DNA of 64,000 nucleotides from Clostridia bacterium (GTDB lineage Bacteria > Bacillota > Clostridia > Oscillospirales > Acutalibacteraceae): NCBI GenBank assembly GCA_017935265.1, contig JAGBHX010000062.1, forward strand, positions 306 through 64,305, in the 5' to 3' direction. Shown here one piece after another: positions 1 to 64,000 of the stretch (positions within the stretch are counted from its first letter, which is position 1; the number at the start of each line of letters is the position of its first letter). Made by a program: the position numbers and the translations under genes. The notes beneath the pieces are model-generated. The model ran no database searches. It was not told where the DNA came from and was given only the letters and a program-made list of their open reading frames with translations.

Positions 1-44
1 CCCTTTGTTCAGTTTTGAAGGTGCGTAACCTAATATGTTTTTTT

Positions 45-72
45 AACCGCAGAATCGTCTGCGGTTTTTTGT
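45..72 (+). terminator. Rho-independent terminator
   Basis: Hairpin AACCGCAGA/TCTGCGGTT followed by a T-run at the left edge of the window. Confidence 0.6.
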
Positions 73-208
73 TTTATAAAATGGTTTATAGAATTACATA
101 ACTTGACAAGGATATGCACCAAAGATATAATTGAATTGCGATATAATGTCTTTTTCAATTTATCGAAATATGACTATGAAGTTGCATTGAAAGAATATCA
201 TATTAAAG

Positions 209-490
209 GTGGATGTAATGAGTAATTGGATTGAGGAATATAGCTATCTCGACTTAAAAAACGGAGAGATTAAATTCATTTGTGACGATGACCAGGATAT
301 GATTGAAATTCGTTATGATGACGGAATGTTGATTGATGTCGGCTATGTTGAAGATGATAGAAAGTACTATATAACGGTTGTTAAATCAAATGATGAAAAC
401 GGCTGGCAGAATCCTCTTGAAATAGTTGAGGTTGATCTAAAAGAAGTCTTGTCTGCTGAAATTCAAAAAATTGTTATAAAATACAGATAA
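209..490 (+). CDS. Small acidic hypothetical protein (93 aa from GTG 209; ATG 218 after AAAGGTGGA is the likelier start)
   Basis: Isolated ORF with RBS-like AAAGGTGGA, flanked by terminators; no recognisable motif. Confidence 0.5.
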   Translation: MDVMSNWIEEYSYLDLKNGEIKFICDDDQDMIEIRYDDGMLIDVGYVEDDRKYYITVVKSNDENGWQNPLEIVEVDLKEVLSAEIQKIVIKYR

Positions 491-804
491 AAGATGCAAA
501 TTTTGTCGTTCTACTTTGAAAGACAGGGGACGGTTCTATGTTTTGACCGAATAACCGCCCCTAAAAAACAAATACATAACCCATGATTCCCTCCGGCGTT
601 AATTCGTCAGAGGGGATTTTTTTATTTATTGTTCCGTTTTATCAAGTCAGGCTACTGCGCTGCACCTGGTGTCGTAAATTTATTTTGCCGCTGTGTGACA
701 CATAGCGGTTTTTGTTTTTGCTTTATTTCCTTTTATCGGTTGACTTATTGATTGATTTGTAATATTATTAGTATGTCTATAAATATCTATGGGAGGATAT
801 TTCC

Positions 805-3414
805 ATGAGAAATTCAAAATTCAGAAAAGTAATAGCTTTTGTTCTTGCTTTTGCTTTGGTGCTCGGTGTAACATCCGTAGCTACCTTTGCGGCATCCGGA
901 CCTCTTTTTGTGATGTCTGATGCTGAAACAAGACAGGGCGAGGAGTTTGAAATTGTGGTCAAATTTGCGCGTGACATCACACCTGAGCTTGACCCCATTG
1001 CTGCTCTTGACGTTACCCTTTCCTTTGACAGCAATGTATATTCTGTTGTAAGCATGGAAAATGGTGAGGGTCTCAACAAGGCTTTGGAGGGTATCACCTC
1101 AGGTGACTCAAACCTTGAAAATGACTACATTTTCAGCACAAGTGCCAATACCCCCGGCGAGGTTAACTGGAGCCTGATTACTCTTTCATCTTTCACTTTT
1201 GTTGAGGGTGAAGAGTTTATGAAAATCAGATTTAAGGCAAACGATTTGTCCGACCTTACCAAGCGTCTTAATATGACAATCAAAGTTACAAGTGCCGCTG
1301 CTCCCGAAACCCTTGAGGATGTCACCGGCAAATTTACTCCATACACCAATAAAATGGAGGTTGAAGCCAACCTCACAGCAATGTGTGACTGGGAATACAG
1401 CCTTGCACACGGCGGTTATGTGCTTGTTAAATTCAACGCAGAAAACGTTGAAACATTCACAATTCCCGACAAATATGACAACCCCACCACCTTGCTTGGC
1501 GCAATTCCTGTTGTTTCAATCAAAAATGATGCTTTCCGTGAAAACAAGGGCATTAAAAAGATTGTTCTCGGCAAAAACATAGACACCGTCGGCACAGCTG
1601 CATTTTTCCGTTGTGAAAATCTCGAGAAGGTTGTTGTATATTCCAAAGATACACGCTTTGGTGCAAACTGCTTCTACGGCGCTGACGAAAATCTTGTTAT
1701 TAAGTGCCTTGAAGGCTCAGAGGCCGACCTTTATGCACAGAAAAACAACATTAAGGTTGAGTATTTTGAAAGCGTAGCAGACAGTTCCTGCAAGGGCACG
1801 GACGAAAAGGTTTATTACACAGGAAGTCCGGTTAAGCTTTCAAACCTCAGAGTTTACAACTCAAAGAATCAGTTTATGAGGCTTGGTGTTGATTATGTTG
1901 TTTCTTATGAAAACAACACAGAGATCGGCACAGCAAAGCTTATTATCACAGGCCGCGGAGAATATGTTGGCACAAAAGAGGTTGAATTTGAAATTCTCTG
2001 CCCCTATCACTCCGAAGAGCACGCTTGCTACACAGAGCAGGTTATATATCCGGACTGTGAAGCCGGCGGTTATATCGTAAAGGACTGCACATTCTGCGGA
2101 CTTCACGATGACACTACTGTTGCCCCCGCAAAGGAGCACGGCGAGATTACCGAAATTGCTGACCCTGATGCAACATGCACTCAGACCGGCGTGAAAAAAT
2201 TTGTGTGCAAGGATTGCACAAAGGTTCTCTCAACCGAGGAAATTCCTCTGAAGGACCACGCTGCTGCTGAAGATGCAGAATGGGTTACAGTTGAAGAAGC
2301 AACCTGCGAAAAAGAGGGTAAGGAAGTTCTTTATTGCGCAGACTGTGACTATGTTATTGAAGAAAGAGCTATTCCTGTTCTGGATGACCATGTTATTGAG
2401 TGGGTCGTAACAACCGAGCCCACCTGCACACAGGACGGTGTTGAAACATTGCAGTGCCGCTTCTGCGGTTATCACGAAGGTGAAACAGCTGAAACACAAG
2501 CAGTTCCTGCAGGCCACAAAATGGGCGAATGGGTTGAGGTTGCTCCTGCAACCTGCGACGAAGACGGTCTTAAAAAGAGAAACTGTGTTCTTTGCCAGGA
2601 AAAGCCTGAGGAAGAAGTTCTTCCCAAAACAGGCCACAAAGAAGGCGAGTGGATCACTCTTGCTGAGCTTACCTGCACGGTTGACGGCATAAAGGTTAAG
2701 TATTGCACAACCTGCGGTGACGAGCTTGACAGAGAAGTAACAACTGCACCCGGTCACAGTGAGGGCGAATGGGAAGTTGTTTCTGAGCTTACCTGCACAC
2801 AGGACGGTGTGAAGAAGCTTCACTGCTCAGTGTGTGACACTGTTTATAAAACAGAAACCGAAACACACGAGGGTCATAAATCCGGAGTTTGGAAAACTGT
2901 TGCCGCAACTTGCGCAAAGCCCGGTGCTAAAAATCACTACTGCTCAGTTTGTGATGAAATATATGAAAGCACACCTATCAAGCAGCTTGATCACACACCC
3001 GGCGAATGGGAAGTTGTTGCCGAACCCACATGCACCTTGGCAGGTATGAGACACAAGGTTTGCCTTGTTTGCGGTGAAGCCACAGAAACCGAAGAGCTTG
3101 AAGCAACAGAACACAACTATGTGAGAACAACCGAAAAGGCTGCCACTTACAGAAACGAGGGTCAGGATAAGCTTGCTTGTGACAAGTGCGATTTGGTCAG
3201 CAGATATATTCCCACCAAGAAGCTTAATGCTGACATTGACAGTGACGGAACAATCACTTCTGCCGACGCTTTGCTTATTCTTCAGCACTCAACAGGTCTT
3301 AAGACTCTTGAGGGTGACGCTTTGAGAAATGCAAACCTTGACGGTGTCGGTGTTGCAAACTCAGCTGATGCTTTGATTGTTATTCAGATTGCAACAGGAC
3401 TTATAATTTTATAA
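805..3414 (+). CDS. Secreted multidomain surface protein: signal peptide, cohesin-like domain, BspA-type leucine-rich repeats, Ig-like domain, about 10 His/Cys repeats, C-terminal dockerin
   Basis: N-terminal hydrophobic signal (VLAFALVLGVTSVATFAA). Cohesin-like segment (EEFEIVVKF..ALDVTLSFD). LRR_5-like FTIP..IKNDAF..L..VVL. Repeated H-x-GEW-x-C-x5-G-x5-C-xx-C units. Two Ca-loop dockerin segments DIDSDGTITSADA and NLDGVGVANSADA. RBS GGGAGGA upstream. Confidence 0.85.
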   Translation: MRNSKFRKVIAFVLAFALVLGVTSVATFAASGPLFVMSDAETRQGEEFEIVVKFARDITPELDPIAALDVTLSFDSNVYSVVSMENGEGLNKALEGITSGDSNLENDYIFSTSANTPGEVNWSLITLSSFTFVEGEEFMKIRFKANDLSDLTKRLNMTIKVTSAAAPETLEDVTGKFTPYTNKMEVEANLTAMCDWEYSLAHGGYVLVKFNAENVETFTIPDKYDNPTTLLGAIPVVSIKNDAFRENKGIKKIVLGKNIDTVGTAAFFRCENLEKVVVYSKDTRFGANCFYGADENLVIKCLEGSEADLYAQKNNIKVEYFESVADSSCKGTDEKVYYTGSPVKLSNLRVYNSKNQFMRLGVDYVVSYENNTEIGTAKLIITGRGEYVGTKEVEFEILCPYHSEEHACYTEQVIYPDCEAGGYIVKDCTFCGLHDDTTVAPAKEHGEITEIADPDATCTQTGVKKFVCKDCTKVLSTEEIPLKDHAAAEDAEWVTVEEATCEKEGKEVLYCADCDYVIEERAIPVLDDHVIEWVVTTEPTCTQDGVETLQCRFCGYHEGETAETQAVPAGHKMGEWVEVAPATCDEDGLKKRNCVLCQEKPEEEVLPKTGHKEGEWITLAELTCTVDGIKVKYCTTCGDELDREVTTAPGHSEGEWEVVSELTCTQDGVKKLHCSVCDTVYKTETETHEGHKSGVWKTVAATCAKPGAKNHYCSVCDEIYESTPIKQLDHTPGEWEVVAEPTCTLAGMRHKVCLVCGEATETEELEATEHNYVRTTEKAATYRNEGQDKLACDKCDLVSRYIPTKKLNADIDSDGTITSADALLILQHSTGLKTLEGDALRNANLDGVGVANSADALIVIQIATGLIIL

Positions 3415-3420
3415 AAGCTC

Positions 3421-3452
3421 AAAGGCTTGTGTCTTAACGGACACAAGCCTTT
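3421..3452. terminator. Bidirectional Rho-independent terminator between convergent genes
   Basis: Perfect 13-bp stem AAAGGCTTGTGTC/GACACAAGCCTTT, with A/T runs on both sides. Confidence 0.8.
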
Positions 3453-3454
3453 TG

Positions 3455-4633
3455 TCAGTTTTCGGCGGTTACTTCAAGGGGGATTTCTGCGCCGATGTTT
3501 TCATAGCTTGTGAAAATACCCTTTGCTTCAAATGAACTTTGCTGTTGAGAAAAGGAAATTTCACTGCTGATGATTTGCTTCCCTTTTGAAAACTGAGAAA
3601 AATCGTTCATAAATTTGCCTGCGGAAATCAATCTCGCCTTTTCTGGTGAGATTTTTTTGTTTTCCTCTTTTTTTGAGAAATATTGTGTAACGGTTATTCC
3701 TACAGGTAATGTTTTTTCGCCGTAAACCAACATCTTGCTGTGCTTAAATTTTTGTGAAAAATCTGCAGGCTTTTGCCCTATGGGCAGATTGATGCCGAAA
3801 AATCGAAGCGAATATGTTTTTGAAACAGGGATGTATTCTGTGCACGGTGAGGTAAAGCTGACGGAAGATGAAATTTCTGTTTCGGTGCGCCCGACGGCAT
3901 AGCCCGAAGCGTGAACGAGGGAAACGCTTTCGTCTTTGTTGACGGCAAATCCGCCGATGAGCACATCGCCCTTTAAAACGGAGCTGAAAACCTTCGCCTG
4001 CTGAGTGCCCCGATACGGTTCCAGAATAACAAGCTGGGCATCCTTTGATGAAACTATGTTATATGCGCCGTCTTTGTTTTCAATTTTCGGGGATTCGGTG
4101 GATTGAGTGACATCAATATAAACACAGCAGCCGTTAACACGAATTGCCGCCCAGGAAAGTTCTTCCACGGCCTCACAGGTATCAAGGGAGAGCTGAACAA
4201 CGTTTAATTCGTCGGTCCTTTTGCCGATTTCAAGGCCGGCTTTTTCGGTGGCGGCCAAAATTATATCCTCGGCAACGGTGCTATTTCCGCTGATTTCGAC
4301 AATCCACACGCGATTTGATAAAACAGAAATGCACACCACAAAAAACAGCATTCCTACGGCAAGGCCAACACGCGGACGCAATTTTCTGAGAATAAACGGC
4401 AGGCCGACTGAACGCACCTTTTTAATTTTCACTCCGCTGTTTCGGGCGCATACAGCAATTCTGCGATACCCGTCAATTGTGGTGCGGGCGGTAAAATATC
4501 CGTCGTGATAAGCAACGCTCCACAAGGGGATTTCGTGAACGGAGCAAAGATTTATAAATCTTTCGCTGAAGCCGCCCGTGCCTTTGAACACGGCAAATCC
4601 CGTGATATATCTTAAAAGTTCAACCAGAAACAT
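3455..4633 (-). CDS. yqfD: Sporulation protein YqfD (stage IV sporulation)
   Basis: Start taken at MFLVELLRYITGF (ATG 4633, RBS GGGTGA), 5 nt after the yqfC stop. Typical YqfD N-terminus, one TM segment and position downstream of yqfC. Confidence 0.8.
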   Translation of the reverse strand: MFLVELLRYITGFAVFKGTGGFSERFINLCSVHEIPLWSVAYHDGYFTARTTIDGYRRIAVCARNSGVKIKKVRSVGLPFILRKLRPRVGLAVGMLFFVVCISVLSNRVWIVEISGNSTVAEDIILAATEKAGLEIGKRTDELNVVQLSLDTCEAVEELSWAAIRVNGCCVYIDVTQSTESPKIENKDGAYNIVSSKDAQLVILEPYRGTQQAKVFSSVLKGDVLIGGFAVNKDESVSLVHASGYAVGRTETEISSSVSFTSPCTEYIPVSKTYSLRFFGINLPIGQKPADFSQKFKHSKMLVYGEKTLPVGITVTQYFSKKEENKKISPEKARLISAGKFMNDFSQFSKGKQIISSEISFSQQQSSFEAKGIFTSYENIGAEIPLEVTAEN

Positions 4634-4637
4634 AAAT

Positions 4638-4898
4638 TCACCCAATTTCAACCGAAGATATATGGCCGTCAATGGTGGCCTGACCGCAGGAAAAGCTTCT
4701 TATTGTCAGGCAATTACCGATAACACTGACAACGGTGTTGCCTAAATTCAGGCGGATAACACCGTCGCCGTATTCACTGACATTTTTGCAGCCGTCAACC
4801 ACGGCGCAGGAATTAAAAATTTCGATGTGATAACCGTTCTTCGTCAGGTCCTCAGGCAAATCAAACCGTTGAAGAAAAGAGGATTTATTGTTTTTCAT
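4638..4898 (-). CDS. yqfC: YabP/YqfC family sporulation protein
   Basis: 86 aa, YabP-like sequence (DLPEDLTKNGYHIEI..G..V..YGDGVIRL), immediately upstream of yqfD. Confidence 0.8.
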   Translation of the reverse strand: MKNNKSSFLQRFDLPEDLTKNGYHIEIFNSCAVVDGCKNVSEYGDGVIRLNLGNTVVSVIGNCLTIRSFSCGQATIDGHISSVEIG

Positions 4899-4946
4899 AA
4901 AATTCTCCTGTTGTTAAAGTGTTTGTTCGCTCATATATATTTATGG

Positions 4947-5996
4947 GTGATTGAGTTGAATAATGCCATTAAAATAGTATTCAGATTTTTGGCGGCAACA
5001 ACGGTTGCAATTCTTTTTGCGGTTAAGCCTCAGGCTTCGTCACAGGGAGCAAGACAGGCGCTGGAGCTTTGCTTTTCAACGGTTATACCCTCGCTTTTTC
5101 CGTTTATGACTGTGTCGGGATACATACTTAATTGTGATATGCTGTCGGTGCTCGGCAAGAGAAGCGAAAGGCTGTGCCGTTTTCTTTTTGATTTGCCGAA
5201 AGAGGCGGGAATGATTTTTGTGATGAGTATGCTCGGCGGCTTTCCCGTGGGCGCCTCGCTGATTGACGACAGCGTGCAAAAAGGCAGGCTCACTCTCAAT
5301 CAGGCAAGGCGTATGCTTCTGTTTTGCGTAAATCCGGGTCCTGCTTTTGTGATTAACATTGTGGGTGTGTCTATGCTCGGCAGTCAGCGTGCGGGGGTTA
5401 TTATTCTTGTGAGTCTGTTTCTGTCTTCTCTTATAACGGGAATAATTTCGCGGATTTTTAAACACGGTGAAGAATCCCGACATTTTTCGACATCTTCCGA
5501 CACAGATTCTCCGCTGATTTTGTCGGTTAAAAAAAGTATAAGCGCTATTATCGGTGTCTGCGGTTGGATTGTGATTTTTTCAGCTTTTCTCGGGGTTATA
5601 AATTCCTTTTCGCTTAATGAAACGGCTAAGCAATGGCTGAATATGCTTGCAGAGGTTACGGTGGGTTGCGGAATTTCTGCCAAAAGCTTTCCTTTGCCGA
5701 TAACTGTGTTGCTTTTGGGCTGGTCCGGAGTCTGCGTTCATCTTCAATTGATGCCTTGTATTTCTGCCTGCAAGCTTAAATATAAGCACTTCGCTGTGGC
5801 AAGGATTTTTAACGGTGTGGTGGGTATGGGAATTTCACGGGTTTTGTTCCGAATATTTCCTTGTGAAGCGGAGGTGTTTTCAAATGCAGGTGAAATATTG
5901 CCGCGTGCAGTGTCAATTTCTGTGCCTGCAACAGCAGGGCTGCTTTTTTTGTCAGCTTTGATGATTTTAGACCTTGCCCCCAAAAGAAAAGTATGA
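4947..5996 (+). CDS. ylbJ: Sporulation integral membrane protein YlbJ-like (nucleoside-recognition/Gate domain)
   Basis: Polytopic membrane protein with FSTVIPSLFPFMTVSGYI motif. The ORF opens at 4827 but that would overlap yqfC, so the GTG at 4947 is proposed; the start remains uncertain. Confidence 0.7.
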   Translation: MIELNNAIKIVFRFLAATTVAILFAVKPQASSQGARQALELCFSTVIPSLFPFMTVSGYILNCDMLSVLGKRSERLCRFLFDLPKEAGMIFVMSMLGGFPVGASLIDDSVQKGRLTLNQARRMLLFCVNPGPAFVINIVGVSMLGSQRAGVIILVSLFLSSLITGIISRIFKHGEESRHFSTSSDTDSPLILSVKKSISAIIGVCGWIVIFSAFLGVINSFSLNETAKQWLNMLAEVTVGCGISAKSFPLPITVLLLGWSGVCVHLQLMPCISACKLKYKHFAVARIFNGVVGMGISRVLFRIFPCEAEVFSNAGEILPRAVSISVPATAGLLFLSALMILDLAPKRKV

Positions 5997-6256
5997 TAGA
6001 ATATAAAATGAATAGATTTGTTCAAGGAATGATAAAAATGAAAAAGAACATCATTGACAGCAAAGAAGTACCTCAGATTTGCGCAATATGCAGCTTCGGC
6101 ACCGAGCTTGCCGACGGCAGCGGAATCCTTTGCAAAAAAACGGGAATCCGCAAGCCTGACTCCACCTGCAAAAAATTTGAATATGACCCGCTTAAAAGAG
6201 TTCCCCGCAGAGACCCTGTGATACCTAATTTCACAGCGGAGGATTTTGCACTGTAA
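5993..6256 (+). CDS. Small Cys-containing hypothetical protein
   Basis: 87-aa ORF overlapping the ylbJ stop; CAIC...C...C pattern; several possible Met starts. Confidence 0.5.
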   Translation: MIEYKMNRFVQGMIKMKKNIIDSKEVPQICAICSFGTELADGSGILCKKTGIRKPDSTCKKFEYDPLKRVPRRDPVIPNFTAEDFAL

Positions 6257-6257
6257 T

Positions 6258-6962
6258 ATGGCGGAATGTATTATTAAATTCGAGGCTTATCTCGTGCGCC
6301 ACGGTGAATCTATGGGGAACATCGGCCACGGCGGCAGAGATGATGTCAGCTTTACAGACAAAGAAGACCCTGTTCTCAGTCCCGACGGCTTGCGTCAGGC
6401 TCAGCTTCTTGGCAAACGCTTTGAAGCTTTACCGCTGGATTTCGTTTTTTCAAGCGGACTGAGAAGAACCCTTTCAACGGCAAATGAGGTTGTTAAGGCT
6501 CAGCCTGAAAACGGAGCAAAAGAAATTGAAATTATTCCCGAGCTTTCCGAAACAGGTGTGCCCGAAGAATATTTCGGCTTTACTCTTGCCGAATTCAAGC
6601 AAACGTATCCTGTACTCCTTGCAAAGGGAATGGACAGTAAAAGGCTGATTGTTACCTCCAAGGGTACGGATGATTTTTGGAATCTTGAAAGAGCGCAGAA
6701 AATCTGGCAATATCTCCACAACAGATTTAATTCCGGCGAAAAAATTATGCTCACTGCTCACGGCAATTTTAACACTTCACTTTTTCTCAGTGCACTTAAA
6801 ATTCCGCCGCAGACAGGCTTTGACGTGTCCTTCAGCAACACGGGCGTAACCAAATTTATTTTTTATCAAAAAGGGACAGGCCGTTACGGTGACGATGTTG
6901 TGGTTTCATACCTCAACGATACGTCACATCTTTATTCTGAATTTCCCAAGGTGATGTTATGA
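6258..6962 (+). CDS. Histidine phosphatase family protein (phosphoglycerate-mutase-like)
   Basis: LVRHGES catalytic RHG motif near the N-terminus and a later TAHG motif. ATG 6258 lies just after the upstream stop. Confidence 0.8.
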   Translation: MAECIIKFEAYLVRHGESMGNIGHGGRDDVSFTDKEDPVLSPDGLRQAQLLGKRFEALPLDFVFSSGLRRTLSTANEVVKAQPENGAKEIEIIPELSETGVPEEYFGFTLAEFKQTYPVLLAKGMDSKRLIVTSKGTDDFWNLERAQKIWQYLHNRFNSGEKIMLTAHGNFNTSLFLSALKIPPQTGFDVSFSNTGVTKFIFYQKGTGRYGDDVVVSYLNDTSHLYSEFPKVML

Positions 6963-7774
6963 ACAACAAACTGATTAAAATAATATCTCTTCTGATTGTG
7001 CTTTGCACCGTAGTCGGCTTGTGCGCCTGCGGAAAAAACCAGAATGAAGACGATATAAAAACCACAAACCGTCCGGTCACAGTTTCAACGGATTTAACCA
7101 AAACCGTAAAACCCACCGACAAAAACGTGGTTGCCGTTGCCCCCGAGGGGGAGGAGGCTATTCTCAGATACTACAACGGCTCATTGCGCCTTTTCAGAGC
7201 CAATGCTTATGATTTTGTGAAGAAAGAAACATGCACACTTGCCTCCTGCTCAGCAGGCTCGTTGAACTCTGTGGACGGAGCTACGGATTCTTACCGCAAG
7301 GCGCTGAGAAATGCTCTTGGCGATATGATGGGTGTTTCTTCCCTTGAGTCCACATATTTTGCAGGTGACGACGTAACAGAGGCATTCGGACTCAGAGAGC
7401 TTGCCGCTGAGAATATTAGTGAAATGAAAGCATCGGCCGAGGGCAGTAACGTTACACTTGAAATTGTAATTAAAAAGAATTCTCCTGACGGCGGCGATGC
7501 AATTTCTCTGCTGACGAGAGACTTTATGACAAATGAGCGCTTCAATGCCAAAATTTCCGATTATGATGCGAGCTCAACAGGAGCAAGTGTTAAAATCAGC
7601 AATGTAAGGCTAAAAACAGTTATTGACTACTCAACGAGGAATTTTGTTGAGGTAGAAATCAGCTATAACACGTCTTTTTATATGAGTAACCTCAATCTTG
7701 CCTATGTTTCGGGCGGCCCTGTAAATGCGAGCACAAAAAACACAATTAAATACACTGATTTTAAAGAGAATTGA
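6959..7774 (+). CDS. Putative lipoprotein, unknown function
   Basis: Signal peptide with lipobox VGLCAC; ATGA overlap with the upstream gene. Confidence 0.7.
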   Translation: MNNKLIKIISLLIVLCTVVGLCACGKNQNEDDIKTTNRPVTVSTDLTKTVKPTDKNVVAVAPEGEEAILRYYNGSLRLFRANAYDFVKKETCTLASCSAGSLNSVDGATDSYRKALRNALGDMMGVSSLESTYFAGDDVTEAFGLRELAAENISEMKASAEGSNVTLEIVIKKNSPDGGDAISLLTRDFMTNERFNAKISDYDASSTGASVKISNVRLKTVIDYSTRNFVEVEISYNTSFYMSNLNLAYVSGGPVNASTKNTIKYTDFKEN

Positions 7775-7776
7775 TT

Positions 7777-8934
7777 ATGAAAACAAACACCGTTAACGCA
7801 AAATGCACCGCATCAAGAAAATGCTCGGGCTGTCAGCTCAAAAATCTGACCTATCCCGAACAGCTCAGGCTGAAACAAAGCAAAATAAATAAAACTTTGG
7901 CGGGTATATGCAACGTTGAGAGGATTGTTCCGGCACCCGCAGAGTTTCGATACAGAAATAAGGCGAGTGCCGTCTTTTTTGAAGACAGAAGCAAAACCGT
8001 CAGATGGGGTATATATCAGTCTGCAACGGGAGAGGCGGCCGCTGTTGAAAAATGTCTGCTTCAGCCACAGCTTGCCGATGATATTTTTAACACCCTTGCA
8101 CAGCTTATCAAAAGCTTTAAAGTGAGAATATATAACCATCAAACCAAAAAAGGATTTTTGCGAAGCGCAACGGTGAGAGTGGCCGAAGCAACGGGCCGGG
8201 TTATGGTTACCCTTGTGACAAACGAGGGTGAATTTCACAAAGAGAATCAGTTTGTAAACGCACTGGTGAAAAAGCACAGTGAAATTACCACCGTGGTGCG
8301 AAGCGTTTATACCGGCGAAGCCGTAATTATGAACGGCGAAAAGGAAAACACCTTGTTCGGTGAAGGGTATATCGAGGACAAGCTTTGCGGAAAGCTTTTC
8401 AGAATATCCTCACGCTCTTTTTATCAGATAAATTCACTCCAGACTCAGGCGCTTTACCGCAAGGCGGTTGACCTTGCCGAGCTTGACCCCGACAGCACAT
8501 TTCTTGATGCTTATTGCGGCACGGGCACAATTGGTATCATCGCATCGGAAAATGCAAAATGCGGCGTGGGTGTGGAAGTGAATTCGGCTGCTGTTGAGGA
8601 TGCCAAAATTAACGCAGAGCTGAATAAAGCCGATAATATGAGCTTTGTCTGCGGTGATGCAGGCGCATACCTTGAAAAGGAATGCAGAAAAGGTAACGTT
8701 TTTGATGTTGTTTTCACAGATCCGCCAAGGGCAGGCTGCAGCTTGAAATTACTCAAATCTCTCTGCATTGCAAAGCCGAAAAAAATCGTTTATGTTTCCT
8801 GCAATCCCGAAACCCAGGCGAGGGATTTGCGCTTTCTTTTAAAGAACGGATACAACATAAAATCCGCCACACCGTTTGATATGTTTCCGCAGACGGGGCA
8901 CACAGAATGTGCGGTGTTATTGACAAGAGATTAA
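7777..8934 (+). CDS. 23S rRNA (uracil-C5)-methyltransferase, RumA/RlmD(TrmA) family
   Basis: N-terminal Cys cluster CSGCQL, SAM-binding DAYCGTGTIG, catalytic DPPRAG and VSCNP motifs. Confidence 0.85.
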   Translation: MKTNTVNAKCTASRKCSGCQLKNLTYPEQLRLKQSKINKTLAGICNVERIVPAPAEFRYRNKASAVFFEDRSKTVRWGIYQSATGEAAAVEKCLLQPQLADDIFNTLAQLIKSFKVRIYNHQTKKGFLRSATVRVAEATGRVMVTLVTNEGEFHKENQFVNALVKKHSEITTVVRSVYTGEAVIMNGEKENTLFGEGYIEDKLCGKLFRISSRSFYQINSLQTQALYRKAVDLAELDPDSTFLDAYCGTGTIGIIASENAKCGVGVEVNSAAVEDAKINAELNKADNMSFVCGDAGAYLEKECRKGNVFDVVFTDPPRAGCSLKLLKSLCIAKPKKIVYVSCNPETQARDLRFLLKNGYNIKSATPFDMFPQTGHTECAVLLTRD

Positions 8935-9038
8935 ATTAATGTCAAAGAATTTTGACGTAGTATTTTGATGATGTAAAACCGATTTGATTGATTAACCGTA
9001 TTTTTTATCTTAATCTTTGAGTGAAAGGAGAGTTTATT

Positions 9039-9656
9039 ATGGATATTGGTAATAAGCTTAAAAGTGCAAGGATGAACTGCAATTTCACTCAGGAATTTGT
9101 GGCTGAAAAAATCGGAGTCAGCCGCCAGACAATTTCGAACTGGGAGACTAACAAAACATATCCCGATATTGTCAGCGTAATTGCTCTGAGCGATTTGTAC
9201 TCCGTCAGCCTTGACTCTTTACTCAAGGAGGATAAAAAGATGGTAGAATATCTTGAAAACAGCACAAACGTTGTCAAAAGCAGGCAAAAATTATCAAAAT
9301 TGATTATTATTCTTTCTTATATGATAATCTGGGCGGTTTCGGTTGTTGTTTTCTGGGCGGTCAGCGAGGTTGATGCCGCGGTGTATTCAATTCTTGTGCT
9401 GTGGCTGCTTCTCCCTGCCGTTACATTTGTAACTGCCGCACTCATCGGCAGAAATTTTGAAAGCGGCAAAAAATGGCTATGGATCATTTTCTTTGGCGTA
9501 ATGTATTTGCTTGCGGAATATCTTTCCTTCAGCCTTGCAAATATGGTTGCATTCAACAAAATAAATGACCCGAACTTTTCATGTCTGGTTGCGGGCTGTG
9601 CTTTTTCGGCAGTCGGTATGGCAATCGGCCATTTTGTAAAGAAACGAAAAAAATAA
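9039..9656 (+). CDS. XRE-family helix-turn-helix protein with C-terminal membrane domain
   Basis: HTH_3 motif (QEFVAEKIGVSRQTISNWE) followed by about 4 hydrophobic helices; RBS AAGGAG before ATG 9039. Confidence 0.8.
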   Translation: MDIGNKLKSARMNCNFTQEFVAEKIGVSRQTISNWETNKTYPDIVSVIALSDLYSVSLDSLLKEDKKMVEYLENSTNVVKSRQKLSKLIIILSYMIIWAVSVVVFWAVSEVDAAVYSILVLWLLLPAVTFVTAALIGRNFESGKKWLWIIFFGVMYLLAEYLSFSLANMVAFNKINDPNFSCLVAGCAFSAVGMAIGHFVKKRKK

Positions 9657-9748
9657 TAAGATAATCAATTGACGAAACGGGTCGGATGTATTAAAATAAG
9701 TACGGTCCGATTATTTCGCACCCCATTCTTACACTTGGAGGCAAAACT

Positions 9749-11158
9749 ATGGGTGGATTTTTTGCAGTAGCATCAAAAGAATCTTGCGTGCTTGATTTGT
9801 TTTACGGAACAGACTATCATTCCCATCTCGGCACAAGACGAGGCGGTATGGCTGTTTACGGTGAAGGCGGATTTGAGCGTGCGATTCATAATATACAAAA
9901 CTCTCCTTTCAGAACAAAATTTGAACGTGACGTGGAAGAGCTTGAGGGAAATTTCGGTATAGGCTGTATTTCAGACTTCGAGCCTCAGCCCTTGCTTGTT
10001 CATTCCCATCTCGGCAGCTTTGCAATCACAACCGTGGGAAGAATCAACAACCCCGACGAGCTTATGAAGGATTGCTTCGAATCGGGTCACACTCATTTTC
10101 TTGAAATGAGCGGCGGCACAATCAACCCCACTGAAATTACTGCGGCGCTCATCAATCAGAAAAAATCGCTGGTTGAGGGTATCCGCTATGCACAGGAAAA
10201 AATCAAAGGCTCAATGAGTATCATTCTCCTCACGGAAAAAGGCATTTATGCCGCCCGTGACAGAGTGGGCAGAACACCTGTTGTTATCGGCAAAAAAGAC
10301 GGTGCCTTCTGCGCTTCTTTCGAGAGCTTTGCTTATCTTAATTTAGGCTATGAGGATTACAAGGAGCTTGGCCCTGCCGAGATTGTATTCTTCACTCCCG
10401 ATAGCTGTGAAACCGTAGCACCCGCAGGCAAGGAAATGAAAATCTGCTCTTTCCTCTGGGCTTATTACGGCTATCCCACATCGAGCTATGAGGGCGTAAA
10501 CGTTGAGCAGATGCGCTATGAATGCGGACGGCTTCTTGCAAAGCGTGACGATGCAAAGCCTGACAGTGTTGCAGGTATTCCCGATTCCGGTATTGCCCAC
10601 GCAATCGGCTACTCGAACGAAGCAAAAATTCCGTACACTCGTCCTTTTATCAAATATACACCAACCTGGCCCCGTTCATTTATGCCCACCAATCAGTCTC
10701 AGCGCAACAAAATTGCACACATGAAGCTCATTCCGGTTAAAAAGCTTATTGAGGGCAAAAAGCTTCTGTTTATTGACGATTCTATCGTTCGCGGAACACA
10801 GCTTGGTGAGACAACTGAATTTTTGTATAATGCGGGCGCAAAAGAGGTGCATATTCGCCCTGCTTGTCCGCCGATTATGTTTGGCTGTAAATATCTCAAT
10901 TTCTCACGCTCAGGCTCCGAGCTTGATTTGATTGCACGCCGAGTTATTCTCAAGCGCGAGGGTGACAGAGCCTGCGACCCCGATGTTCTTGCCGACTATG
11001 CAGACCCCACAAGCAAGAACTATGAAGAAATGGTTGAAGAAATCCGCAAGGAGCTCAACTTTACATCCCTTCGCTATCACCGCCTTGATGATATGATTGA
11101 GTCAATCGGCATTGAGCCCTGCAAGCTTTGCACATATTGCTGGAACGGTAAGGAATAA
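9749..11158 (+). CDS. Amidophosphoribosyltransferase (PurF)-like protein lacking the N-terminal Cys nucleophile
   Basis: Class-II GATase-like N-terminal domain, PRPP-binding motif LLFIDDSIVRGTQ, C-terminal Cys cluster CKLCTYC. The N-terminus is MGGFFAV instead of CG(V/I)(F/V)G. Confidence 0.75.
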   Translation: MGGFFAVASKESCVLDLFYGTDYHSHLGTRRGGMAVYGEGGFERAIHNIQNSPFRTKFERDVEELEGNFGIGCISDFEPQPLLVHSHLGSFAITTVGRINNPDELMKDCFESGHTHFLEMSGGTINPTEITAALINQKKSLVEGIRYAQEKIKGSMSIILLTEKGIYAARDRVGRTPVVIGKKDGAFCASFESFAYLNLGYEDYKELGPAEIVFFTPDSCETVAPAGKEMKICSFLWAYYGYPTSSYEGVNVEQMRYECGRLLAKRDDAKPDSVAGIPDSGIAHAIGYSNEAKIPYTRPFIKYTPTWPRSFMPTNQSQRNKIAHMKLIPVKKLIEGKKLLFIDDSIVRGTQLGETTEFLYNAGAKEVHIRPACPPIMFGCKYLNFSRSGSELDLIARRVILKREGDRACDPDVLADYADPTSKNYEEMVEEIRKELNFTSLRYHRLDDMIESIGIEPCKLCTYCWNGKE

Positions 11159-11637
11159 TGGCAGGCTTTAAGACAAATGTGATGAGGATTCTTGACCAAA
11201 AGAAAATCGTCTACACTCCTCATGAATATCATTCACCTGACGGAACAGCTCCCGACGGAGTGACCGTTGCCTCAATGATTGGCAAAGCACCGCGGGAGGT
11301 TTACAAAACTCTTGTTACTCAGGGTGCAAGCAGACGGTATTACGTTTTTGTTGTGCCGTCAGACGGTCAGCTTGATTTGAAAAAGGCGGCGAAGTCTGTT
11401 GGTGAAAAATCCGTTGAAATGATAAAACAAAAAGAACTGCTTCCTCTCACCGGATATGTTCACGGCGGGTGCAGTCCTGTGGGTATGAAAAAGCCGTTTA
11501 AAACGGTGTTCCATTCAGACGTTTTAAGCCTTGCGACCGTTACGGTCAGCGCAGGCAAGGTAGGTCATCAGGTTGAGATTGAACCTCAGACAATAATAAA
11601 AGCTGTCGCCGCAACGACAGCTGATATAACGGTATGA
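11158..11637 (+). CDS. ybaK: Cys-tRNA(Pro)/Cys-tRNA(Cys) deacylase YbaK
   Basis: 159 aa, YbaK/EbsC-like (NVMRILD..Y..HEY ... GGCSPVGMKK); ATGA-type overlap with the upstream gene. Confidence 0.8.
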   Translation: MAGFKTNVMRILDQKKIVYTPHEYHSPDGTAPDGVTVASMIGKAPREVYKTLVTQGASRRYYVFVVPSDGQLDLKKAAKSVGEKSVEMIKQKELLPLTGYVHGGCSPVGMKKPFKTVFHSDVLSLATVTVSAGKVGHQVEIEPQTIIKAVAATTADITV

Positions 11638-11689
11638 TTTAACGGCACAGTTTATCTGTGCCGTTTCTTCATTTCTATATTTATATTCG

Positions 11690-12595
11690 TCACCCTACTG
11701 TGGCAATTCCCAATGCAACAAGGAGAACGGAAATAACGTGTATCGGGTCAAGGATGTCTTCACCAAGAGCGATGGCAGAAAACACGTTACCGAAAATGGG
11801 TGTCATCAGCTTAAACACGCTCACCTTGCTCACGGGGTTATGCTTGAGAAGCTGTGACCAGATTAAAAATGCCACAGCCGATACAAGAGCAAGATACACA
11901 AGGCAAAGGTTTGCTTTTGCGTTTTCAAACGAAATTGTGCCGCCGAAGGCGAGAGCAATCACCGATAAAATAATTCCGCCGAAAAGCAGGTGATAGCCTG
12001 TCACAATCATAGGGTCAATTGTCATAGATGCTTTTTTGTTTATCATAATTCCCACTGTGGAAATCAAAGCGGAAAGCAGCAAAAAGCCTTCGCCGTTGAG
12101 GCTGAAGGAAAACTGACTGCCTGTGTGAAGGTTCACAAGCACAATACCCGCCATACCGATAACACAGCCCGCAAGCTTTCTGGCTGTGAGTCTGTCGTTT
12201 TTGAAAAACAAAGGGACGAGCAACACGGCGCAGAATGTATCAAAGGAGTTGAGCACACTTGCAATGCTGCCTGCCGTAACGGAAAGGCCGAGATAATAAA
12301 AGAAATAGTTGCCTGTAATCTGTACTGCCGAGAGTGTCATGATTGCAGGTGCCTCTTTTTTGGTAAAAACGGGGAAACGACGGTTTTTAATTATATACAC
12401 CCCAAGCACGATTAACCCTGCCAGGGCAAAGCGCACCCCTGCAAACATCAGCTTTGAGCCTGTAGCCTCTGCACCGATGCCGAACCATTCGTAGCCAAGC
12501 TTCACTCCGGGGAAAGCGGTACCCCACAAGGCTGTGCAGATTGTTGCAAAAATTATAAACCAAACGTTGTTTTCAAAAATACTTTTCTTTTTCAT
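11690..12595 (-). CDS. DMT (EamA) family transporter
   Basis: 10-TM-like hydrophobic protein with duplicated EamA pattern. Start taken at MKKKSIF (ATG 12595, RBS GAAAGG). Confidence 0.8.
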   Translation of the reverse strand: MKKKSIFENNVWFIIFATICTALWGTAFPGVKLGYEWFGIGAEATGSKLMFAGVRFALAGLIVLGVYIIKNRRFPVFTKKEAPAIMTLSAVQITGNYFFYYLGLSVTAGSIASVLNSFDTFCAVLLVPLFFKNDRLTARKLAGCVIGMAGIVLVNLHTGSQFSFSLNGEGFLLLSALISTVGIMINKKASMTIDPMIVTGYHLLFGGIILSVIALAFGGTISFENAKANLCLVYLALVSAVAFLIWSQLLKHNPVSKVSVFKLMTPIFGNVFSAIALGEDILDPIHVISVLLVALGIATVG

Positions 12596-12719
12596 AATAT
12601 GAGCCTTTCTGAATTTCAAAAAGCATTATACCACAAAATTTGTCAGTTGCAATAAAATTGTGGACAAACTGGTTACGATGTGTTAATATTACTGTGAATT
12701 AGTGTAAAAGGGGAAGTTT

Positions 12720-14546
12720 ATGTTAAAAAAGGCAGTAAAACGGATTATATGCGTTTTTATTGTTTTGGCTGTTATGCTTGTGGCTAACGGCTCAATAAGT
12801 GCTGCACGCCCCGAAGCCGCCAACCTGAAGGTTGTTGACCTTTCAAAGTGGAATAATTCAATTGATTGGCAGAAGGTGTCGCTGTCTGTTGACGGTGTGA
12901 TTGCCCGCATAGGCTATCGCGGTTCTGTTTACCGTGACAATATTGCCGAGGACGATTTGTTTTATTCCCACTATCAAGGATGTGCTACCTACAATATCCC
13001 CTTCGGCTGTTATTTTTATTCCCTTGCTGTCACTGTTGAAGAAGCGGTTGAAGAGGCTGAGTGGATTATTGCTACGCTTAAAAAATATAACTGCAAGCCG
13101 GATTTGCCCATATATATTGATATGGAAGATTACATCGTGCAGAACGCAACCACTAACCGAAAGCGCACCGATATTGCCAAGGCTTTTTGCCGAACTCTTT
13201 TTGAAAACGGATATTATCCCGGCGTGTATGCCAACAAATACTGGATGACGGATTTGCTTTATCCCGAGGAATTTTCCGATTGCTCAATTTGGGTGGCTCA
13301 ATATGCCGACACCTGCACCTATAAGGGAAGCTACGATATGTGGCAATATACCGAGTCGGGCTCGGTCAACGGCATAAACGGTAAGGTGGATATTAACCAT
13401 TGCTACAAGGATTATTCAACCTTTATAAAAAAATACGGCTTCAACGGCTATCCCGGCTCTGTGGATTACAAGCCGGACGACCAGCTGCCCGTTGATTCCG
13501 CAAAATTCGGCATGTATGAAATTACCGCAACGTCCCTCAACGTGAGAACGGGCCCCGGCACGGATTACCTTTCTCTCGGTAAGCTGAAAAAAGGCTCGCA
13601 GATTTATGTTTACGGTGTAAGCAACGGTTGGGGAGCAATTCGCTTCGGTGATTCGCTTGGTTGGGTATCACTGAGCAGTGCTTACCTCAAACAGCTTTCA
13701 AACCACAATTCAACCCAAAAGGGTATCGGCTTTTATTCAGTGGCGGTTGACACTCTCAATGTCAGAAGCGGCCCGTCAACCAATTATTCAAGAGTGGATA
13801 AGCTGAACTCAGGTGAGCAGATTTATGTTCATCAGCTCAAAGAAGGCTGGGGTGCGTTTTATTACGGCGACGGCTCGGTCGGTTGGGTTTCGGTTGAGCA
13901 CCTTGCTTTTATGGGAACGGTTAATTTCATCGGCGGCGAAGCGCAGGGCGGAATGAACCATCAGCTTATAACAAAAGGTCAGTCTGCCGCGCTTAACAAA
14001 AACAATTTCACTTGCGATAAGCTGCCCTTTGCAGGTTGGGCAACACAGAAAGACGGCAAGTCGGTTTATGCCGACGGTGCAAAAATAACAATGGGTGACA
14101 CAAATGTTGTGCTTTATGCCGTGTTTGATTCGGGTGAATTTTATCGTTGGAATGAGTCCGTAACGGTAAAAGGTGATATGGTTTATATCAACAGCCTTAT
14201 GCTCACGGAAAAGGACTTCGGTGAAAAATATATCGACGTTTTCGATTCGGCAAAAATGACCCTGACTCAAAGCTTCAAGGGTGTTGTGGGAACGGGTACA
14301 ACCGTTTCGGTTTCCAACGGCAAGGTTACGGATGTGTTTACCGTCTGCCTTAAGGGCGACGTAAACGGCGACAGTATGTGTGACGGTCTTGATATGTCCG
14401 GATTGATTGAGCTTGTGAACACGCAAAAAGGAGAGTATTCTTCTGCCCAGCTTTGGGCTATGGATATGAACTCTGACGGCGAGCTTGATGAAAAGGACAT
14501 TGAGCAATATAAAAATATTATTTTTAACGGGAGGATACTGAAATGA
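12720..14546 (+). CDS. Secreted GH25 muramidase (lysozyme) with two SH3b domains and C-terminal dockerin
   Basis: Signal peptide. GH25 signature VVDLSKWN..IDW..V....DGVIARIGY..., DMEDY. Two SH3b repeats (LNVR(T/S)GP(G/S)T.Y...G.L..G..IYV....GW(G)A). Dockerin loops DVNGDSMCDGLD and DMNSDGELDEKD. Confidence 0.9.
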   Translation: MLKKAVKRIICVFIVLAVMLVANGSISAARPEAANLKVVDLSKWNNSIDWQKVSLSVDGVIARIGYRGSVYRDNIAEDDLFYSHYQGCATYNIPFGCYFYSLAVTVEEAVEEAEWIIATLKKYNCKPDLPIYIDMEDYIVQNATTNRKRTDIAKAFCRTLFENGYYPGVYANKYWMTDLLYPEEFSDCSIWVAQYADTCTYKGSYDMWQYTESGSVNGINGKVDINHCYKDYSTFIKKYGFNGYPGSVDYKPDDQLPVDSAKFGMYEITATSLNVRTGPGTDYLSLGKLKKGSQIYVYGVSNGWGAIRFGDSLGWVSLSSAYLKQLSNHNSTQKGIGFYSVAVDTLNVRSGPSTNYSRVDKLNSGEQIYVHQLKEGWGAFYYGDGSVGWVSVEHLAFMGTVNFIGGEAQGGMNHQLITKGQSAALNKNNFTCDKLPFAGWATQKDGKSVYADGAKITMGDTNVVLYAVFDSGEFYRWNESVTVKGDMVYINSLMLTEKDFGEKYIDVFDSAKMTLTQSFKGVVGTGTTVSVSNGKVTDVFTVCLKGDVNGDSMCDGLDMSGLIELVNTQKGEYSSAQLWAMDMNSDGELDEKDIEQYKNIIFNGRILK

Positions 14547-15364
14547 AAAAAATAATTTCTGTATTTATTTGTATTCTGATGGTTTTGTCTTTGTTGCCGT
14601 TCACAGCTTCGGCGGCAGATGAAATTGACTTCACCCTCAGAATAAAGAGTGAAACCGACGATGAGGTTGTTCTTACTCTTGATTATGACGGCGGAACAGG
14701 CTTCTGCGCTCTTGATATTGACATCTCTTACGACAGAGTTCGTCTGGAACGCAAAAACTGTGAAAAGGGTGACGGCTATGTTGCCTTTGAAAAGTATCTC
14801 AGTGAAAACGATGCTCTTTCAATGTGCAGCATCAACCCCGGCACAAATCCGATGAAGGTTTCAATGGCAAACACTCTCGGCTTTAAAAAAATTGACGGTA
14901 AAAAGTCGGTTGTAACGCTCAGATTTGCAAAGGTGCCCGGCACAAAGTTTGCAAAAGACGATGTAAGCTTTGATTTCACAAATTGCCAGACAGAGGCATT
15001 CACAGACATCAAGGTGAACCTTGCTTATGACTTGAAGCAGCCTGTTTCAGTTGCGGATAAAACAAACAGCGCAGACAAAACCGAGGACTCAACGGAGTAT
15101 CCTCAGCAGCCCTCGCAGGATAATGTGGAGGGTGAGGATTCCGAAATCGGAAATGCTCCCGAGACTGATAACGGCAAGGATACTGTGGGTCAGGATGCAG
15201 AAGCACCGGATAGTGAAGGTGACGGCGCAGACGATACCGCAACCGCAGGTGAAAAATCGGATAAAACAAAAACAATTGTTATAATTGTTGCGGCTGCAGT
15301 TGTTGTTCTCGGCGCAGGCGCAGTTGTGATTGTTAAAGTTAAGGGTAAAAAGAAAAACGGATAA
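14543..15364 (+). CDS. Cohesin-domain protein with acidic linker and C-terminal transmembrane anchor
   Basis: Signal peptide. Cohesin-like segment (EIDFTLRIKSE..VVLTLDYDGGTGFCALDIDISYD). D/E/G-rich linker. TM helix IVIIVAAAVVVLGAGAVVIV followed by KVKGKKKNG. ATGA overlap with the GH25 gene. Confidence 0.7.
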   Translation: MKKIISVFICILMVLSLLPFTASAADEIDFTLRIKSETDDEVVLTLDYDGGTGFCALDIDISYDRVRLERKNCEKGDGYVAFEKYLSENDALSMCSINPGTNPMKVSMANTLGFKKIDGKKSVVTLRFAKVPGTKFAKDDVSFDFTNCQTEAFTDIKVNLAYDLKQPVSVADKTNSADKTEDSTEYPQQPSQDNVEGEDSEIGNAPETDNGKDTVGQDAEAPDSEGDGADDTATAGEKSDKTKTIVIIVAAAVVVLGAGAVVIVKVKGKKKNG

Positions 15365-15529
15365 CGGATAGCGGCGGAGGAAGCTCCGCTGTTTTTATTT
15401 TAGACGAACAATATGTTGTGATTTTTAAACGAGATATACCATATGTATTTTTCATATTTCGCAATATACAAAAACGCTCTCTTGTTTTTGTTAAATGTGT
15501 AAAAAAATGACTTCATTGCATTAAAGTTA

Positions 15530-15558
15530 TTGACTTTTAATTTCCTATTGGATATAAT
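15530..15558 (+). promoter_or_regulatory. Sigma-A-type promoter for the 1292-aa surface protein gene
   Basis: TTGACT - 17 nt - TATAAT, about 65 nt upstream of the ATG. Confidence 0.6.
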
Positions 15559-15624
15559 TATACCGTGTCATAATGTATAGTTATACCTATACATATCTCA
15601 AGATTTTTAAAGGAGGATATTGTT

Positions 15625-18600
15625 ATGACAATCTCTAAAAGAGTACTCAGTGTTATTCTTTCGGTTGTTATGCTTCTCTCAATCGTTCCTATGAGCGCAT
15701 CTGCAGTAGAAGTTTCAACAGGTGAAGCATTGAGCGCTAATCAGGCAATGGTAGATGACGGAACAGGTAGAGAAATCATTCCTATGGCTACCGTTACAGC
15801 TCCCGACGTTGTTCGTGTTGCAGCAGCATCAGGTTCAATGGCAAAGGGCTCCACAATCGTTTCAGCAACACCCTCAGGTGTTCCTGCAATTTCAGGCAGC
15901 TACACTGCGGATGCATATGCCGGTGAAACACCCAGCGCTCCTCAGATTACATTTGTTTGCGACCTTTCACTTGCAAACAACAAGAATGTAACAATTGCTT
16001 GTACAAACAACACATCAGTTACCTTCACACAGACTAACCCCAACAACAACACTTGGGTTTGGACTGTTTCAGGCGGTACTGCAGCTGCAGGCTCATACCT
16101 TGACTTTGAAATCGGTTATTCTTATACATACACCGACAAGCTCACAGGTAAGAGTGTTACCAACTCATACGTAGCATATGCAAGCTCATACGTTGCAGGC
16201 ATCATTCAGCCCGCAGGTGTGTTCCTTGATTTGTACAGAAATAAGGGTTGGAGTACACATTCAGCAGAAGAATTAGATGCTGTTTACCGTATTCTCGGTA
16301 AAAATACATTCGGTTCTTACTATGTTGACCCTGCTAACCCTGAAGATGCAGGCGCAGGTAGTGATGAGTGGTCACACGGTTACTATGATTTTGTAAGTGC
16401 TTCTGCAAACTCATGGAATCAGACAGCAACAGCAGCTGATGGCTACGGTACGCTTCTCTGCTACAAGAAGAGCGACGACGGCAACAAATACACCAACACA
16501 GGACTTGACCGTCAGCGTCCCGTTTCAACAACATATATCGACTCATCAAAGGGTACAGCTCTTAACGGTGCCAACATCAATCTTCGTTTTGCTGTTACAG
16601 ACCTTTTGAATTCATGGAAAACAGGCGAGTACAGACGTACCGTTCAGAATATCCGTGTTCTTCCCGGTGAACAGGGTTGGGATTCAGAAACAATCGATAA
16701 CTCCACCGCGTCAACACAGCTTGCATTCGCAGGCACAAACAACACGATCTATATCCTTGACCAGGGCACATATCCTGACAACGGATACAGAACATCAAAC
16801 TCAGGTCTTAGCATTCCTTTCAACGGAACAACATGGGTTAACTCTCTTGAAACTCTTGAAGACGGAACAAAGCAGACCTCCTACACATTTATTTCAGAGC
16901 TTTACGGTTGGTACAGCAAATCTGACCGTATGATCTCAGGTCATTCATCAGTTAACCTTCGCTTCGTTGTTTATAACAAGGCTGACCTCCGCGGTACAAT
17001 CGAAGACGCACTTGACTATTATGTACCCGTTGATCCCTACGGCGAAGAAATCGGTATTATGCCTCAGGCAAGATACTATTCAGCCGGTTGGACTGATTTC
17101 AAAGATGCTCTCACTAACGCTCAGCGCATCAGCGCACGCTCAGACGTTTCTCAGAGCCAGATCGATGCAGCTAAAACAGCTCTTGAAGATGCAATGGGCG
17201 GCCTCGTTGTTAAAACTGCTGACTATACAGCCGTTAACTCAGCTATCAACACAATGTCAGGCCTTAATGCAGATGACTACACACCTGAATCATGGGCAAG
17301 AGTAGCAACTGCAAGAAACGCTGTTAAGTTTGATTACACAACATTCTATCAGTGCGCAGTAAACAAGATGGGCACAGACCTTGTTGCAGCAATCGACCTT
17401 CTTGAATACAACCCCGCTAATTACGAAAATGTTGATATGGCTATTGAATATGCCTCAAACTTCGACAGATCTCTCTACACAGACGAGTCTTTGAAGGTTC
17501 TTGATGACCTTATTACAGAAGCTCAGAGTACTGAGTTCCGTTCAAAGGACATCACAGAGCAGACATATGTTGATGATATAGCTGACAAGATTATTGCCGC
17601 TAAGGATAATCTTAAGTATAAGACTGCTGACTACACAGCAGTTGACAATGCAGTTAACCGCTATAAGGCTATCGACACATCACGCTACACAGAAGCTTCT
17701 TACACAAGAGTAACAGCTTTCTATGAGCAGATCGTTTACGGCCTCAACATCACAATGCAGTCAGAAGTTGATGCAATGGCAGAAGATCTTAACTATGCTA
17801 TCGACAACTTCCTTAAGGTAAGACCTGCTGACTACACAGCAGTTGAAAATGCAATCGCAGAGTATGAGGAATTGAACCCCAGCCACTATACAGACGATTC
17901 TTGGGCAGATCTTGAGGATGCAGTTGATGCAGTTGATTATGACCTTGACCTTGACCATCAGGACGAGGTTAACGCAATGGCACAGGCTATCAAAACTGCT
18001 ATTGCAAACCTTGACTATGCAATCGGTGATTACAGCAAGGTTACAGATGCTCTTAACGAAGCAGATTCTCTCACAGCAAGCCACTACACACCCGAATCGT
18101 GGGCAGAGCTCCAGACTGCTGTCAACAACGTTCAGTACGGCCTCACAATTGACAAGCAGACTCAGATTGACGCTTTTGCAACAGCTATCAACACAGCTAT
18201 TGCAAACCTTGATCCCTCAGCCGCTGACTACTCAAAGGTTGAAGATGCAATTGACAGATATGAGGCTCTTGACACTTCACTTTACACAGCAGCATCAGTT
18301 CTCAAGGTTCGCCAGGCTGTAAACGCAGTTGTTTATGACCTTGACATCACTCAGCAGACAACAGTTGACGGATATGCTGATGCTATCAACACAGCAATTG
18401 ATAACCTTGCTTACAAAGCAGGCGACTACTCAGCAGTTACAGCCGCTACAACAGCCGCCAAGGAATATACTGATTTGGCAGATGCTTTTGCAGCAGCAAA
18501 TAACGGATATTCTTACTACACAGCAGATTCATACAAGGCTCTTACAGATGCAATTGCCGCAGTTGTTTACGGCCTTGACATCCGCTACAATGAGCAGATT

Positions 18601-19503
18601 GCAGGTTATGCAACAGCTATCAACGCCGCAATAGGCAACCTTCAGCTTAACGGTGCTGACTATTCAGCAGTTACAGCCGCTAAGAATGCAGTTCCCTCAT
18701 ATCTCGGCGTTTACACAGATGAGTCAGTTGCAAGACTTAACCTTGCTATTAACTCAGTTGAAGAAGGCCCCAAGACTGACGAGCAGGCTCTTGTTAACGA
18801 TTATGCAGCAGCTATCGTTGCTCAGACAAAGGCTCTTGAATACAAGCCTCTCAACACAGCCGCATATGATACTCAGGTTGCAAGAATTCCTGCTGACATC
18901 GAGAATTACACAGCAGATTCAGTTAAGGCAGTAACAGACGCCAAGGCAGCAGTTGATACATTCCTTGCAGGCGATGTTAACATCACACATCAGGCTCAGT
19001 TCAACACTCTTGTTGATGCTCTCGCTACTGCAATTGACAATCTTGAAAAAGAAGTAGTTGCATACTTCCGTGCAAACGCTGACACAACATGCGTAATTGA
19101 CACTGCAAATATGTTGATTTACGGTCTCGAAACAAGACTTTCAGCAAGCAAGCTTACAGGTACATACCTTGATTATGAGGGTGTTACCGTTACCGCAAAG
19201 CCCGTTAAGGGTCGTTACCTCGGCACAGGCGCAACAGTAACAGTTGTATACCCCGACGGTACACAGGAAGTTTACACAATCGTTGTATTCGGTGATATGG
19301 ACGGCGACGGCCAGGTTAATGCAAACGACCTTAATAACTTTGGTGCTTATATCACAAAGAACACCACTCTTTCAGAAGCTCAGAAGAAAGCAATGAATTT
19401 GGACAATGATGCAAGAAAGCGTCTTAATGCTAATGACTTGCTCAGACTTCAGGCTGCTGTAAGCACAGGTAAAGCATTCAACCAGGTTAACCCCGCTCTT
19501 TAA
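15625..19503 (+). CDS. Large secreted dockerin protein with N-terminal unknown domain and about 10 FIVAR-like ~70-aa helical repeats
   Basis: Signal peptide. Repeats of the form ADY(T/S)AV..A......L....YT..S...L..A...V.Y.L......VD.....I..AI.NL. C-terminal dockerin GDMDGDGQVNANDL ... NLDNDARKRLNANDL. RBS AAAGGAGGA. Confidence 0.85.
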   Translation: MTISKRVLSVILSVVMLLSIVPMSASAVEVSTGEALSANQAMVDDGTGREIIPMATVTAPDVVRVAAASGSMAKGSTIVSATPSGVPAISGSYTADAYAGETPSAPQITFVCDLSLANNKNVTIACTNNTSVTFTQTNPNNNTWVWTVSGGTAAAGSYLDFEIGYSYTYTDKLTGKSVTNSYVAYASSYVAGIIQPAGVFLDLYRNKGWSTHSAEELDAVYRILGKNTFGSYYVDPANPEDAGAGSDEWSHGYYDFVSASANSWNQTATAADGYGTLLCYKKSDDGNKYTNTGLDRQRPVSTTYIDSSKGTALNGANINLRFAVTDLLNSWKTGEYRRTVQNIRVLPGEQGWDSETIDNSTASTQLAFAGTNNTIYILDQGTYPDNGYRTSNSGLSIPFNGTTWVNSLETLEDGTKQTSYTFISELYGWYSKSDRMISGHSSVNLRFVVYNKADLRGTIEDALDYYVPVDPYGEEIGIMPQARYYSAGWTDFKDALTNAQRISARSDVSQSQIDAAKTALEDAMGGLVVKTADYTAVNSAINTMSGLNADDYTPESWARVATARNAVKFDYTTFYQCAVNKMGTDLVAAIDLLEYNPANYENVDMAIEYASNFDRSLYTDESLKVLDDLITEAQSTEFRSKDITEQTYVDDIADKIIAAKDNLKYKTADYTAVDNAVNRYKAIDTSRYTEASYTRVTAFYEQIVYGLNITMQSEVDAMAEDLNYAIDNFLKVRPADYTAVENAIAEYEELNPSHYTDDSWADLEDAVDAVDYDLDLDHQDEVNAMAQAIKTAIANLDYAIGDYSKVTDALNEADSLTASHYTPESWAELQTAVNNVQYGLTIDKQTQIDAFATAINTAIANLDPSAADYSKVEDAIDRYEALDTSLYTAASVLKVRQAVNAVVYDLDITQQTTVDGYADAINTAIDNLAYKAGDYSAVTAATTAAKEYTDLADAFAAANNGYSYYTADSYKALTDAIAAVVYGLDIRYNEQIAGYATAINAAIGNLQLNGADYSAVTAAKNAVPSYLGVYTDESVARLNLAINSVEEGPKTDEQALVNDYAAAIVAQTKALEYKPLNTAAYDTQVARIPADIENYTADSVKAVTDAKAAVDTFLAGDVNITHQAQFNTLVDALATAIDNLEKEVVAYFRANADTTCVIDTANMLIYGLETRLSASKLTGTYLDYEGVTVTAKPVKGRYLGTGATVTVVYPDGTQEVYTIVVFGDMDGDGQVNANDLNNFGAYITKNTTLSEAQKKAMNLDNDARKRLNANDLLRLQAAVSTGKAFNQVNPAL

Positions 19504-19517
19504 TCCTTAATTAAATC

Positions 19518-19546
19518 AAGACCGTCCTTCGGGGCGGTCTTTTTTA
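19518..19546 (+). terminator. Rho-independent terminator
   Basis: AAGACCGTCC-TTCG-GGGCGGTCTT followed by T6. Confidence 0.85.
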
Positions 19547-19627
19547 TGCATTCATAAAAATATCTTGACGGCTGTTGTCTGTGATGTTAAAATATAGGTT
19601 GGAATACAATTAAAAGAAGGTTGCTTT

Positions 19628-20947
19628 ATGAACGGTCTGTACAACAAAATTGTAAACAGAGAAGAAAAGATTTCTCTTGTGGGTCTCGGCTATGTAGGTA
19701 TGCCTATTGCTGTTGCTTTTTCAAAAAAGGCTGACGTTATCGGCTTTGACCTCAACGAAAAAAAGATTGAGCTTTATAAGCAGGGTAAGGACCCTACCTG
19801 CGAGGTCGGTGATGAAGCTATTGCCGCCTGTACGGTGGATTTTACCGCAGACCCGGCAAGGCTCAGAGAGGCAAAGTTCCACATTGTGGCAGTGCCTACT
19901 CCCGTTAACAAAGACCACACTCCCGACCTTACTCCTGTTGAGGGAGCAAGCAGAATTTTGGGTCAGAACCTCACAAAGGGTAGCGTGGTTGTGTTTGAGT
20001 CAACTGTTTATCCCGGTGTAACTGAAGAAATTTGTGTACCCATTCTTGAAAAAGAGTCAGGACTCAAATGCGGTGTTGATTTCAAAATCGGCTATTCTCC
20101 CGAAAGAATCAACCCCGGTGACAAGGTTCACCGACTTGAGACCATTGTTAAAATCGTTTCAGGCATGGATGATGAGACCCTCGAAACTGTTGCCAAGGTG
20201 TATGAATTGGTTGTTGAAGCAGGTGTTCACAGGGCAGAGTCAATCAAGGTTGCCGAAGCTGCAAAGGTTATTGAAAACAGCCAGCGCGATGTGAATATTG
20301 CTTTTATGAATGAGCTCTCAATCATCTTTAACAAAATGGGTATTGATACAAAAGCTGTGCTTGAAGCCGCAGGAACAAAGTGGAACTTCCTCAAGTTCTT
20401 CCCCGGTCTTGTGGGCGGCCACTGTATTGGCGTTGACCCCTATTACCTTACCTACAAGGCTGAACAGCTGGGTTATCACAGTCAGGTGATTCTTTCCGGC
20501 CGTCGTATAAATGATGATATGGGCAAATATGTTGCTGAAAACACCGTTAAAAACCTCATTAAAGCAGGTGCAAATGTGTCTGATGCAAGAGTTGGTATTC
20601 TCGGCTTCACCTTCAAAGAAAATTGCCCCGATACCCGCAACACAAGAGTTATTGATATTTACAACGAGCTTCTTGAATACGGAATCACTCCTGTTGTTGC
20701 AGACCCTGTTGCCGATAGTGATGAGGCTATGCACGAATACGGTATCGGCTTTGTCGATATGAGTGAAATCCGCGATATGGATGCAATTATCATTGCTGTT
20801 GCACATTCTGAATTCGGCGGTATTAACATTGAAAAGCTTGACGGAATGTTCGCTCCCGATTGCAACAAAAAAGTGCTTGTGGACGTCAAGGGCGTGCTTA
20901 ACAGAAAAGATTTTGCTGACACAGATTATATTTATTGGAGATTATAA
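19628..20947 (+). CDS. Nucleotide-sugar dehydrogenase (UDP-GlcNAc/UDP-ManNAc 6-dehydrogenase, TviB/WbpA-like)
   Basis: N-terminal Rossmann GLGYVGMP, catalytic-Cys region GGHCIG, size about 440 aa; a TviC-like epimerase lies nearby. Confidence 0.8.
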   Translation: MNGLYNKIVNREEKISLVGLGYVGMPIAVAFSKKADVIGFDLNEKKIELYKQGKDPTCEVGDEAIAACTVDFTADPARLREAKFHIVAVPTPVNKDHTPDLTPVEGASRILGQNLTKGSVVVFESTVYPGVTEEICVPILEKESGLKCGVDFKIGYSPERINPGDKVHRLETIVKIVSGMDDETLETVAKVYELVVEAGVHRAESIKVAEAAKVIENSQRDVNIAFMNELSIIFNKMGIDTKAVLEAAGTKWNFLKFFPGLVGGHCIGVDPYYLTYKAEQLGYHSQVILSGRRINDDMGKYVAENTVKNLIKAGANVSDARVGILGFTFKENCPDTRNTRVIDIYNELLEYGITPVVADPVADSDEAMHEYGIGFVDMSEIRDMDAIIIAVAHSEFGGINIEKLDGMFAPDCNKKVLVDVKGVLNRKDFADTDYIYWRL

Positions 20948-20953
20948 TTTCAA

Positions 20954-21574
20954 ATGAGCTATTGTGTTTATCCGCAACTGTTTTTTATTGTGGCGGCAAG
21001 CATTGTGTATATTTGTCTCTGCCTCAGGTCGAGGGCGAAAAACGAACCCCGAAAATTTGCAAACACCTGCGGATTGCTGTTGGTCGTTTACACCACTGTG
21101 CTGTTGTATCTTGCACTGATGGGGCGAACAACTGAAATCCGAAGCTTTTTAAACGTGCCCTTCTGGTCATACAATGCGGTGTTAACGGAATATAACACCT
21201 TTGACATTTTGTCGCTGATTTTTGAAAACATTCTGGTGTTCATTCCGTTGGGAATACTTTTTCCCGAAGCGCTTAACCTAAGGGGAAAACGGTCGGCAAT
21301 TCCGTTGACAGTTGGTGCAGGGGCTTTTCTGAGCTTTGTGATTGAACTGGGTCAGTATACTTATGCAATCGGCTGCACCGAGTTTGATGACTTTTTCAAC
21401 AACACTCTCGGTTGCGCCGTTGGTTGCGGAATTTTCTGCTTTGCAGGAAAAATCAGCTCAGACGAAAACGGGCTGCGCATTGAAAAAGGTGCGCTCAGAT
21501 GCCTTTTGCCAGCAGCTTTAACAGCTTGCGGAGCACTTATGATTATTTTATACAGAGAAATTATTCTTTACTGA
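20954..21574 (+). CDS. VanZ family membrane protein
   Basis: Hydrophobic about 200-aa protein with VanZ-like FIPLGILFP and F..DDFF.NTLGCAVG motifs. Confidence 0.7.
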   Translation: MSYCVYPQLFFIVAASIVYICLCLRSRAKNEPRKFANTCGLLLVVYTTVLLYLALMGRTTEIRSFLNVPFWSYNAVLTEYNTFDILSLIFENILVFIPLGILFPEALNLRGKRSAIPLTVGAGAFLSFVIELGQYTYAIGCTEFDDFFNNTLGCAVGCGIFCFAGKISSDENGLRIEKGALRCLLPAALTACGALMIILYREIILY

Positions 21575-21616
21575 AAATCAAGGTCGGTTATCCGACCTTT
21601 TTAAATGGAGGAAATT

Positions 21617-22591
21617 ATGGGCTATCAGAATATTACTTTTCCCGAAAACAGCGTTTTTCTTGTAACGGGAGGTGCAGGCTTCATCGGTTCAAACCTTTGT
21701 GAAGCTATTTTGAAAAAGGGTTATAAGGTACGTTGTCTTGATGACCTCTCAACTGGCAAATATAAAAATGTTGAGCTTTTTCTTGATAACCCTGACTACA
21801 CCTTCATTAAGGGTGACATCAAGGATTATGACACCTGCCTCAAAGCTACCGAGGGTGTAGATTATGTGCTTAATCAGGCGGCTTGGGGAAGTGTGCCCCG
21901 CAGTATTGAAATGCCTCTTTTCTATGAAAAAAACAACATTATGGGCACGCTTAATATGATGGAGGCCTCAAGACAAAACGGAGTTAAAAAGTTTGTTTAT
22001 GCCAGCTCCTCTTCCGTTTACGGCGACGAGCCGAATCTCCCCAAAAAAGAGGGCAGAGAGGGCAGACTCCTTTCTCCTTACGCATTAACAAAGGCGGTTG
22101 ATGAGCTTTACGGCAGAATTTATTCTGATCTCTACGGCCTTGATACCTATGGTCTTCGTTATTTCAATGTATTCGGTCGCCGTCAGGACCCCGAGGGAGC
22201 GTATGCGGCAGTTATTCCGAAATTTATCCGCCAGCTTATGATCGGCGAAGTTCCCACAATTAACGGTGACGGCAAACAGAGCCGTGATTTCACATATATT
22301 GAAAATGTAATTGAAGCTAATCTCAAGGCCTGCCTTGCACCTCACGAGTGTGCAGGCGAAGCGTTTAATATCGCTTACGGCGGAAGAGAATATCTTATTG
22401 ATATTTATTATGCGCTTACCGCTGCTTTGGGCAAGGATGTTGAACCTAATTTCGGACCGGACAGAAAGGGTGACATCAAGCACAGCAATGCTGATATTTC
22501 AAAAGCAAAAGAAATGCTTGGCTATGATCCCGATTATAACTTTGAGCGCGGCCTTAACGAGGCTATTGAATGGTATAAGGAAAATCTTTGA
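21617..22591 (+). CDS. NAD-dependent nucleotide-sugar 4-epimerase (TviC/WbpP-like, SDR-extended)
   Basis: VTGGAGFIGSNL glycine motif, catalytic SPYALTK (YxxxK). ATG 21617 follows GGAGG. Confidence 0.85.
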   Translation: MGYQNITFPENSVFLVTGGAGFIGSNLCEAILKKGYKVRCLDDLSTGKYKNVELFLDNPDYTFIKGDIKDYDTCLKATEGVDYVLNQAAWGSVPRSIEMPLFYEKNNIMGTLNMMEASRQNGVKKFVYASSSSVYGDEPNLPKKEGREGRLLSPYALTKAVDELYGRIYSDLYGLDTYGLRYFNVFGRRQDPEGAYAAVIPKFIRQLMIGEVPTINGDGKQSRDFTYIENVIEANLKACLAPHECAGEAFNIAYGGREYLIDIYYALTAALGKDVEPNFGPDRKGDIKHSNADISKAKEMLGYDPDYNFERGLNEAIEWYKENL

Positions 22592-22603
22592 TGAGGTGAA
22601 GCT

Positions 22604-23947
22604 ATGGAACGGGATTTAACTCGCGGAAAGCCGATGTCATTGATTCTGCGGTTTTGTCTGCCCTTGTTTGCGGGCAACCTGTTTCAGCAGTTGTATAACC
22701 TGGTTGACACAATTATCGTAGGTCAGTTTGTGGGCAAAACCGCACTTTCTGCCGTAGGCTCGGTAGGGTCTCTGAGTTTTATGGTTATCGGTACGATTAT
22801 CGGTCTTTGTTCGGGGTTTGCAATCCCTGTGGCTCAGGCTTTCGGTGCGGAAGACAGACCTAAAATGCGCCGCATTATGGCTCATATCACTTATCTTGCG
22901 GTGGGACTCGGGGCTGTTATTTCGGTTGTAACTGTGATGTGTACGGACCTGTTCCTTCAGGCAATGAATACGCCTGAGGACATTTATAAAGATGCCCACG
23001 ATTATATAATTATTATTTTTGCAGGTATTCCCGCAACCTTGCTTTATAACATAACCGCCGGAGTGGTACGCTCCGTTGGTGACAGCAAAACACCGCTTTA
23101 TTTTTTGGTTTTGTCGTCATTGCTTAATATTGCTCTTGATTTGATTTTTGTGCTCAAGCTCAACATGGGTGTCAGCGGTGTCGCAACTGCAACGGTGATC
23201 TCTCAGGCGGTTTCGGGCTTTCTCTGCTTGCTTGTAATTAAAAAGAAGTTCAAGCTGTTGCATTTTTCAAGGGAAGATATGCCGTTTGATTTTAAAATCT
23301 GCAAAAAGCTTCTCACTATCGGCATCCCTATGGCACTGCAGTTTTCAATCACTGCGGTAGGAACGATTATGGTGCAGTCCTGCGTAAACATTCTCGGCTC
23401 TGATATTATCACAGCGGTAACCGTCGGCTCCAAGGTGGTTAATCTTATCGGCGTACCGTCGGAAACAATCGGCATCACAATGGCAACCTATTGCGGTCAG
23501 AATCTGGGAGCAGGCAAAATTGACAGAATACGCAAGGGTATCAGATGTGCCGTTTTGCTGGGTGCGCTTTATTCTTTTATTGCGTTCTTTATTTCAAAAT
23601 ACGGCGGCCCGTACGCTTCGCTGATGTTCCTTGATAAAAGTGAAACAGAGATACTCTCCACCGTGGCGGAATATTTCGGCATTTGCGCCTGGTATTATAT
23701 TGCACTGAGTCTGATTTTTATTTTCAGAAATGCGTTGCAGGGTATGGGCTACAGCTTGATTGCAATGAGCGGCGGAATTTTTGAGCTGGTTGCAAGAGCA
23801 ATTGTGGCTTACGGCTTTATAACAAAATTCGGTTTTATTGCCGCTTGCTATTCAAACCCCGTTGCGTGGATTGCGGCAGACATACTTCTGCTTCCTGCGT
23901 ATTTTTACATAATGAATAAATTAAAGAAAAAACAGCAGCTATCTTAA
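22604..23947 (+). CDS. MATE family efflux transporter
   Basis: 12-TM profile, N-terminal G.P...IL.F..P...GNL.QQLYN..D motif. Confidence 0.85.
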   Translation: MERDLTRGKPMSLILRFCLPLFAGNLFQQLYNLVDTIIVGQFVGKTALSAVGSVGSLSFMVIGTIIGLCSGFAIPVAQAFGAEDRPKMRRIMAHITYLAVGLGAVISVVTVMCTDLFLQAMNTPEDIYKDAHDYIIIIFAGIPATLLYNITAGVVRSVGDSKTPLYFLVLSSLLNIALDLIFVLKLNMGVSGVATATVISQAVSGFLCLLVIKKKFKLLHFSREDMPFDFKICKKLLTIGIPMALQFSITAVGTIMVQSCVNILGSDIITAVTVGSKVVNLIGVPSETIGITMATYCGQNLGAGKIDRIRKGIRCAVLLGALYSFIAFFISKYGGPYASLMFLDKSETEILSTVAEYFGICAWYYIALSLIFIFRNALQGMGYSLIAMSGGIFELVARAIVAYGFITKFGFIAACYSNPVAWIAADILLLPAYFYIMNKLKKKQQLS

Positions 23948-23960
23948 GCGATAGCTGCTG
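23932..23960. terminator. Bidirectional terminator hairpin between convergent genes
   Basis: CAGCAGCTATC-TTAAGC-GATAGCTGCTG, overlapping the MATE stop codon. Confidence 0.7.
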
Positions 23961-23965
23961 AAATT

Positions 23966-25387
23966 TTATTTGTTCATAATGTATTCGTCAATTGAATTTG
24001 CGGCAATTTTGCCTGCACCCATTGCCGAAATAACAGTTGCGGCGCCCGTTACGGCATCACCGCCTGCGTAAACGCCTTCTTTGGTGGTAGCGCCTGTTGC
24101 TTCCTCAACAATTATGCCGCCGCGTTGGTTAACATCAAGACCCTCGGTGGTGGATTTGATGAGAGGGTTGGGGGAAGTACCGATTGAAATGATAACCGTG
24201 TCAACGTCAAGGGTAAACTCACTGCCCTCAATTGCCTGAGGTCTGCGGCGACCCTTTTCGTCGGGCTCGCCAAGCTCCATTTTAACACATTTGATGCCTG
24301 TGACGTAGCCGTTTTTCGGGTCACGCTTGTTGTCAGGGTTGTTATATCCGAGAATCTCAACAGGATTGTTGAGAAGCCTGAAATCAACGCCTTCTTCAAT
24401 AGCGTGTTCAACCTCTTCCTTTCTTGCGGGGAGCTCCTCCATCGAACGGCGGTAAACAACATAAACGTTTTCTGCGCCGAGGCGAAGTGCTGTTCTTGCG
24501 GCATCCATAGCCACATTGCCGCCACCTACAACTGCCACGTTACCACCCTTCATAATCGGGGTAACGGGGGAGTCCTTATAAGCCTTCATAAGATTTGAAC
24601 GGGTAAGAAATTCGTTTGCTGAATAAACACCCTTGTACGATTCGCCGGGGATTCCCATAAAGTTGGGAAGTCCTGCCCCTGTGCCGATAAACACAGCCTC
24701 GTAACCGTCTTCAATCAGCTCGTCAACGGTGAGAGTTTTGCCGATGATGATATTGGTTTCAAAGTCAACACCCATTGCACGGAGATTATCGACCTCTTTT
24801 TTAACAATAGCCTTGGGTAAGCGGAACTCGGGAATACCGTAAACAAGAACACCGCCGGGGGTGTGGAGCGCTTCAAAAACCGTAACCTTGTATCCCTTTT
24901 TGGCGAGGTCACCTGCGCAGGTGAGGCTTGAAGGGCCTGAACCAACAACTGCAACCTTGTGGCCGTTTGGTTCGGCTGTGGGGGGAGTCTGGTCAGAGTG
25001 AGCGTTGTGCCAGTCGGCAACAAAGCGTTCAAGTCTGCCGATGCCTACGGGCTCGCCCTTAACTCCTCTTACACACTTTGCTTCACACTGATGCTCCTGA
25101 GGGCAAACACGGCCGCAAACTGCGGGAAGAGAAGAAGTGCGGTGAATGATTTCATATGCACCCTCAAAGTCACCCTCTTTGATTTTTGCAATAAATTCGG
25201 GAATATGAATGTTAACGGGACAGCCCGTTACACAAAGGGGTTTTTTACAGTTGAGGCAGCGAAGTGCCTCGTCAATGGCTGTTGCTTCGTCGTAACCCAA
25301 ATCAACCTCAAAAAAGTTTGTTGCCCTTACCTTGGGGTCCTGTGAGGGCATAGGATTTTTGGTCATTTTCATATTGTTCTGAGGCAT
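23966..25387 (-). CDS. nfnB: NADPH-dependent glutamate-synthase-small-subunit-like oxidoreductase (NfnB-type)
   Basis: Two Fe-S Cys clusters (CLNCKKPLCVTGCP; C..VCPQEHQCEAKC). FAD/NAD Rossmann motifs VAVVGSGPS and VAVVGGGNVAMD. ATG 25387 lies 1 nt after the nfnA stop. Confidence 0.75.
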   Translation of the reverse strand: MPQNNMKMTKNPMPSQDPKVRATNFFEVDLGYDEATAIDEALRCLNCKKPLCVTGCPVNIHIPEFIAKIKEGDFEGAYEIIHRTSSLPAVCGRVCPQEHQCEAKCVRGVKGEPVGIGRLERFVADWHNAHSDQTPPTAEPNGHKVAVVGSGPSSLTCAGDLAKKGYKVTVFEALHTPGGVLVYGIPEFRLPKAIVKKEVDNLRAMGVDFETNIIIGKTLTVDELIEDGYEAVFIGTGAGLPNFMGIPGESYKGVYSANEFLTRSNLMKAYKDSPVTPIMKGGNVAVVGGGNVAMDAARTALRLGAENVYVVYRRSMEELPARKEEVEHAIEEGVDFRLLNNPVEILGYNNPDNKRDPKNGYVTGIKCVKMELGEPDEKGRRRPQAIEGSEFTLDVDTVIISIGTSPNPLIKSTTEGLDVNQRGGIIVEEATGATTKEGVYAGGDAVTGAATVISAMGAGKIAANSIDEYIMNK

Positions 25388-25388
25388 T

Positions 25389-26243
25389 TTATTCAGCCTC
25401 CTTTTTAAAAAGATTGCAGGCATCTTCATAAGCGTGACGCTCAAAGTCGGCATACATTGTGCTTCTCATCATCACTTCTTCAAAGTCAACCTCATAGCCG
25501 TTGAAGTCGGGGCCGTCAACACAGGCAAATTTTGTCACTTTTTTGCCGTTCTGATTAAGTGTGAGTCGGCAACCGCCGCACATTCCCGTGCCGTCAATCA
25601 TAATTGGGTTCATTGAAACGGTGCAGGGGATACCTGTGGGTCTTGTGGCTTCAACCACAAATTTCATCATAATCATAGGCCCGATGGTGATAACCTCATC
25701 AAAGGTTTCGCCACGGTCAAAAAGCTCGTTGAGGGGCTGGCACACATTGCCCTGTCTGCCGTATGAGCCGTCGTCCGTCATAACAAACAGCTCTTTTGAA
25801 ACGGCGCGGAATTCATCCTCAAGAATAAGCAGGTCCGATGAACGGAAGCCGATGATTGAAGTGACCTTACAGCCTCTTTTGTGAAGCTCCTTGGCAATGG
25901 GCAAAGCAATGGCGCAGCCCACACCGCCGCCGATGATGCACACCTTTTTAAGCCCGTCAATTTTGGTGGGGAGACCGAGAGGGCCTGCAAAATCCTCAAT
26001 ATATTCGCCTTCATTTTTTTGGCTTAATTTTAACGTTGTAGCACCTACGGCTCTGAAAATAATGGTGATGATGCCCTTTTCTCTGTCAAAGTCAGAAATC
26101 GTCAGAGGAATTCTCTCTCCGTCTTCGTCAACACGGAGAATAACAAACTGACCGGGCTGAGCCTTTCTTGCTACGAAAGGGGCTTCAATCTCCATAAGCA
26201 CAACGCTTGTGTTGAGAACCTCTTTCCTTACTATTTTATACAT
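25389..26243 (-). CDS. nfnA: Sulfide/dihydroorotate-dehydrogenase-like FAD/NAD-binding subunit (NfnA-type ferredoxin-NADP reductase subunit)
   Basis: 284 aa, FNR-like fold (RIPLTISD, GGGVGCA), C-terminal 2Fe-2S-type Cys motif GTGMCGGCR; paired with the gltD-like gene. Confidence 0.75.
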   Translation of the reverse strand: MYKIVRKEVLNTSVVLMEIEAPFVARKAQPGQFVILRVDEDGERIPLTISDFDREKGIITIIFRAVGATTLKLSQKNEGEYIEDFAGPLGLPTKIDGLKKVCIIGGGVGCAIALPIAKELHKRGCKVTSIIGFRSSDLLILEDEFRAVSKELFVMTDDGSYGRQGNVCQPLNELFDRGETFDEVITIGPMIMMKFVVEATRPTGIPCTVSMNPIMIDGTGMCGGCRLTLNQNGKKVTKFACVDGPDFNGYEVDFEEVMMRSTMYADFERHAYEDACNLFKKEAE

Positions 26244-26456
26244 ATTTCTCGCCTCTTTAAAAAGAAGAATTACACAATATTATACCGCGTTTAGGGTGAG
26301 TTTTCATATACTCAAAATAAATAATGTTTATGCTCATAAAAGACCATTTTTGTAACAATATACAAAACAACGCATATTTATTTGTATTTATTCCCAAAAC
26401 GAACTACTTGTCAGCCTAACATATAAAAAGGCGTATGTCAATGAACTTTTTTCACC

Positions 26457-26485
26457 TTGACAACAAGAAGTCAGTGTGATATAAT
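26457..26485 (+). promoter_or_regulatory. Sigma-A-type promoter of the pheST T-box leader
   Basis: TTGACA - 17 nt - TATAAT. Confidence 0.75.
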
Positions 26486-26491
26486 ACAACA

Positions 26492-26772
26492 AATTTAATC
26501 AAAGGCTGTGAAAAGAAGCAGTAGCAGGGTTTCCCCTTAAAGAAAGTTGCCGGTTGATGAGAGGCGCAAGGAAGGAGCTTTGTGAATTCGTCTTGGAGCC
26601 GCGCACTGAACGGGCAACCCAGTAGGCTGCGACGGAGGCACACCGTAACGAGTGCAGGAGTATCGCTTCGGCCGTACTTCATAAGGCCGTTGATGTGAGT
26701 CAGCGGTGAATAAAGGTGGTAACACGGGCTCAGCTCGTCCTTTTGGCAACAATAGGACGAGCTTTTTGTTTT
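26492..26772 (+). ncRNA. T-box riboswitch leader (Phe-specific candidate) with terminator/antiterminator
   Basis: Conserved T-box sequence AAAGGTGGTAACACGGG at 26711-26727. Terminator CTCGTCCT...AGGACGAG plus T-run at 26733-26772. Candidate UUC specifier at 26587-26589. Located directly upstream of pheS. Confidence 0.85.
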
Positions 26773-26810
26773 ATTTTGTCAATTATTCAATTTATATAAG
26801 GAGTGTAAAA

Positions 26811-27833
26811 ATGGAAAATCGAATCAGCGAATTAAAAGCTCAGATTGAATCCGAGGCAGCCGCAATAGCAAGCCTTGATGAGCTTAAAGAAGTAAGATTC
26901 AAATACCTGAGCAAAAACGGTGCAATTTCTGCTCTTATGAAGCAGTTGGGCTCTCTTTCAAAAGAAGAACGCCCCGCCGCAGGTAAAATCATCAACGAAT
27001 TCAAGGTATGGGCAACAGAGCTTTTTGATGAAAGCGAAAAAGACCTTGCAGGCAAGGCTCTTCTCAAAAGATATGAGGACGAAGCCATTGACGTTACAAT
27101 GCCCTCAAAAAAGCGCAAGGCAGGCCATCTTCACCCTGTAACCCTTGTTCGCAACGAGCTTATTGATGCTTTCACCGGCATGGGCTTCACAATTTTTGAA
27201 GGCCCTGAAATTGACGACGACTTCCACAATTTCACCGCCCTCAACGTTTCTAAAGACCACCCTGCAAGAGATAAGCAGGACACATTTTACATTAACGATG
27301 ACCTTCTTTTGAGAACACACACCTCAACAGGTCAGATCCGTGCCCTTGAAACAATGGAGCCTCCCTTCAAAATCATCTCTCCCGGCAGAGTTTTCCGCTG
27401 TGACGATGACGGAACTCACGCTCCCATGTTCCACCAGATGGAAGGTCTTGTTATTGACAAAAACCTTTCACTCTGCGACCTCCAGGGTCTTCTTGATACT
27501 CTTGCCAAAACTGTTTTTGACAAGGATACAAAAACACGCTTCCGTCCCTCGTTCTTCCCGTTTACTGAGCCCAGCGTTGAGGTTGACGTAACCTGCTGTG
27601 AATGTCACGGCGCAGGCTGCAGCCTTTGCAAGGGAACAGGCTGGATTGAAATTCTCGGCGGCGGCGTTGTTAACCGCAAGGTTATTGAAAACTGCGGTCT
27701 TGACGCAGATGTTTATTCAGGTCTTGCGTTCGGTACAGGTCTTGACCGAATTGCAATGCTCAAATACGGTGTAAACAATATTCACCTTCTTTATGACGGT
27801 GATGTAAGAATTTCCGACCAGTTCAGAAAGTGA
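26811..27833 (+). CDS. pheS: Phenylalanine--tRNA ligase alpha subunit
   Basis: Start at MENRISELKAQIE after RBS AAGGAG; class II aaRS motifs (FRCDDDGTHAPMFHQMEG, GLAFGTGLDR). Confidence 0.95.
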   Translation: MENRISELKAQIESEAAAIASLDELKEVRFKYLSKNGAISALMKQLGSLSKEERPAAGKIINEFKVWATELFDESEKDLAGKALLKRYEDEAIDVTMPSKKRKAGHLHPVTLVRNELIDAFTGMGFTIFEGPEIDDDFHNFTALNVSKDHPARDKQDTFYINDDLLLRTHTSTGQIRALETMEPPFKIISPGRVFRCDDDGTHAPMFHQMEGLVIDKNLSLCDLQGLLDTLAKTVFDKDTKTRFRPSFFPFTEPSVEVDVTCCECHGAGCSLCKGTGWIEILGGGVVNRKVIENCGLDADVYSGLAFGTGLDRIAMLKYGVNNIHLLYDGDVRISDQFRK

Positions 27834-27848
27834 GAGAGGTGATTTATA

Positions 27849-30284
27849 ATGTATTTACCAATGAGTTGGTTAAAAGAAATGGTAGATTTGCAGGGTATTG
27901 ATGCCCAGACTATTGAAGAGAGTCTTTTCTCCTGCGGTCTTGAAGTCGAAGAAAGAAAACCTGTTGCCCCCGATGTAAGCGGAATCAAGGTAGGCGTTAT
28001 AAAGGAAATCACTCCTCACCCCGATTCAGACCATATGGTAATCTGCATTGTGGACTGCGGTGAATTCGGCACAGACATTCAGATTGTTACAGGTGCTTCA
28101 AACGTTAATGTCGGTGACCATGTGCCTGTTGCTCTCCCCGGTGCAACAGTATATGCCCGCAAAAAGGGTGACGACAACGGCGCATATGAGGTTATGACAA
28201 TCAAAAAAGGCAAGCTTCGCGGTGTTGAATCCGATGGTATGCTTTGCTCAGGCGAAGAGCTTGGTATTGATGATGACTGGTATGACGGCGCTTCAGTTTA
28301 CGGCATTATGATGCTCGGCGAAGACGCACTTCCCGGTATGGATGTTAAGGAATATCTCCAGCTTGATGACGAGGTTATGGATATTTCCGTAACAGCCAAC
28401 CTTCCCCATTGCCAGTATGTTTACGGTGTTGCAAGAGAGCTTGCAGCTCTTCTTAACAGAAAGCTCAATGCTCCCGATTTCACTTATAATGCAAAGGAAG
28501 AAGCCAACAACAATAACATCACTGTTGAGGTTAAGGCTCCCGACCTTTGCCCCAGATACGTTGCCCATTATGTAAAGGACGTTAAGATTGAGCGTTCACC
28601 CTTGTGGATGCGCCGCCGTCTTAAAATGTGCGGCATCAACTCAATCAGCACTTTTGTTGACATCACAAACTACGTTCTTGTTGAAATGGGTCAGCCTATG
28701 CACGCCTTTGATATGGCAAATGTAGCAGGCGAAAAAATTGTTGTAAGACGCGCAGAAAACGGCGAAAAAATCGTAACTCTCGATGAAAAAGAATTTACCC
28801 TCAACTCAGAAAACCTTGTTATTTGTGACGGTGAAAAGGCTGTTGCACTTGCAGGTATTATGGGCGGTCTCAATTCAGAAATCAAAGACACAACAAAAAA
28901 TGTTCTCTTTGAATCTGCCAAGTTTGAAAGAGGTAATATCCGCCGTTCATCAAGAGCTCTCGGCCAGAGCAGTGATTCATCACACCGCTTTGAAAAGGGC
29001 GTTGACGAGTTCACAACAGGTCTTGCTATGGACAGAGCCTTGCATCTTGTTGAAGAGCTCGGCTGCGGAACGGTTTCTGCCACTCATATTGATGCTGATG
29101 CAAACCCCGAAAGAGAAAATCAGAAGGTTGTAACAACATTCAGCGCAGTAAACTCTGTTCTTGGTATTGAAGTTCCCACAGAAACAATTGTTGACATTCT
29201 TTCCCGTCAGAATTATACACTTGAAGTTGACGGCGATAACCTCATGGCCATTGCCCCTGCCTACAGAACCGATATTGAAGGTACTGCCGCAGATTTGGCA
29301 GAGGATGTTATCAAGGTTTACGGCTACGACAATATTGTGCCCAAGTTTATGACAAATGCCGTAATCACAAGCGGCGGTCTCAACAAAAAGCAGAAGGCTC
29401 TCAACAAATTTAAAGAGTGCCTTGTCGCCCAGGGCTTCAATGAGCTTATCAACTATTCTTTCTATTCTCCCGCCGAGCTTGATTTGCTCAGACTTCCCGA
29501 GGATGCTCCTGAAAGAAATTACGTTAAAATCAGCAACCCCTTGAGCGAAAATTATTCAATTATGCGCTCAATGCTTACTCCCTCTGTTGTTAAAATTGTG
29601 GCTCACAATATGAAGAGAGGCAACGAGGCTGCAAGAGTGTTTGAAATTGCAAACGTTTTCATTCCCAATGAACAGCCTGTTACCACAATCCCCACCGAAA
29701 ATCAGCGTTTTGCTTTTGGTCTTTACGGTGATGACGAGGATTTCTTCACAGCCAAGGGTATGCTTGATGCTGTTGCAGAGGATTTTGGTGTAAGCTTCAC
29801 TTATGAAAAAGAAACAAAAACCTTCCTTCATCCCGGTGTTAGTGCCGCTGTTAAGTGCAACGGCAAAAAAATCGGCTTCCTGGGTCAGCTTTCTTATGAG
29901 GTTGCAGAGGATGCAGAAATCACCAAAAAATGCTACTTCGGTGAAATTGATTACGATGCACTTATGAAGCTCAGTGAAGAAAGCTGTAAATACGTTCCCG
30001 TTTCACCCTTCAGAAGTGTTAAGCGTGACCTTGCTCTTGTGGCAGAGGAGGCAACCACCTGCGGCGAAATTGAAGCAGTTATCCGCGATGCCTGCAAGGC
30101 TGTTACCGACATCAGGCTTTTCGACGTTTACAGAAGCGAAGCCATCGGTGCAGGCAAAAAGAGTATGGCTTTTGCCATTACCTTTGCGGCAGGCAACACA
30201 GAGCTTATGCCTGAGGATTGCGATAAATATGTCAACAAAATTCTCAAAGCTCTTGAATACAAAATCGGCATAAAATTAAGATAA
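27849..30284 (+). CDS. pheT: Phenylalanine--tRNA ligase beta subunit
   Basis: 811 aa, MYLPMSWLKE N-terminus, tRNA-binding, B3/4, B5 and FDX-ACB domain order; follows pheS. Confidence 0.95.
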   Translation: MYLPMSWLKEMVDLQGIDAQTIEESLFSCGLEVEERKPVAPDVSGIKVGVIKEITPHPDSDHMVICIVDCGEFGTDIQIVTGASNVNVGDHVPVALPGATVYARKKGDDNGAYEVMTIKKGKLRGVESDGMLCSGEELGIDDDWYDGASVYGIMMLGEDALPGMDVKEYLQLDDEVMDISVTANLPHCQYVYGVARELAALLNRKLNAPDFTYNAKEEANNNNITVEVKAPDLCPRYVAHYVKDVKIERSPLWMRRRLKMCGINSISTFVDITNYVLVEMGQPMHAFDMANVAGEKIVVRRAENGEKIVTLDEKEFTLNSENLVICDGEKAVALAGIMGGLNSEIKDTTKNVLFESAKFERGNIRRSSRALGQSSDSSHRFEKGVDEFTTGLAMDRALHLVEELGCGTVSATHIDADANPERENQKVVTTFSAVNSVLGIEVPTETIVDILSRQNYTLEVDGDNLMAIAPAYRTDIEGTAADLAEDVIKVYGYDNIVPKFMTNAVITSGGLNKKQKALNKFKECLVAQGFNELINYSFYSPAELDLLRLPEDAPERNYVKISNPLSENYSIMRSMLTPSVVKIVAHNMKRGNEAARVFEIANVFIPNEQPVTTIPTENQRFAFGLYGDDEDFFTAKGMLDAVAEDFGVSFTYEKETKTFLHPGVSAAVKCNGKKIGFLGQLSYEVAEDAEITKKCYFGEIDYDALMKLSEESCKYVPVSPFRSVKRDLALVAEEATTCGEIEAVIRDACKAVTDIRLFDVYRSEAIGAGKKSMAFAITFAAGNTELMPEDCDKYVNKILKALEYKIGIKLR

Positions 30285-30503
30285 AATCTCTTGTCAGCTC
30301 TTCCTCAGGAGGAGCTGATGTTTTTTATATTTACAAAAGAGAATATAGACAAGAAAGTAAACAATAATTGAACGCTATCACGACATTTGGGGTGTGTTTG
30401 TCGCTTGAAAAAGTGAAGATATATAGTATAATACAATGTATATAAGGGTAATTAGGTAAATTTTACATTTTGCCGATTTTGTATTAAATTAGGAAGTGCA
30501 ATT

Positions 30504-31307
30504 ATGTTTAAAAGAGTTATGTCAGCACTTGTTTTGCTGGTTATCGTTGCCGTTTGTTTTGTTGCTTCTCAGGCTACTGCAATGCTTCTTGTTGCGGCTT
30601 TCGGCCTTTTGAGCTGTCACGAAATGGGCAACGCATTAAAAAAGCTTAACCGCAACATCATCAAGCCTTTGCCGATGCTTTTTATAGCCGTTGCAACGCT
30701 GATGATTTATTTCAAGCTGGATATGCTTTGTCTTGCGGCTTGTGTAGGCTTGATTTTTATTGTTGATTTTGTTGTGTGTATGAAAAACAAAAAACACACC
30801 TCGCAGGATGCTTTGGCAACATTGAGCACTCTTGCTTACCCTTGCCTTCCTTTTGTGGGTGTAATTTATGTTTGCTCACTTCCTGCACCAAACTGGATAG
30901 TAATTTTCTTAACAGGCTTCCTCAGTGCAATCGGATGTGATACCTTTGCACTCTTTGGCGGAATGCTTTTCGGCAAGCACAAGCTTGCGCCTGCTGTCAG
31001 TCCCAACAAAACCATTGAGGGCTCAATTACGGGTACGGTTGTTACCACCGCAATTTGCGCAGGGCTGTGGTTTTTGCTCAGGGAGTATATATGCTATGAG
31101 CTGTGGGCAGTTGTTGTAACAGTTGCCGTTTGCACGGTTGTGGGTCAGATTGGTGACCTTTGTGCGTCGTTTATCAAGCGTGAAGCAGGAATCAAGGATT
31201 TCGGAAATCTCATCCCCGGCCACGGCGGAGCGTTGGACAGAATTGACAGTCTTATGTTTTCTGTGCCCACCGCATACATTCTTTTGACTTTATTTGAACG
31301 TGTCTGA
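30504..31307 (+). CDS. cdsA: Phosphatidate cytidylyltransferase
   Basis: Polytopic membrane protein with CTP-transferase signature SFIKREAGIKDFGNLIPGHGGALDRIDS. Confidence 0.9.
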   Translation: MFKRVMSALVLLVIVAVCFVASQATAMLLVAAFGLLSCHEMGNALKKLNRNIIKPLPMLFIAVATLMIYFKLDMLCLAACVGLIFIVDFVVCMKNKKHTSQDALATLSTLAYPCLPFVGVIYVCSLPAPNWIVIFLTGFLSAIGCDTFALFGGMLFGKHKLAPAVSPNKTIEGSITGTVVTTAICAGLWFLLREYICYELWAVVVTVAVCTVVGQIGDLCASFIKREAGIKDFGNLIPGHGGALDRIDSLMFSVPTAYILLTLFERV

Positions 31308-32353
31308 TGTCAGACAGGAAAGGGAAATATATGGGAAAAATACTTTTGGTTTACAACCCCGTATCGGGTAAGGATTCAGAAAGAAAAGACCCTGACCATA
31401 TCGTGCGGGTCTTTGGGCGACACGGCTTTGAGGTTACCAAAACAGTTACCACTTGCTCAGGTGATGCAACCAGACTTGTTAAAGAAAATCTTGACGGTCA
31501 CGAGGCTGTTATCTGCTGTGGCGGTGACGGCACCTTCAGTGAAACTGTCAACGGTGTTATGGCACTTGGCGAAAAAAAGCCTATTATGTATCTCCCTTCA
31601 GGCTCAACCAACGATTTTGCAGCAACCGTAGGCGCTTCAAGAAGTGTTGAAAAGCAGATTGACCTTTATAAAAAGGGATATTTGAATAACTATGACATCG
31701 GCAAGTTCAACGACAATTATTTTTCATATATTGCATCATTCGGTGTTGCAAGTGACTCAGCATACGTTACCTCACAGAAGTTTAAAAATCTTCTCGGTCA
31801 CACTGCCTACGTTCTTGAATGCTTTGTTTTCAGACTTCCTCATTATATCAAGACTCTCCGTGCTTATAATATGAAAATTGAGTATGACGGCGGTGTTATT
31901 GAAGACGGATTTTATTTCGGCGCTGTGTCCAACACCAACCGCGTCGGCGGATTTTTCGGTTACGACAAGATGGGTATTAAGCTCAATGACGGCGAATTTG
32001 AATGTCTGTTTGTAAGAGGTGTTAAAAGCGTTCCCGATGTGTTCTATCTGGTTAAAAAAATCAGAGACCAGAATTATGACGGCGGTCAGATTATTACCTT
32101 CAAAACAAAGCATCTGAAAATTACCTGCAATGATGAGGTTGCCTGGACTTTTGACGGTGAATACGGCGGAAAGCATACAAATGTTGACATTGACGTTCTT
32201 CCCAGCGCAATCAACATTGTTTCTCCACCGAGTGATTTCTTTGTTACCGACAAAGAGCCCTACGACCTTGAAGGCAAGGTTTTTGATGATGAGCTTAAAA
32301 AGAAAAAGCTTGAGTTCAAAAAAAAGAAAGATGAAGATAAAGTCGCAGAATAA
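31307..32353 (+). CDS. Diacylglycerol/lipid kinase family protein (YegS/DagK-like)
   Basis: NP.SG, GGDGT motifs. An alternative start at ATG 31331 (MGKILLVYNP) has a better RBS. Lys/Glu-rich C-terminal tail. Confidence 0.85.
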   Translation: MSDRKGKYMGKILLVYNPVSGKDSERKDPDHIVRVFGRHGFEVTKTVTTCSGDATRLVKENLDGHEAVICCGGDGTFSETVNGVMALGEKKPIMYLPSGSTNDFAATVGASRSVEKQIDLYKKGYLNNYDIGKFNDNYFSYIASFGVASDSAYVTSQKFKNLLGHTAYVLECFVFRLPHYIKTLRAYNMKIEYDGGVIEDGFYFGAVSNTNRVGGFFGYDKMGIKLNDGEFECLFVRGVKSVPDVFYLVKKIRDQNYDGGQIITFKTKHLKITCNDEVAWTFDGEYGGKHTNVDIDVLPSAINIVSPPSDFFVTDKEPYDLEGKVFDDELKKKKLEFKKKKDEDKVAE

Positions 32354-32419
32354 TCTGCGGCTTTTCTTATTGACGGAAAAAGAACTAAGTGATAAAATAC
32401 TTTGGCAAGGAGTGATTTT

Positions 32420-33691
32420 ATGTACGAACCGTTGGCGCAAAAAATAAGACCGCAAAGCCTTGATGAGGTTGTGGGTCAGAAGCATATTATCGGAGAGGGT
32501 AAGCCGCTTCGCAATATAATTGAATCCGGCGAACTGCCCAACCTTGTTTTTTACGGCCCGTCAGGTGTGGGAAAAACGACTGTAGCCAATATCATAGCAA
32601 AAGCCACCAACCGCAAATTCTGCAAGCTCAACGGCACAACCGCAGGCACGGCAGACATTAAAGCGATTGTTGCTCAGCTTGACACCTTTGAGGCGATTAA
32701 CGGCGTGCTTTTGTACCTTGATGAAATTCAGTATTTCAACAAAAAGCAGCAGCAGACCCTTCTTGAATACATAGAAAGCGGAAAAATCACTCTTATCGCT
32801 TCCACCACAGAAAACCCCTATTTCTACGTTTACAATGCTATTCTCAGCCGTTCAACGGTGTTTGAGTTTAAGGCTGTTGAGCCCGAGGAAATTGAGCTTG
32901 CGGTGAGACGCGCTTTTGATATTTCATCAAAAGAGAGAAACTGCACTATTTCCGTTGATGATGAAACTGTGAAATATATTTCAACAGCCTGCGGCGGTGA
33001 TGTGCGCAAGGCTATGAACGCCGTGGAGCTGTGCGTGCTTTCTACCCGTGAAAAAGACGGTCAGATTTCCATTGACATTGACACCGCCAAACAGCTCACC
33101 CAACGCAGTGCGATGAAATATGATAAAGACGGCGACGAGCATTACGATATAATTTCAGCTTTTCAAAAGTCAATGCGAGGCTCCGATCCCGATGCGGCTG
33201 TCCACTATCTTGCAAGACTTCTTGAAGCGGGGGATTTGCCCTCAGCTTGCCGCAGGCTTCTTGTGTGCGCCTGCGAGGATGTCGGCCTTGCTTATCCGAT
33301 GATTATTCCCATTGTAAAAGCCGCTGTTGATACCGCCCTTATGGTGGGTCTGCCCGAGGCAAGAATACCCTTGGCAGATGCGGTTATTCTGGTGTGTAAT
33401 TCACCCAAATCCACTTCGGGTCACGATGCAATCAACGCTGCAATGGCTGACGTTGCAAAAGGAAAAAGCGGACCTATACCAAGGACTCTGCAAAACAAAC
33501 ACTTTGACGGCGATGATGTCGCCGTTAAGGGACAGTTTTATGAATATCCCCACGCTTACCCCAACCATTGGGTCAAGCAACAGTATCTGCCTGACGTGCT
33601 CAAGGGTGTAAAGTATTACGAGTTTGGTGACAACAAAAACGAGCAGGCGGCAAAAGAATATTGGAAAAGAGTTAAAGGCGAAAATGATTAA
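32420..33691 (+). CDS. rarA: Replication-associated recombination protein A (AAA ATPase)
   Basis: PLAQKIRPQSLDEVVGQ, Walker A GPSGVGKTT, Walker B LYLDEIQ, MgsA C-terminal domain; RBS AAGGAG before ATG 32420. Confidence 0.9.
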   Translation: MYEPLAQKIRPQSLDEVVGQKHIIGEGKPLRNIIESGELPNLVFYGPSGVGKTTVANIIAKATNRKFCKLNGTTAGTADIKAIVAQLDTFEAINGVLLYLDEIQYFNKKQQQTLLEYIESGKITLIASTTENPYFYVYNAILSRSTVFEFKAVEPEEIELAVRRAFDISSKERNCTISVDDETVKYISTACGGDVRKAMNAVELCVLSTREKDGQISIDIDTAKQLTQRSAMKYDKDGDEHYDIISAFQKSMRGSDPDAAVHYLARLLEAGDLPSACRRLLVCACEDVGLAYPMIIPIVKAAVDTALMVGLPEARIPLADAVILVCNSPKSTSGHDAINAAMADVAKGKSGPIPRTLQNKHFDGDDVAVKGQFYEYPHAYPNHWVKQQYLPDVLKGVKYYEFGDNKNEQAAKEYWKRVKGEND

Positions 33692-34472
33692 ACTTATAGC
33701 TTGTGACATAGACGGAACACTGATAAATGACGGCACAAAGCCTGAACGTGAGGAATCTCCGTCACCCGAGGTTATCAAGGTGATAAAGGATTTGAAATCG
33801 GCAGGATATACCTTCTGTATTTCCACCGGCAGGCAGTATCCCGGAGTTAAGTATTTTCTTGGCGAAGATGTTGCTCAAGATGTGATTTTTAACTGCGAAA
33901 ACGGTGCATATGTTATCAGAAATGAAAAGCTGATTTCCCGGGTGGTTCTTGAAAGAAGCGTCGCCAAAGGAATTGTGGAAGATATTCTTAAAACTCCTGA
34001 TGCTCAGCCTATGATTTCAGGTGCGACGGTCTGTTATCTTATTAACCCGACTGAGGAGTTTTATAAAATCGTAACTGAGCATCTGCATAACAGAGCTGTT
34101 GTTGTGGACTGCTTTGACGATATTCCCGAAGAAATTCAAAAAATCGCCATCTGCAAGACTAACGGTGTTGCGGATATTGCCGGGGGCTTTGCTGAGCGTT
34201 GGGGTGACAAGCTAAATGTTGCCGTTGCAGGTGAAATGTGGCTTGATTTTACACTCAGCGATAAAGGAACGGGTATTGAGGCAATTGCAAAAGCCACAGG
34301 AATTAAAAAAAGTGAAATTGCCGCATTTGGCGATAACTATAACGATGTGCCGATGTTCAGAGAGGCAGGGCTTTCTTTTGCAATGAGCATTGCTGCCGAT
34401 GAGGTTAAAGGCCATGCAGACAGGGTGTGCAGAAGCGTGCCCGAAACCTGCAAAGAGCTGTTTTTGAAATGA
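33684..34472 (+). CDS. Cof-type HAD-IIB family hydrolase
   Basis: MIKLIACDIDGTL motif I, STGR motif II, GDNYNDVPM motif IV. Confidence 0.85.
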   Translation: MIKLIACDIDGTLINDGTKPEREESPSPEVIKVIKDLKSAGYTFCISTGRQYPGVKYFLGEDVAQDVIFNCENGAYVIRNEKLISRVVLERSVAKGIVEDILKTPDAQPMISGATVCYLINPTEEFYKIVTEHLHNRAVVVDCFDDIPEEIQKIAICKTNGVADIAGGFAERWGDKLNVAVAGEMWLDFTLSDKGTGIEAIAKATGIKKSEIAAFGDNYNDVPMFREAGLSFAMSIAADEVKGHADRVCRSVPETCKELFLK

Positions 34473-34481
34473 GGGTATAAA

Positions 34482-35180
34482 ATGCAGAAAGAAAATGTTC
34501 ACAGCGGACACAGAAAGAGAATGAGGGAATCTTTTCTTAAAAGGGACTTCAATTCTATGCCCGAACACGAAATTCTTGAAATTTTGCTTTATTATGCTCA
34601 TCCGCGCAATGACACAAATGCCCTTGCCCACAGGCTGATCAATGAGTTCGGCAGTCTTGAAAATGTGCTGTCCGCTCCGTATGAGGAGCTTATAAAAATT
34701 GACGGTGTCGGTGAAAATGCAGCCGTGCTGATGATTTTGTTTTCCCGTCTTGCGGTGCGGTATGTGGCCGCAATTGACAGCGACGATGCGTATAAATCGG
34801 ACGACGAGATTGTTAAAATGGTTGTGGAAAGACTGGTAAATGAGCCAAAGGAAAAGGTTATTGCCGTTTTGCTTGATAAAAAGAAAAAGCTTCTCAACAT
34901 CACAGAGATTTCCACAGGGGGAATTGATGATGCCGCATTCAAGCCGAGAGCCTTGATTGAGCCGATTTTTCGATGCAGTGCAACAAGAGTTATCCTTGCT
35001 CACAATCACCCTCAGGGCTTTGCTGTGCCGTCGTCTGCGGATTGTGATATGACCGCCGATGTGAGGAAAATGCTCAGAACTCTGGAAATTTCTCTTGATG
35101 ACCATATCATTGTAGCGGGCAAGGATTGGTTTTCTATGAAAAACAGCAAGAAATACGCAGATATTTTTTATGAATATTAA
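34482..35180 (+). CDS. radC: RadC-family (JAB/MPN domain) DNA repair protein
   Basis: GHRKRMRE N-terminus, HhH region, JAMM motif ILAHNHPQG..PS..D. Confidence 0.9.
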   Translation: MQKENVHSGHRKRMRESFLKRDFNSMPEHEILEILLYYAHPRNDTNALAHRLINEFGSLENVLSAPYEELIKIDGVGENAAVLMILFSRLAVRYVAAIDSDDAYKSDDEIVKMVVERLVNEPKEKVIAVLLDKKKKLLNITEISTGGIDDAAFKPRALIEPIFRCSATRVILAHNHPQGFAVPSSADCDMTADVRKMLRTLEISLDDHIIVAGKDWFSMKNSKKYADIFYEY

Positions 35181-35238
35181 AAAAACAGTTGACAATTCTG
35201 AATAGTTGTGATATTATACTTTGGTAGTCGAGAGACGA

Positions 35239-35315
35239 GCGCTGCTAGCTCAGTTGGATAGAGTGTTTGGCTACGAACCAAAAGGTCAGGGGTTCGAATC
35301 CCTTGCAGCGCGCCA
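35239..35315 (+). tRNA. tRNA-Arg (anticodon ACG)
   Basis: Hand-folded cloverleaf: acceptor GCGCTGC/GCAGCGC, D arm GCTC..GAGT, anticodon stem TTTGG/CCAAA with loop CTACGAA, T arm AGGGG-TTCGAAT-CCCTT, encoded CCA. Confidence 0.9.
35270..35315 (+). repeat. attL core (46-bp direct repeat, part of the intact tRNA-Arg)
   Basis: GCTACGAACCAAAAGGTCAGGGGTTCGAATCCCTTGCAGCGCGCCA, identical to 43132-43177. Confidence 0.9.
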
Positions 35316-35317
35316 CG

Positions 35318-35356
35318 CCGAAAGTCGTTATTTATCAACGATTTTCGGCTTTTTCT
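35318..35356 (+). terminator. Element-borne terminator behind the regenerated tRNA-Arg
   Basis: GCCGAAA..TTTCGGC stem followed by T5. Confidence 0.6.
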
Positions 35357-35396
35357 TTGCCAAAAACAAGCTCGTGAAATTGCTTAAATTTTGCGT

Positions 35397-35450
35397 TTTG
35401 GTCTTTATTTGGTCTTTATTGCCTCAAAAACTTAATATTTTTGGTCTTTA
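35397..35450 (+). repeat. Three TTTGGTCTTTA direct repeats (candidate integrase arm-type sites, attL arm)
   Basis: Exact 11-mers at 35397, 35408 and 35440; the same 11-mer occurs three times at the other end of the element. Confidence 0.7.
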
Positions 35451-35494
35451 CATAGCAAAAGAGAGGTTCACTTTTTACGGTGTACCTCTCTTTT

Positions 35495-36874
35495 TTATGC
35501 CTGTTTTTTCTTTTTGGCTGTCAGAATGTTTTCAATTTCTTGTGCCGCTATTTCATCAGCCGTTCTGATAGCGTGAGCGTATATTTTCGCGGTGGTTGCA
35601 GGGCTTGCGTGTCCAAGCCTTTTAGAAACGGTGGTTAATGGCGTACCGTTGGCAATCAGCAAGGTCGCGTTTGTGTGCCTGAGGCTGTGCAACGTTACCT
35701 TTGGCAGATTGTTTCTTTCAACAAACTTACTGAACCATGCTGTCAGCGTGTCCGGGTGAATCGGTGTCCCGTCTGCTTTGGTAAATATAAAGCCTGTATT
35801 CTTCCGATAATCACCGAGCTTTAATATTTCCATTGCCTGATGTGTCTTGTACTCGCTCAATATCGTTATAACCGACTGTGGCACCTTCATAGTCCTTTGT
35901 GACGAGCTTGTTTTTGTGTCGCTTTCAAAGGTACCTTTGCCGGAAAGATATTGAATAGTTCGGTCTATTGTCAAAAGATTGTTTTCAAAGTCAATATCAC
36001 ACCATTTAAGCCCCAACACCTCAGCTCGGCGCAAGCCTAACAAAACCAACAGCTTTATTATTGTGCGGTATTTTATATCTTCCTTGTCGAGTAGCGCCAA
36101 AAGGTCAATAGACTGCTCGTCATCAAGTGTTGTCGGCTCTTTGTGCTGTACTTTAGGCGGTTTAACTCTTTCACAAGGGTTAGCGGTTATAATTTGCCAT
36201 TGTACGGCCGTGTGGAGTATCGAAGAAAGCAAAATGTGATGATGTTTTACCGTACGCCCTGATAGCGCGCCTTTGCTGATAGGCTCAAACAGCTTTGAAA
36301 GCGGCATTTTTAACGCTTCGGCAATCTTAACGGCGCTGTTATGTGATATATTATTCCCTTTGGTAACAGAATCGAGCGTGCAAACGCTGACCCCTGCAAG
36401 CTCGGCAAGTTTTACCTTTGTGAGCTGTCGGCTTTTTAAAAGCTCTTTAAAATCGAGCTTGCTTTTGTACTTTGTATCGGCTCTGATACCCTCTTTAGCA
36501 AGCTCGTCATACAAAGCAATGATATGATGTGGCTGAATACGGTCAAGCCTTAAATGTCCTATACCGTCATTTATACGAGGGTATAACGCTTTATATTGAG
36601 CAACTGTTTTCGGCTTGAGCTGTTTTTCTGCGTATTCCTCAAACCATTGCTCGGCAAAATCAGCGAGCTTGATATTGCTGTTTATAAAATGGCCGCTTTT
36701 AACCTTTTCTTCAAACAAGATAGCCTGAGTTTGAACCGCTTTGTCAATCTGCCTTTGTGTCATACCGGGCGCAGGCTTATAAGTCATTGAACGCGTTATC
36801 TGCTTGCCGCTCGCGTCGTAGCCCTCAGATACTCTGATACGGTAAGTATCACCGCGTTTAGTTATTGTCGGCAT
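35495..36874 (-). CDS. int: Tyrosine-type site-specific integrase
   Basis: 459 aa. N-terminal SAM-like/arm-binding region (TYRIRVSEGYDASGKQ). Catalytic residues in RRAE..LKW and HSLRHTNATLL..G......SKRLGHAS...T..IYAH. Adjacent to the tRNA att site. Confidence 0.9.
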   Translation of the reverse strand: MPTITKRGDTYRIRVSEGYDASGKQITRSMTYKPAPGMTQRQIDKAVQTQAILFEEKVKSGHFINSNIKLADFAEQWFEEYAEKQLKPKTVAQYKALYPRINDGIGHLRLDRIQPHHIIALYDELAKEGIRADTKYKSKLDFKELLKSRQLTKVKLAELAGVSVCTLDSVTKGNNISHNSAVKIAEALKMPLSKLFEPISKGALSGRTVKHHHILLSSILHTAVQWQIITANPCERVKPPKVQHKEPTTLDDEQSIDLLALLDKEDIKYRTIIKLLVLLGLRRAEVLGLKWCDIDFENNLLTIDRTIQYLSGKGTFESDTKTSSSQRTMKVPQSVITILSEYKTHQAMEILKLGDYRKNTGFIFTKADGTPIHPDTLTAWFSKFVERNNLPKVTLHSLRHTNATLLIANGTPLTTVSKRLGHASPATTAKIYAHAIRTADEIAAQEIENILTAKKKKQA

Positions 36875-36886
36875 TTTCCTAACTCC

Positions 36887-37555
36887 CTAATTGTCAAAAT
36901 AACGATAAATGTAAAAATGATTGCGCAAAAGTTCGTTGTCTAATTCTTGGTTCCTTGCTTTCTCGTCTTTGGCAAACAAATCAACTAATTCGTCAAATGC
37001 TTCTTGAAGATAGAAAAGGGCTAATTTACTGTTATCTTCTGCTTCGGAAAATCTTTGAGTGGCATTGTCTGAAATTTCATCGTTTTCACTATTTTTCAAA
37101 AATGTTTCCTTAGCCTCAATTGTTTCTTTTAATTTATTTTTGTAGCGTTGAGCAAAACCACATAAATCAAAGCTATAGCGTTGAATAAGCATATTTAAAA
37201 ACTCTTTGGAGATTGGCATCCACTCTGAATTAGATTCAAGAGCTGAATTGTGCAGAGCTTCAACAGCTTTTTCGTTCAATCCCGTATAATCACACACAAA
37301 TTGTGTATCTTTGTCTGTTGTTACATTTTCAGTTCTACCAACTAAGTAATCAAGTGAAACGTTGAAATATTCTGCAAGCCTCAAAAGTTTATCCGCATTT
37401 GGAATTGTTGAACCGTCACAATATTGTGAAACTGCTTGCCTTGATACACCAATTTCATCAGCTAATTGTTGTTTAGAAATGTTTTTTTGCTCTACCAAGT
37501 TGCGCAGGCGAGTAGCGAAAAGGCTTTCGAAGCCCAAAAAGCTTGCAATATCCAT
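36887..37555 (-). CDS. XRE/cI-like repressor with C-terminal helical domain
   Basis: HTH_3 motif QQLADEIGVSRQAVSQYCDG; divergent from a small HTH gene across an operator-rich spacer. Confidence 0.8.
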   Translation of the reverse strand: MDIASFLGFESLFATRLRNLVEQKNISKQQLADEIGVSRQAVSQYCDGSTIPNADKLLRLAEYFNVSLDYLVGRTENVTTDKDTQFVCDYTGLNEKAVEALHNSALESNSEWMPISKEFLNMLIQRYSFDLCGFAQRYKNKLKETIEAKETFLKNSENDEISDNATQRFSEAEDNSKLALFYLQEAFDELVDLFAKDEKARNQELDNELLRNHFYIYRYFDN

Positions 37556-37614
37556 AAAATTACTCCTTTGAACGTTAAATTCACTTGCGTTTTGATATAA
37601 TTAGATAAATTTGC

Positions 37615-37643
37615 TTGACAAAGCTCGTTTTACTTATTAAAAT
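37615..37643 (+). promoter_or_regulatory. Rightward early promoter of the element
   Basis: TTGACA - 17 nt - TAAAAT; followed by inverted repeat ATCATCA-n4-TGATGAT at 37659-37676. Confidence 0.55.
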
Positions 37644-37723
37644 AAAGATGTAAAGCAAATCATCACTATTGATGATGATAGCAAGTATTTTGACAAAAGT
37701 CAATAGAAAAGAGGTAAATTTTT

Positions 37724-37900
37724 ATGAGTAACCAAGAAATCAGAAGAACAGCAAAGGCAAATGATGTACCATTATGGCGAATAGCTGAAAAACTCGGCAT
37801 AAGTGAACCTACTATGTCCCGAAAACTCCGTCACGAGCTTGCAGAGCCTGAAAAGCAGAAGATTTTAGGCATTATTGCCGAGCTTGCTCAGGGTGCTTGA
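37724..37900 (+). CDS. Small Cro-like HTH protein (58 aa; below the cutoff of the supplied ORF track)
   Basis: ATG after AGAGG RBS. Translation MSNQEIRRTAKANDVPLWRIAEKLGISEPTMSRKLRHEL... contains an HTH. Divergent from the repressor. Confidence 0.7.
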   Translation: MSNQEIRRTAKANDVPLWRIAEKLGISEPTMSRKLRHELAEPEKQKILGIIAELAQGA

Positions 37901-37901
37901 T

Positions 37902-38144
37902 ATGTCAACACCGAGAATGAGAACAGCGCCTGAGGCTGTGGCAGAGCTTAAAGCCCTTGACCCCAACAGCGCGTTGAGTGTGCGAGCAGTGCGACAAATG
38001 ATAAACAGCGGTATTTTGCCTGCTGTTACGGTAGGTAATAAAAAGCTGATTAACCTCAACATTCTGCTTGAATATCTCAACGGCGAACGAGAGCTGACCC
38101 CCACAAGCTCGCCAGAATACGGCAAGATAAGGCGAATCGGTTAG
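37902..38144 (+). CDS. Excisionase/MerR-like small DNA-binding protein
   Basis: ATG 37902 lies 1 nt after the preceding stop. 80 aa with LSVRAVRQMINSGILPAVTVGNKKLI (HTH_17-like). Confidence 0.65.
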   Translation: MSTPRMRTAPEAVAELKALDPNSALSVRAVRQMINSGILPAVTVGNKKLINLNILLEYLNGERELTPTSSPEYGKIRRIG

Positions 38145-38157
38145 GGGGTGAATATCA

Positions 38158-38478
38158 TTGAGCAAGACAAATTGTGATGAAAGCATTTACAAGAGCGTTC
38201 TTTCCTGTTTCAGGTATGGTCGAGCTAATGCCATACATCAAAAGCAGTTGCAAAAATTGACAAGCCTCGATTCCCGACAGCTCAGGAAAATAATTGAACT
38301 AATACGGCGCAACGGTGTTTGTGTAGTATCTGATAACAAAGGGTATTATCTACCCGAAACGCGCGAAGAGCTTGAACAATACATAAGGCGCACTGAAAAA
38401 ATGGCGCGCAGTATATTCTTTACCCTGCAGACAGCAAAGAAAGCTTTGAAAAGCATTGATGAAAACTCCGACAAATAG
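38158..38478 (+). CDS. Hypothetical winged-helix-like protein
   Basis: 106-aa ORF (TTG start), QLQKLTSLDSRQLRKIIELIRRNGVCVVSD suggests a wHTH. Confidence 0.55.
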   Translation: MSKTNCDESIYKSVLSCFRYGRANAIHQKQLQKLTSLDSRQLRKIIELIRRNGVCVVSDNKGYYLPETREELEQYIRRTEKMARSIFFTLQTAKKALKSIDENSDK

Positions 38479-38601
38479 CACAGAACACAGATAAAAGGCA
38501 CAAAGTAACCCTTGCTTTGTGCCTTGAAAACTCAAAGCCCCTTGCGGCTTTTGGGGCTTGCATAGATAACTTAACTTTACGACGAAAGGAGCGCAGGCAA
38601 T

Positions 38602-39372
38602 GTGAGAGTTCACATAAGAGAGAAAATATATATCTGCGGTGACTTTATGCACGTTGACGCGTTCCCGGTATTCGCACCCTCAGGCAACAGAAGAAAGCGA
38701 AGATTTAAACCCACAAGCGAAACACAGAAGCTTTTAAACGATAAATACGCATTAAAGCACCTCGAAATGTTGCTTGAAACAAACTTCGACGATAACGATT
38801 ATCATATCAGATTGTCATACAACGACAAAAAACAACCAACATCAGACGAGCTTGCTATAAAAAACATATCAAACTACATCAGACGTTTAAAATATAAGTG
38901 TAACAAGCTCGGTTATTCTGCGCCTGTTGCCGTGTGGTGCACCGAAAAAGGCAAGAAGTACGGAAGATACCACCACCATTTAATTATAAAATGCGAGCTT
39001 GCTCGTGATGAAATAGAGCGAATGTGGGGCAAAGGTTATGCAAACTCACGCCGCCTGCAGTTCAATGAAAACGGCTTGACGGGACTATCGAAGTATTTAC
39101 CCAAACACCCGATAGGCGCACAGCGTTGGCACTCCACAAGAAACCTCAAAAAGCCTATTGTTCGTGAAAATGACAATATGAGCAAAAAGCAGTTTGAGCA
39201 GTTGTTTGACAGCCACGCAACTTATGATGTGTTTAATGCCCGGTACAAAGGTTATTTTGTCAGCCAGGTTGAAGCAAAATACAACGAAGTAACAGGCAAT
39301 AAATATCTGAGCTTCAAAATGTACCGCGCCGATTCTAAGTACGTCAATAAAACAATGCGCTTTATAGCTTAA
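38602..39372 (+). CDS. HUH-superfamily rolling-circle replication initiator / relaxase-like protein
   Basis: Motif 1 YHIRLSY, motif 2 RYHHHLII (HUH), motif 3 GLSKYLPKH (YxxK). GTG 38602 lies 10 nt after AAGGAG. Confidence 0.75.
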   Translation: MRVHIREKIYICGDFMHVDAFPVFAPSGNRRKRRFKPTSETQKLLNDKYALKHLEMLLETNFDDNDYHIRLSYNDKKQPTSDELAIKNISNYIRRLKYKCNKLGYSAPVAVWCTEKGKKYGRYHHHLIIKCELARDEIERMWGKGYANSRRLQFNENGLTGLSKYLPKHPIGAQRWHSTRNLKKPIVRENDNMSKKQFEQLFDSHATYDVFNARYKGYFVSQVEAKYNEVTGNKYLSFKMYRADSKYVNKTMRFIA

Positions 39373-39621
39373 ATTCCCAAGCGCTTGCGAATGTTGAGCA
39401 AATTTAACACGAGCTTGTAAGAGCGTTTTCAGAAATGTTCAGAAAACTCAAAAATATTTATGCTTCAAAGCCCCGAAAAACCTTGAAAAATCAACGAAAA
39501 CAAGCTCGTTTGATGTTTTTTAACTGAACATATAGAAAAAGACAGCCGACAAACAGCCGACCGCCTCAAAGTGGAGTATTAAATAGCAATGATATTTTAC
39601 AATGGGGTGAATGTTTTGTCA

Positions 39622-40404
39622 ATGAGTAATGAAGAGCTTGCAATCCGCATTAAAAACGGCTCAGCCGAGCTTGTGGGCGAATTATGGGAAAACACAAGTA
39701 AAATCCTTTACAAGCTCGCAAATGCTTATTATAGCCGCCTGCAGGCTGATTTTACGCGTTGCGGAGTAACGAGAGAAGATTTATACCAAGAGAGCTATAT
39801 TGCCTTTGTGGGTATGCTACAGGCTTTTGACGAAGAAAAAGGCTATAAGTTCATCACTTATGCTGAACTGCAGTTAAAAAACCGTGTAAATGAGCTTTTA
39901 GGCAAAAGAACAGGGGAAAATAACAAGCCTTTGGATAATGCAAGCTCGCTTGATGACGAGCTGAAAGGCTTTGAGGGTGAAGAACTGACCCTGCTTGACA
40001 CTATCCCTGATGAAACGGCACAGCAAAGCTACAAGGATATTGAGGCTGAAATATTCAACACAGAGCTTCACAATGCCCTTGAATCAGTAATGTCAAAGTA
40101 TCTTAATGCAGAGCAAAAAACAGTTATAAAGGCGCGTTTTTACGATAATTTAACTTTAAAACAAACAGGCGAGCTTGTGGGAGCAAACGAAAACAGAGCC
40201 GTTAAGGTAGAGCGTGACGGCCTGCGCACCTTGCAATGGCATAAAAGAGAGCTGAGCGCCTTTGCAGAGCATTATATAACAGATTTTGCATATCATTTTA
40301 CATCACAAGGCAGTTTCAAAAGCAAGCTCGGTAGTTCTCAGGAGCTTATTATAGAACGGCTCGATTTAAAAGAACGTGCCCGGCACAAAATGGCACAGTT
40401 TTAG
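39622..40404 (+). CDS. Sigma-70 family RNA polymerase sigma factor (element-encoded)
   Basis: Region 2-like EDLYQESYIAFV..L..FD...GYKF.TYA; region 4 HTH LTLKQTGELVGANENRAVKVERDGLRTL. The start is ambiguous (ORF opens at 39589). Confidence 0.75.
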   Translation: MSNEELAIRIKNGSAELVGELWENTSKILYKLANAYYSRLQADFTRCGVTREDLYQESYIAFVGMLQAFDEEKGYKFITYAELQLKNRVNELLGKRTGENNKPLDNASSLDDELKGFEGEELTLLDTIPDETAQQSYKDIEAEIFNTELHNALESVMSKYLNAEQKTVIKARFYDNLTLKQTGELVGANENRAVKVERDGLRTLQWHKRELSAFAEHYITDFAYHFTSQGSFKSKLGSSQELIIERLDLKERARHKMAQF

Positions 40405-40625
40405 CGTGTACCACTCTTAAAAAGTGTTGATAGTACAAGGAAAACACCGATTTTAAAAAAATGAGTGTGCCACAATAAAAAACAGCAAAATTCCAAGCGT
40501 TTGTGAATATTAAATAATACACGAGCTTGCTATAAAACCTGATAAAACCTGACACCCTCGCGCGCACGCGCGCGAAGCTCTGCACTGCACCGAAACAAAG
40601 AAAAGCCCCGAAACGGAGCTTTTAA

Positions 40626-40790
40626 TCAGTCTTTGGTTATTATAACATCACCGCTTGCAGTTATGCAAACACTCCCTGTATCGTCAAATTCGTTTGCAGG
40701 GTCGAGGAATGACAGCTCAGACGTGAGCCGTTCAACGCATTTACGGCTCAGAGGTTCGGCTGTGGGTCTGATAACGGTTGTTTGTGGCAT
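40626..40790 (-). CDS. Unannotated 54-aa ORF coupled to the upstream 90-aa ORF
   Basis: ATG 40790 lies 6 nt after the stop of the 90-aa ORF, preceded by AAGGAAG. Followed by terminator AGCTCCG-TTT-CGGGGCT plus T-run. Translation MPQTTVIRPTAEPLSRKCVERLTSELSFLDPANEFDDTGSVCITASGDVIITKD. Confidence 0.5.
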   Translation of the reverse strand: MPQTTVIRPTAEPLSRKCVERLTSELSFLDPANEFDDTGSVCITASGDVIITKD

Positions 40791-40796
40791 TATGTT

Positions 40797-41069
40797 TCAC
40801 TTCCTTGATGCAGTTCCGTACACTTCGGTGTCAATGGTATCTATAATATCACTCAGAACTAAAAACGCACTATTAAGCAATGATATGGTAATACTGTTCC
40901 TATTTAAAGCAAACTGCAGTTCACTAAGTTGTACCAAATCTTTATAGTGCACTTTGTTGGGTAACTTTTCAATCTCTTCTAAGCCAACCTGAAAAAGGTC
41001 TTTTGCTCGGCTCAGCTCAATGCTCAATTCTTCTAATTCAATGGGTGTTTTTACAATGGTATTCGTCAT
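40797..41069 (-). CDS. Hypothetical 90-aa helical protein
   Basis: ORF with RBS AAGGAAAGGA upstream on the minus strand; no recognisable motif. Confidence 0.55.
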   Translation of the reverse strand: MTNTIVKTPIELEELSIELSRAKDLFQVGLEEIEKLPNKVHYKDLVQLSELQFALNRNSITISLLNSAFLVLSDIIDTIDTEVYGTASRK

Positions 41070-41110
41070 TAAAATCGTTCCTTTCCTTAGTTTGCAAGGA
41101 TATTATATCA

Positions 41111-41191
41111 CTATTGATAGCAATATACAATTGACAAAAGCACTGAATATTTATAACGATATTTGTGCAATTTGTATATTGCTATCAATAG
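41111..41191. promoter_or_regulatory. Divergent promoter/operator region bracketed by a perfect 20-bp inverted repeat
   Basis: CTATTGATAGCAATATACAA (41111-41130) and its exact reverse complement (41172-41191). An extended -10 TGCTATAAT at 41200-41208 lies just downstream. Confidence 0.7.
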
Positions 41192-41265
41192 ACTAAATGT
41201 GCTATAATGTGTATGCTGGGAAAAGTATAAACTTTGAATTTGCGCCCAACAGTTAAGGTGATAAA

Positions 41266-41475
41266 ATGACAGACAAAAAAAGAGGATATTCACAAGCTCA
41301 AAACAAGGCAACACAAAAATATATTAAAAACAATTATGACAGTGTGATGATTCGATTACCCAAAGGCAAAAAAGAAGCGATAAAGAACCACGCAGAAAGT
41401 CAGGGTGAGAGCCTGAACGGCTTCATCAACCGCGCCATAGACGAAACAATGCAGCGAGATAAAGAGAATAGTTAA
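41266..41475 (+). CDS. Ribbon-helix-helix (Arc/CopG-like) DNA-binding protein
   Basis: 69 aa, IRLPKGKKEAIKNHAESQGESLNGFINRAIDE, typical of an RHH beta-strand plus two helices. Confidence 0.7.
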   Translation: MTDKKRGYSQAQNKATQKYIKNNYDSVMIRLPKGKKEAIKNHAESQGESLNGFINRAIDETMQRDKENS

Positions 41476-41500
41476 ATAAGAGAAAGGGATTGACAAGGAT

Positions 41501-41728
41501 ATGAAAGGAAGAAGACCGGCATATTTCAGAGCTTCCAAACTTGAAGATTTTGGCGATATAATGACACCGCAAGACGTTGCGTTGTATCTGAAAGTTACTG
41601 ATAATTGCGTAACTACTCATATTCGCAAAGGTGATTTAAAGGGATTTAAGGTTGGAAATAATTGGCGAATTAAAAAGATTGATTTAATTGAGTTTATTAA
41701 AGCAAACGAAAACAAATGCAGTTTATAG
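41501..41728 (+). CDS. Excisionase-family helix-turn-helix protein
   Basis: MTPQDVALYLKVTDNCVTTHIRKGDLKGFKVGNNWRIKKIDLIEFI matches the HTH_17/Xis pattern. Confidence 0.7.
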   Translation: MKGRRPAYFRASKLEDFGDIMTPQDVALYLKVTDNCVTTHIRKGDLKGFKVGNNWRIKKIDLIEFIKANENKCSL

Positions 41729-41822
41729 TTGCATAAAGTGTCGTAACTCTTCATAAACTGTCATATTGTTTCATAAATTAACGTAAATGTATATAAATTA
41801 ACATAAATTTATATAAAAATGA

Positions 41823-41925
41823 TTGACATTTTGAGATTTTTCGCATACAATAATTGTGACAGAGCCTCTCACGCTTAGGCGCACTTAGGTGCGAACTGCG
41901 GACCAGGAGAGGACTTTTTATTTTA
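41823..41925 (+). promoter_or_regulatory. Promoter plus structured leader/terminator-like hairpin upstream of the Abi gene
   Basis: TTGACA (41823) - 17 nt - TACAAT (41846). Then CCTCTC (41865-41870) ... GAGAGG (41907-41912) enclosing CGCAC/GTGCG, followed by ACTTTTTATTTTA immediately before the RBS. Confidence 0.6.
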
Positions 41926-41937
41926 TAGGTGATTAAA

Positions 41938-42804
41938 ATGGCAGACGTTAAAGAATTTTTAACTTATGAAGAACAGCTCGAACATTTGAAAGGGGCAGGG
42001 CTACACATAGAGAACGACGATGTCGCAAAATATATATTATCAAAAGTGAATTATTATCGTTTGATAAATGCCTACTCGCTTGGCTTGTATGCCGAAAGAG
42101 AACCTCACGACAAGTATAAACCAGGTATAACATTTTATCAAATATACGACCTCTACAAGTTTGATTTATCATTGAGGCACATAATGTCAGAGCTCCTTGA
42201 AGAATTTGAGATACTATTTAGAACGAAGCTTGCATATTATATAGGCGAAAAATACGGACCCTTAGGATATTTAGATTCTTTGATTTTCAAAAATGAAGAG
42301 TATCACAATTCTTTTATAGAGGATTTGAACCGCGAAAAAGTTAGACAAAAAAATTCACCTATAATCAAACATCACAATGCACATTATGACGGGAATTTGC
42401 CAATATGGGTGCTTGTAGAGGTTGTTTCATTTGGCGTAATTTCAAAGCTTTATAGTAATATGAAGTTGGAAGACCAAAAGAACATAGCAAAAGAAATAGG
42501 ATTAAAACCCAAGTATCTTAAAAGTTGGTTGCGTTCTTTTGTTGAGATTAGAAATGTGTGCGCTCATTACGGTAGATTATACAATAAGATACTAATATCA
42601 CCTCCGCAGTTGTATAACGATGTTGATTTTGATAACACAAGGATATTTGCAGTGTTGTATGTGTTAAAACGATTTGCCAGCGAAAGGCTATGGACAACAC
42701 AATTAGTTGACCTTAAATTAGCTATTACTGAGCATAAATCTATCGAACTTAGCAAAATAGGATTTCCTGAAAACTGGGAAAAGCTCTTAGGATTTCCAAT
42801 ATAA
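41938..42804 (+). CDS. Abi_2 family (AbiD/AbiF-like) abortive-infection protein
   Basis: YEEQLEHLK, NYYRLINAYS, P.W...E..SFG..SKLY, and VEIRNVCAHYGRLYN motifs typical of the Abi-like (Pfam Abi_2) family. ATG 41938 follows AGGTGA. Confidence 0.8.
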   Translation: MADVKEFLTYEEQLEHLKGAGLHIENDDVAKYILSKVNYYRLINAYSLGLYAEREPHDKYKPGITFYQIYDLYKFDLSLRHIMSELLEEFEILFRTKLAYYIGEKYGPLGYLDSLIFKNEEYHNSFIEDLNREKVRQKNSPIIKHHNAHYDGNLPIWVLVEVVSFGVISKLYSNMKLEDQKNIAKEIGLKPKYLKSWLRSFVEIRNVCAHYGRLYNKILISPPQLYNDVDFDNTRIFAVLYVLKRFASERLWTTQLVDLKLAITEHKSIELSKIGFPENWEKLLGFPI

Positions 42805-42993
42805 AATAAAGTTATAACGACTGAAACCGCCTTGAGCAATCGGGGCGGTTGTTTTTATATAACAGACGAGCTTGCTATATATTCCCCCCTACCTGCGAGG
42901 GTGAAAAAAAGAGCTTAAATCTCCACCCACAGCCCACCTACATTCACACCGAACCACGCGCGCGTAGATTTTTTGGAAAAAAGCAAGCTCGAT

Positions 42994-43035
42994 TTTGGTC
43001 TTTATTTGGTCTTTATCGCGGTGATTTGGTCTTTA
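42994..43035 (+). repeat. Three TTTGGTCTTTA direct repeats (candidate arm-type sites, attR arm)
   Basis: Exact 11-mers at 42994, 43005 and 43025. Confidence 0.7.
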
Positions 43036-43131
43036 CTTTCGTGAAACGATATGAAATGAGCGTGTGCAGAAAATGGCTTAAAATCAACGAAAATGCAAGC
43101 TCGTGAAAAGTTATGAAACGAAAATTTTAAA

Positions 43132-43177
43132 GCTACGAACCAAAAGGTCAGGGGTTCGAATCCCTTGCAGCGCGCCA
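43132..43177 (+). repeat. attR core (46-bp partial tRNA-Arg copy)
   Basis: Identical to 35270-35315; lacks the tRNA 5' half. Confidence 0.9.
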
Positions 43178-43179
43178 AG

Positions 43180-43217
43180 AACAGCACATCCGCATTTGCG
43201 TGTGTGCTGTTTTTTTG
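43180..43217 (+). terminator. Displaced ancestral terminator of tRNA-Arg
   Basis: AACAGCACA ... TGTGCTGTT stem followed by T-run, directly after the attR tRNA fragment. Confidence 0.7.
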
Positions 43218-43244
43218 TGTTCGGGGATTCGAACCCCGAAAAAT

Positions 43245-43276
43245 AAGAACCGCACAGCTGTGCGGTTCTTCATTTT
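43245..43276. terminator. Bidirectional terminator
   Basis: AAGAACCGCACAGCTGTGCGGTTCTT palindromic hairpin with flanking A/T runs, downstream of the minus-strand MATE gene. Confidence 0.8.
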
Positions 43277-43278
43277 TG

Positions 43279-44637
43279 TTAAGTTTCTGTTTCTAAATTT
43301 CTGATTATTGTTTTATAAAGGTGAACAAAGAATATTCCTGCAACCGCAACAGACATAACCTCAGCAATGGGGAAAGACCACCACACGTTGTCAAGCACAC
43401 CTGTTTTTGCAAGGAGATATGCCGCGGGAATAAGCACCACAAGCTGACGGGCAATGGAAACAAACATTGAAAACAGTCCTTTGCCGAAAGCCTGAAAAAC
43501 AGAAATAATCACAACTGAAAATCCTGCGGCAAGGTAGCTGATGCTGATTGTTCTCAGGGCTACAACACCGATTTTGGTCATTTCCTCGCTTGCGTTGAAA
43601 ATTGAAAGCAAAACATCGGGAATCAACTGCATCATAGCAAAGCCAATGAGCATAAATGTGCAGGCAAAGCAGAGAGATGTTTTGATTGCTTTGGTAACTC
43701 TCTTTTTGTTTTTGGCGCCGTAGTTATATGCAATAATGGGAATGACACCGTTGTTAAGGCCGAACACAGGCATAAAGATAAAGCTCTGAAGCTTGAAATA
43801 AACTCCGAAAACAGCCGCCGCAGTTTCTGTGAAGGCAATTACGATTTTGTTCATTGAAAAAGTCATAATTGAGCCGACGGCAACCATAATAATTGACGGA
43901 ACACCGATTGAATAAATCTTTCCGATAATATGAAAATCCGGCTTGAAGCCCCCGGGGGAAAGCTGAATGTCGGGGTTTTTCTTTTGATTGAGAATAATGG
44001 CAATTATTGCCGCAATTATTTGACCGAGAACCGTTGCAACGGCGGCACCTTTCGCACCCATTGCAGGAACACCGAAATATCCGAAAATAAAAATCGGGTC
44101 AAGAATGATGTTGGCAACCGCGCCTATGCCCTGAGTAATCATTGTGTAGAAGGTTCTGCCCGTAGACTGCATCAGGCGTTCAAAAATAATCTGCAAAAAT
44201 ACGCCGAACGAAAAACAGCAGCAAACCTGAAGATATTCAACGCCCTGAGCGATAATTACAGGGTTGTCGGTCTGAGCTTTGAAGAAAATTTCAGTTCCGA
44301 AAAGACCGAATACAAGAAAAATCAAAAAGCCGAAAACCGCAAGCAAAACTCCGTTTGCCGCAATTGAATTGGCTCGCTTATAATTCTTTTCGCCAAGGCT
44401 TTTTGAAAGCAGAGCGTTAACACCAACCGCAGTTCCCGTTGCAACACCTATCATCAGGTTCTGCGCAGGGAAGGCCAGCGAAACCGCTGTGAGCGCTTCT
44501 TCACTCACTCGGGAAACAAACATACTGTCAACAACGTTGTAAAGAGCCTGAACAAGCATTGACGCCATCATAGGCAAGGACATTGTTGTAACAAGCTTGG
44601 GTATGGGCATATACCCCATTTTATTTTCCTTATCCAT
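43279..44637 (-). CDS. MATE family efflux transporter
   Basis: 452 aa, 12-TM profile, P.L...M..P.M.S.L.QALYN.VDS.FV motif. Confidence 0.85.
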   Translation of the reverse strand: MDKENKMGYMPIPKLVTTMSLPMMASMLVQALYNVVDSMFVSRVSEEALTAVSLAFPAQNLMIGVATGTAVGVNALLSKSLGEKNYKRANSIAANGVLLAVFGFLIFLVFGLFGTEIFFKAQTDNPVIIAQGVEYLQVCCCFSFGVFLQIIFERLMQSTGRTFYTMITQGIGAVANIILDPIFIFGYFGVPAMGAKGAAVATVLGQIIAAIIAIILNQKKNPDIQLSPGGFKPDFHIIGKIYSIGVPSIIMVAVGSIMTFSMNKIVIAFTETAAAVFGVYFKLQSFIFMPVFGLNNGVIPIIAYNYGAKNKKRVTKAIKTSLCFACTFMLIGFAMMQLIPDVLLSIFNASEEMTKIGVVALRTISISYLAAGFSVVIISVFQAFGKGLFSMFVSIARQLVVLIPAAYLLAKTGVLDNVWWSFPIAEVMSVAVAGIFFVHLYKTIIRNLETET

Positions 44638-44688
44638 ATTATCACATCCCTACAAAACAATGTGCACACTTTAGGGTGTGCACAAATT

Positions 44689-45243
44689 TTATGCCATCAG
44701 AAGGGCAACTATTGTTGAATACATTTTTACGGGGTCCTGCAAAAATTTTTCCTTAACATAATCTGCCTGAGCTGAATCGGCAACAAAAAGTGTAACACTA
44801 AGCAGCTTATCTTCGTTGTCCATAATTGAAACGGTAACATCGTATCCGTCGCCGTGAGGGGTGATTTCAATCTGATTTTCCTGCTGACGGCGGAGAATTG
44901 TCTTCATTTCAATTGCGGTATTGAGCGCAGTTTCCTTCACTGTGTAGGGAAGGTCGTTTTCAAGCTGTGCGGTGTTTGCTTTGCCCAGATCGGTGGGAAA
45001 AAGAATTTCATCGTCATCTGTATATTCAATGCGCACGTTGCCGGTTTTAACCACTTCGGCAAGAGCCTCGTTTGCTTCAAAATAATTGGCAAGACCTTCG
45101 CCTGTCAATATTTCATTGAGCTGGTTTTTTGAAATGCCGTTGTCTATTTTGCAAATAATATAGCACACAAGCAGCTTGATTTCACTTTTGGAACGGAGTC
45201 CACCGGGCTTGATGCCCTGAGTGAATGCATCATAAAGCTCCAT
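44689..45243 (-). CDS. DUF4364-like protein (putative wHTH regulator)
   Basis: 184 aa, N-terminal GGLRSKSEIKLLVCYIICK resembles DUF4364 family members by recollection. Confidence 0.5.
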   Translation of the reverse strand: MELYDAFTQGIKPGGLRSKSEIKLLVCYIICKIDNGISKNQLNEILTGEGLANYFEANEALAEVVKTGNVRIEYTDDDEILFPTDLGKANTAQLENDLPYTVKETALNTAIEMKTILRRQQENQIEITPHGDGYDVTVSIMDNEDKLLSVTLFVADSAQADYVKEKFLQDPVKMYSTIVALLMA

Positions 45244-45264
45244 ATTGTTTCCTGCCTTTTTGAT

Positions 45265-46077
45265 TTATTCGATGGGAATTTCAATGGGGTTTCTCTTCTG
45301 GAAAAGCGTAACGCTGTTAAAGCCGCAACGCTTCGCAATATCCATACCTGTTTCAATGCCTGCTCCGAGATGCTCGGCATAGTGGGCATCTGAGCCGATT
45401 GTAATCATTTTACCGCCCAATTCCTTAAATCTTTTAACAACGTCTTCGTCGGGCATTGTTCTGCCGATTTTCTGGCGAAGACCTGATGTGTTGATTTCAA
45501 GAGCTCTGTCGTTTTCCACAAGGAGTCTGAGTGCTTCGTCAACCTTGGGCTGATACTTCGCCATATCAACGGGGATGCCGTGCTCACCCACAATATAACG
45601 CAGAGGATATGTCACGTGAGCCATTGTGTCAAATTTGCCCCAGGCGGCAAGAGTGCAAAGCTCGTCAAAATATTCGCTCAGAAGCTTATCAATATCATAT
45701 TTTGAATAATCAAGATACCAGAAATCCTCTTCACCGCGGAGGTTGTGAATTGAGCCGATGACGAAGTCATAGTCGCGCTCGCTGATGATTTCCTGCGCTG
45801 TTTCGGTGTCATAAGTAGGCTGACCCAATTCAATGCCGGCGCATACAACAAGCTTGCCGTTGAAAGCTGAACGAGCCTTGGTCACGTCAAAAAAGGACTG
45901 AACTGCTGTTTTATCAAAATTCTTTTCACGGTAAAAGTCAACCTCAATATGGTCGGTGAAAGCGATTGCACGCAAGCCTTTGGCACAGGCATTTTCACAC
46001 ATATACATTGTGGAGTGGTTGCCGTCAAAGGAATTGTCGGTGTGGGTGTGCATATCAATAATATTCTTGTATTTCAT
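45265..46077 (-). CDS. PHP-family histidinol-phosphatase (HisJ/HisK-like)
   Basis: DMHTHTDNSFDG metal-binding N-terminus, FTDH, GSIH, GSDAH motifs. Confidence 0.8.
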   Translation of the reverse strand: MKYKNIIDMHTHTDNSFDGNHSTMYMCENACAKGLRAIAFTDHIEVDFYREKNFDKTAVQSFFDVTKARSAFNGKLVVCAGIELGQPTYDTETAQEIISERDYDFVIGSIHNLRGEEDFWYLDYSKYDIDKLLSEYFDELCTLAAWGKFDTMAHVTYPLRYIVGEHGIPVDMAKYQPKVDEALRLLVENDRALEINTSGLRQKIGRTMPDEDVVKRFKELGGKMITIGSDAHYAEHLGAGIETGMDIAKRCGFNSVTLFQKRNPIEIPIE

Positions 46078-46213
46078 AGCATTACCTTCTTACATAAATA
46101 TCTACACTATATAATAACTCAAAAAAAATAAATTTTCAACACATATATTGCATTTGATGAATGAATTTTTAAAAAAGTAAAATACTAATAAAAAATGATA
46201 GGAGATGAATAAA

Positions 46214-46438
46214 ATGATTGATAAATTATCGTTAATTCTTGTCGTTGTCGGCGCACTCAACTGGGGCAGCATCGGCCTTTTTCAGTTTGACATAGTTGCC
46301 TGGATTTTCGGCGGTCAGGATGCGCTCGTCAGCAGAATTATCTACACCCTTATCGCTCTTGCCGGCGTATGGTGCATTTCGCTTCTTTTCAGAGAGCGTG
46401 AACACGTTGAGCTCGGCATGGAAAACACAGCAGGTTAA
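46214..46438 (+). CDS. DUF378 family small membrane protein
   Basis: Two-TM about 75-aa protein with VVGALNWG..G.F.FD.V motif. Confidence 0.75.
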   Translation: MIDKLSLILVVVGALNWGSIGLFQFDIVAWIFGGQDALVSRIIYTLIALAGVWCISLLFREREHVELGMENTAG

Positions 46439-46489
46439 CAAAATCAAAACCGACGGAAGATGTTCTCCTGTCGGTTTTGCAATACATAT

Positions 46490-47884
46490 TTATCTTCCCG
46501 TTTTCTTTAAAATTTCGGGGTCGGTGGTGTCGGCAACATAGCCGATTTGTTTCCACAGCTTGTCTGCCTTTGATTTCCACTTGTAAAATTCATAGGGAGA
46601 ATCGGGATAAGCATCATAATGCGCTCCGATTTTCATGCTGTTTATAAGGCCCTTTCCGATTTTGCCGATTGTGGCGGGGGAGAGGTCCTTTTTTGCGATT
46701 CCCGACACTACGCCCTTTATTATCTGTGCAATATCCTTTGTGTTCAGCTCAAATCCCGTGTCGACATTGCCGAGAATTTTTTGGCTGAAAATTATGTCAT
46801 TTGCAAACAGATGCTCAGCTTCGTCACAGCCGGGTGAAATGATTCCCATAAGCAAAGGCCGCATAGAGTCAAAGTCTTTGCCCTGAGTTTGCATATAACG
46901 TTTGTTGATGCTCCACATATTGTCACGGGAGAGCTCTTTGCCCTCTTTGAGAAGCTTTGAAATAACATCAACGGCAATTTCACCTTGGACAAGTGACGAG
47001 GTGCAGCCTTCGCCGCAGGTGGGCTTAGTAAGAAATGCTGCATCACCCATTGCAATGAAGCCGTCGTCCACAAAGGAATAAACACTTCTGTGATAAGGTG
47101 TCATACCTTTTTCAATTTTTTCAATTTTGTATTCGGGGAAGGCTACGTTTTTGAGGAATTGAGAATTAAAAACCTCTTGGGCAACATCATAGCCGTAAAA
47201 TGCACCTATGCCGAGAATTGCACCGTTGGGATTTCCCGAGGGCGCAGACCAGGATTTATACTGCAAAAAGAAGCCGTCGAGGGTGCGTGGGTCAATGGTT
47301 TTGTCGAGATATTCCACATAATAAAGCACAACGTAGAGAATATCTTTTTCGGTGAGCTTGTGGTTATCAACAACCGAGGTGTCGGGGAGCTTTGTCCTGG
47401 CCGCGGAAGGGATGCCCGAGCAGTCTGCAACAAGCTTTGCTCTCACTTCTTTTTCGCCGTCGGCGGTTTTATATTTTCCGCCTGCAACCTTGCCGTTTTT
47501 GTCAAAAATCAAATCTGTAAAGCTTGCACCGTAGATGATTTCTGCCCCGGCTTTTATTGCCCTCTGAGCCATAAGCATAATATATTCGTGCTTGTGCAGA
47601 CCGATTGTTTCCGGACCGCCTGAGCTTGCCTTGGGATAATTGCCGTAGGGTGAGCGCATAGGGGAGTCTGCAAAAGAAAATGCTCTGATTGGGTTTTCGG
47701 GCTCAGGAATAATCAGACCGAACTGTTCCATTTCCGGCCGTGACATATGAAAAACATCATACGCGCGAGAAACGTTGACGGGCTCATCCTTTTCAACAAC
47801 AAGCACCCTGAAGCCTTGCGAAGCCATTTTTTCGGCAAACCAACAGCCTGTGGTAGAGGCGCCGACAATCAGAATATCATACAT
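46490..47884 (-). CDS. FAD-dependent oxidoreductase (geranylgeranyl-reductase-like)
   Basis: MYDILIVGASTTGCWFAEKMA dinucleotide-binding motif and GDAA motif; ATG 47884 follows GGAGG. Confidence 0.75.
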   Translation of the reverse strand: MYDILIVGASTTGCWFAEKMASQGFRVLVVEKDEPVNVSRAYDVFHMSRPEMEQFGLIIPEPENPIRAFSFADSPMRSPYGNYPKASSGGPETIGLHKHEYIMLMAQRAIKAGAEIIYGASFTDLIFDKNGKVAGGKYKTADGEKEVRAKLVADCSGIPSAARTKLPDTSVVDNHKLTEKDILYVVLYYVEYLDKTIDPRTLDGFFLQYKSWSAPSGNPNGAILGIGAFYGYDVAQEVFNSQFLKNVAFPEYKIEKIEKGMTPYHRSVYSFVDDGFIAMGDAAFLTKPTCGEGCTSSLVQGEIAVDVISKLLKEGKELSRDNMWSINKRYMQTQGKDFDSMRPLLMGIISPGCDEAEHLFANDIIFSQKILGNVDTGFELNTKDIAQIIKGVVSGIAKKDLSPATIGKIGKGLINSMKIGAHYDAYPDSPYEFYKWKSKADKLWKQIGYVADTTDPEILKKTGR

Positions 47885-48021
47885 AAAAAAACCTCCCTTG
47901 ATTGATATTTTCATTTTAACATTATAGAGTGTTCTTTGCAACAAATTTTATTGAGAATGAACAGAGATTTAGTTGACATAAAAAAACCGATGATATATAA
48001 TTGATTAAAGGAGTTGATTTT

Positions 48022-49155
48022 ATGAGAAATTTGCCACCCCTTAAATTTAAAAACGGAAAGTTTAAAATAATGGTTGTGGGTGACTTGCACGAATCCTACG
48101 ATTCAAAAGGCTCCGAAAATCAGGTGAAATCAGCCGATATGACAAAGCTGCTTGTTCGTGCTGTGGGCGAGCTTAAGCCTGATTTGGTTGTTTTTGCCGG
48201 CGACAACGGCCACGCTGACGACGAAATTAAAATGCGCGCAGTTATAAGCAAAATAACATACCCTGTTTCTGCCAACGACGTTCCGCTTGCAATTGTGTTC
48301 GGCAATCACGACAGGGAGTGTGATGTTCCGCTTGAAAGACAGTTGGAGCTGTATGCTCAGGAATATGAAAACTTTTACACATATGATGCAGTTCCCGAGC
48401 TGACAGGCTGCGGCAACTGCAACGTGCTTGTTAAGGATTCCAAAGGTGAAAAGGATATTCTTAATCTTTGGTTTATGGACAGCAACAATCTTGCGGAAGA
48501 CCAAGAGGTTTCATATTACGACTGGGTGCATGAGGACCAGATCCAGTGGTATAAAGACACTGCAAACAAGCTTAAAGAAGAGAACGGCGGAAAGGTTATT
48601 CCTGCTCTTTGGTTTATGCATATTCCCGTATGTGAGGAATATAAGCTTCTCAGACCGGCAAAGTTTTATGAATTGCCTGATTCCGTAAAGGGCCACCGCG
48701 ACTGGTCAAAGAACAACTATGTTCTGGCTCAGGGGGTTGAGGGCTACCTTGGAGAAGGACCTTGCTGCCCCTGTATCAACAGCGGAGTTTTTGACGCGTG
48801 GAAAGAAACGGGCGACGTTATGGGCGCATTTTTCGGCCACGACCATATGAATGACTTTGCAGGCTATTATGACGGTATTTTGCTTGCTCAGTGCAAAACT
48901 GCAGGCTTCAAGCCATACACCGACGGTTGCCGTTCAGGTGTGAGACTGATTACTCTTGACGAAAATAATATTGATGACATAAACACAAGAATGTATCACT
49001 TCAAGCAGTTCGGCCTCAAGAGTGAAAGCCTCGGCCCCGTGCAGCGCACTTTCTCAGACCGTCAGGTTATGAAGATTAAAGCTGTGTCGTGGATTGCAGG
49101 CGGACTTGCCGCAACAATCACTGCCGCAAAGCTTGCTAAAAAATTAAGGAAATAG
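48022..49155 (+). CDS. Calcineurin-like metallophosphoesterase with C-terminal TM anchor
   Basis: Motifs VVGDLHE, GDNG, GNHD, FFGHDH; C-terminal hydrophobic helix IAGGLAATITAA then KLAKKLRK. Confidence 0.8.
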   Translation: MRNLPPLKFKNGKFKIMVVGDLHESYDSKGSENQVKSADMTKLLVRAVGELKPDLVVFAGDNGHADDEIKMRAVISKITYPVSANDVPLAIVFGNHDRECDVPLERQLELYAQEYENFYTYDAVPELTGCGNCNVLVKDSKGEKDILNLWFMDSNNLAEDQEVSYYDWVHEDQIQWYKDTANKLKEENGGKVIPALWFMHIPVCEEYKLLRPAKFYELPDSVKGHRDWSKNNYVLAQGVEGYLGEGPCCPCINSGVFDAWKETGDVMGAFFGHDHMNDFAGYYDGILLAQCKTAGFKPYTDGCRSGVRLITLDENNIDDINTRMYHFKQFGLKSESLGPVQRTFSDRQVMKIKAVSWIAGGLAATITAAKLAKKLRK

Positions 49156-49159
49156 AAAA

Positions 49160-50827
49160 ATGGAGATTATGATGAAAAAGTTTATTTCAATTATTCTTGC
49201 AATAACGATGGTTCTGGGATGTACCTGTGTTGCTTTTGCAGGAACGAATGTGGACGAAAGCAGAAGTCAGATCCCGGTTATCCGCATTTCGGGTGACGGC
49301 GAAGCGCTGTATGACCCCGACGGCAACAAAATTTTTCACTACAAAGATTTTGCCAAGCTTGTAAAGGGCGATTCCGAAGGAAAAGACAACAGCGAAATGT
49401 ATAAAGCTATGGCTGAAAATCTTCTTCCCACTGTTGTTAAGGGTGCAGTTACCGATAATTGGGATGATATGTATGTTGCCCTTGAAGAGGAGATTTCAAA
49501 AATATTTGCAAACTCCTTGCTTGATGAAAACGGAAATGTTACCAACGGCTCAGGCTTGTCTCAAAAGCGTAAAGATCAGATGGCAAACAAAAGAGCAAAC
49601 GACCAGAAGGGCTCCAAAGGCTATTACTCTTGGGGCGATTATTGGTTCCACTATGACTGGCGACTTGACCCTATGGAAACTGCCGATGATTTCAACTCTT
49701 TTGTTGAAGATATAAAAGCTACAACCGGTTGTGAAAAGGTGGGTATTATGGCAACCTGCCTCGGCACAAACATTGTTATGGCTTATGTTGCAAAATACGG
49801 CGTTGACGACATTCAGGGCATCAGCTTTGACGGCAGCGTTGTTGGCGGAGCAGAAATCCTCAGTGAGGTAATCTGCGCAAAATTTGATGTTGCTCCCACC
49901 GCTGTTGCAAGAGTACTCAGAGACGTTGAAGGCCTCGGAATGTTCAGCATGGATGACTTTATTACGGAAACTATTGATATGCTGGTTCAGACAGGCGTAC
50001 TTGAAGGAATAATCAGCACAACAGAAAACCTTCTTTATGATAAGCTTGTTGCAGGTGTAACTTCTGCTCTTGCTCTTTCAACCTTCTACACCTGGCCTAA
50101 CTATTGGGCTTGCGTAAGTCCTGAGGATTATGAGGATGCAAAGTATTATGTATTCGGCGAAGAGGGCAGCGAAAAGAGAGTAAAGTATGCAGGCCTTATT
50201 GAAAAACTTGACGCTTATGATGTTGCAGTCCGTCAGAGAGTTCCCGAGCTCCTTCACGAGATTAAAGACGGCGGAGCAAACGTTGGTGTTATTTCAAAAT
50301 ACGGCTTCCAGATGATTCCGATTTGCGCAACGTCAGATGCCGTTTCCGACCAGTTCGCATCAGTTAAGAGAACATCATTCGGTGCCACAACATCAACTGT
50401 TTATGATACACTTTCTGATGAATACATAGCTCAGCGCGTTGCAGAAGGTAAGGGCAGATATATCTCACCTGATAAGAAAATTGACGCATCAACCTGCGTT
50501 TTTCCTGATTACACCTGGTTTGTAAAGGGCTCAAGCCATTCTGATTGGACATCATATGAGCTTAAGATTATGCTTGAGGTTGCCACCGCTGACAGACAGC
50601 TTACCATTGACGACCTTCCGTTGACACAGTTCTTTGTTTATTATGATGATGCAGATGTGGCTGAGCCAATGACAGAAGAAAACTGTAACACAGAATTCTG
50701 GACTGCAGACGAAAGCATTGATAAGCCTGCAAATGTATTTGAACAGATGAAGGTTTCGTTTGATGCAATTGTTCGTTGGCTCAAAGCCTTGTTCGTTTTC
50801 ATTTCAGAAAAGATAGCTGAAGGCTGA
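49160..50827 (+). CDS. Secreted LCAT/lipase-like alpha/beta-hydrolase-fold protein
   Basis: Signal peptide (possible lipobox VLGC). YDWRLDP motif followed about 30 aa later by the elbow VGIMATCLG. The real start is probably ATG 49169/49172. Confidence 0.6.
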   Translation: MEIMMKKFISIILAITMVLGCTCVAFAGTNVDESRSQIPVIRISGDGEALYDPDGNKIFHYKDFAKLVKGDSEGKDNSEMYKAMAENLLPTVVKGAVTDNWDDMYVALEEEISKIFANSLLDENGNVTNGSGLSQKRKDQMANKRANDQKGSKGYYSWGDYWFHYDWRLDPMETADDFNSFVEDIKATTGCEKVGIMATCLGTNIVMAYVAKYGVDDIQGISFDGSVVGGAEILSEVICAKFDVAPTAVARVLRDVEGLGMFSMDDFITETIDMLVQTGVLEGIISTTENLLYDKLVAGVTSALALSTFYTWPNYWACVSPEDYEDAKYYVFGEEGSEKRVKYAGLIEKLDAYDVAVRQRVPELLHEIKDGGANVGVISKYGFQMIPICATSDAVSDQFASVKRTSFGATTSTVYDTLSDEYIAQRVAEGKGRYISPDKKIDASTCVFPDYTWFVKGSSHSDWTSYELKIMLEVATADRQLTIDDLPLTQFFVYYDDADVAEPMTEENCNTEFWTADESIDKPANVFEQMKVSFDAIVRWLKALFVFISEKIAEG

Positions 50828-50982
50828 TTAGAGAAATAAAAAGTTAAAAATAAAAGCGACAGAAGTAACAAACGGGCTACTTTTGTCGCTTTTAAAATAT
50901 GTAAATTAAGCATTGCTCAGACAATCTCTCAGTCTTTTGCTTTGCAAAAAGACAGCTCCCTTTACACAAGGGAGCCTTAAAT

Positions 50983-51867
50983 TTATAAATCTTTTGCAAG
51001 GTCTTTGAGGTAAGCTTTGAAATCTTCACCGAGCTCAGGATGTCTGAGCGCAACCTCGCAGTTAGCTTTCATAATGCCGAGCTTGTTGCCCATATCGTAA
51101 CGGATGCCGTCGAAGTCCTGAGCGATAAGGCCCTTTTCTTTTGCAAGGCGGGTGAGTGTATCTGTGAAATAAAGCTCTGTGCCTTCAGGTGTGTTTGCAA
51201 GGTCTTCTTCAAGATAATCGAAAACATCTGCAGGAACTACAACACGGCCGAGAATTGAGTAGCAGGACATAATCTGCTCTTCTGTGGGCTTTTCGATGAT
51301 GTTGTGAACATTCATAAGGTTGCCCTCAAGGTCAGTTACGTCAAGTGAGCAGTATTTTGAAACATCCTTACGGGGAACTTCCTTAACACCTACAACGCCC
51401 TTGCCGTATTTGTCATATGTATCAACAAGCTGCTTTGTAACAGGATAACCCTCATAGTTCATAATTACGTCGTCGCCGTAAAGAATTGCGAAGGGCTCAT
51501 CACCGATGAAGGGCTTTGCTTTGAGAATAGCGTGGCCGAGACCCTTTGTTTCTTTCTGACGGATAAAGAAAACGTTTGCAATGTCAGCGGTTTCTTTAAC
51601 TACGTCGTAAATGTCTTTCTTAGCGGGGTTCTTTGAAAGCTGATCTTCAAGCTCATAGCTGTGGTCGAAGTGGTCTTCAATAACGCCCTTGCCGCGGTTG
51701 GTGATGATAAGAATATCTTCAATACCTGCTGCTGCAGCTTCTTCAACAATGTACTGAATTGCAGGCTTGTCAACGATGTTGAGCATTTCCTTGGGAACTG
51801 ATTTTGATGCAGGAAGAACTCTTGTTCCGAGACCTGCTGCAGGGATTACCGCTTTTTTGATTTTCAT
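50983..51867 (-). CDS. galU: UTP--glucose-1-phosphate uridylyltransferase
   Basis: KAVIPAAGLGTR.LPA.K..PKEML motif; ATG 51867 follows GGAGG. Confidence 0.9.
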   Translation of the reverse strand: MKIKKAVIPAAGLGTRVLPASKSVPKEMLNIVDKPAIQYIVEEAAAAGIEDILIITNRGKGVIEDHFDHSYELEDQLSKNPAKKDIYDVVKETADIANVFFIRQKETKGLGHAILKAKPFIGDEPFAILYGDDVIMNYEGYPVTKQLVDTYDKYGKGVVGVKEVPRKDVSKYCSLDVTDLEGNLMNVHNIIEKPTEEQIMSCYSILGRVVVPADVFDYLEEDLANTPEGTELYFTDTLTRLAKEKGLIAQDFDGIRYDMGNKLGIMKANCEVALRHPELGEDFKAYLKDLAKDL

Positions 51868-51898
51868 AATATTTACCTCCAAGTTTTATAAACTATAA

Positions 51899-52969
51899 TC
51901 AATTAAACCATTCAGCAACCATTGAACCGATATTTATTAAAATAGAAACAAGGTACTGGTTGGCAAAATAAACAATCGCAAACACCAGCGGGGCAACTCC
52001 GCCCTTGCTGATGATGAGGGAGCGCTGCATCTGTGTTTCGTCAGATGCCTCTTTAGCCGCCTCAATGTCTTCTTTCATCTTCTTTTTAACAAGACTGTCG
52101 GCAATCAGTGCCGCAAAAATAGCAGGGATAAGGGTGGTTATCACGAGATAGATGTTCTCGTTTTTTACCATCGCCGTGTAAATTTCCATAAATTCTTGGT
52201 TTGCAATCAACGCTTTGCTTATAGCGAGAGAATCAACACTCTTTGCTAAATACCGTCCCACAGCACTTACCGTGAAATAAATGCTCATAGCCATGACTCT
52301 CTGTGTAAAACTTCCCGAAAAAGTTTCCGGTGTTAACTTTTCATTTGAAGTTGGAGAATCGGCTTCTTCGGAAACGTACTGTTCTATAACAGTATATACC
52401 TCCTGGGTTTGAATATCAATCTTTTCAAGGAAAGAATATGAAAAAAGATTGAGTGAAACTACAAGTGCCAAGAAAATTGCGCCGAATTTGTAAAGTCTTC
52501 TGTAAAAGAACCAGGCAGGAGCAAAAACAAATGCGCCCCAGTTCCAGCTGAGCTTTCTGCCCTTGCGAAAGCGTCTGATATATCGGTGAGCACCGGACTG
52601 GAGATAGTAACCTGCATCGGTTACATTGATTCCGTCAAATTCTTCATCCTTGTGGGCAAGCTGGTCTTTTAAAAAAATTGCTTCAAGATTCTGTGCCTCC
52701 TGCGCCAATTGGTCAAAGGCAGGCATTTTGCCCATTACGGGAACAGTGTTTGGCCTAGTTTCCTCTGCTTTGGGCTGCTCCTGCGTTTCGGCAGGTTGGC
52801 TTTTTTGCCACACAAAGCCGTCAGCGTGAAGTGAACTGTTAACGCATTCGCCGTTTGCAATCCAGCAGGAGCGATGCTGAGGCGTTCCGCAGACGGGGCA
52901 GACAACTATATCGTCGTCTTCTTTTATAGGCTGATTACAGCCGTTGCATATTTCATTTTTATAGTCCAT
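51899..52969 (-). CDS. Membrane protein with N-terminal cross-brace-like zinc finger and DUF2628-like region
   Basis: CNGC-x13-CPVC-x4-H-x2-C-x6-C at the N-terminus; WNWGAFVFAPAWFFYRRLYK typical of DUF2628; several TM helices. Confidence 0.6.
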   Translation of the reverse strand: MDYKNEICNGCNQPIKEDDDIVVCPVCGTPQHRSCWIANGECVNSSLHADGFVWQKSQPAETQEQPKAEETRPNTVPVMGKMPAFDQLAQEAQNLEAIFLKDQLAHKDEEFDGINVTDAGYYLQSGAHRYIRRFRKGRKLSWNWGAFVFAPAWFFYRRLYKFGAIFLALVVSLNLFSYSFLEKIDIQTQEVYTVIEQYVSEEADSPTSNEKLTPETFSGSFTQRVMAMSIYFTVSAVGRYLAKSVDSLAISKALIANQEFMEIYTAMVKNENIYLVITTLIPAIFAALIADSLVKKKMKEDIEAAKEASDETQMQRSLIISKGGVAPLVFAIVYFANQYLVSILINIGSMVAEWFN

Positions 52970-53138
52970 TGCAAAATCTCCAAGTGTATTTATAATACCA
53001 AAATATATTATATCACAGAAATTGTAAAAATTATAGACAAAATTTTAACTTTTTTCAATCATTGTGTTAAAAGTTTCTTTACTTTGCAATAATTTTCTTG
53101 TATAATTTAATATTATAAACCATAGTGAGGTCGTATGT

Positions 53139-54257
53139 ATGTTACAGTTTGAAGAATTAAGACTTAAATTGTTAGGTTATGAAGATAAATTAAAGGAGCT
53201 CAGAGAAGCTCTCGGTCTTGATGAAATGAAAGCAGAGCAGGAAAAGCTTGAGGAGCTTACTGCTCAGGAGGATTTCTGGGGAGACCTGGCAAACTCGCAG
53301 AAGGTGCTTCAGAGAATTGCCACCCTCAAAGGCAAAATCAAGGCTTATGAGGATTTGGCCGCAGCTTATGAAGACAGCCTTACAATGATTGAGCTTTCAA
53401 ATGAAGAAGAAGACGAAAGTATGGTTGAGGAATGTGCCGCAAGCGTTGACGCTTTTGTTGAAGAGCTTGACAAGCAGACACTCAGCACCTTGCTTTCGGG
53501 AGAATATGATTCTAAAAATGCTATTCTCACGTTCCACGCAGGCGCAGGCGGAACAGAAGCTCAGGACTGGGCGCAGATGCTTGTGAGAATGTATTCCCAC
53601 TGGGGCGAAAAGCACGGCTTTAAGGTTAGTATGCTTGACTTCCTTGACGGCGACGAAGCAGGCCTTAAGTCTGCCACACTTCTCATTGCAGGCGAAAATG
53701 CCTACGGCTATATGAAGGGTGAGTCCGGTGTTCACCGCCTTGTTCGTGTTTCTCCCTTTGACTCATCGGGAAGAAGACACACCTCTTTCTCCTCATTGGA
53801 GGTTATGCCCGAAATCGACGAAACAATCGAGGTTGAAATCAGCCCCGATGACCTTAAAATTGACGCTTACCGTGCAAGCGGTGCAGGCGGACAGAAGGTT
53901 AACAAAACATCTTCCGCTATCCGTATTACCCACATTCCCACAGGTATTGTTGTTGCCTGCCAGGTTGAACGCAGTCAGCATCAGAACCGTGAGGTTGCAA
54001 TGAGAATGCTCAAATCAAAGCTCATTGAAATTAAAGAAAGAGAGCATCTTGACAAAATTGAAGACATCAAGGGTGACCAGAAAGAAATCGGTTGGGGCAG
54101 TCAGATCCGTTCCTACGTGTTTATGCCCTACACCCTTGTTAAGGACCACCGCACAAACTTTGAAGCAGGTAACATCAACGCGGTTATGGACGGTGACATT
54201 GACGGCTTCATCAACGCTTACCTTAAAATGGAATCGTTAAAGGAGCTTAATTCATAA
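53139..54257 (+). CDS. prfB: Peptide chain release factor 2 (contiguous, no programmed frameshift)
   Basis: SPF tripeptide (VSPFDS), GGQ motif (SGAGGQKVNK), full-length N-terminus in a single frame. Confidence 0.9.
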   Translation: MLQFEELRLKLLGYEDKLKELREALGLDEMKAEQEKLEELTAQEDFWGDLANSQKVLQRIATLKGKIKAYEDLAAAYEDSLTMIELSNEEEDESMVEECAASVDAFVEELDKQTLSTLLSGEYDSKNAILTFHAGAGGTEAQDWAQMLVRMYSHWGEKHGFKVSMLDFLDGDEAGLKSATLLIAGENAYGYMKGESGVHRLVRVSPFDSSGRRHTSFSSLEVMPEIDETIEVEISPDDLKIDAYRASGAGGQKVNKTSSAIRITHIPTGIVVACQVERSQHQNREVAMRMLKSKLIEIKEREHLDKIEDIKGDQKEIGWGSQIRSYVFMPYTLVKDHRTNFEAGNINAVMDGDIDGFINAYLKMESLKELNS

Positions 54258-54271
54258 CGGAGGGTTTATGA

Positions 54272-54874
54272 ATGAATATTATTGATATTTCAAGAACCTT
54301 GCTCAAAACTATTGAGTATCCCGGCGACCCCAAAACCCGTCACGAGCAGGTGCGCACCATCGAAAACGGCGGATGCAACCTTTCAGCGGTTTACTCCTGT
54401 GTGCACACAGGCACCCATGCCGATGCACCGTGCCATTTTATTGACGGCGGTGAAACCATTGAAGAAGCCGATTTAAATAAATTTATCGGCCCGTGTACGG
54501 TTATCGAGGTTCCTCAGGGCGTTATTTCGGGTGAATATGTCAACAGATATTTCCCCAAGGATTGCGAGCGCTTGCTTATTAAAGGCAACGGCCTGTGCCA
54601 TTTTATGGACAGTGCGGCTTATGAAGCAGTTGAGCTGGGAATTAAGCTCATCGGCACAGATGCCGACTCCGTGGGCAGGGCAGGAGACCAGACAGAGCCT
54701 CACCGAGCATTTTTGAGAAACGGTGTTGCCATTCTGGAGGGTCTTGATTTGAGAAAGGTTGCCCCGGGCAATTATTTCCTTATGGCGGCTCCCGTTAAAA
54801 TGGGTGAGATTGACGGCGCACCTGTCAGAGCTGTGCTTGTGGACGATTATATTTTGTGGAACAACGTAAAATGA
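54272..54874 (+). CDS. Cyclase family protein (kynurenine-formamidase-like)
   Basis: HTGTHADAPCHF metal-binding motif, about 200 aa. Confidence 0.75.
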   Translation: MNIIDISRTLLKTIEYPGDPKTRHEQVRTIENGGCNLSAVYSCVHTGTHADAPCHFIDGGETIEEADLNKFIGPCTVIEVPQGVISGEYVNRYFPKDCERLLIKGNGLCHFMDSAAYEAVELGIKLIGTDADSVGRAGDQTEPHRAFLRNGVAILEGLDLRKVAPGNYFLMAAPVKMGEIDGAPVRAVLVDDYILWNNVK

Positions 54875-54919
54875 TTTAAAGTCGGCAATTATTGCTGACT
54901 CACAGAAAAGAGTGGTTGA

Positions 54920-55480
54920 GTGAAAAGGGTTTTCGATTTTTTAATCGGTTTATTCGGTTTGATTTTTCTTTCTCCCGTGTTTATTTTAATAGCGGTGTTA
55001 ATTCTTGTAACCGACGGCTTACCCGTTGTGTTCAAGCAGGAGCGCGTTGGCAAGGATAACAAGCTCTTTAAAATATATAAATTCCGCACAATGAAAAACA
55101 ATACAGGCGACCGCGCTACTGCTGAGATTGAAAATCTTGACGATGCGACAACAAAAATCGGCAGAATTCTGAGAAGAACAAGCCTTGACGAGCTGCCGCA
55201 GTTTGTTAATCTTGTTAACGGAACAATGAGCCTTGTAGGGCCAAGACCCCTCATTCCTGCCGAAAAAGAAATCCGTGAGCTTCGTGCCGAATACGGTGTT
55301 TACAGCGTTCTTCCCGGCATCACGGGCTGGGCTCAGGTAAACGGACGCGACGATGTTTCAATTGAAGAAAAAGCCCTGCTTGACAAGGAATACGTTGACA
55401 AACAGAGCATTTCATTTGATATTAAAATTTTAATAAAAACCGTTAAAATGGTTATTACTCACGAAGGTAACAAGGGCTAA
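54920..55480 (+). CDS. Small monotopic sugar-phosphate transferase (PglC/WbaP C-terminal-domain type)
   Basis: KRVFDF..GL.GLI.LSP, PVVFKQERVGK..K.F.IYKFRTM, DELPQ..N...G.MSLVGPRP motifs; GTG start. Confidence 0.85.
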   Translation: MKRVFDFLIGLFGLIFLSPVFILIAVLILVTDGLPVVFKQERVGKDNKLFKIYKFRTMKNNTGDRATAEIENLDDATTKIGRILRRTSLDELPQFVNLVNGTMSLVGPRPLIPAEKEIRELRAEYGVYSVLPGITGWAQVNGRDDVSIEEKALLDKEYVDKQSISFDIKILIKTVKMVITHEGNKG

Positions 55481-56304
55481 ACACCAAGATATTCTTCAAG
55501 CACCATTCCGCTTTTCTTGAGTTCGGTTGCAACCTCAACCCCAACATAGCGGTAGTGCCACGGCTCATAGGTGATTTTTGTTATGTGAGTTTTATCCTTG
55601 GGATAACGCATAATAAAGCCGTATTCGTGAGCGTGAGCATCGAGCCAGCGGAACTCTTTGGTGTTTTCAAAGCTGACCTCAAGTGAGCAGATGTCCATTG
55701 CAAGGCCTGCGTTGTGTTCGCTCGTTCCCGGTAAAAGGACAATTTGCGAAGCCTTGATAGTTGCATCAACCTTGCTCATACCTTGCTTTTTATATGTGTC
55801 AATGTAATTTTCAAAGTTTCTTTTCTGCCGTGCAAAAGAGCGGTAGCCTGAAACGGGAACAAGGGTTATTCCGTCGAGCAAGGCGGCGTCATACATCTGA
55901 CGGTAAAAGGGCACAACTCTGTAGTCGAGAGTTGCCGCATAGCCGTCAACAGCCGTTTTCAGCTTCGGCACATATCCGTCTGGCAGGCGGTGATCGCAGT
56001 TGAGCAAAATCAGATTAAACGGAACACTCATATCCGTTTCAATCGGGTCAAAGCCTGCATAAGCGTAAGGATAGCCCTGAACCGCCGTGGTTGTGGTGGT
56101 TGTCGGCTTTTTCGTGGCGGCAGCGCTCGGCTTTTCTGTTGAGGCGGTTGTGGTTGATGTGGTGGTTGTCTGAGTTGTTGACTCGGTTGTGGTCGCTGAG
56201 GTTGGCGGTGTCGGTTCGCCGATGACGATACCGTTACACCCTGCAAGAGTAAAAGCAAGGCTTAAAACCAACACGGCGCATATTGTTTTACTGAATCTTT
56301 TCAT
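55477..56304 (-). CDS. VanY/M15-family D-alanyl-D-alanine carboxypeptidase lipoprotein
   Basis: Lipobox LAGC, Thr/Ser/Pro-rich linker, SGYRS, GTSEHNAGLAMD and EPWHYRYVG zinc-peptidase motifs. Confidence 0.85.
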   Translation of the reverse strand: MKRFSKTICAVLVLSLAFTLAGCNGIVIGEPTPPTSATTTESTTQTTTTSTTTASTEKPSAAATKKPTTTTTTAVQGYPYAYAGFDPIETDMSVPFNLILLNCDHRLPDGYVPKLKTAVDGYAATLDYRVVPFYRQMYDAALLDGITLVPVSGYRSFARQKRNFENYIDTYKKQGMSKVDATIKASQIVLLPGTSEHNAGLAMDICSLEVSFENTKEFRWLDAHAHEYGFIMRYPKDKTHITKITYEPWHYRYVGVEVATELKKSGMVLEEYLGV

Positions 56305-56384
56305 TTTAACATCCCCTATAATTTGAATTTTATCATAATTTTATCATATAAAAAATATATTTTCAAGAGAGGTTACAATTTTTT

Positions 56385-57643
56385 ATGAAAGCAAATGAAT
56401 CCATCGAAAAATACCCGGCACGAGTGCGTGAATACACAAACTATGCCCTCAAAAGCACAAAAATTGTGGCAAAGAGTTGCGGCCCGAGACCTGCGGGCAG
56501 TGAAGCCGATGCAAAAGCAAGAGAATATCTCAAGGCTGACACCGCAAAATTCTGTGACGAGGTGAAAGAAGAAGCCTTCAAATGCTCAGACAAGGCATTT
56601 ATGTCTTGGGTTTCAATCGGCTCTGTTTTGCTTCTTGTTTCTGCTGTTCTGTTTATGTTCGGCTTGCAGGCAATTTCACTTGCAGTTACTTTGCTCAATG
56701 TAGTTTTATTGTGGGCGAATTTTTCTTCTACAAAAAGGTGCTTGACGGCTTTTTCAAGAAAAAAGAAACTGCCAACATCATCGGTGTCAGAAAGGCTTCA
56801 GGCGAAACAAAAAGACGCATAATCTTCTGCGGACATACCGACTCAGCCTACGAGTGGACTTATACCTACCACGGCGGCAGACCCTTTGTTGCTCTTGCAA
56901 TCGTGATCGCGGTTGTCTCTATTGCGGTTTCCGTTGCAGGTAACGTTATTGCAATTATAAACAACGGTGCTCTCAATCCGTCAATCGTGTTTATGAACGA
57001 CAACACCCTTGTTACTGCTTTTGCAATTGCAATGCTCGCACTTATTCCTGCTTATATCTATACTTTCTTTTTCTGCAATTATAAGCGACCCGTTGTGGGA
57101 GCTGTTGACAATCTCACAGGCTGCTTTACTTCACTTGCTGTTGTTAAATTTTTGTTTGACAACGATATCCGTTTTGAAAACACCGAGGTTCAGGTTCTTC
57201 TCACAGGCGGTGAGGAGGCAGGAACACGCGGAGCTCAGGCTTATGTAAAGGCTCACAAGAATGAGCTTACCGACAAAAATGTTGAAACTGTTTTTGTCGG
57301 CGTTGACACAATTCACGATTTTGACTTTATGAATGTAATCAGCAAGGATATGAACGGCTTTGTTAAAAACGATGCACGCGTTGTCGAGCTTGTTAAAAAC
57401 GCTGCAGTCGTTGCGGGCTATGACAATGTTTCATCAGGACCTATTTCTTTGGGCTCAACTGATGCCGCTCCGTTTTCACAGGTTGGCGTTCCTGCCGCAA
57501 CCTTTGTTGCAATGGACCCCACTCCTGCACGTTATTACCACACAAGGCTTGATACTGAAGAAAACCTTGACCCCAAAACAATGGAGGCAGGCGTTAAAAT
57601 TGCTCTTGAAACAGCATTTTTGTTTGATGAAAAAGGAATTTAA
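56385..57643 (+). pseudogene. M28-family membrane peptidase interrupted by a frameshift near 56704-56720
   Basis: Two overlapping ORFs (56385..56822 and 56582..57643) together make one protein. The N-terminal part is RPAGSEADAKAREYL plus a TM helix. The C-terminal part has NIIGV, CGHTDS, GGEEAGTRGA and DAAPF M28 motifs. The sensible reading switches frame around the T4 run at 56704-56707. Confidence 0.7.
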
Positions 57644-57758
57644 CGGCAATTTACATAAATTTTCAAAAAAGTATTGTTAATTTATGTAAAGGTGTGTTAT
57701 AATATCCAAAAGTTGTTTTATTACTATATTTTCCTGTTGAAAAGGAGATGCTTTTGTT

Positions 57759-58514
57759 ATGAACAAAAAAATTAAGAGGTTAGTTTCATTCCTTCTCGTT
57801 GCAGTGATGGCATTTTCACTTTGCGCTTGCGGTGAGATTGAAGAAGAAGTAGTTAAGAGAGCTTCTGCAATTCCCCAGACAAAGGCAGAAATTTTTGATT
57901 ATTTCTGTGCAGCTCTTGATAAAGTAGTTGCTGAGAAGCCTGCTGTAAGCTACGGCCTTTCAAACGGCGCACGCGGTGCCGAATGTGAAAACAGCAATAT
58001 TGAGGCTGCATTCCCCACAATCGCAAAGCTTATGACAGTCGGTGACGGTGCTGAAGTTGAATACGGTGCAGACAACACAGGTGTGTTCCCCACCAACAAG
58101 CTTGAGCTCAATGACATCAAGTCAGCTAACATCATTGACATTGACGACACAACATCTCGCTCATACACAATCGTTCTGACTATCTGGGATGAAAACAACC
58201 CCAATCAGGACGACAGCGTGTTCGGCAAGATTTACAAAATTTCTAAGGATGAGGACATTCTCAAGGAAATGGAAAAAGCTTCTTCTTATTTCACAGTTGA
58301 AAGCTACGACGCTCAGTACCGCATCGGTACTATCAGAGCCGTGATTTCCAAAGAGACCGACCGCATTGAAGAGCTCCATCTTGAAAGAACTGTTGATGTT
58401 TCCACACAGATTACAGGTGTCAACAAGTTTGCTGAGGTCGGCACAGTTCCTCTTTCATTTGAATATTCTTCAACAGAGAGCTATTCAATGAACTGGGATG
58501 CTCCCGCAAAATAA
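57759..58514 (+). CDS. Putative lipoprotein, unknown function
   Basis: Signal peptide with lipobox FSLCAC; RBS AAAGGAGA. Confidence 0.7.
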   Translation: MNKKIKRLVSFLLVAVMAFSLCACGEIEEEVVKRASAIPQTKAEIFDYFCAALDKVVAEKPAVSYGLSNGARGAECENSNIEAAFPTIAKLMTVGDGAEVEYGADNTGVFPTNKLELNDIKSANIIDIDDTTSRSYTIVLTIWDENNPNQDDSVFGKIYKISKDEDILKEMEKASSYFTVESYDAQYRIGTIRAVISKETDRIEELHLERTVDVSTQITGVNKFAEVGTVPLSFEYSSTESYSMNWDAPAK

Positions 58515-58524
58515 AAAATTCATC

Positions 58525-58560
58525 AAAAAAACGGGTGTCTTCGTGACACCCGTTTTTTTA
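58525..58560. terminator. Bidirectional Rho-independent terminator
   Basis: A-run, ACGGGTGTC-TTCG-TGACACCCGT, T-run, between convergent genes. Confidence 0.85.
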
Positions 58561-61014
58561 TTGTTTAATATATAGTGTAACAGGTCCGTAAAGCCCGCCT
58601 GATTCAAAAGCTTTTGAATAAATCAGCTCGTCTTCAAAATACGGAGATAATTCCTTTATGCTCCACTTGTCAAAATAGTCTGTGTGGGCATACAGGTTTG
58701 CTGATGTATTAGTTACATATATTTTCAGTGTATTTTCTCTGCTGAGCACATCGGCAGGGATTTTAATTTTGTACGGTGGCATAAAGGCTGTTTCCAAAAG
58801 CCTATCGTTAAGATAGACACTGGCGGCAAAATGCACGTCTCCCAGGTCAAACTCTCCTTCTTTTCCGATTTTCTCAGCGGGCAGAGTGAAGCAGGTTTCA
58901 TAAACACAGCTTCCGGAAAAAGCTTTGCCTGCAAAATTGCTCCAGTCGCCGAGGTCGGTTGCAACAGCTTTGTCACAATGCTTCACGCATTCAAAGCCGC
59001 TTTTTCCGAAAACGAGCTCCGTTTCTTTTCGCAGTGTGAAATTATCTGCAGTGCTGAAGCACTTTGTAAAATTTGTTTTGCTTTCTGCACTCAGCTTTTC
59101 CTCCGTCAGCAGAATTACCGCTGTTTCGCCTACGGCAAGAGACAGCCTCAGGATGTTGTCTTTTGATTCAAAGCTCTGTATTGCACCGCTTGACAAATCA
59201 AGCATATATCCGTTTGCGGCAGGCAGGTGAACCTGATAATCTCCGTTTTTTCCCTTTTCTCTGAACAGGCAGAAAATTTCAGCATTTTCTGTTTTTCGGT
59301 GTATTGCGCGCAATCCCTCTCCCTCAATCTGAATTACAGGCTCAAGGTCAGTAAGGGTATGCAAAATCCTACCGCCGCTCTCAACAAAGCGATTGAGTGC
59401 TGTTTGAGTGTTCTGCGGAATAAATGCTCCTTGAGGTATGATGATCTGACGGTATTGAGCACTGCCGATACAAAGACATCCTTTGTCGGTTCCGCTTGCG
59501 GTTTGCAAAACATCGTCGTCAACAATATCAAAATCCACCGTCATTTCTTCAAGCGTTCTGCCGAGGGTGTCGAACGATTTTGCCACGGCATCTGCGTTCA
59601 GGCCACCTTGAAAATCAGAAACGGGATAATAAAGCCCCGTCTGACAAACACGGTTTCCGAGAGAGGATATATATGACAACCTTTCAACATAGCGGTTGAA
59701 TTCACCGAGGAAGTGATAATACGGTTGATTTTCCGTAAAAACGGGAAGCTCCTGTGCAAGAAGCTGACCTTCGCGCCCGAGAGGGAAGTTAAAGAGGTTA
59801 AATATGTTTATTCCGCGAACAGCCTGATACCCGACGGTGTATCGCATTATGTCATAGGTTACAGCAGTGCCTGCCACGCCCAGAATTTCGCTCATTGCAA
59901 GTCCGGTGCCGTTGTGCGCGGCGGCAGAAGAGGCATACCTCGGGAAAAATCCGTTATAACCGTTGAAACCGTCTTTGTCTGTTATTTTGTCTTCGGGATA
60001 AATCTGTCTTCTGATAACATCCACACCGGGGATATCAAAGCATCGCAGTGCGCGCATCAGATTAAAATTTCCGCCTCCGTGCATACAGCCGAGAGGACTG
60101 TGGTCCATATCCATATGACCGGTAAAAGAGATGCCGTGCTCGTGTGCCCATTTTTGGCAGGGCAGAAGAAAGTTTTCGCAGAACATTTTACTGCACAAAT
60201 CATACCAGCGGTGCAATATGTAAGCATTTTCTTCGGTTGTTGCAACGTTTTCTGCAATTAACGGCAAATGCGGTAAAACCGACTCGTTATATATTTCTTC
60301 ATATTTTTCTTCCAATTCCTTGTTAAAAGCAACGAACGGGGCCTTCGGCTCATCTGTGAATACCGCGGTAACTGTTTTTTTGAGTGTGTTTTTTAGCGAA
60401 GCCTCATATTTTTTGTGCGTGATTTCAATAAAATATTCTGTTGCTTCTCTGTTGAGCAAATCGGGATAATTTGCACCCGGACAGGATTCTTTTTCTGCAA
60501 CGTACTCAGTCACAACGACGTTTTTTGAAAACCTGTATCCGTCTTCAATTATGTCGCGGTTATTCAGAAAAGCGGCAATAACATCGGACGATGTTTTTTT
60601 ATATATGTCTCCTGCTTCAAAAGAACGTTCGTAGGCCTCCAATGTCTGTCGTGCATATTCGGGATGCTCTTTCAGAACCTTTGAGCAAGCTCCGCCTGAG
60701 GGCCATCCGCCTTCGTCATAAATCCAACAATTCATGCCAAGATTTTCGGCCTTCTCAATGGCATATGCGCACAGCTCCAGATATTCCGCTGATAAATAGT
60801 CTGGTGAAAGGCTTGTGGGCATACTGTCGGGTCGAAATTCCTTCGGCTCGGGAAGGATGTAAAACGCTCTTATGCCGAGCCTTTGCATCTCACCGAGCTG
60901 AATATCTATTGTTTCGCGGGTGCACACATCGTTCCATACCCAAACATATACGGGTGCGCAGGCAACGTCGGGAGAAAGGAATGAGTGTATATCAAATTTG
61001 TCATAGCTTTTCAT
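58558..61014 (-). CDS. Putative intracellular glycoside hydrolase with C-terminal galactose-binding-like domain
   Basis: 818 aa, no signal peptide. The C-terminal segment GDVHFAASVYLNDRLL..PPYKIKIP resembles the GH2 sugar-binding jelly-roll. Adjacent to an MFS transporter. The exact GH family could not be determined. Confidence 0.5.
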   Translation of the reverse strand: MKSYDKFDIHSFLSPDVACAPVYVWVWNDVCTRETIDIQLGEMQRLGIRAFYILPEPKEFRPDSMPTSLSPDYLSAEYLELCAYAIEKAENLGMNCWIYDEGGWPSGGACSKVLKEHPEYARQTLEAYERSFEAGDIYKKTSSDVIAAFLNNRDIIEDGYRFSKNVVVTEYVAEKESCPGANYPDLLNREATEYFIEITHKKYEASLKNTLKKTVTAVFTDEPKAPFVAFNKELEEKYEEIYNESVLPHLPLIAENVATTEENAYILHRWYDLCSKMFCENFLLPCQKWAHEHGISFTGHMDMDHSPLGCMHGGGNFNLMRALRCFDIPGVDVIRRQIYPEDKITDKDGFNGYNGFFPRYASSAAAHNGTGLAMSEILGVAGTAVTYDIMRYTVGYQAVRGINIFNLFNFPLGREGQLLAQELPVFTENQPYYHFLGEFNRYVERLSYISSLGNRVCQTGLYYPVSDFQGGLNADAVAKSFDTLGRTLEEMTVDFDIVDDDVLQTASGTDKGCLCIGSAQYRQIIIPQGAFIPQNTQTALNRFVESGGRILHTLTDLEPVIQIEGEGLRAIHRKTENAEIFCLFREKGKNGDYQVHLPAANGYMLDLSSGAIQSFESKDNILRLSLAVGETAVILLTEEKLSAESKTNFTKCFSTADNFTLRKETELVFGKSGFECVKHCDKAVATDLGDWSNFAGKAFSGSCVYETCFTLPAEKIGKEGEFDLGDVHFAASVYLNDRLLETAFMPPYKIKIPADVLSRENTLKIYVTNTSANLYAHTDYFDKWSIKELSPYFEDELIYSKAFESGGLYGPVTLYIKQ

Positions 61015-61035
61015 TATTCAACAGTCCTTTTAAAT

Positions 61036-62214
61036 TCAGACATTTGTATTGTATCTTCCTTGTTTTTTTAACAGAGCCGTGAAATGCTTCAAGGCCGCAA
61101 TCATAATTATGTAAAGCACGGCAAGCAAAACAGGATAGACTTTTATGCCAATCAGACCGCTTATGAGGCTGACCGCGGGAGGTGCCAGCATAACGCCGAT
61201 ATAAGCAAAGGCAATCTGTGAGCCCATAATTGCCTGTGATGCTTCTTTGCCAAAGTTGTGAGGTGTCAGGTGAATCATATTCGGATATATAGAGCCGTTG
61301 CCCAGACCTATAAGGAATAAGCCTGCTACGGTAACTGCGCCGGGCAGAGGAAGAAGCATAATTACAATGGCAGGGGCAAGAACAGCGGCGCCGATACCGA
61401 TACGCTTCCACGTGTTGATTTTACCTGAAAGCATACCTGAAACAAAACGTCCCACAGACATCCCCGCATAATATACTGTCAAGGCGAGAGCACCGTGCTT
61501 TGCTTCAAACCCTTTTTCGGCCACGAGATACGTGCTTCCCCACACACCGCAGGCATATTCAATTGCATTTGTTGCAAGCATAATAATCCAAACCACTCTT
61601 ACATCAGACCTTTTGGCCATTTGTAAAAGAGAAAGGCTGATTCCTTTTTCTTCCTCAGCTTCGTCAGCCGATGAAGTCTTTTTCCACATAGGGAGCGATA
61701 CAATCAGCAACAACGTAATGACAGACTGAACATAAAATGCGTAGCGATAACCTCCGCGCCAACCCACGTCACTTAATGCCTGTGACATAAGATAAGGGCT
61801 GAGGCTTACTCCTACACCGTAAAAGCAGTGCAAAAAGTTCATATGGCTTGCCTTGAAATGGAGTGCCACATAATTGTTGAGCCCCGAATCAATTGCGCCT
61901 GCACCAAGTCCCAGGAGAATTGCCAACGGTATCATAAACCAAAAGGACGGAGCCTTGGAAAATCCGAACAAAGCCGCCGCGGTCATAGCCGTGCTGAATG
62001 CTGTGACCTTAGCTGTTCCGAATTTGTTGAGAATTCCTGTGCTGAACATACTCGACAGCACCGTGCAGCCTGAAATAATAAAAGTGAGAATGCTTACCGC
62101 TTCAACGGGAATGTTGATTTCTGTGTGAATGGCAGGCCAGGCCGAGCCTATGAGAGAGTCCGGAACACCGAGACCTATAAATGCAATGTATATAACAACC
62201 AATAAAAAAAACAT
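61036..62214 (-). CDS. MFS transporter
   Basis: 12-TM profile; start taken at MFFLLVVIYIAF (ATG 62214, RBS GGAGG). Confidence 0.8.
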   Translation of the reverse strand: MFFLLVVIYIAFIGLGVPDSLIGSAWPAIHTEINIPVEAVSILTFIISGCTVLSSMFSTGILNKFGTAKVTAFSTAMTAAALFGFSKAPSFWFMIPLAILLGLGAGAIDSGLNNYVALHFKASHMNFLHCFYGVGVSLSPYLMSQALSDVGWRGGYRYAFYVQSVITLLLIVSLPMWKKTSSADEAEEEKGISLSLLQMAKRSDVRVVWIIMLATNAIEYACGVWGSTYLVAEKGFEAKHGALALTVYYAGMSVGRFVSGMLSGKINTWKRIGIGAAVLAPAIVIMLLPLPGAVTVAGLFLIGLGNGSIYPNMIHLTPHNFGKEASQAIMGSQIAFAYIGVMLAPPAVSLISGLIGIKVYPVLLAVLYIIMIAALKHFTALLKKQGRYNTNV

Positions 62215-62284
62215 ACGACCTCCGACAAGATGCAAAATATAAAAATAGAGTATTCACAGGCTTGTACCTTATGAATACCCAATA

Positions 62285-62359
62285 TGGAGCTGGAGATGGG
62301 ATTTGAACCCACGGCCTATTGATTACGAATCAATTGCGCTACCACTGCGCCACTCCAGC
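62285..62359 (-). tRNA. tRNA-Thr (anticodon CGU)
   Basis: Reverse complement folds as acceptor GCTGGAG/CTCCAGC, D arm GCGC..GCGC, anticodon stem ATTGA/TCAAT with loop TTCGTAA, T arm GTGGG-TTCAAAT-CCCAT, encoded CCA. Confidence 0.9.
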
Positions 62360-62529
62360 AACACCGAAATACATTATAATAAAAACAAATGCTTTTTGCA
62401 ATACTTTTTCATAAAAATAAAATCATCATATTTACAAAATGTTCAAAGTAAATCCATTTATTGGACTTGATTTTGTTACCGAAATATTGTAATCTATAAG
62501 CATACTAATTTTACCGAGAGGTGCAAACA

Positions 62530-63522
62530 ATGAAAAAAAGCTTATGTTTAGTTTTATCTGTTCTTTTAATTGCTGTGAGCCTGTGCTCCTGCAGTATGAT
62601 AAAGGATGAAAACGCTCTTGACGAATATACATATGTAGACGCTCAGGGCAACACTCACGAATATGCCACAGATACACAGGGCGAGGTTGTAACTCAGAAA
62701 AACGGAGTTAAAGAAACAACCTCCTCCACCACCAAAACAGGCGGTTCCAACACCGACCCGATGATGAACATTACCGTTTACGCAACTGATGCAAACGGCG
62801 AGGCCGTAACCGACAAAAAAGGTGAGCTTGTTACCTCCAACTGGAATATGGAGGAACTTCTCGACGAGATGACCAAAACCACAACCACCAAAAAGACAAA
62901 GCCCGGTGAAACAACCACCACAGGCTCAGGCCTTGCCGGCTCTTTGGGCACAAGCACAGAGGATGACCTTCTTGGCGACGGCAGCAAAACAGAAAAAACC
63001 AACCTCAAGGCCACGGTTGTTGACCCCATCATCAAGGGCGGCAAATACACTCTTAAAACAACAGTTGTTGCTCAGGATGCAAAAATGCCTATGACATGGT
63101 GCTTCAACGGTGAAGAATTTGCAGTTTCACTTTCATATCAGACAATCGGCGCAAGAGTATTCACCGAAAAAGGCAAAACCTACCTGCTCATTCCTATGTT
63201 TGCAATGTATATGGAGGTTGAGTCTGAAACAAGTGAAGACATTCAGAAGCCCAACAGTGACCTTACAGGTAAATTGACCTATGTTAAGAGCACAAAGGTT
63301 AAGGACGGAAAAACCACTTACACCTGCGAAGAGTATAAAACACCTGACGGCAAAATCAACAAATATTATTTCAATGAAAAGAACGAGTGGAAGCGCTGGG
63401 AAGTAATTGACGACAAGGAAATTACTGTTTTTGTAATTGACAGCCTTTCAACATCGGTTGATAAATCAATGTTTAAAATTCCCAAGACCTTTAAAAAGGT
63501 TGACGCAGACAAAGTGTTATAA
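62530..63522 (+). CDS. Putative lipoprotein with Thr-rich linker, unknown function
   Basis: Signal peptide with lipobox SLCSC; ATG 62530 follows GAGAGGTG. Confidence 0.7.
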   Translation: MKKSLCLVLSVLLIAVSLCSCSMIKDENALDEYTYVDAQGNTHEYATDTQGEVVTQKNGVKETTSSTTKTGGSNTDPMMNITVYATDANGEAVTDKKGELVTSNWNMEELLDEMTKTTTTKKTKPGETTTTGSGLAGSLGTSTEDDLLGDGSKTEKTNLKATVVDPIIKGGKYTLKTTVVAQDAKMPMTWCFNGEEFAVSLSYQTIGARVFTEKGKTYLLIPMFAMYMEVESETSEDIQKPNSDLTGKLTYVKSTKVKDGKTTYTCEEYKTPDGKINKYYFNEKNEWKRWEVIDDKEITVFVIDSLSTSVDKSMFKIPKTFKKVDADKVL

Positions 63523-63524
63523 TT

Positions 63525-64000
63525 ATGAAAAAAACAGTTATTATCACAGGCGCATCAGGAGGCATCGGCTCGGCTATTGCCGATGCCTTTGCTTTGAGCG
63601 GACACAACGTTGTTATAGGCTACAACAGTTCTTCTGAAAAAGCTGAGGCTCTTGAAGCCAAGCTTTCAGGAAGGGGCTGTTGTGTTGCGCGTTTTAAGGC
63701 TGATGTTTCTTGTTCTGCGCAGGCGCAGTCACTCATTGACTTTACCAAAGAAACCTTCGGCGGTAAATATATTCTTGTCAACAACGCAGGCATTGCTCAG
63801 CAAAAGCTTTTCACCGACATAACGGACGGGGATTTTGACACAATGATGTCAGCTAACGTCAAAAGTGTTTTTAATTGCAGCCGTGCCGTTCTGCCGCTTA
63901 TGATTCACGACAAATGGGGCAGAATTATAAACATTTCTTCTATGTGGGGAGTGTGCGGCGCCTCCTGCGAGGTGCATTATTCAGCCTCAAAGGCGGCCGT
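63525..64000 (+). CDS. SDR-family oxidoreductase (FabG-like), 3'-truncated by the window end
   Basis: ITGASGGIGSAIA glycine motif, NNAG, and SS...YSASKAA catalytic region; the ORF runs off the window. Confidence 0.85.
   Translation, partial: MKKTVIITGASGGIGSAIADAFALSGHNVVIGYNSSSEKAEALEAKLSGRGCCVARFKADVSCSAQAQSLIDFTKETFGGKYILVNNAGIAQQKLFTDITDGDFDTMMSANVKSVFNCSRAVLPLMIHDKWGRIINISSMWGVCGASCEVHYSASKAA

Follow-up and report, generated by a model that had tools for sequence, protein, structure and literature searches.

A tRNA-Arg insertion in a gut Clostridia bacterium with temperate-phage early genes and a densely repeated 8-mer

The tRNA-Arg(ACG) gene of a gut Clostridia bacterium from the Acutalibacteraceae (Oscillospirales, Clostridia) carries an insertion of ~7.9 kb (7.86 kb). 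What kind of element is it, and how might it travel between cells? The first-pass annotation of the 64-kb window (the whole stretch of DNA analysed) proposed a small integrative mobilizable element (IME) or a phage-satellite-like island. Our analysis upholds the mobile island and leaves both readings standing, with a helper-dependent satellite as the most likely and conjugative mobilisation as its main rival.

Insertion site and movement between hosts

The target tRNA gene (35239-35315, + strand; ARAGORN) is identical in contigs with an empty site, and the element restores its 3′ part. As had been noted before, the last 46 nt of the tRNA (attL core, 35270-35315, +) recur with 100% identity at the far end (attR core, 43132-43177, +), at a start-to-start spacing of 7862 bp in the repeat search. 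At attL the place of the tRNA's own terminator is taken by an element-supplied intrinsic terminator (35317-35349, +; 13-bp stem and T-run, −18.9 kcal/mol, z = −6.1). The original terminator, also recognised earlier, lies displaced by 7.86 kb at 43179-43217 (+), where a hairpin (−20.5 kcal/mol, z = −4.9) and U-run are identical to the terminator directly 3′ of the tRNA in empty-site contigs. The suggested GC comparison gave 39.3% for the element and 35.9% for its cargo part against 44.2% for the flanks.

Exact counting bore out three copies of TTTGGTCTTTA per arm, all on the + strand, which are putative integrase arm-type sites. Those of the left arm (35397-35450) start at 35397, 35408 and 35440, two in tandem and one spaced, and those of the right arm (42994-43035) at 42994, 43005 and 43025. 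Besides these six there is one more copy elsewhere in the window. Relatives have the same layout with other sequences (TTTGGGGTTTA in L016/L050, TTTGGTGTTTA in L013), and the arm-repeat sequence co-varies with the integrase.

The exact empty site is present in L003 and L005, two metagenome contigs from the same species, as an uninterrupted RadC–tRNA-Arg–terminator–MatE arrangement equal to the in-silico join 35315|43178 and free of any scar; presence of the element is polymorphic within one species. We reject a fixed, dead island, given these empty sites. In two other Acutalibacteraceae species defined by GTDB (L018 and L019), elements 90-96% identical to the present one occupy the same tRNA between copies of the same 46-bp core, with either the repressor (cI) module or the cargo replaced; the cI region is unmatched there and the sequence on either side is 94-96% identical. 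Host flanks of the three species diverge. The element is thus a discrete insertion in the 3′ 46 nt of tRNA-Arg, shared with swapped modules between species. Near-identical elements with exchanged modules in the same tRNA of two other species imply recent horizontal movement, and together with the empty sites they indicate a real, recently mobile insertion rather than part of a prophage or ICE. A fragment of a larger prophage or ICE was likewise rejected: capsid, terminase, coupling-protein and T4SS genes, reported missing at first pass, are indeed absent from the element, the window and ±10 kb in related contigs.

More distant relatives occupy tRNA-Arg (L015) or tRNA-Thr (L011/L012), and the L016, L050 and L013 contigs end in a matching tRNA-Thr 3′ segment. 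By sequence comparison, the element is a member of a small family in the Acutalibacteraceae; no member was found in IMG/VR or in the phage and plasmid collections searched.

The element might instead be the remnant of a mini-prophage, decaying or domesticated, or else an integrative rolling-circle plasmid, that has lost cell-to-cell transfer and is kept in place by its toxin/Abi cargo and tRNA-site integrase. Such a remnant would explain why the proposed search for a circular junction yielded no circular form, no attP junction and no copy from virions, all contigs with the exact element proteins being integrated forms. It would also fit the addiction-type cargo genes (ParE, Fic and PBECR4) paired with a ribbon-helix-helix (RHH) gene, and the integrase of L027, which is truncated by another mobile element, so some family copies are dead. 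Nevertheless, we consider it very unlikely, as it accords poorly with the scar-free polymorphism within one species, with close copies in three species whose flanks diverge, and with a ~8-kb layout that is kept at several tRNA sites and in lineages whose proteins are as little as 48-59% identical. The backbone ORFs are all intact, and Int and Rep retain their catalytic motifs; the ongoing selection on the 8-mer (described below) and arm sites also argues against decay.

Gene content and phage ancestry

The tyrosine integrase (459 aa; 35495-36874, −; PF00589 5.8e-26, PF14659; phrog_1 1e-70) lies just inside attL, as first described. Its HxxR and H...Y motifs can be read directly in the sequence, and it has an internal Cro/C1-type HTH insert at ~aa 143-194 (HTH_3 4e-4). 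Next is a cI/Stl-like repressor (222 aa; 36887-37555, −) with an N-terminal HTH (HTH_3 7e-16, Phage_CI_repr 1e-8), in which profile searches found no S24 protease domain. Divergent promoter-like sites (37615-37643, +; 37703-37675, −) mark the cI/Cro region. The rightward operon starts with a Cro-like HTH protein (58 aa; 37724-37900, +; phrog_17740 5e-12) conserved in all family members, followed by a Xis/MerR-like (HTH_17-like) protein (80 aa; 37902-38144, +) found in 6 of the 6 lineages compared. The latter most likely starts at 37902 and not at 37875, as revised from the family alignment. Then comes a 106-aa protein (38158-38478, +; phrog_2113) missing from L015, L016 and L050.

The replication initiator (256 aa; 38602-39372, +; PF23343 6e-9, phrog_3584 3.5e-61) had been called an HUH Rep, and the call holds: H124, H126 and Y165 are invariant and H125 nearly invariant in 37 homologues, and the predicted fold (AF2 model, pLDDT 89) matches CRESS, circovirus and parvovirus Rep nuclease domains and pMV158 RepB in Foldseek. 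We infer that it replicates the excised element by rolling circle. Downstream lies a sigma-70 family factor (271 aa; 39589-40404, +; PF04542, PF04545, phrog_351) with regions 2 and 4 and a C-terminal extension, which scores 63.8 bits for TIGR02937 (cut-off 42.9) and has sigma matches in PDB. Beyond it an alternating purine-pyrimidine GC tract, CGCGCGCACGCGCGCG (40559-40574), conserved in L015, L013 and L011, is a candidate origin or protein site.

Two small ORFs without family match (54 and 90 aa; 40626-41069, −) occupy a position where relatives have 2-4 small leftward genes that vary in number and size. In the interval from orf90 to the RHH gene, a long palindrome (41111-41191; 20-bp perfect stem, −33.1 kcal/mol, z = −8.6) spans divergent promoter-like sites (41179-41208, +; 41137-41110, −) and is a candidate operator. 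The cargo slot is headed by the Arc/CopG-like RHH gene (41266-41475, +; Arc 5.7e-4, phrog_13890 1.5e-19), whose family also precedes PBECR4 in L018, followed by a 75-aa excisionase-family HTH_17 protein (41501-41728, +; PF12728 1.9e-12; TIGR01764 33.5 bits, above the cut-off of 28.8). The cargo gene itself encodes an AbiD/Abi_2 abortive-infection protein (41938-42804, +; PF07751 4e-51, phrog_2158 7e-69; AbiD in PADLOC, E = 4.9e-96). It most likely starts at 41938, because only its 288-aa product is on record, and a terminator lies 3′ of it (42825-42850, +). Across the family the slot holds AbiD, PBECR4, Fic or ParE. Of the gene list given at first pass, the integrase, cI-like, Cro-like, Xis-like, HUH Rep, sigma, RHH and Abi assignments stand and two starts were corrected; the Pfam and PHROG searches it recommended fit these assignments, with a weak, below-cut-off HTH_17-like call for the 80-aa protein (HTH_17 5.7e-5; TIGR01764 4e-3).

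Tailed temperate phages and prophages with terminase, portal and capsid genes carry homologues of Rep (28-40% identical) in their early regions, the nearest outside the family being in tailed phages and phage-plasmids; homologues of the sigma factor (32-34% identical) are in 91-112 kb phage contigs. Nine of the 12 element proteins searched match a PHROG family. The element therefore appears to be a temperate-phage early region without any late genes. In Clostridium phage PhiS63 the order is integrase, repressor, Rep, putative sigma and packaging genes. The pairing of Rep with a sigma factor, once thought unusual, is the normal early-region layout of temperate Firmicute phages, and the combination is phage heritage and no novelty.

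This ancestry bears on the possibility of an IME moved by conjugation, which we rate as improbable but the strongest alternative. The HUH Rep would then act after excision as a non-canonical relaxase at an oriT/dso and also maintain the circle, and the nucleoprotein would pass to an FtsK-like (TcpA-type) coupling protein and the T4SS of a co-resident ICE. An element lacking packaging genes suits this idea, as does the MobV-relaxase element in the same tRNA-Arg site of L002/L027, by which conjugative and mobilizable elements are seen to visit this locus. Rolling-circle initiators of the PHA00330 type, to which we take PF23343 to be equivalent, are putative relaxases of streptococcal IMEs (21 elements, a minority without a coupling protein; PMC5357655, PMC5704250), and a paper cited within that literature is given there as the source that rolling-circle plasmid Reps can act as relaxases for ICEBs1. 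Yet the element has no coupling protein, canonical relaxase or recognisable oriT, the only six Rep matches in PLSDB (all ~34-40 kb) are predicted non-mobilizable, and the phage affinity of Rep and the PHROG matches of most backbone proteins also speak against it, as do the cI/Cro-type switch and the late-type sigma, both phage features.

A dense 8-mer in backbone and arms

The element's most unusual trait is a new feature that the first-pass annotation missed: the 8-mer CGAGCKTG occurs 24 times (T in 23 copies, G in one; 12 per strand), about once per 330 bp over 35367-43103. The copies start at 35367, 35903, 36373, 36397, 36454, 36499, 36664, 37834, 37879, 38104, 38847, 38904, 38994, 39410, 39501, 39666, 39711, 39941, 40170, 40323, 40522, 42867, 42984 (42984-42991, immediately before the right-arm sites) and 43096. 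In this element none lies in the cI or cargo module. Every complete family member has 21-29 copies on both strands (expected 0.2), and the 8-mer is missing from the swapped modules. Copies are made through codon choice and amino-acid changes, one lineage has changed its 'dialect' from T to G, and copy number rather than position is selected; 8-mer and arm sites are under ongoing selection. Apart from the 8-mer, this is an ordinary kind of hitch-hiking element.

The word might be a host Chi-like sequence for AddAB, whose dense copies in two orientations would keep rolling-circle tails or injected linear concatemers from being degraded, favour recircularisation through RecA and reduce the acquisition of CRISPR spacers. 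Its asymmetric 8-bp form is like that of Chi, selection acts on number and not on position, rolling-circle replicons without Chi are reportedly sensitive to RecBCD/AddAB, and the G variant GAGCGTG is similar to lactococcal Chi, GCGCGTG. We nevertheless regard a Chi role as unlikely. In the host flanks the 8-mer turns up about once every 7 kb, stands 63rd among 863 frequent words and is not specifically selected (8 copies against 5.4 by maximal-order Markov expectation). The host excess of GAG-CTT-G is explained by a general codon-context bias (GAG before C, CTT before G), host copies follow gene orientation, and 56 kb of host DNA contain no G variant. As the host sequence compared came to about 95 kb in all, this evidence against a Chi role is not strong. 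Under conjugation the 8-mer could instead serve as the word at which an FtsK/TraB-like translocase loads, in analogy to the 8-bp words KOPS, SRS and TRS, but its balanced orientation is unlike a polar translocase signal.

Proposed life cycle and known systems

We give a probability of roughly 0.55 to a site-specific integrative element derived from a phage early region and living as a helper-dependent satellite that resembles PICMI and VEIME, replicates by rolling circle and uses helper capsids. The integrase, acting on three arm-type sites per arm, would integrate the circle and rebuild the tRNA, to which the element brings a new terminator. The repressor, without a self-cleavage domain, would silence the rightward operon until removed, probably by a helper-phage protein; the Cro-like, Xis-like, Rep and sigma proteins would then be made, Int and Xis would excise the circle and Rep would replicate it. 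The phage-type sigma probably activates late-type promoters, whether in the element or in the helper. Lacking its own capsid, terminase and conjugation genes, the element would have its concatemers packaged in the helper's full-size capsids, as in PICMI and VEIME. The right-end slot, an RHH gene plus effector, would hold exchangeable toxin or abortive-infection genes, here AbiD, that reward the host for carrying the element or stabilise it, and the ~24 CGAGCKTG copies kept by selection in backbone and arms would be a cis-acting part of the life cycle.

The helper phage is hypothetical.

Satellite-like traits are the variable cargo slot and the repressor without an S24 domain, swapped between near-identical elements; SaPI Stl is likewise swapped between near-identical islands. 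Counting against a satellite, no terS, packaging-redirection gene or recognisable pac or cos site was found in the element; the lack of excised or virion-derived copies, the family's absence from IMG/VR and the other collections and the truncated integrase of L027 weigh the same way.

According to the portions of the sources consulted, PICMIs of Vibrionaceae (PMC10803314) and marine VEIMEs (PMC9618062) are, like this element, small (~5-17 kb) integrative elements with an integrase, regulators, a replication gene and anti-phage cargo and without capsid or capsid-remodelling genes. For them rolling-circle replication and packaging of concatemers in full-size helper capsids are documented, which we propose for the present element too. 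PICMIs lie next to fis, carry AlpA and a primase, and have Gram-negative marine hosts and virulent helpers, whereas this element has a tRNA site, a cI/Cro-type switch, an HUH Rep, a sigma factor and an anaerobic Firmicute host; those portions of PMC10803314 and PMC9618062 mention no hyper-abundant 8-mer.

PICIs, including SaPIs, share the integrase, a divergent pair of regulators (Stl-like and Str-like), xis, a replication module, terminal accessory genes and a repressor without self-cleavage domain that differs among islands which are otherwise alike. They are 10-15 kb long, with pri-rep (primase/helicase), an iteron origin and terS and/or capsid-size genes, none of which Pfam and PHROG profile searches found in the element. 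Streptococcal IMEs (Coluzzi 2017, PMC5357655; Guedon 2017, PMC5704250) are also small Firmicute elements with a tyrosine integrase, often in tRNA or ribosomal-protein genes, and the same kind of Rep (assuming PF23343 equals PHA00330) is proposed to serve their replication and transfer. Transfer of that class is itself a proposal only, and most members carry a TcpA coupling protein, unlike the present element. PhiS63, phiSM101 and Latilactobacillus phages share the order integrase, repressor, Cro-like, Rep (34-38% identical) and sigma-like late regulator, but are 30-55 kb long, go on to packaging, head, tail and lysis genes and are not enriched in the 8-mer.

As for the 8-mer, DUS/USS, Chi and KOPS/SRS/TRS are likewise short words of exact sequence, either skewed or present on both strands, that sit within coding DNA via codon and amino-acid choice and depend on number over position, and its lineage dialects parallel those of Neisseriaceae DUS. 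Host machinery reads those words, and they mark entire chromosomes, whereas the present 8-mer, unenriched in the host flanks, marks only an 8-kb mobile element, and does so more densely than USS or DUS.

Insertion at tRNA-Arg and spread between species

The island lies in a tRNA-Arg(ACG) gene identified by ARAGORN at 35239-35315. The 3' 46 nt of this gene (35270-35315) recur with 100% identity at 43132-43177, at a spacing of 7862 bp, and both the repeat search and ARAGORN thus uphold the perfect 46-bp direct repeat from the tRNA 3' end reported in the first-pass annotation. A tyrosine integrase gene (35495-36874) is located just inside the duplicated 3' end, as expected of an integrative element. 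The arms carry six copies of TTTGGTCTTTA, all on the + strand, three on the left (35397, 35408 and 35440) and three on the right (42994, 43005 and 43025), as that annotation had also stated; one further copy occurs outside the arms in the 64 kb. The element has a GC content of 39.3% (35.9% in the cargo third), compared with 44.2% in the flanks.

A hairpin (−20.5 kcal/mol, z = −4.9) followed by a U-run lies 3' of the right repeat. Folding and the empty-site alignment described below agree with the earlier suggestion that this terminator (43179-43217) is the original tRNA-Arg terminator, displaced by the insertion. The element supplies an intrinsic terminator of its own at 35317-35349, directly after the rebuilt tRNA at attL (−18.9 kcal/mol, z = −6.1), so that the interrupted tRNA-Arg still has a full 3' end and a terminator. 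In relatives, too, this position has an equivalent hairpin. Some relatives use tRNA-Thr(CGT) as their site, and a tRNA-Thr(CGT) gene is present near the end of the window (62285-62359, − strand). Its sequence is unlike the relatives' target and its 3' end is not repeated anywhere in the window, and it is therefore unoccupied.

We retrieved same-species contigs by exact-sequence look-up of the upstream RadC protein. In two of them (L003 and L005) RadC, tRNA-Arg, the terminator and MatE follow one another uninterrupted, and alignment shows that their sequence corresponds to window positions 35159-35315 joined to 43178 onward, which is exactly the empty site predicted by joining the flanks in silico. 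Scanning one genome for each GTDB species revealed the island in two more Acutalibacteraceae species (L018 and L019). Its tRNA target, 46-bp repeat and arm repeats are there identical in kind to those of the window, and the aligned segments are 90-96% identical. The cI module is replaced in both and the cargo is replaced in L018. These observations establish site-specific insertion and recent horizontal spread. Across the cI-like module (36887-37820) the window and the L018 and L019 islands are unrelated in sequence, with 94-96% identity on both sides.

The flanks and the rest of the window carry housekeeping genes, including YqfD, a tRNA methyltransferase, a PurF-like protein, PheST, CdsA, RarA and RF-2, and also a GH25 lysozyme with a dockerin. 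No phage structural or conjugation genes were found in the flanks or the remainder of the window, and the island is therefore not a fragment of a larger element. The reported absence of capsid, terminase, coupling-protein and T4SS genes holds for both the element and the window. It is not a prophage, as neither element nor window has capsid, terminase, tail or lysis genes and the flanks are contiguous in the empty site, nor is it an ICE, as it has no T4SS, coupling protein or relaxase.

The tRNA-Arg locus is a hot spot for other insertions. One related contig (L001) has an additional DUF2691 gene there. In another genome (L002/L027; GCA_045580385.1, JAZNNS010000018.1) an element of ~25 kb that carries TnpV, a KAP NTPase, a MobV relaxase, ParB_N and a large serine recombinase lies inside the island's integrase gene, of which a 196-aa stump is left, making this locus a nested, 'matryoshka'-type composite. 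Small DUF2691-like genes of ~160-167 aa occur between the tRNA/attR and MatE in L001 (11188-11667), L027 (11602-12793) and L026 (11581-12084), the genomes with such genes including one without the island, as other small insertions or remnants at the locus. Short Logan contigs from different samples (L006-L010) break ~95 nt past RadC, at the tRNA/att site; such breaks are compatible with populations in which occupied and empty alleles coexist or inserts differ.

An exact pattern for the attP junction had no match in JGI metagenomes or IMG/VR. The attR control pattern was unmatched there too, which indicates that the element is simply missing from these collections and that the attP search is uninformative. 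Every contig returned by exact-protein look-ups of Int and AbiD carries the integrated form. Samples in which the element is present include ERZ28654709 and ERZ28019245. The whole element had no megablast match in phage and plasmid collections, and a search of IMG/VR with the Int protein found no relatives; the island family is absent from that database. The contig ends of one family member (L016) overlap by 30 nt, which an assembly loop through the direct repeat could also give. Two small 'Bacteriophage sp.' records with Rep homologues (MT837378 and MT836934) were considered as excised forms and rejected, being high-GC pieces of unrelated phages that lack the 8-mer treated below.

Gene content and phage ancestry

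Pfam, PHROG, TIGR and PADLOC profile matches support the earlier gene list of int, cI-like, Cro-like, Rep, sigma-70, RHH and AbiD. The integrase (459 aa; PF00589, phrog_1) has an extra Cro/C1-type HTH (HTH_3/HTH_26 matches) at residues ~143-194, between its SAM-like and catalytic domains. An internal extra DNA-binding domain of this kind is unusual in a tyrosine integrase; the insert is kept across the island family and is a candidate reader of the 8-mer. The cI-like repressor (222 aa) has an N-terminal HTH and lacks an S24 protease domain, and a Cro-like protein of 58 aa (phrog_17740) is encoded divergently from it. These are followed by an 80-aa Xis/MerR-like protein, the start of which was revised to 37902 by family alignment and whose HTH_17 match is below the cut-off, a 106-aa protein (phrog_2113), Rep (256 aa; PF23343, phrog_3584) and a sigma-70 family protein of 271 aa in which regions 2 and 4 are recognised (TIGR02937 above cut-off). 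The set is completed by two small leftward ORFs that match no family, an RHH protein of the Arc-like type (phrog_13890), an excisionase of 75 aa (TIGR01764 above cut-off) and AbiD. The predicted AbiD product is assigned to the AbiD/Abi_2 family on a full-length model match (PADLOC E = 5e-96, 320 bits; PF07751 over residues 2-184 of 184, 174 bits).

Among 37 Rep homologues, H124, H126 and Y165 are invariant and H125 and K168 nearly so, in a YxxK context. Rep has no sequence relative in the PDB. Its AlphaFold (AF2) model (pLDDT 89.3) was matched by Foldseek to the Vientovirus Rep endonuclease domain (probability 1.00, TM 0.61), circovirus Rep (0.97-0.99), parvovirus B19 NS1 (0.96) and pMV158 RepB (0.75). 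Rep is thus predicted to adopt an HUH endonuclease fold, and the initial HUH call is borne out by both the HHH/Tyr motif conservation and the modelled structure.

Candidate double-strand origins for Rep are the rep-sigma spacer and a tract at 40522-40580. Downstream of the sigma gene, at 40559-40574, is an alternating purine-pyrimidine GC tract, CGCGCGCACGCGCGCG. Similar tracts are present in the family members L015 (12039 and 12248), L013 (5178 and 5603) and L011 (11728 and 12153); a regular-expression search found no perfectly alternating tract in L016 or L050, and L050 has a similar imperfect one. In four lineages these tracts stand out in an otherwise 40% GC element. They might serve as an origin or a protein site, or be prone to Z-DNA formation. 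Between the small leftward ORFs and the RHH-xis-abiD operon, divergent promoter-like sites are covered by a palindrome at 41111-41191 (20-bp perfect stem, −33 kcal/mol, z = −8.6), which is probably an operator.

All Rep homologues above ~50% identity are found in ~8-kb elements with one common layout: int, cI-like, the 58-aa and ~80-aa proteins, sometimes a ~105-aa protein, Rep, sigma, two to four small leftward genes, RHH and a variable effector. The effector is AbiD in the window, L019/L026 and L027, a PBECR4 nuclease in L018, L016, L050 and L013, Fic in L013 and ParE in L011/L012. Members target tRNA-Arg(ACG) or tRNA-Thr(CGT), and the architecture of the arm repeats (two in tandem plus one spaced, in both arms) is constant while their sequence varies with the integrase (TTTGGTCTTTA, TTTGGGGTTTA or TTTGGTGTTTA).

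More distant Rep homologues (28-40% identity) belong to genuine tailed temperate phages and prophages, including the Clostridium phages PhiS63, phiSM101 and Saumur, Latilactobacillus phages and the Faecalibacterium phage FP_Toutatis, and metagenomic prophages with a Rep homologue also carry terminase, portal, capsid and baseplate genes. PhiS63 has an integrase, repressors, Rep and a putative sigma factor in this order, and packaging genes come next. These homologues and this gene order indicate that the island is a phage early region that lost, or never had, a late region. The combination of Rep and its own sigma factor, part of the set of Rep, sigma factor and Abi gene that the first-pass annotation had considered unusual, is therefore a pairing inherited from phages.

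A hyper-abundant 8-mer

An unexpected feature of the island, which that annotation did not mention, is the abundance of the 8-mer CGAGCKTG (K = T or G). The T form, CGAGCTTG, occurs 31 times in the window against 1.8 expected, and 23 of these copies fall within the element, split 12 to 11 between the + and − strands. With T or G allowed at position 6 the element has 24 copies (35367-43103) against 0.2 expected, and one-mismatch variants are rare. A logo of 95 instances from four lineages contains the 8-mer, a pyrimidine at position 9 and weak upstream AT-richness, and nothing else. CGAGCKTG is the top 8-mer in every family member. Counting both variants, L015, L016, L050 and L013 have 21-29 copies each; counting the T form only, L018 has 25 and L019 27. 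The incomplete L011 contig has 16. The word is not enriched in true phages with Rep or sigma homologues.

Several observations bear on how the word is maintained. Sixteen of the 23 T-form copies are in coding DNA, where within-gene synonymous codon shuffling gives 0.77 +/- 0.86 copies, and 13 of the 16 share a reading frame that gives E-L-[A/V], or K-L-[A/G/D] where the word is read from the opposite strand. The word occupies different positions in different lineages, and some copies have come about through amino-acid changes, as in Rep, which has DELA in the window and DEQA or DEIA in relatives. Density is equal in intergenic and coding backbone DNA, and the swapped cI and cargo modules have zero copies (P = 7e-7 under uniformity). 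Between L016 and L050, which are 78% identical in nucleotide sequence overall, 10 homologous sites differ by T→G at position 6 and 0 by the reverse, a concerted switch in dialect from 20T/7G to 7T/22G. Such a pattern is the hallmark of a word that is under selection for copy number and recognised by a specific factor.

In the right arm of every lineage, one 8-mer lies 1-6 nt upstream of the tandem integrase arm-type sites (window 42984-43015; likewise in L016, L050 and L013), and whatever factor reads the word may participate in the intasome. In L016 and L050 an 8-mer also adjoins the third left-arm site. A test for co-variation between the T/G dialect and residues in Int, Rep, sigma and the 58-aa and 80-aa proteins was underpowered, with two switches only; columns that separate the dialects are most numerous in sigma, which also diverges most among these proteins.

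Two other readings of the word were rejected. It is not a palindromic restriction-type site (CRAGCTYG), as the symmetric forms CGAGCTCG and CAAGCTTG are not in the element, and it is not a promoter, as no −10/−35 partner lies at a fixed distance in the 95 instances and copies are on both strands and inside genes. That it is a nick site for Rep is unlikely: some copies resemble CTTG/ATA (slash at the nick), but with 24 sites spread over both strands such nicking would break up the replicon. A role as host Chi or KOPS seemed attractive at first, the 8 host copies being all on the + strand, but the case weakened when tested, since the Markov expectation, word rank, gene orientation and codon context account for the host copies. 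In the ~95 kb of host DNA examined, the word occurs about once per 7 kb with an unremarkable rank among 8-mers. In ~86 kb of host coding DNA (window and related flanks), GAG outnumbers GAA before C-starting codons (184 vs 78), GAA outnumbers GAG before A (584 vs 81) and CTT is the favoured Leu codon before G (501/799). This general codon-context bias alone suffices to make GAG-CTT-G common in host genes. A scan of IMG/VR for triple 8-mers returned 10 high-GC contigs without Int, Rep or sigma homology, which are chance matches, and CGAGCKTG was not found in the literature searched.

DNA uptake sequences and Chi are also words selected for number, whereas here the word is confined to a mobile element. 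A private word kept by DNA-level selection might serve as a tag for a trans-acting machine that selects, protects or moves the element's DNA, a reading to which we give somewhat less than an even chance. Candidate readers are a helper-phage packaging enzyme, a translocase, a recombination nuclease, the element's small HTH proteins and the extra HTH of the integrase. If it is a tag, it would be a mobile-element counterpart of Chi or of DNA uptake sequences, and its dialects would follow whatever reads it. To our knowledge, neither phage satellites nor IMEs have been described with an element-wide tag of this type. Were the word a tag for packaging, transfer or protection, it would account for the way in which an element without packaging genes is selected for transfer and would provide a sequence signature for finding related elements in metagenomes, and the T/G switch would then be a handle on the protein that reads it. 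The hyper-abundant, dialect-switching word lifts the island above the ordinary and could matter more than the island itself.

Way of life and relation to known elements

With the insertion confirmed and capsid and conjugation genes absent, the original interpretation as a small IME or phage-satellite-like island with an Abi cargo was essentially right. The island is a new lineage or variant of phage-derived, helper-dependent islands with defence cargo, and is otherwise of a known kind. It adds a Gram-positive gut-anaerobe lineage to the minimalist hitcher elements that move defence and toxin genes between species, and it illustrates that such elements can arise directly from a phage early region with int, repressor, HUH Rep and late sigma factor. 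Its empty sites, its presence in three species and its swapped immunity and cargo modules make it a clean natural system for helper choice.

Int, acting at its arm sites, and Xis would integrate and excise the element, and Rep would amplify the excised circle by rolling-circle replication. The repressor is protease-less and exchangeable, which suggests, by analogy with SaPI Stl, that it might be relieved by a specific partner protein rather than by the SOS response. Stl is a precedent for derepression by a partner protein, and the swapping of cI modules in the island is reminiscent of Stl diversity in SaPIs.

As it has no capsid, terminase, relaxase-accessory, coupling or T4SS genes, the island must use a helper for transfer. 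We consider it somewhat probable (roughly 0.55) that it is a satellite of a helper phage, packaged as in PICMIs and VEIMEs. A non-transferring remnant is improbable given the near-identity across species and the intact genes. Conjugative mobilisation with Rep acting as a relaxase, a role proposed for the PHA00330-type initiators of streptococcal IMEs (PMC5357655, PMC5704250), is the main rival and is judged unlikely, as almost all backbone genes have phage affinities and no coupling protein is encoded. With its integrase and PF23343 Rep the island would match the Rel_PHA00330 class of IMEs if PF23343 is the same family as PHA00330, which we assume from its description. It has no FtsK/TcpA-like gene, whereas most members of that class, though not all, have a TcpA coupling protein.

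Among phage satellites, the island resembles PICIs in having int, a divergent repressor/activator pair and xis. It differs from them in having an HUH Rep only, with no primase or helicase domain in place of a pri-rep module, and in that no island ORF has a Pfam or PHROG match to terS or capsid-size redirection genes. Two reports (PMC10803314, PMC9618062) describe PICMIs and marine VEIMEs as small satellites without capsid genes that replicate by rolling circle and whose concatemers fill full-size helper capsids. The island has a comparable size (7.86 kb), no capsid or remodelling genes, and predicted excision and replication genes of its own. The PICMI core consists of alpA, int and primase and lies next to fis, whereas the island has other genes and a tRNA site; it may therefore work in a PICMI-like manner without being a member of the PICMIs.
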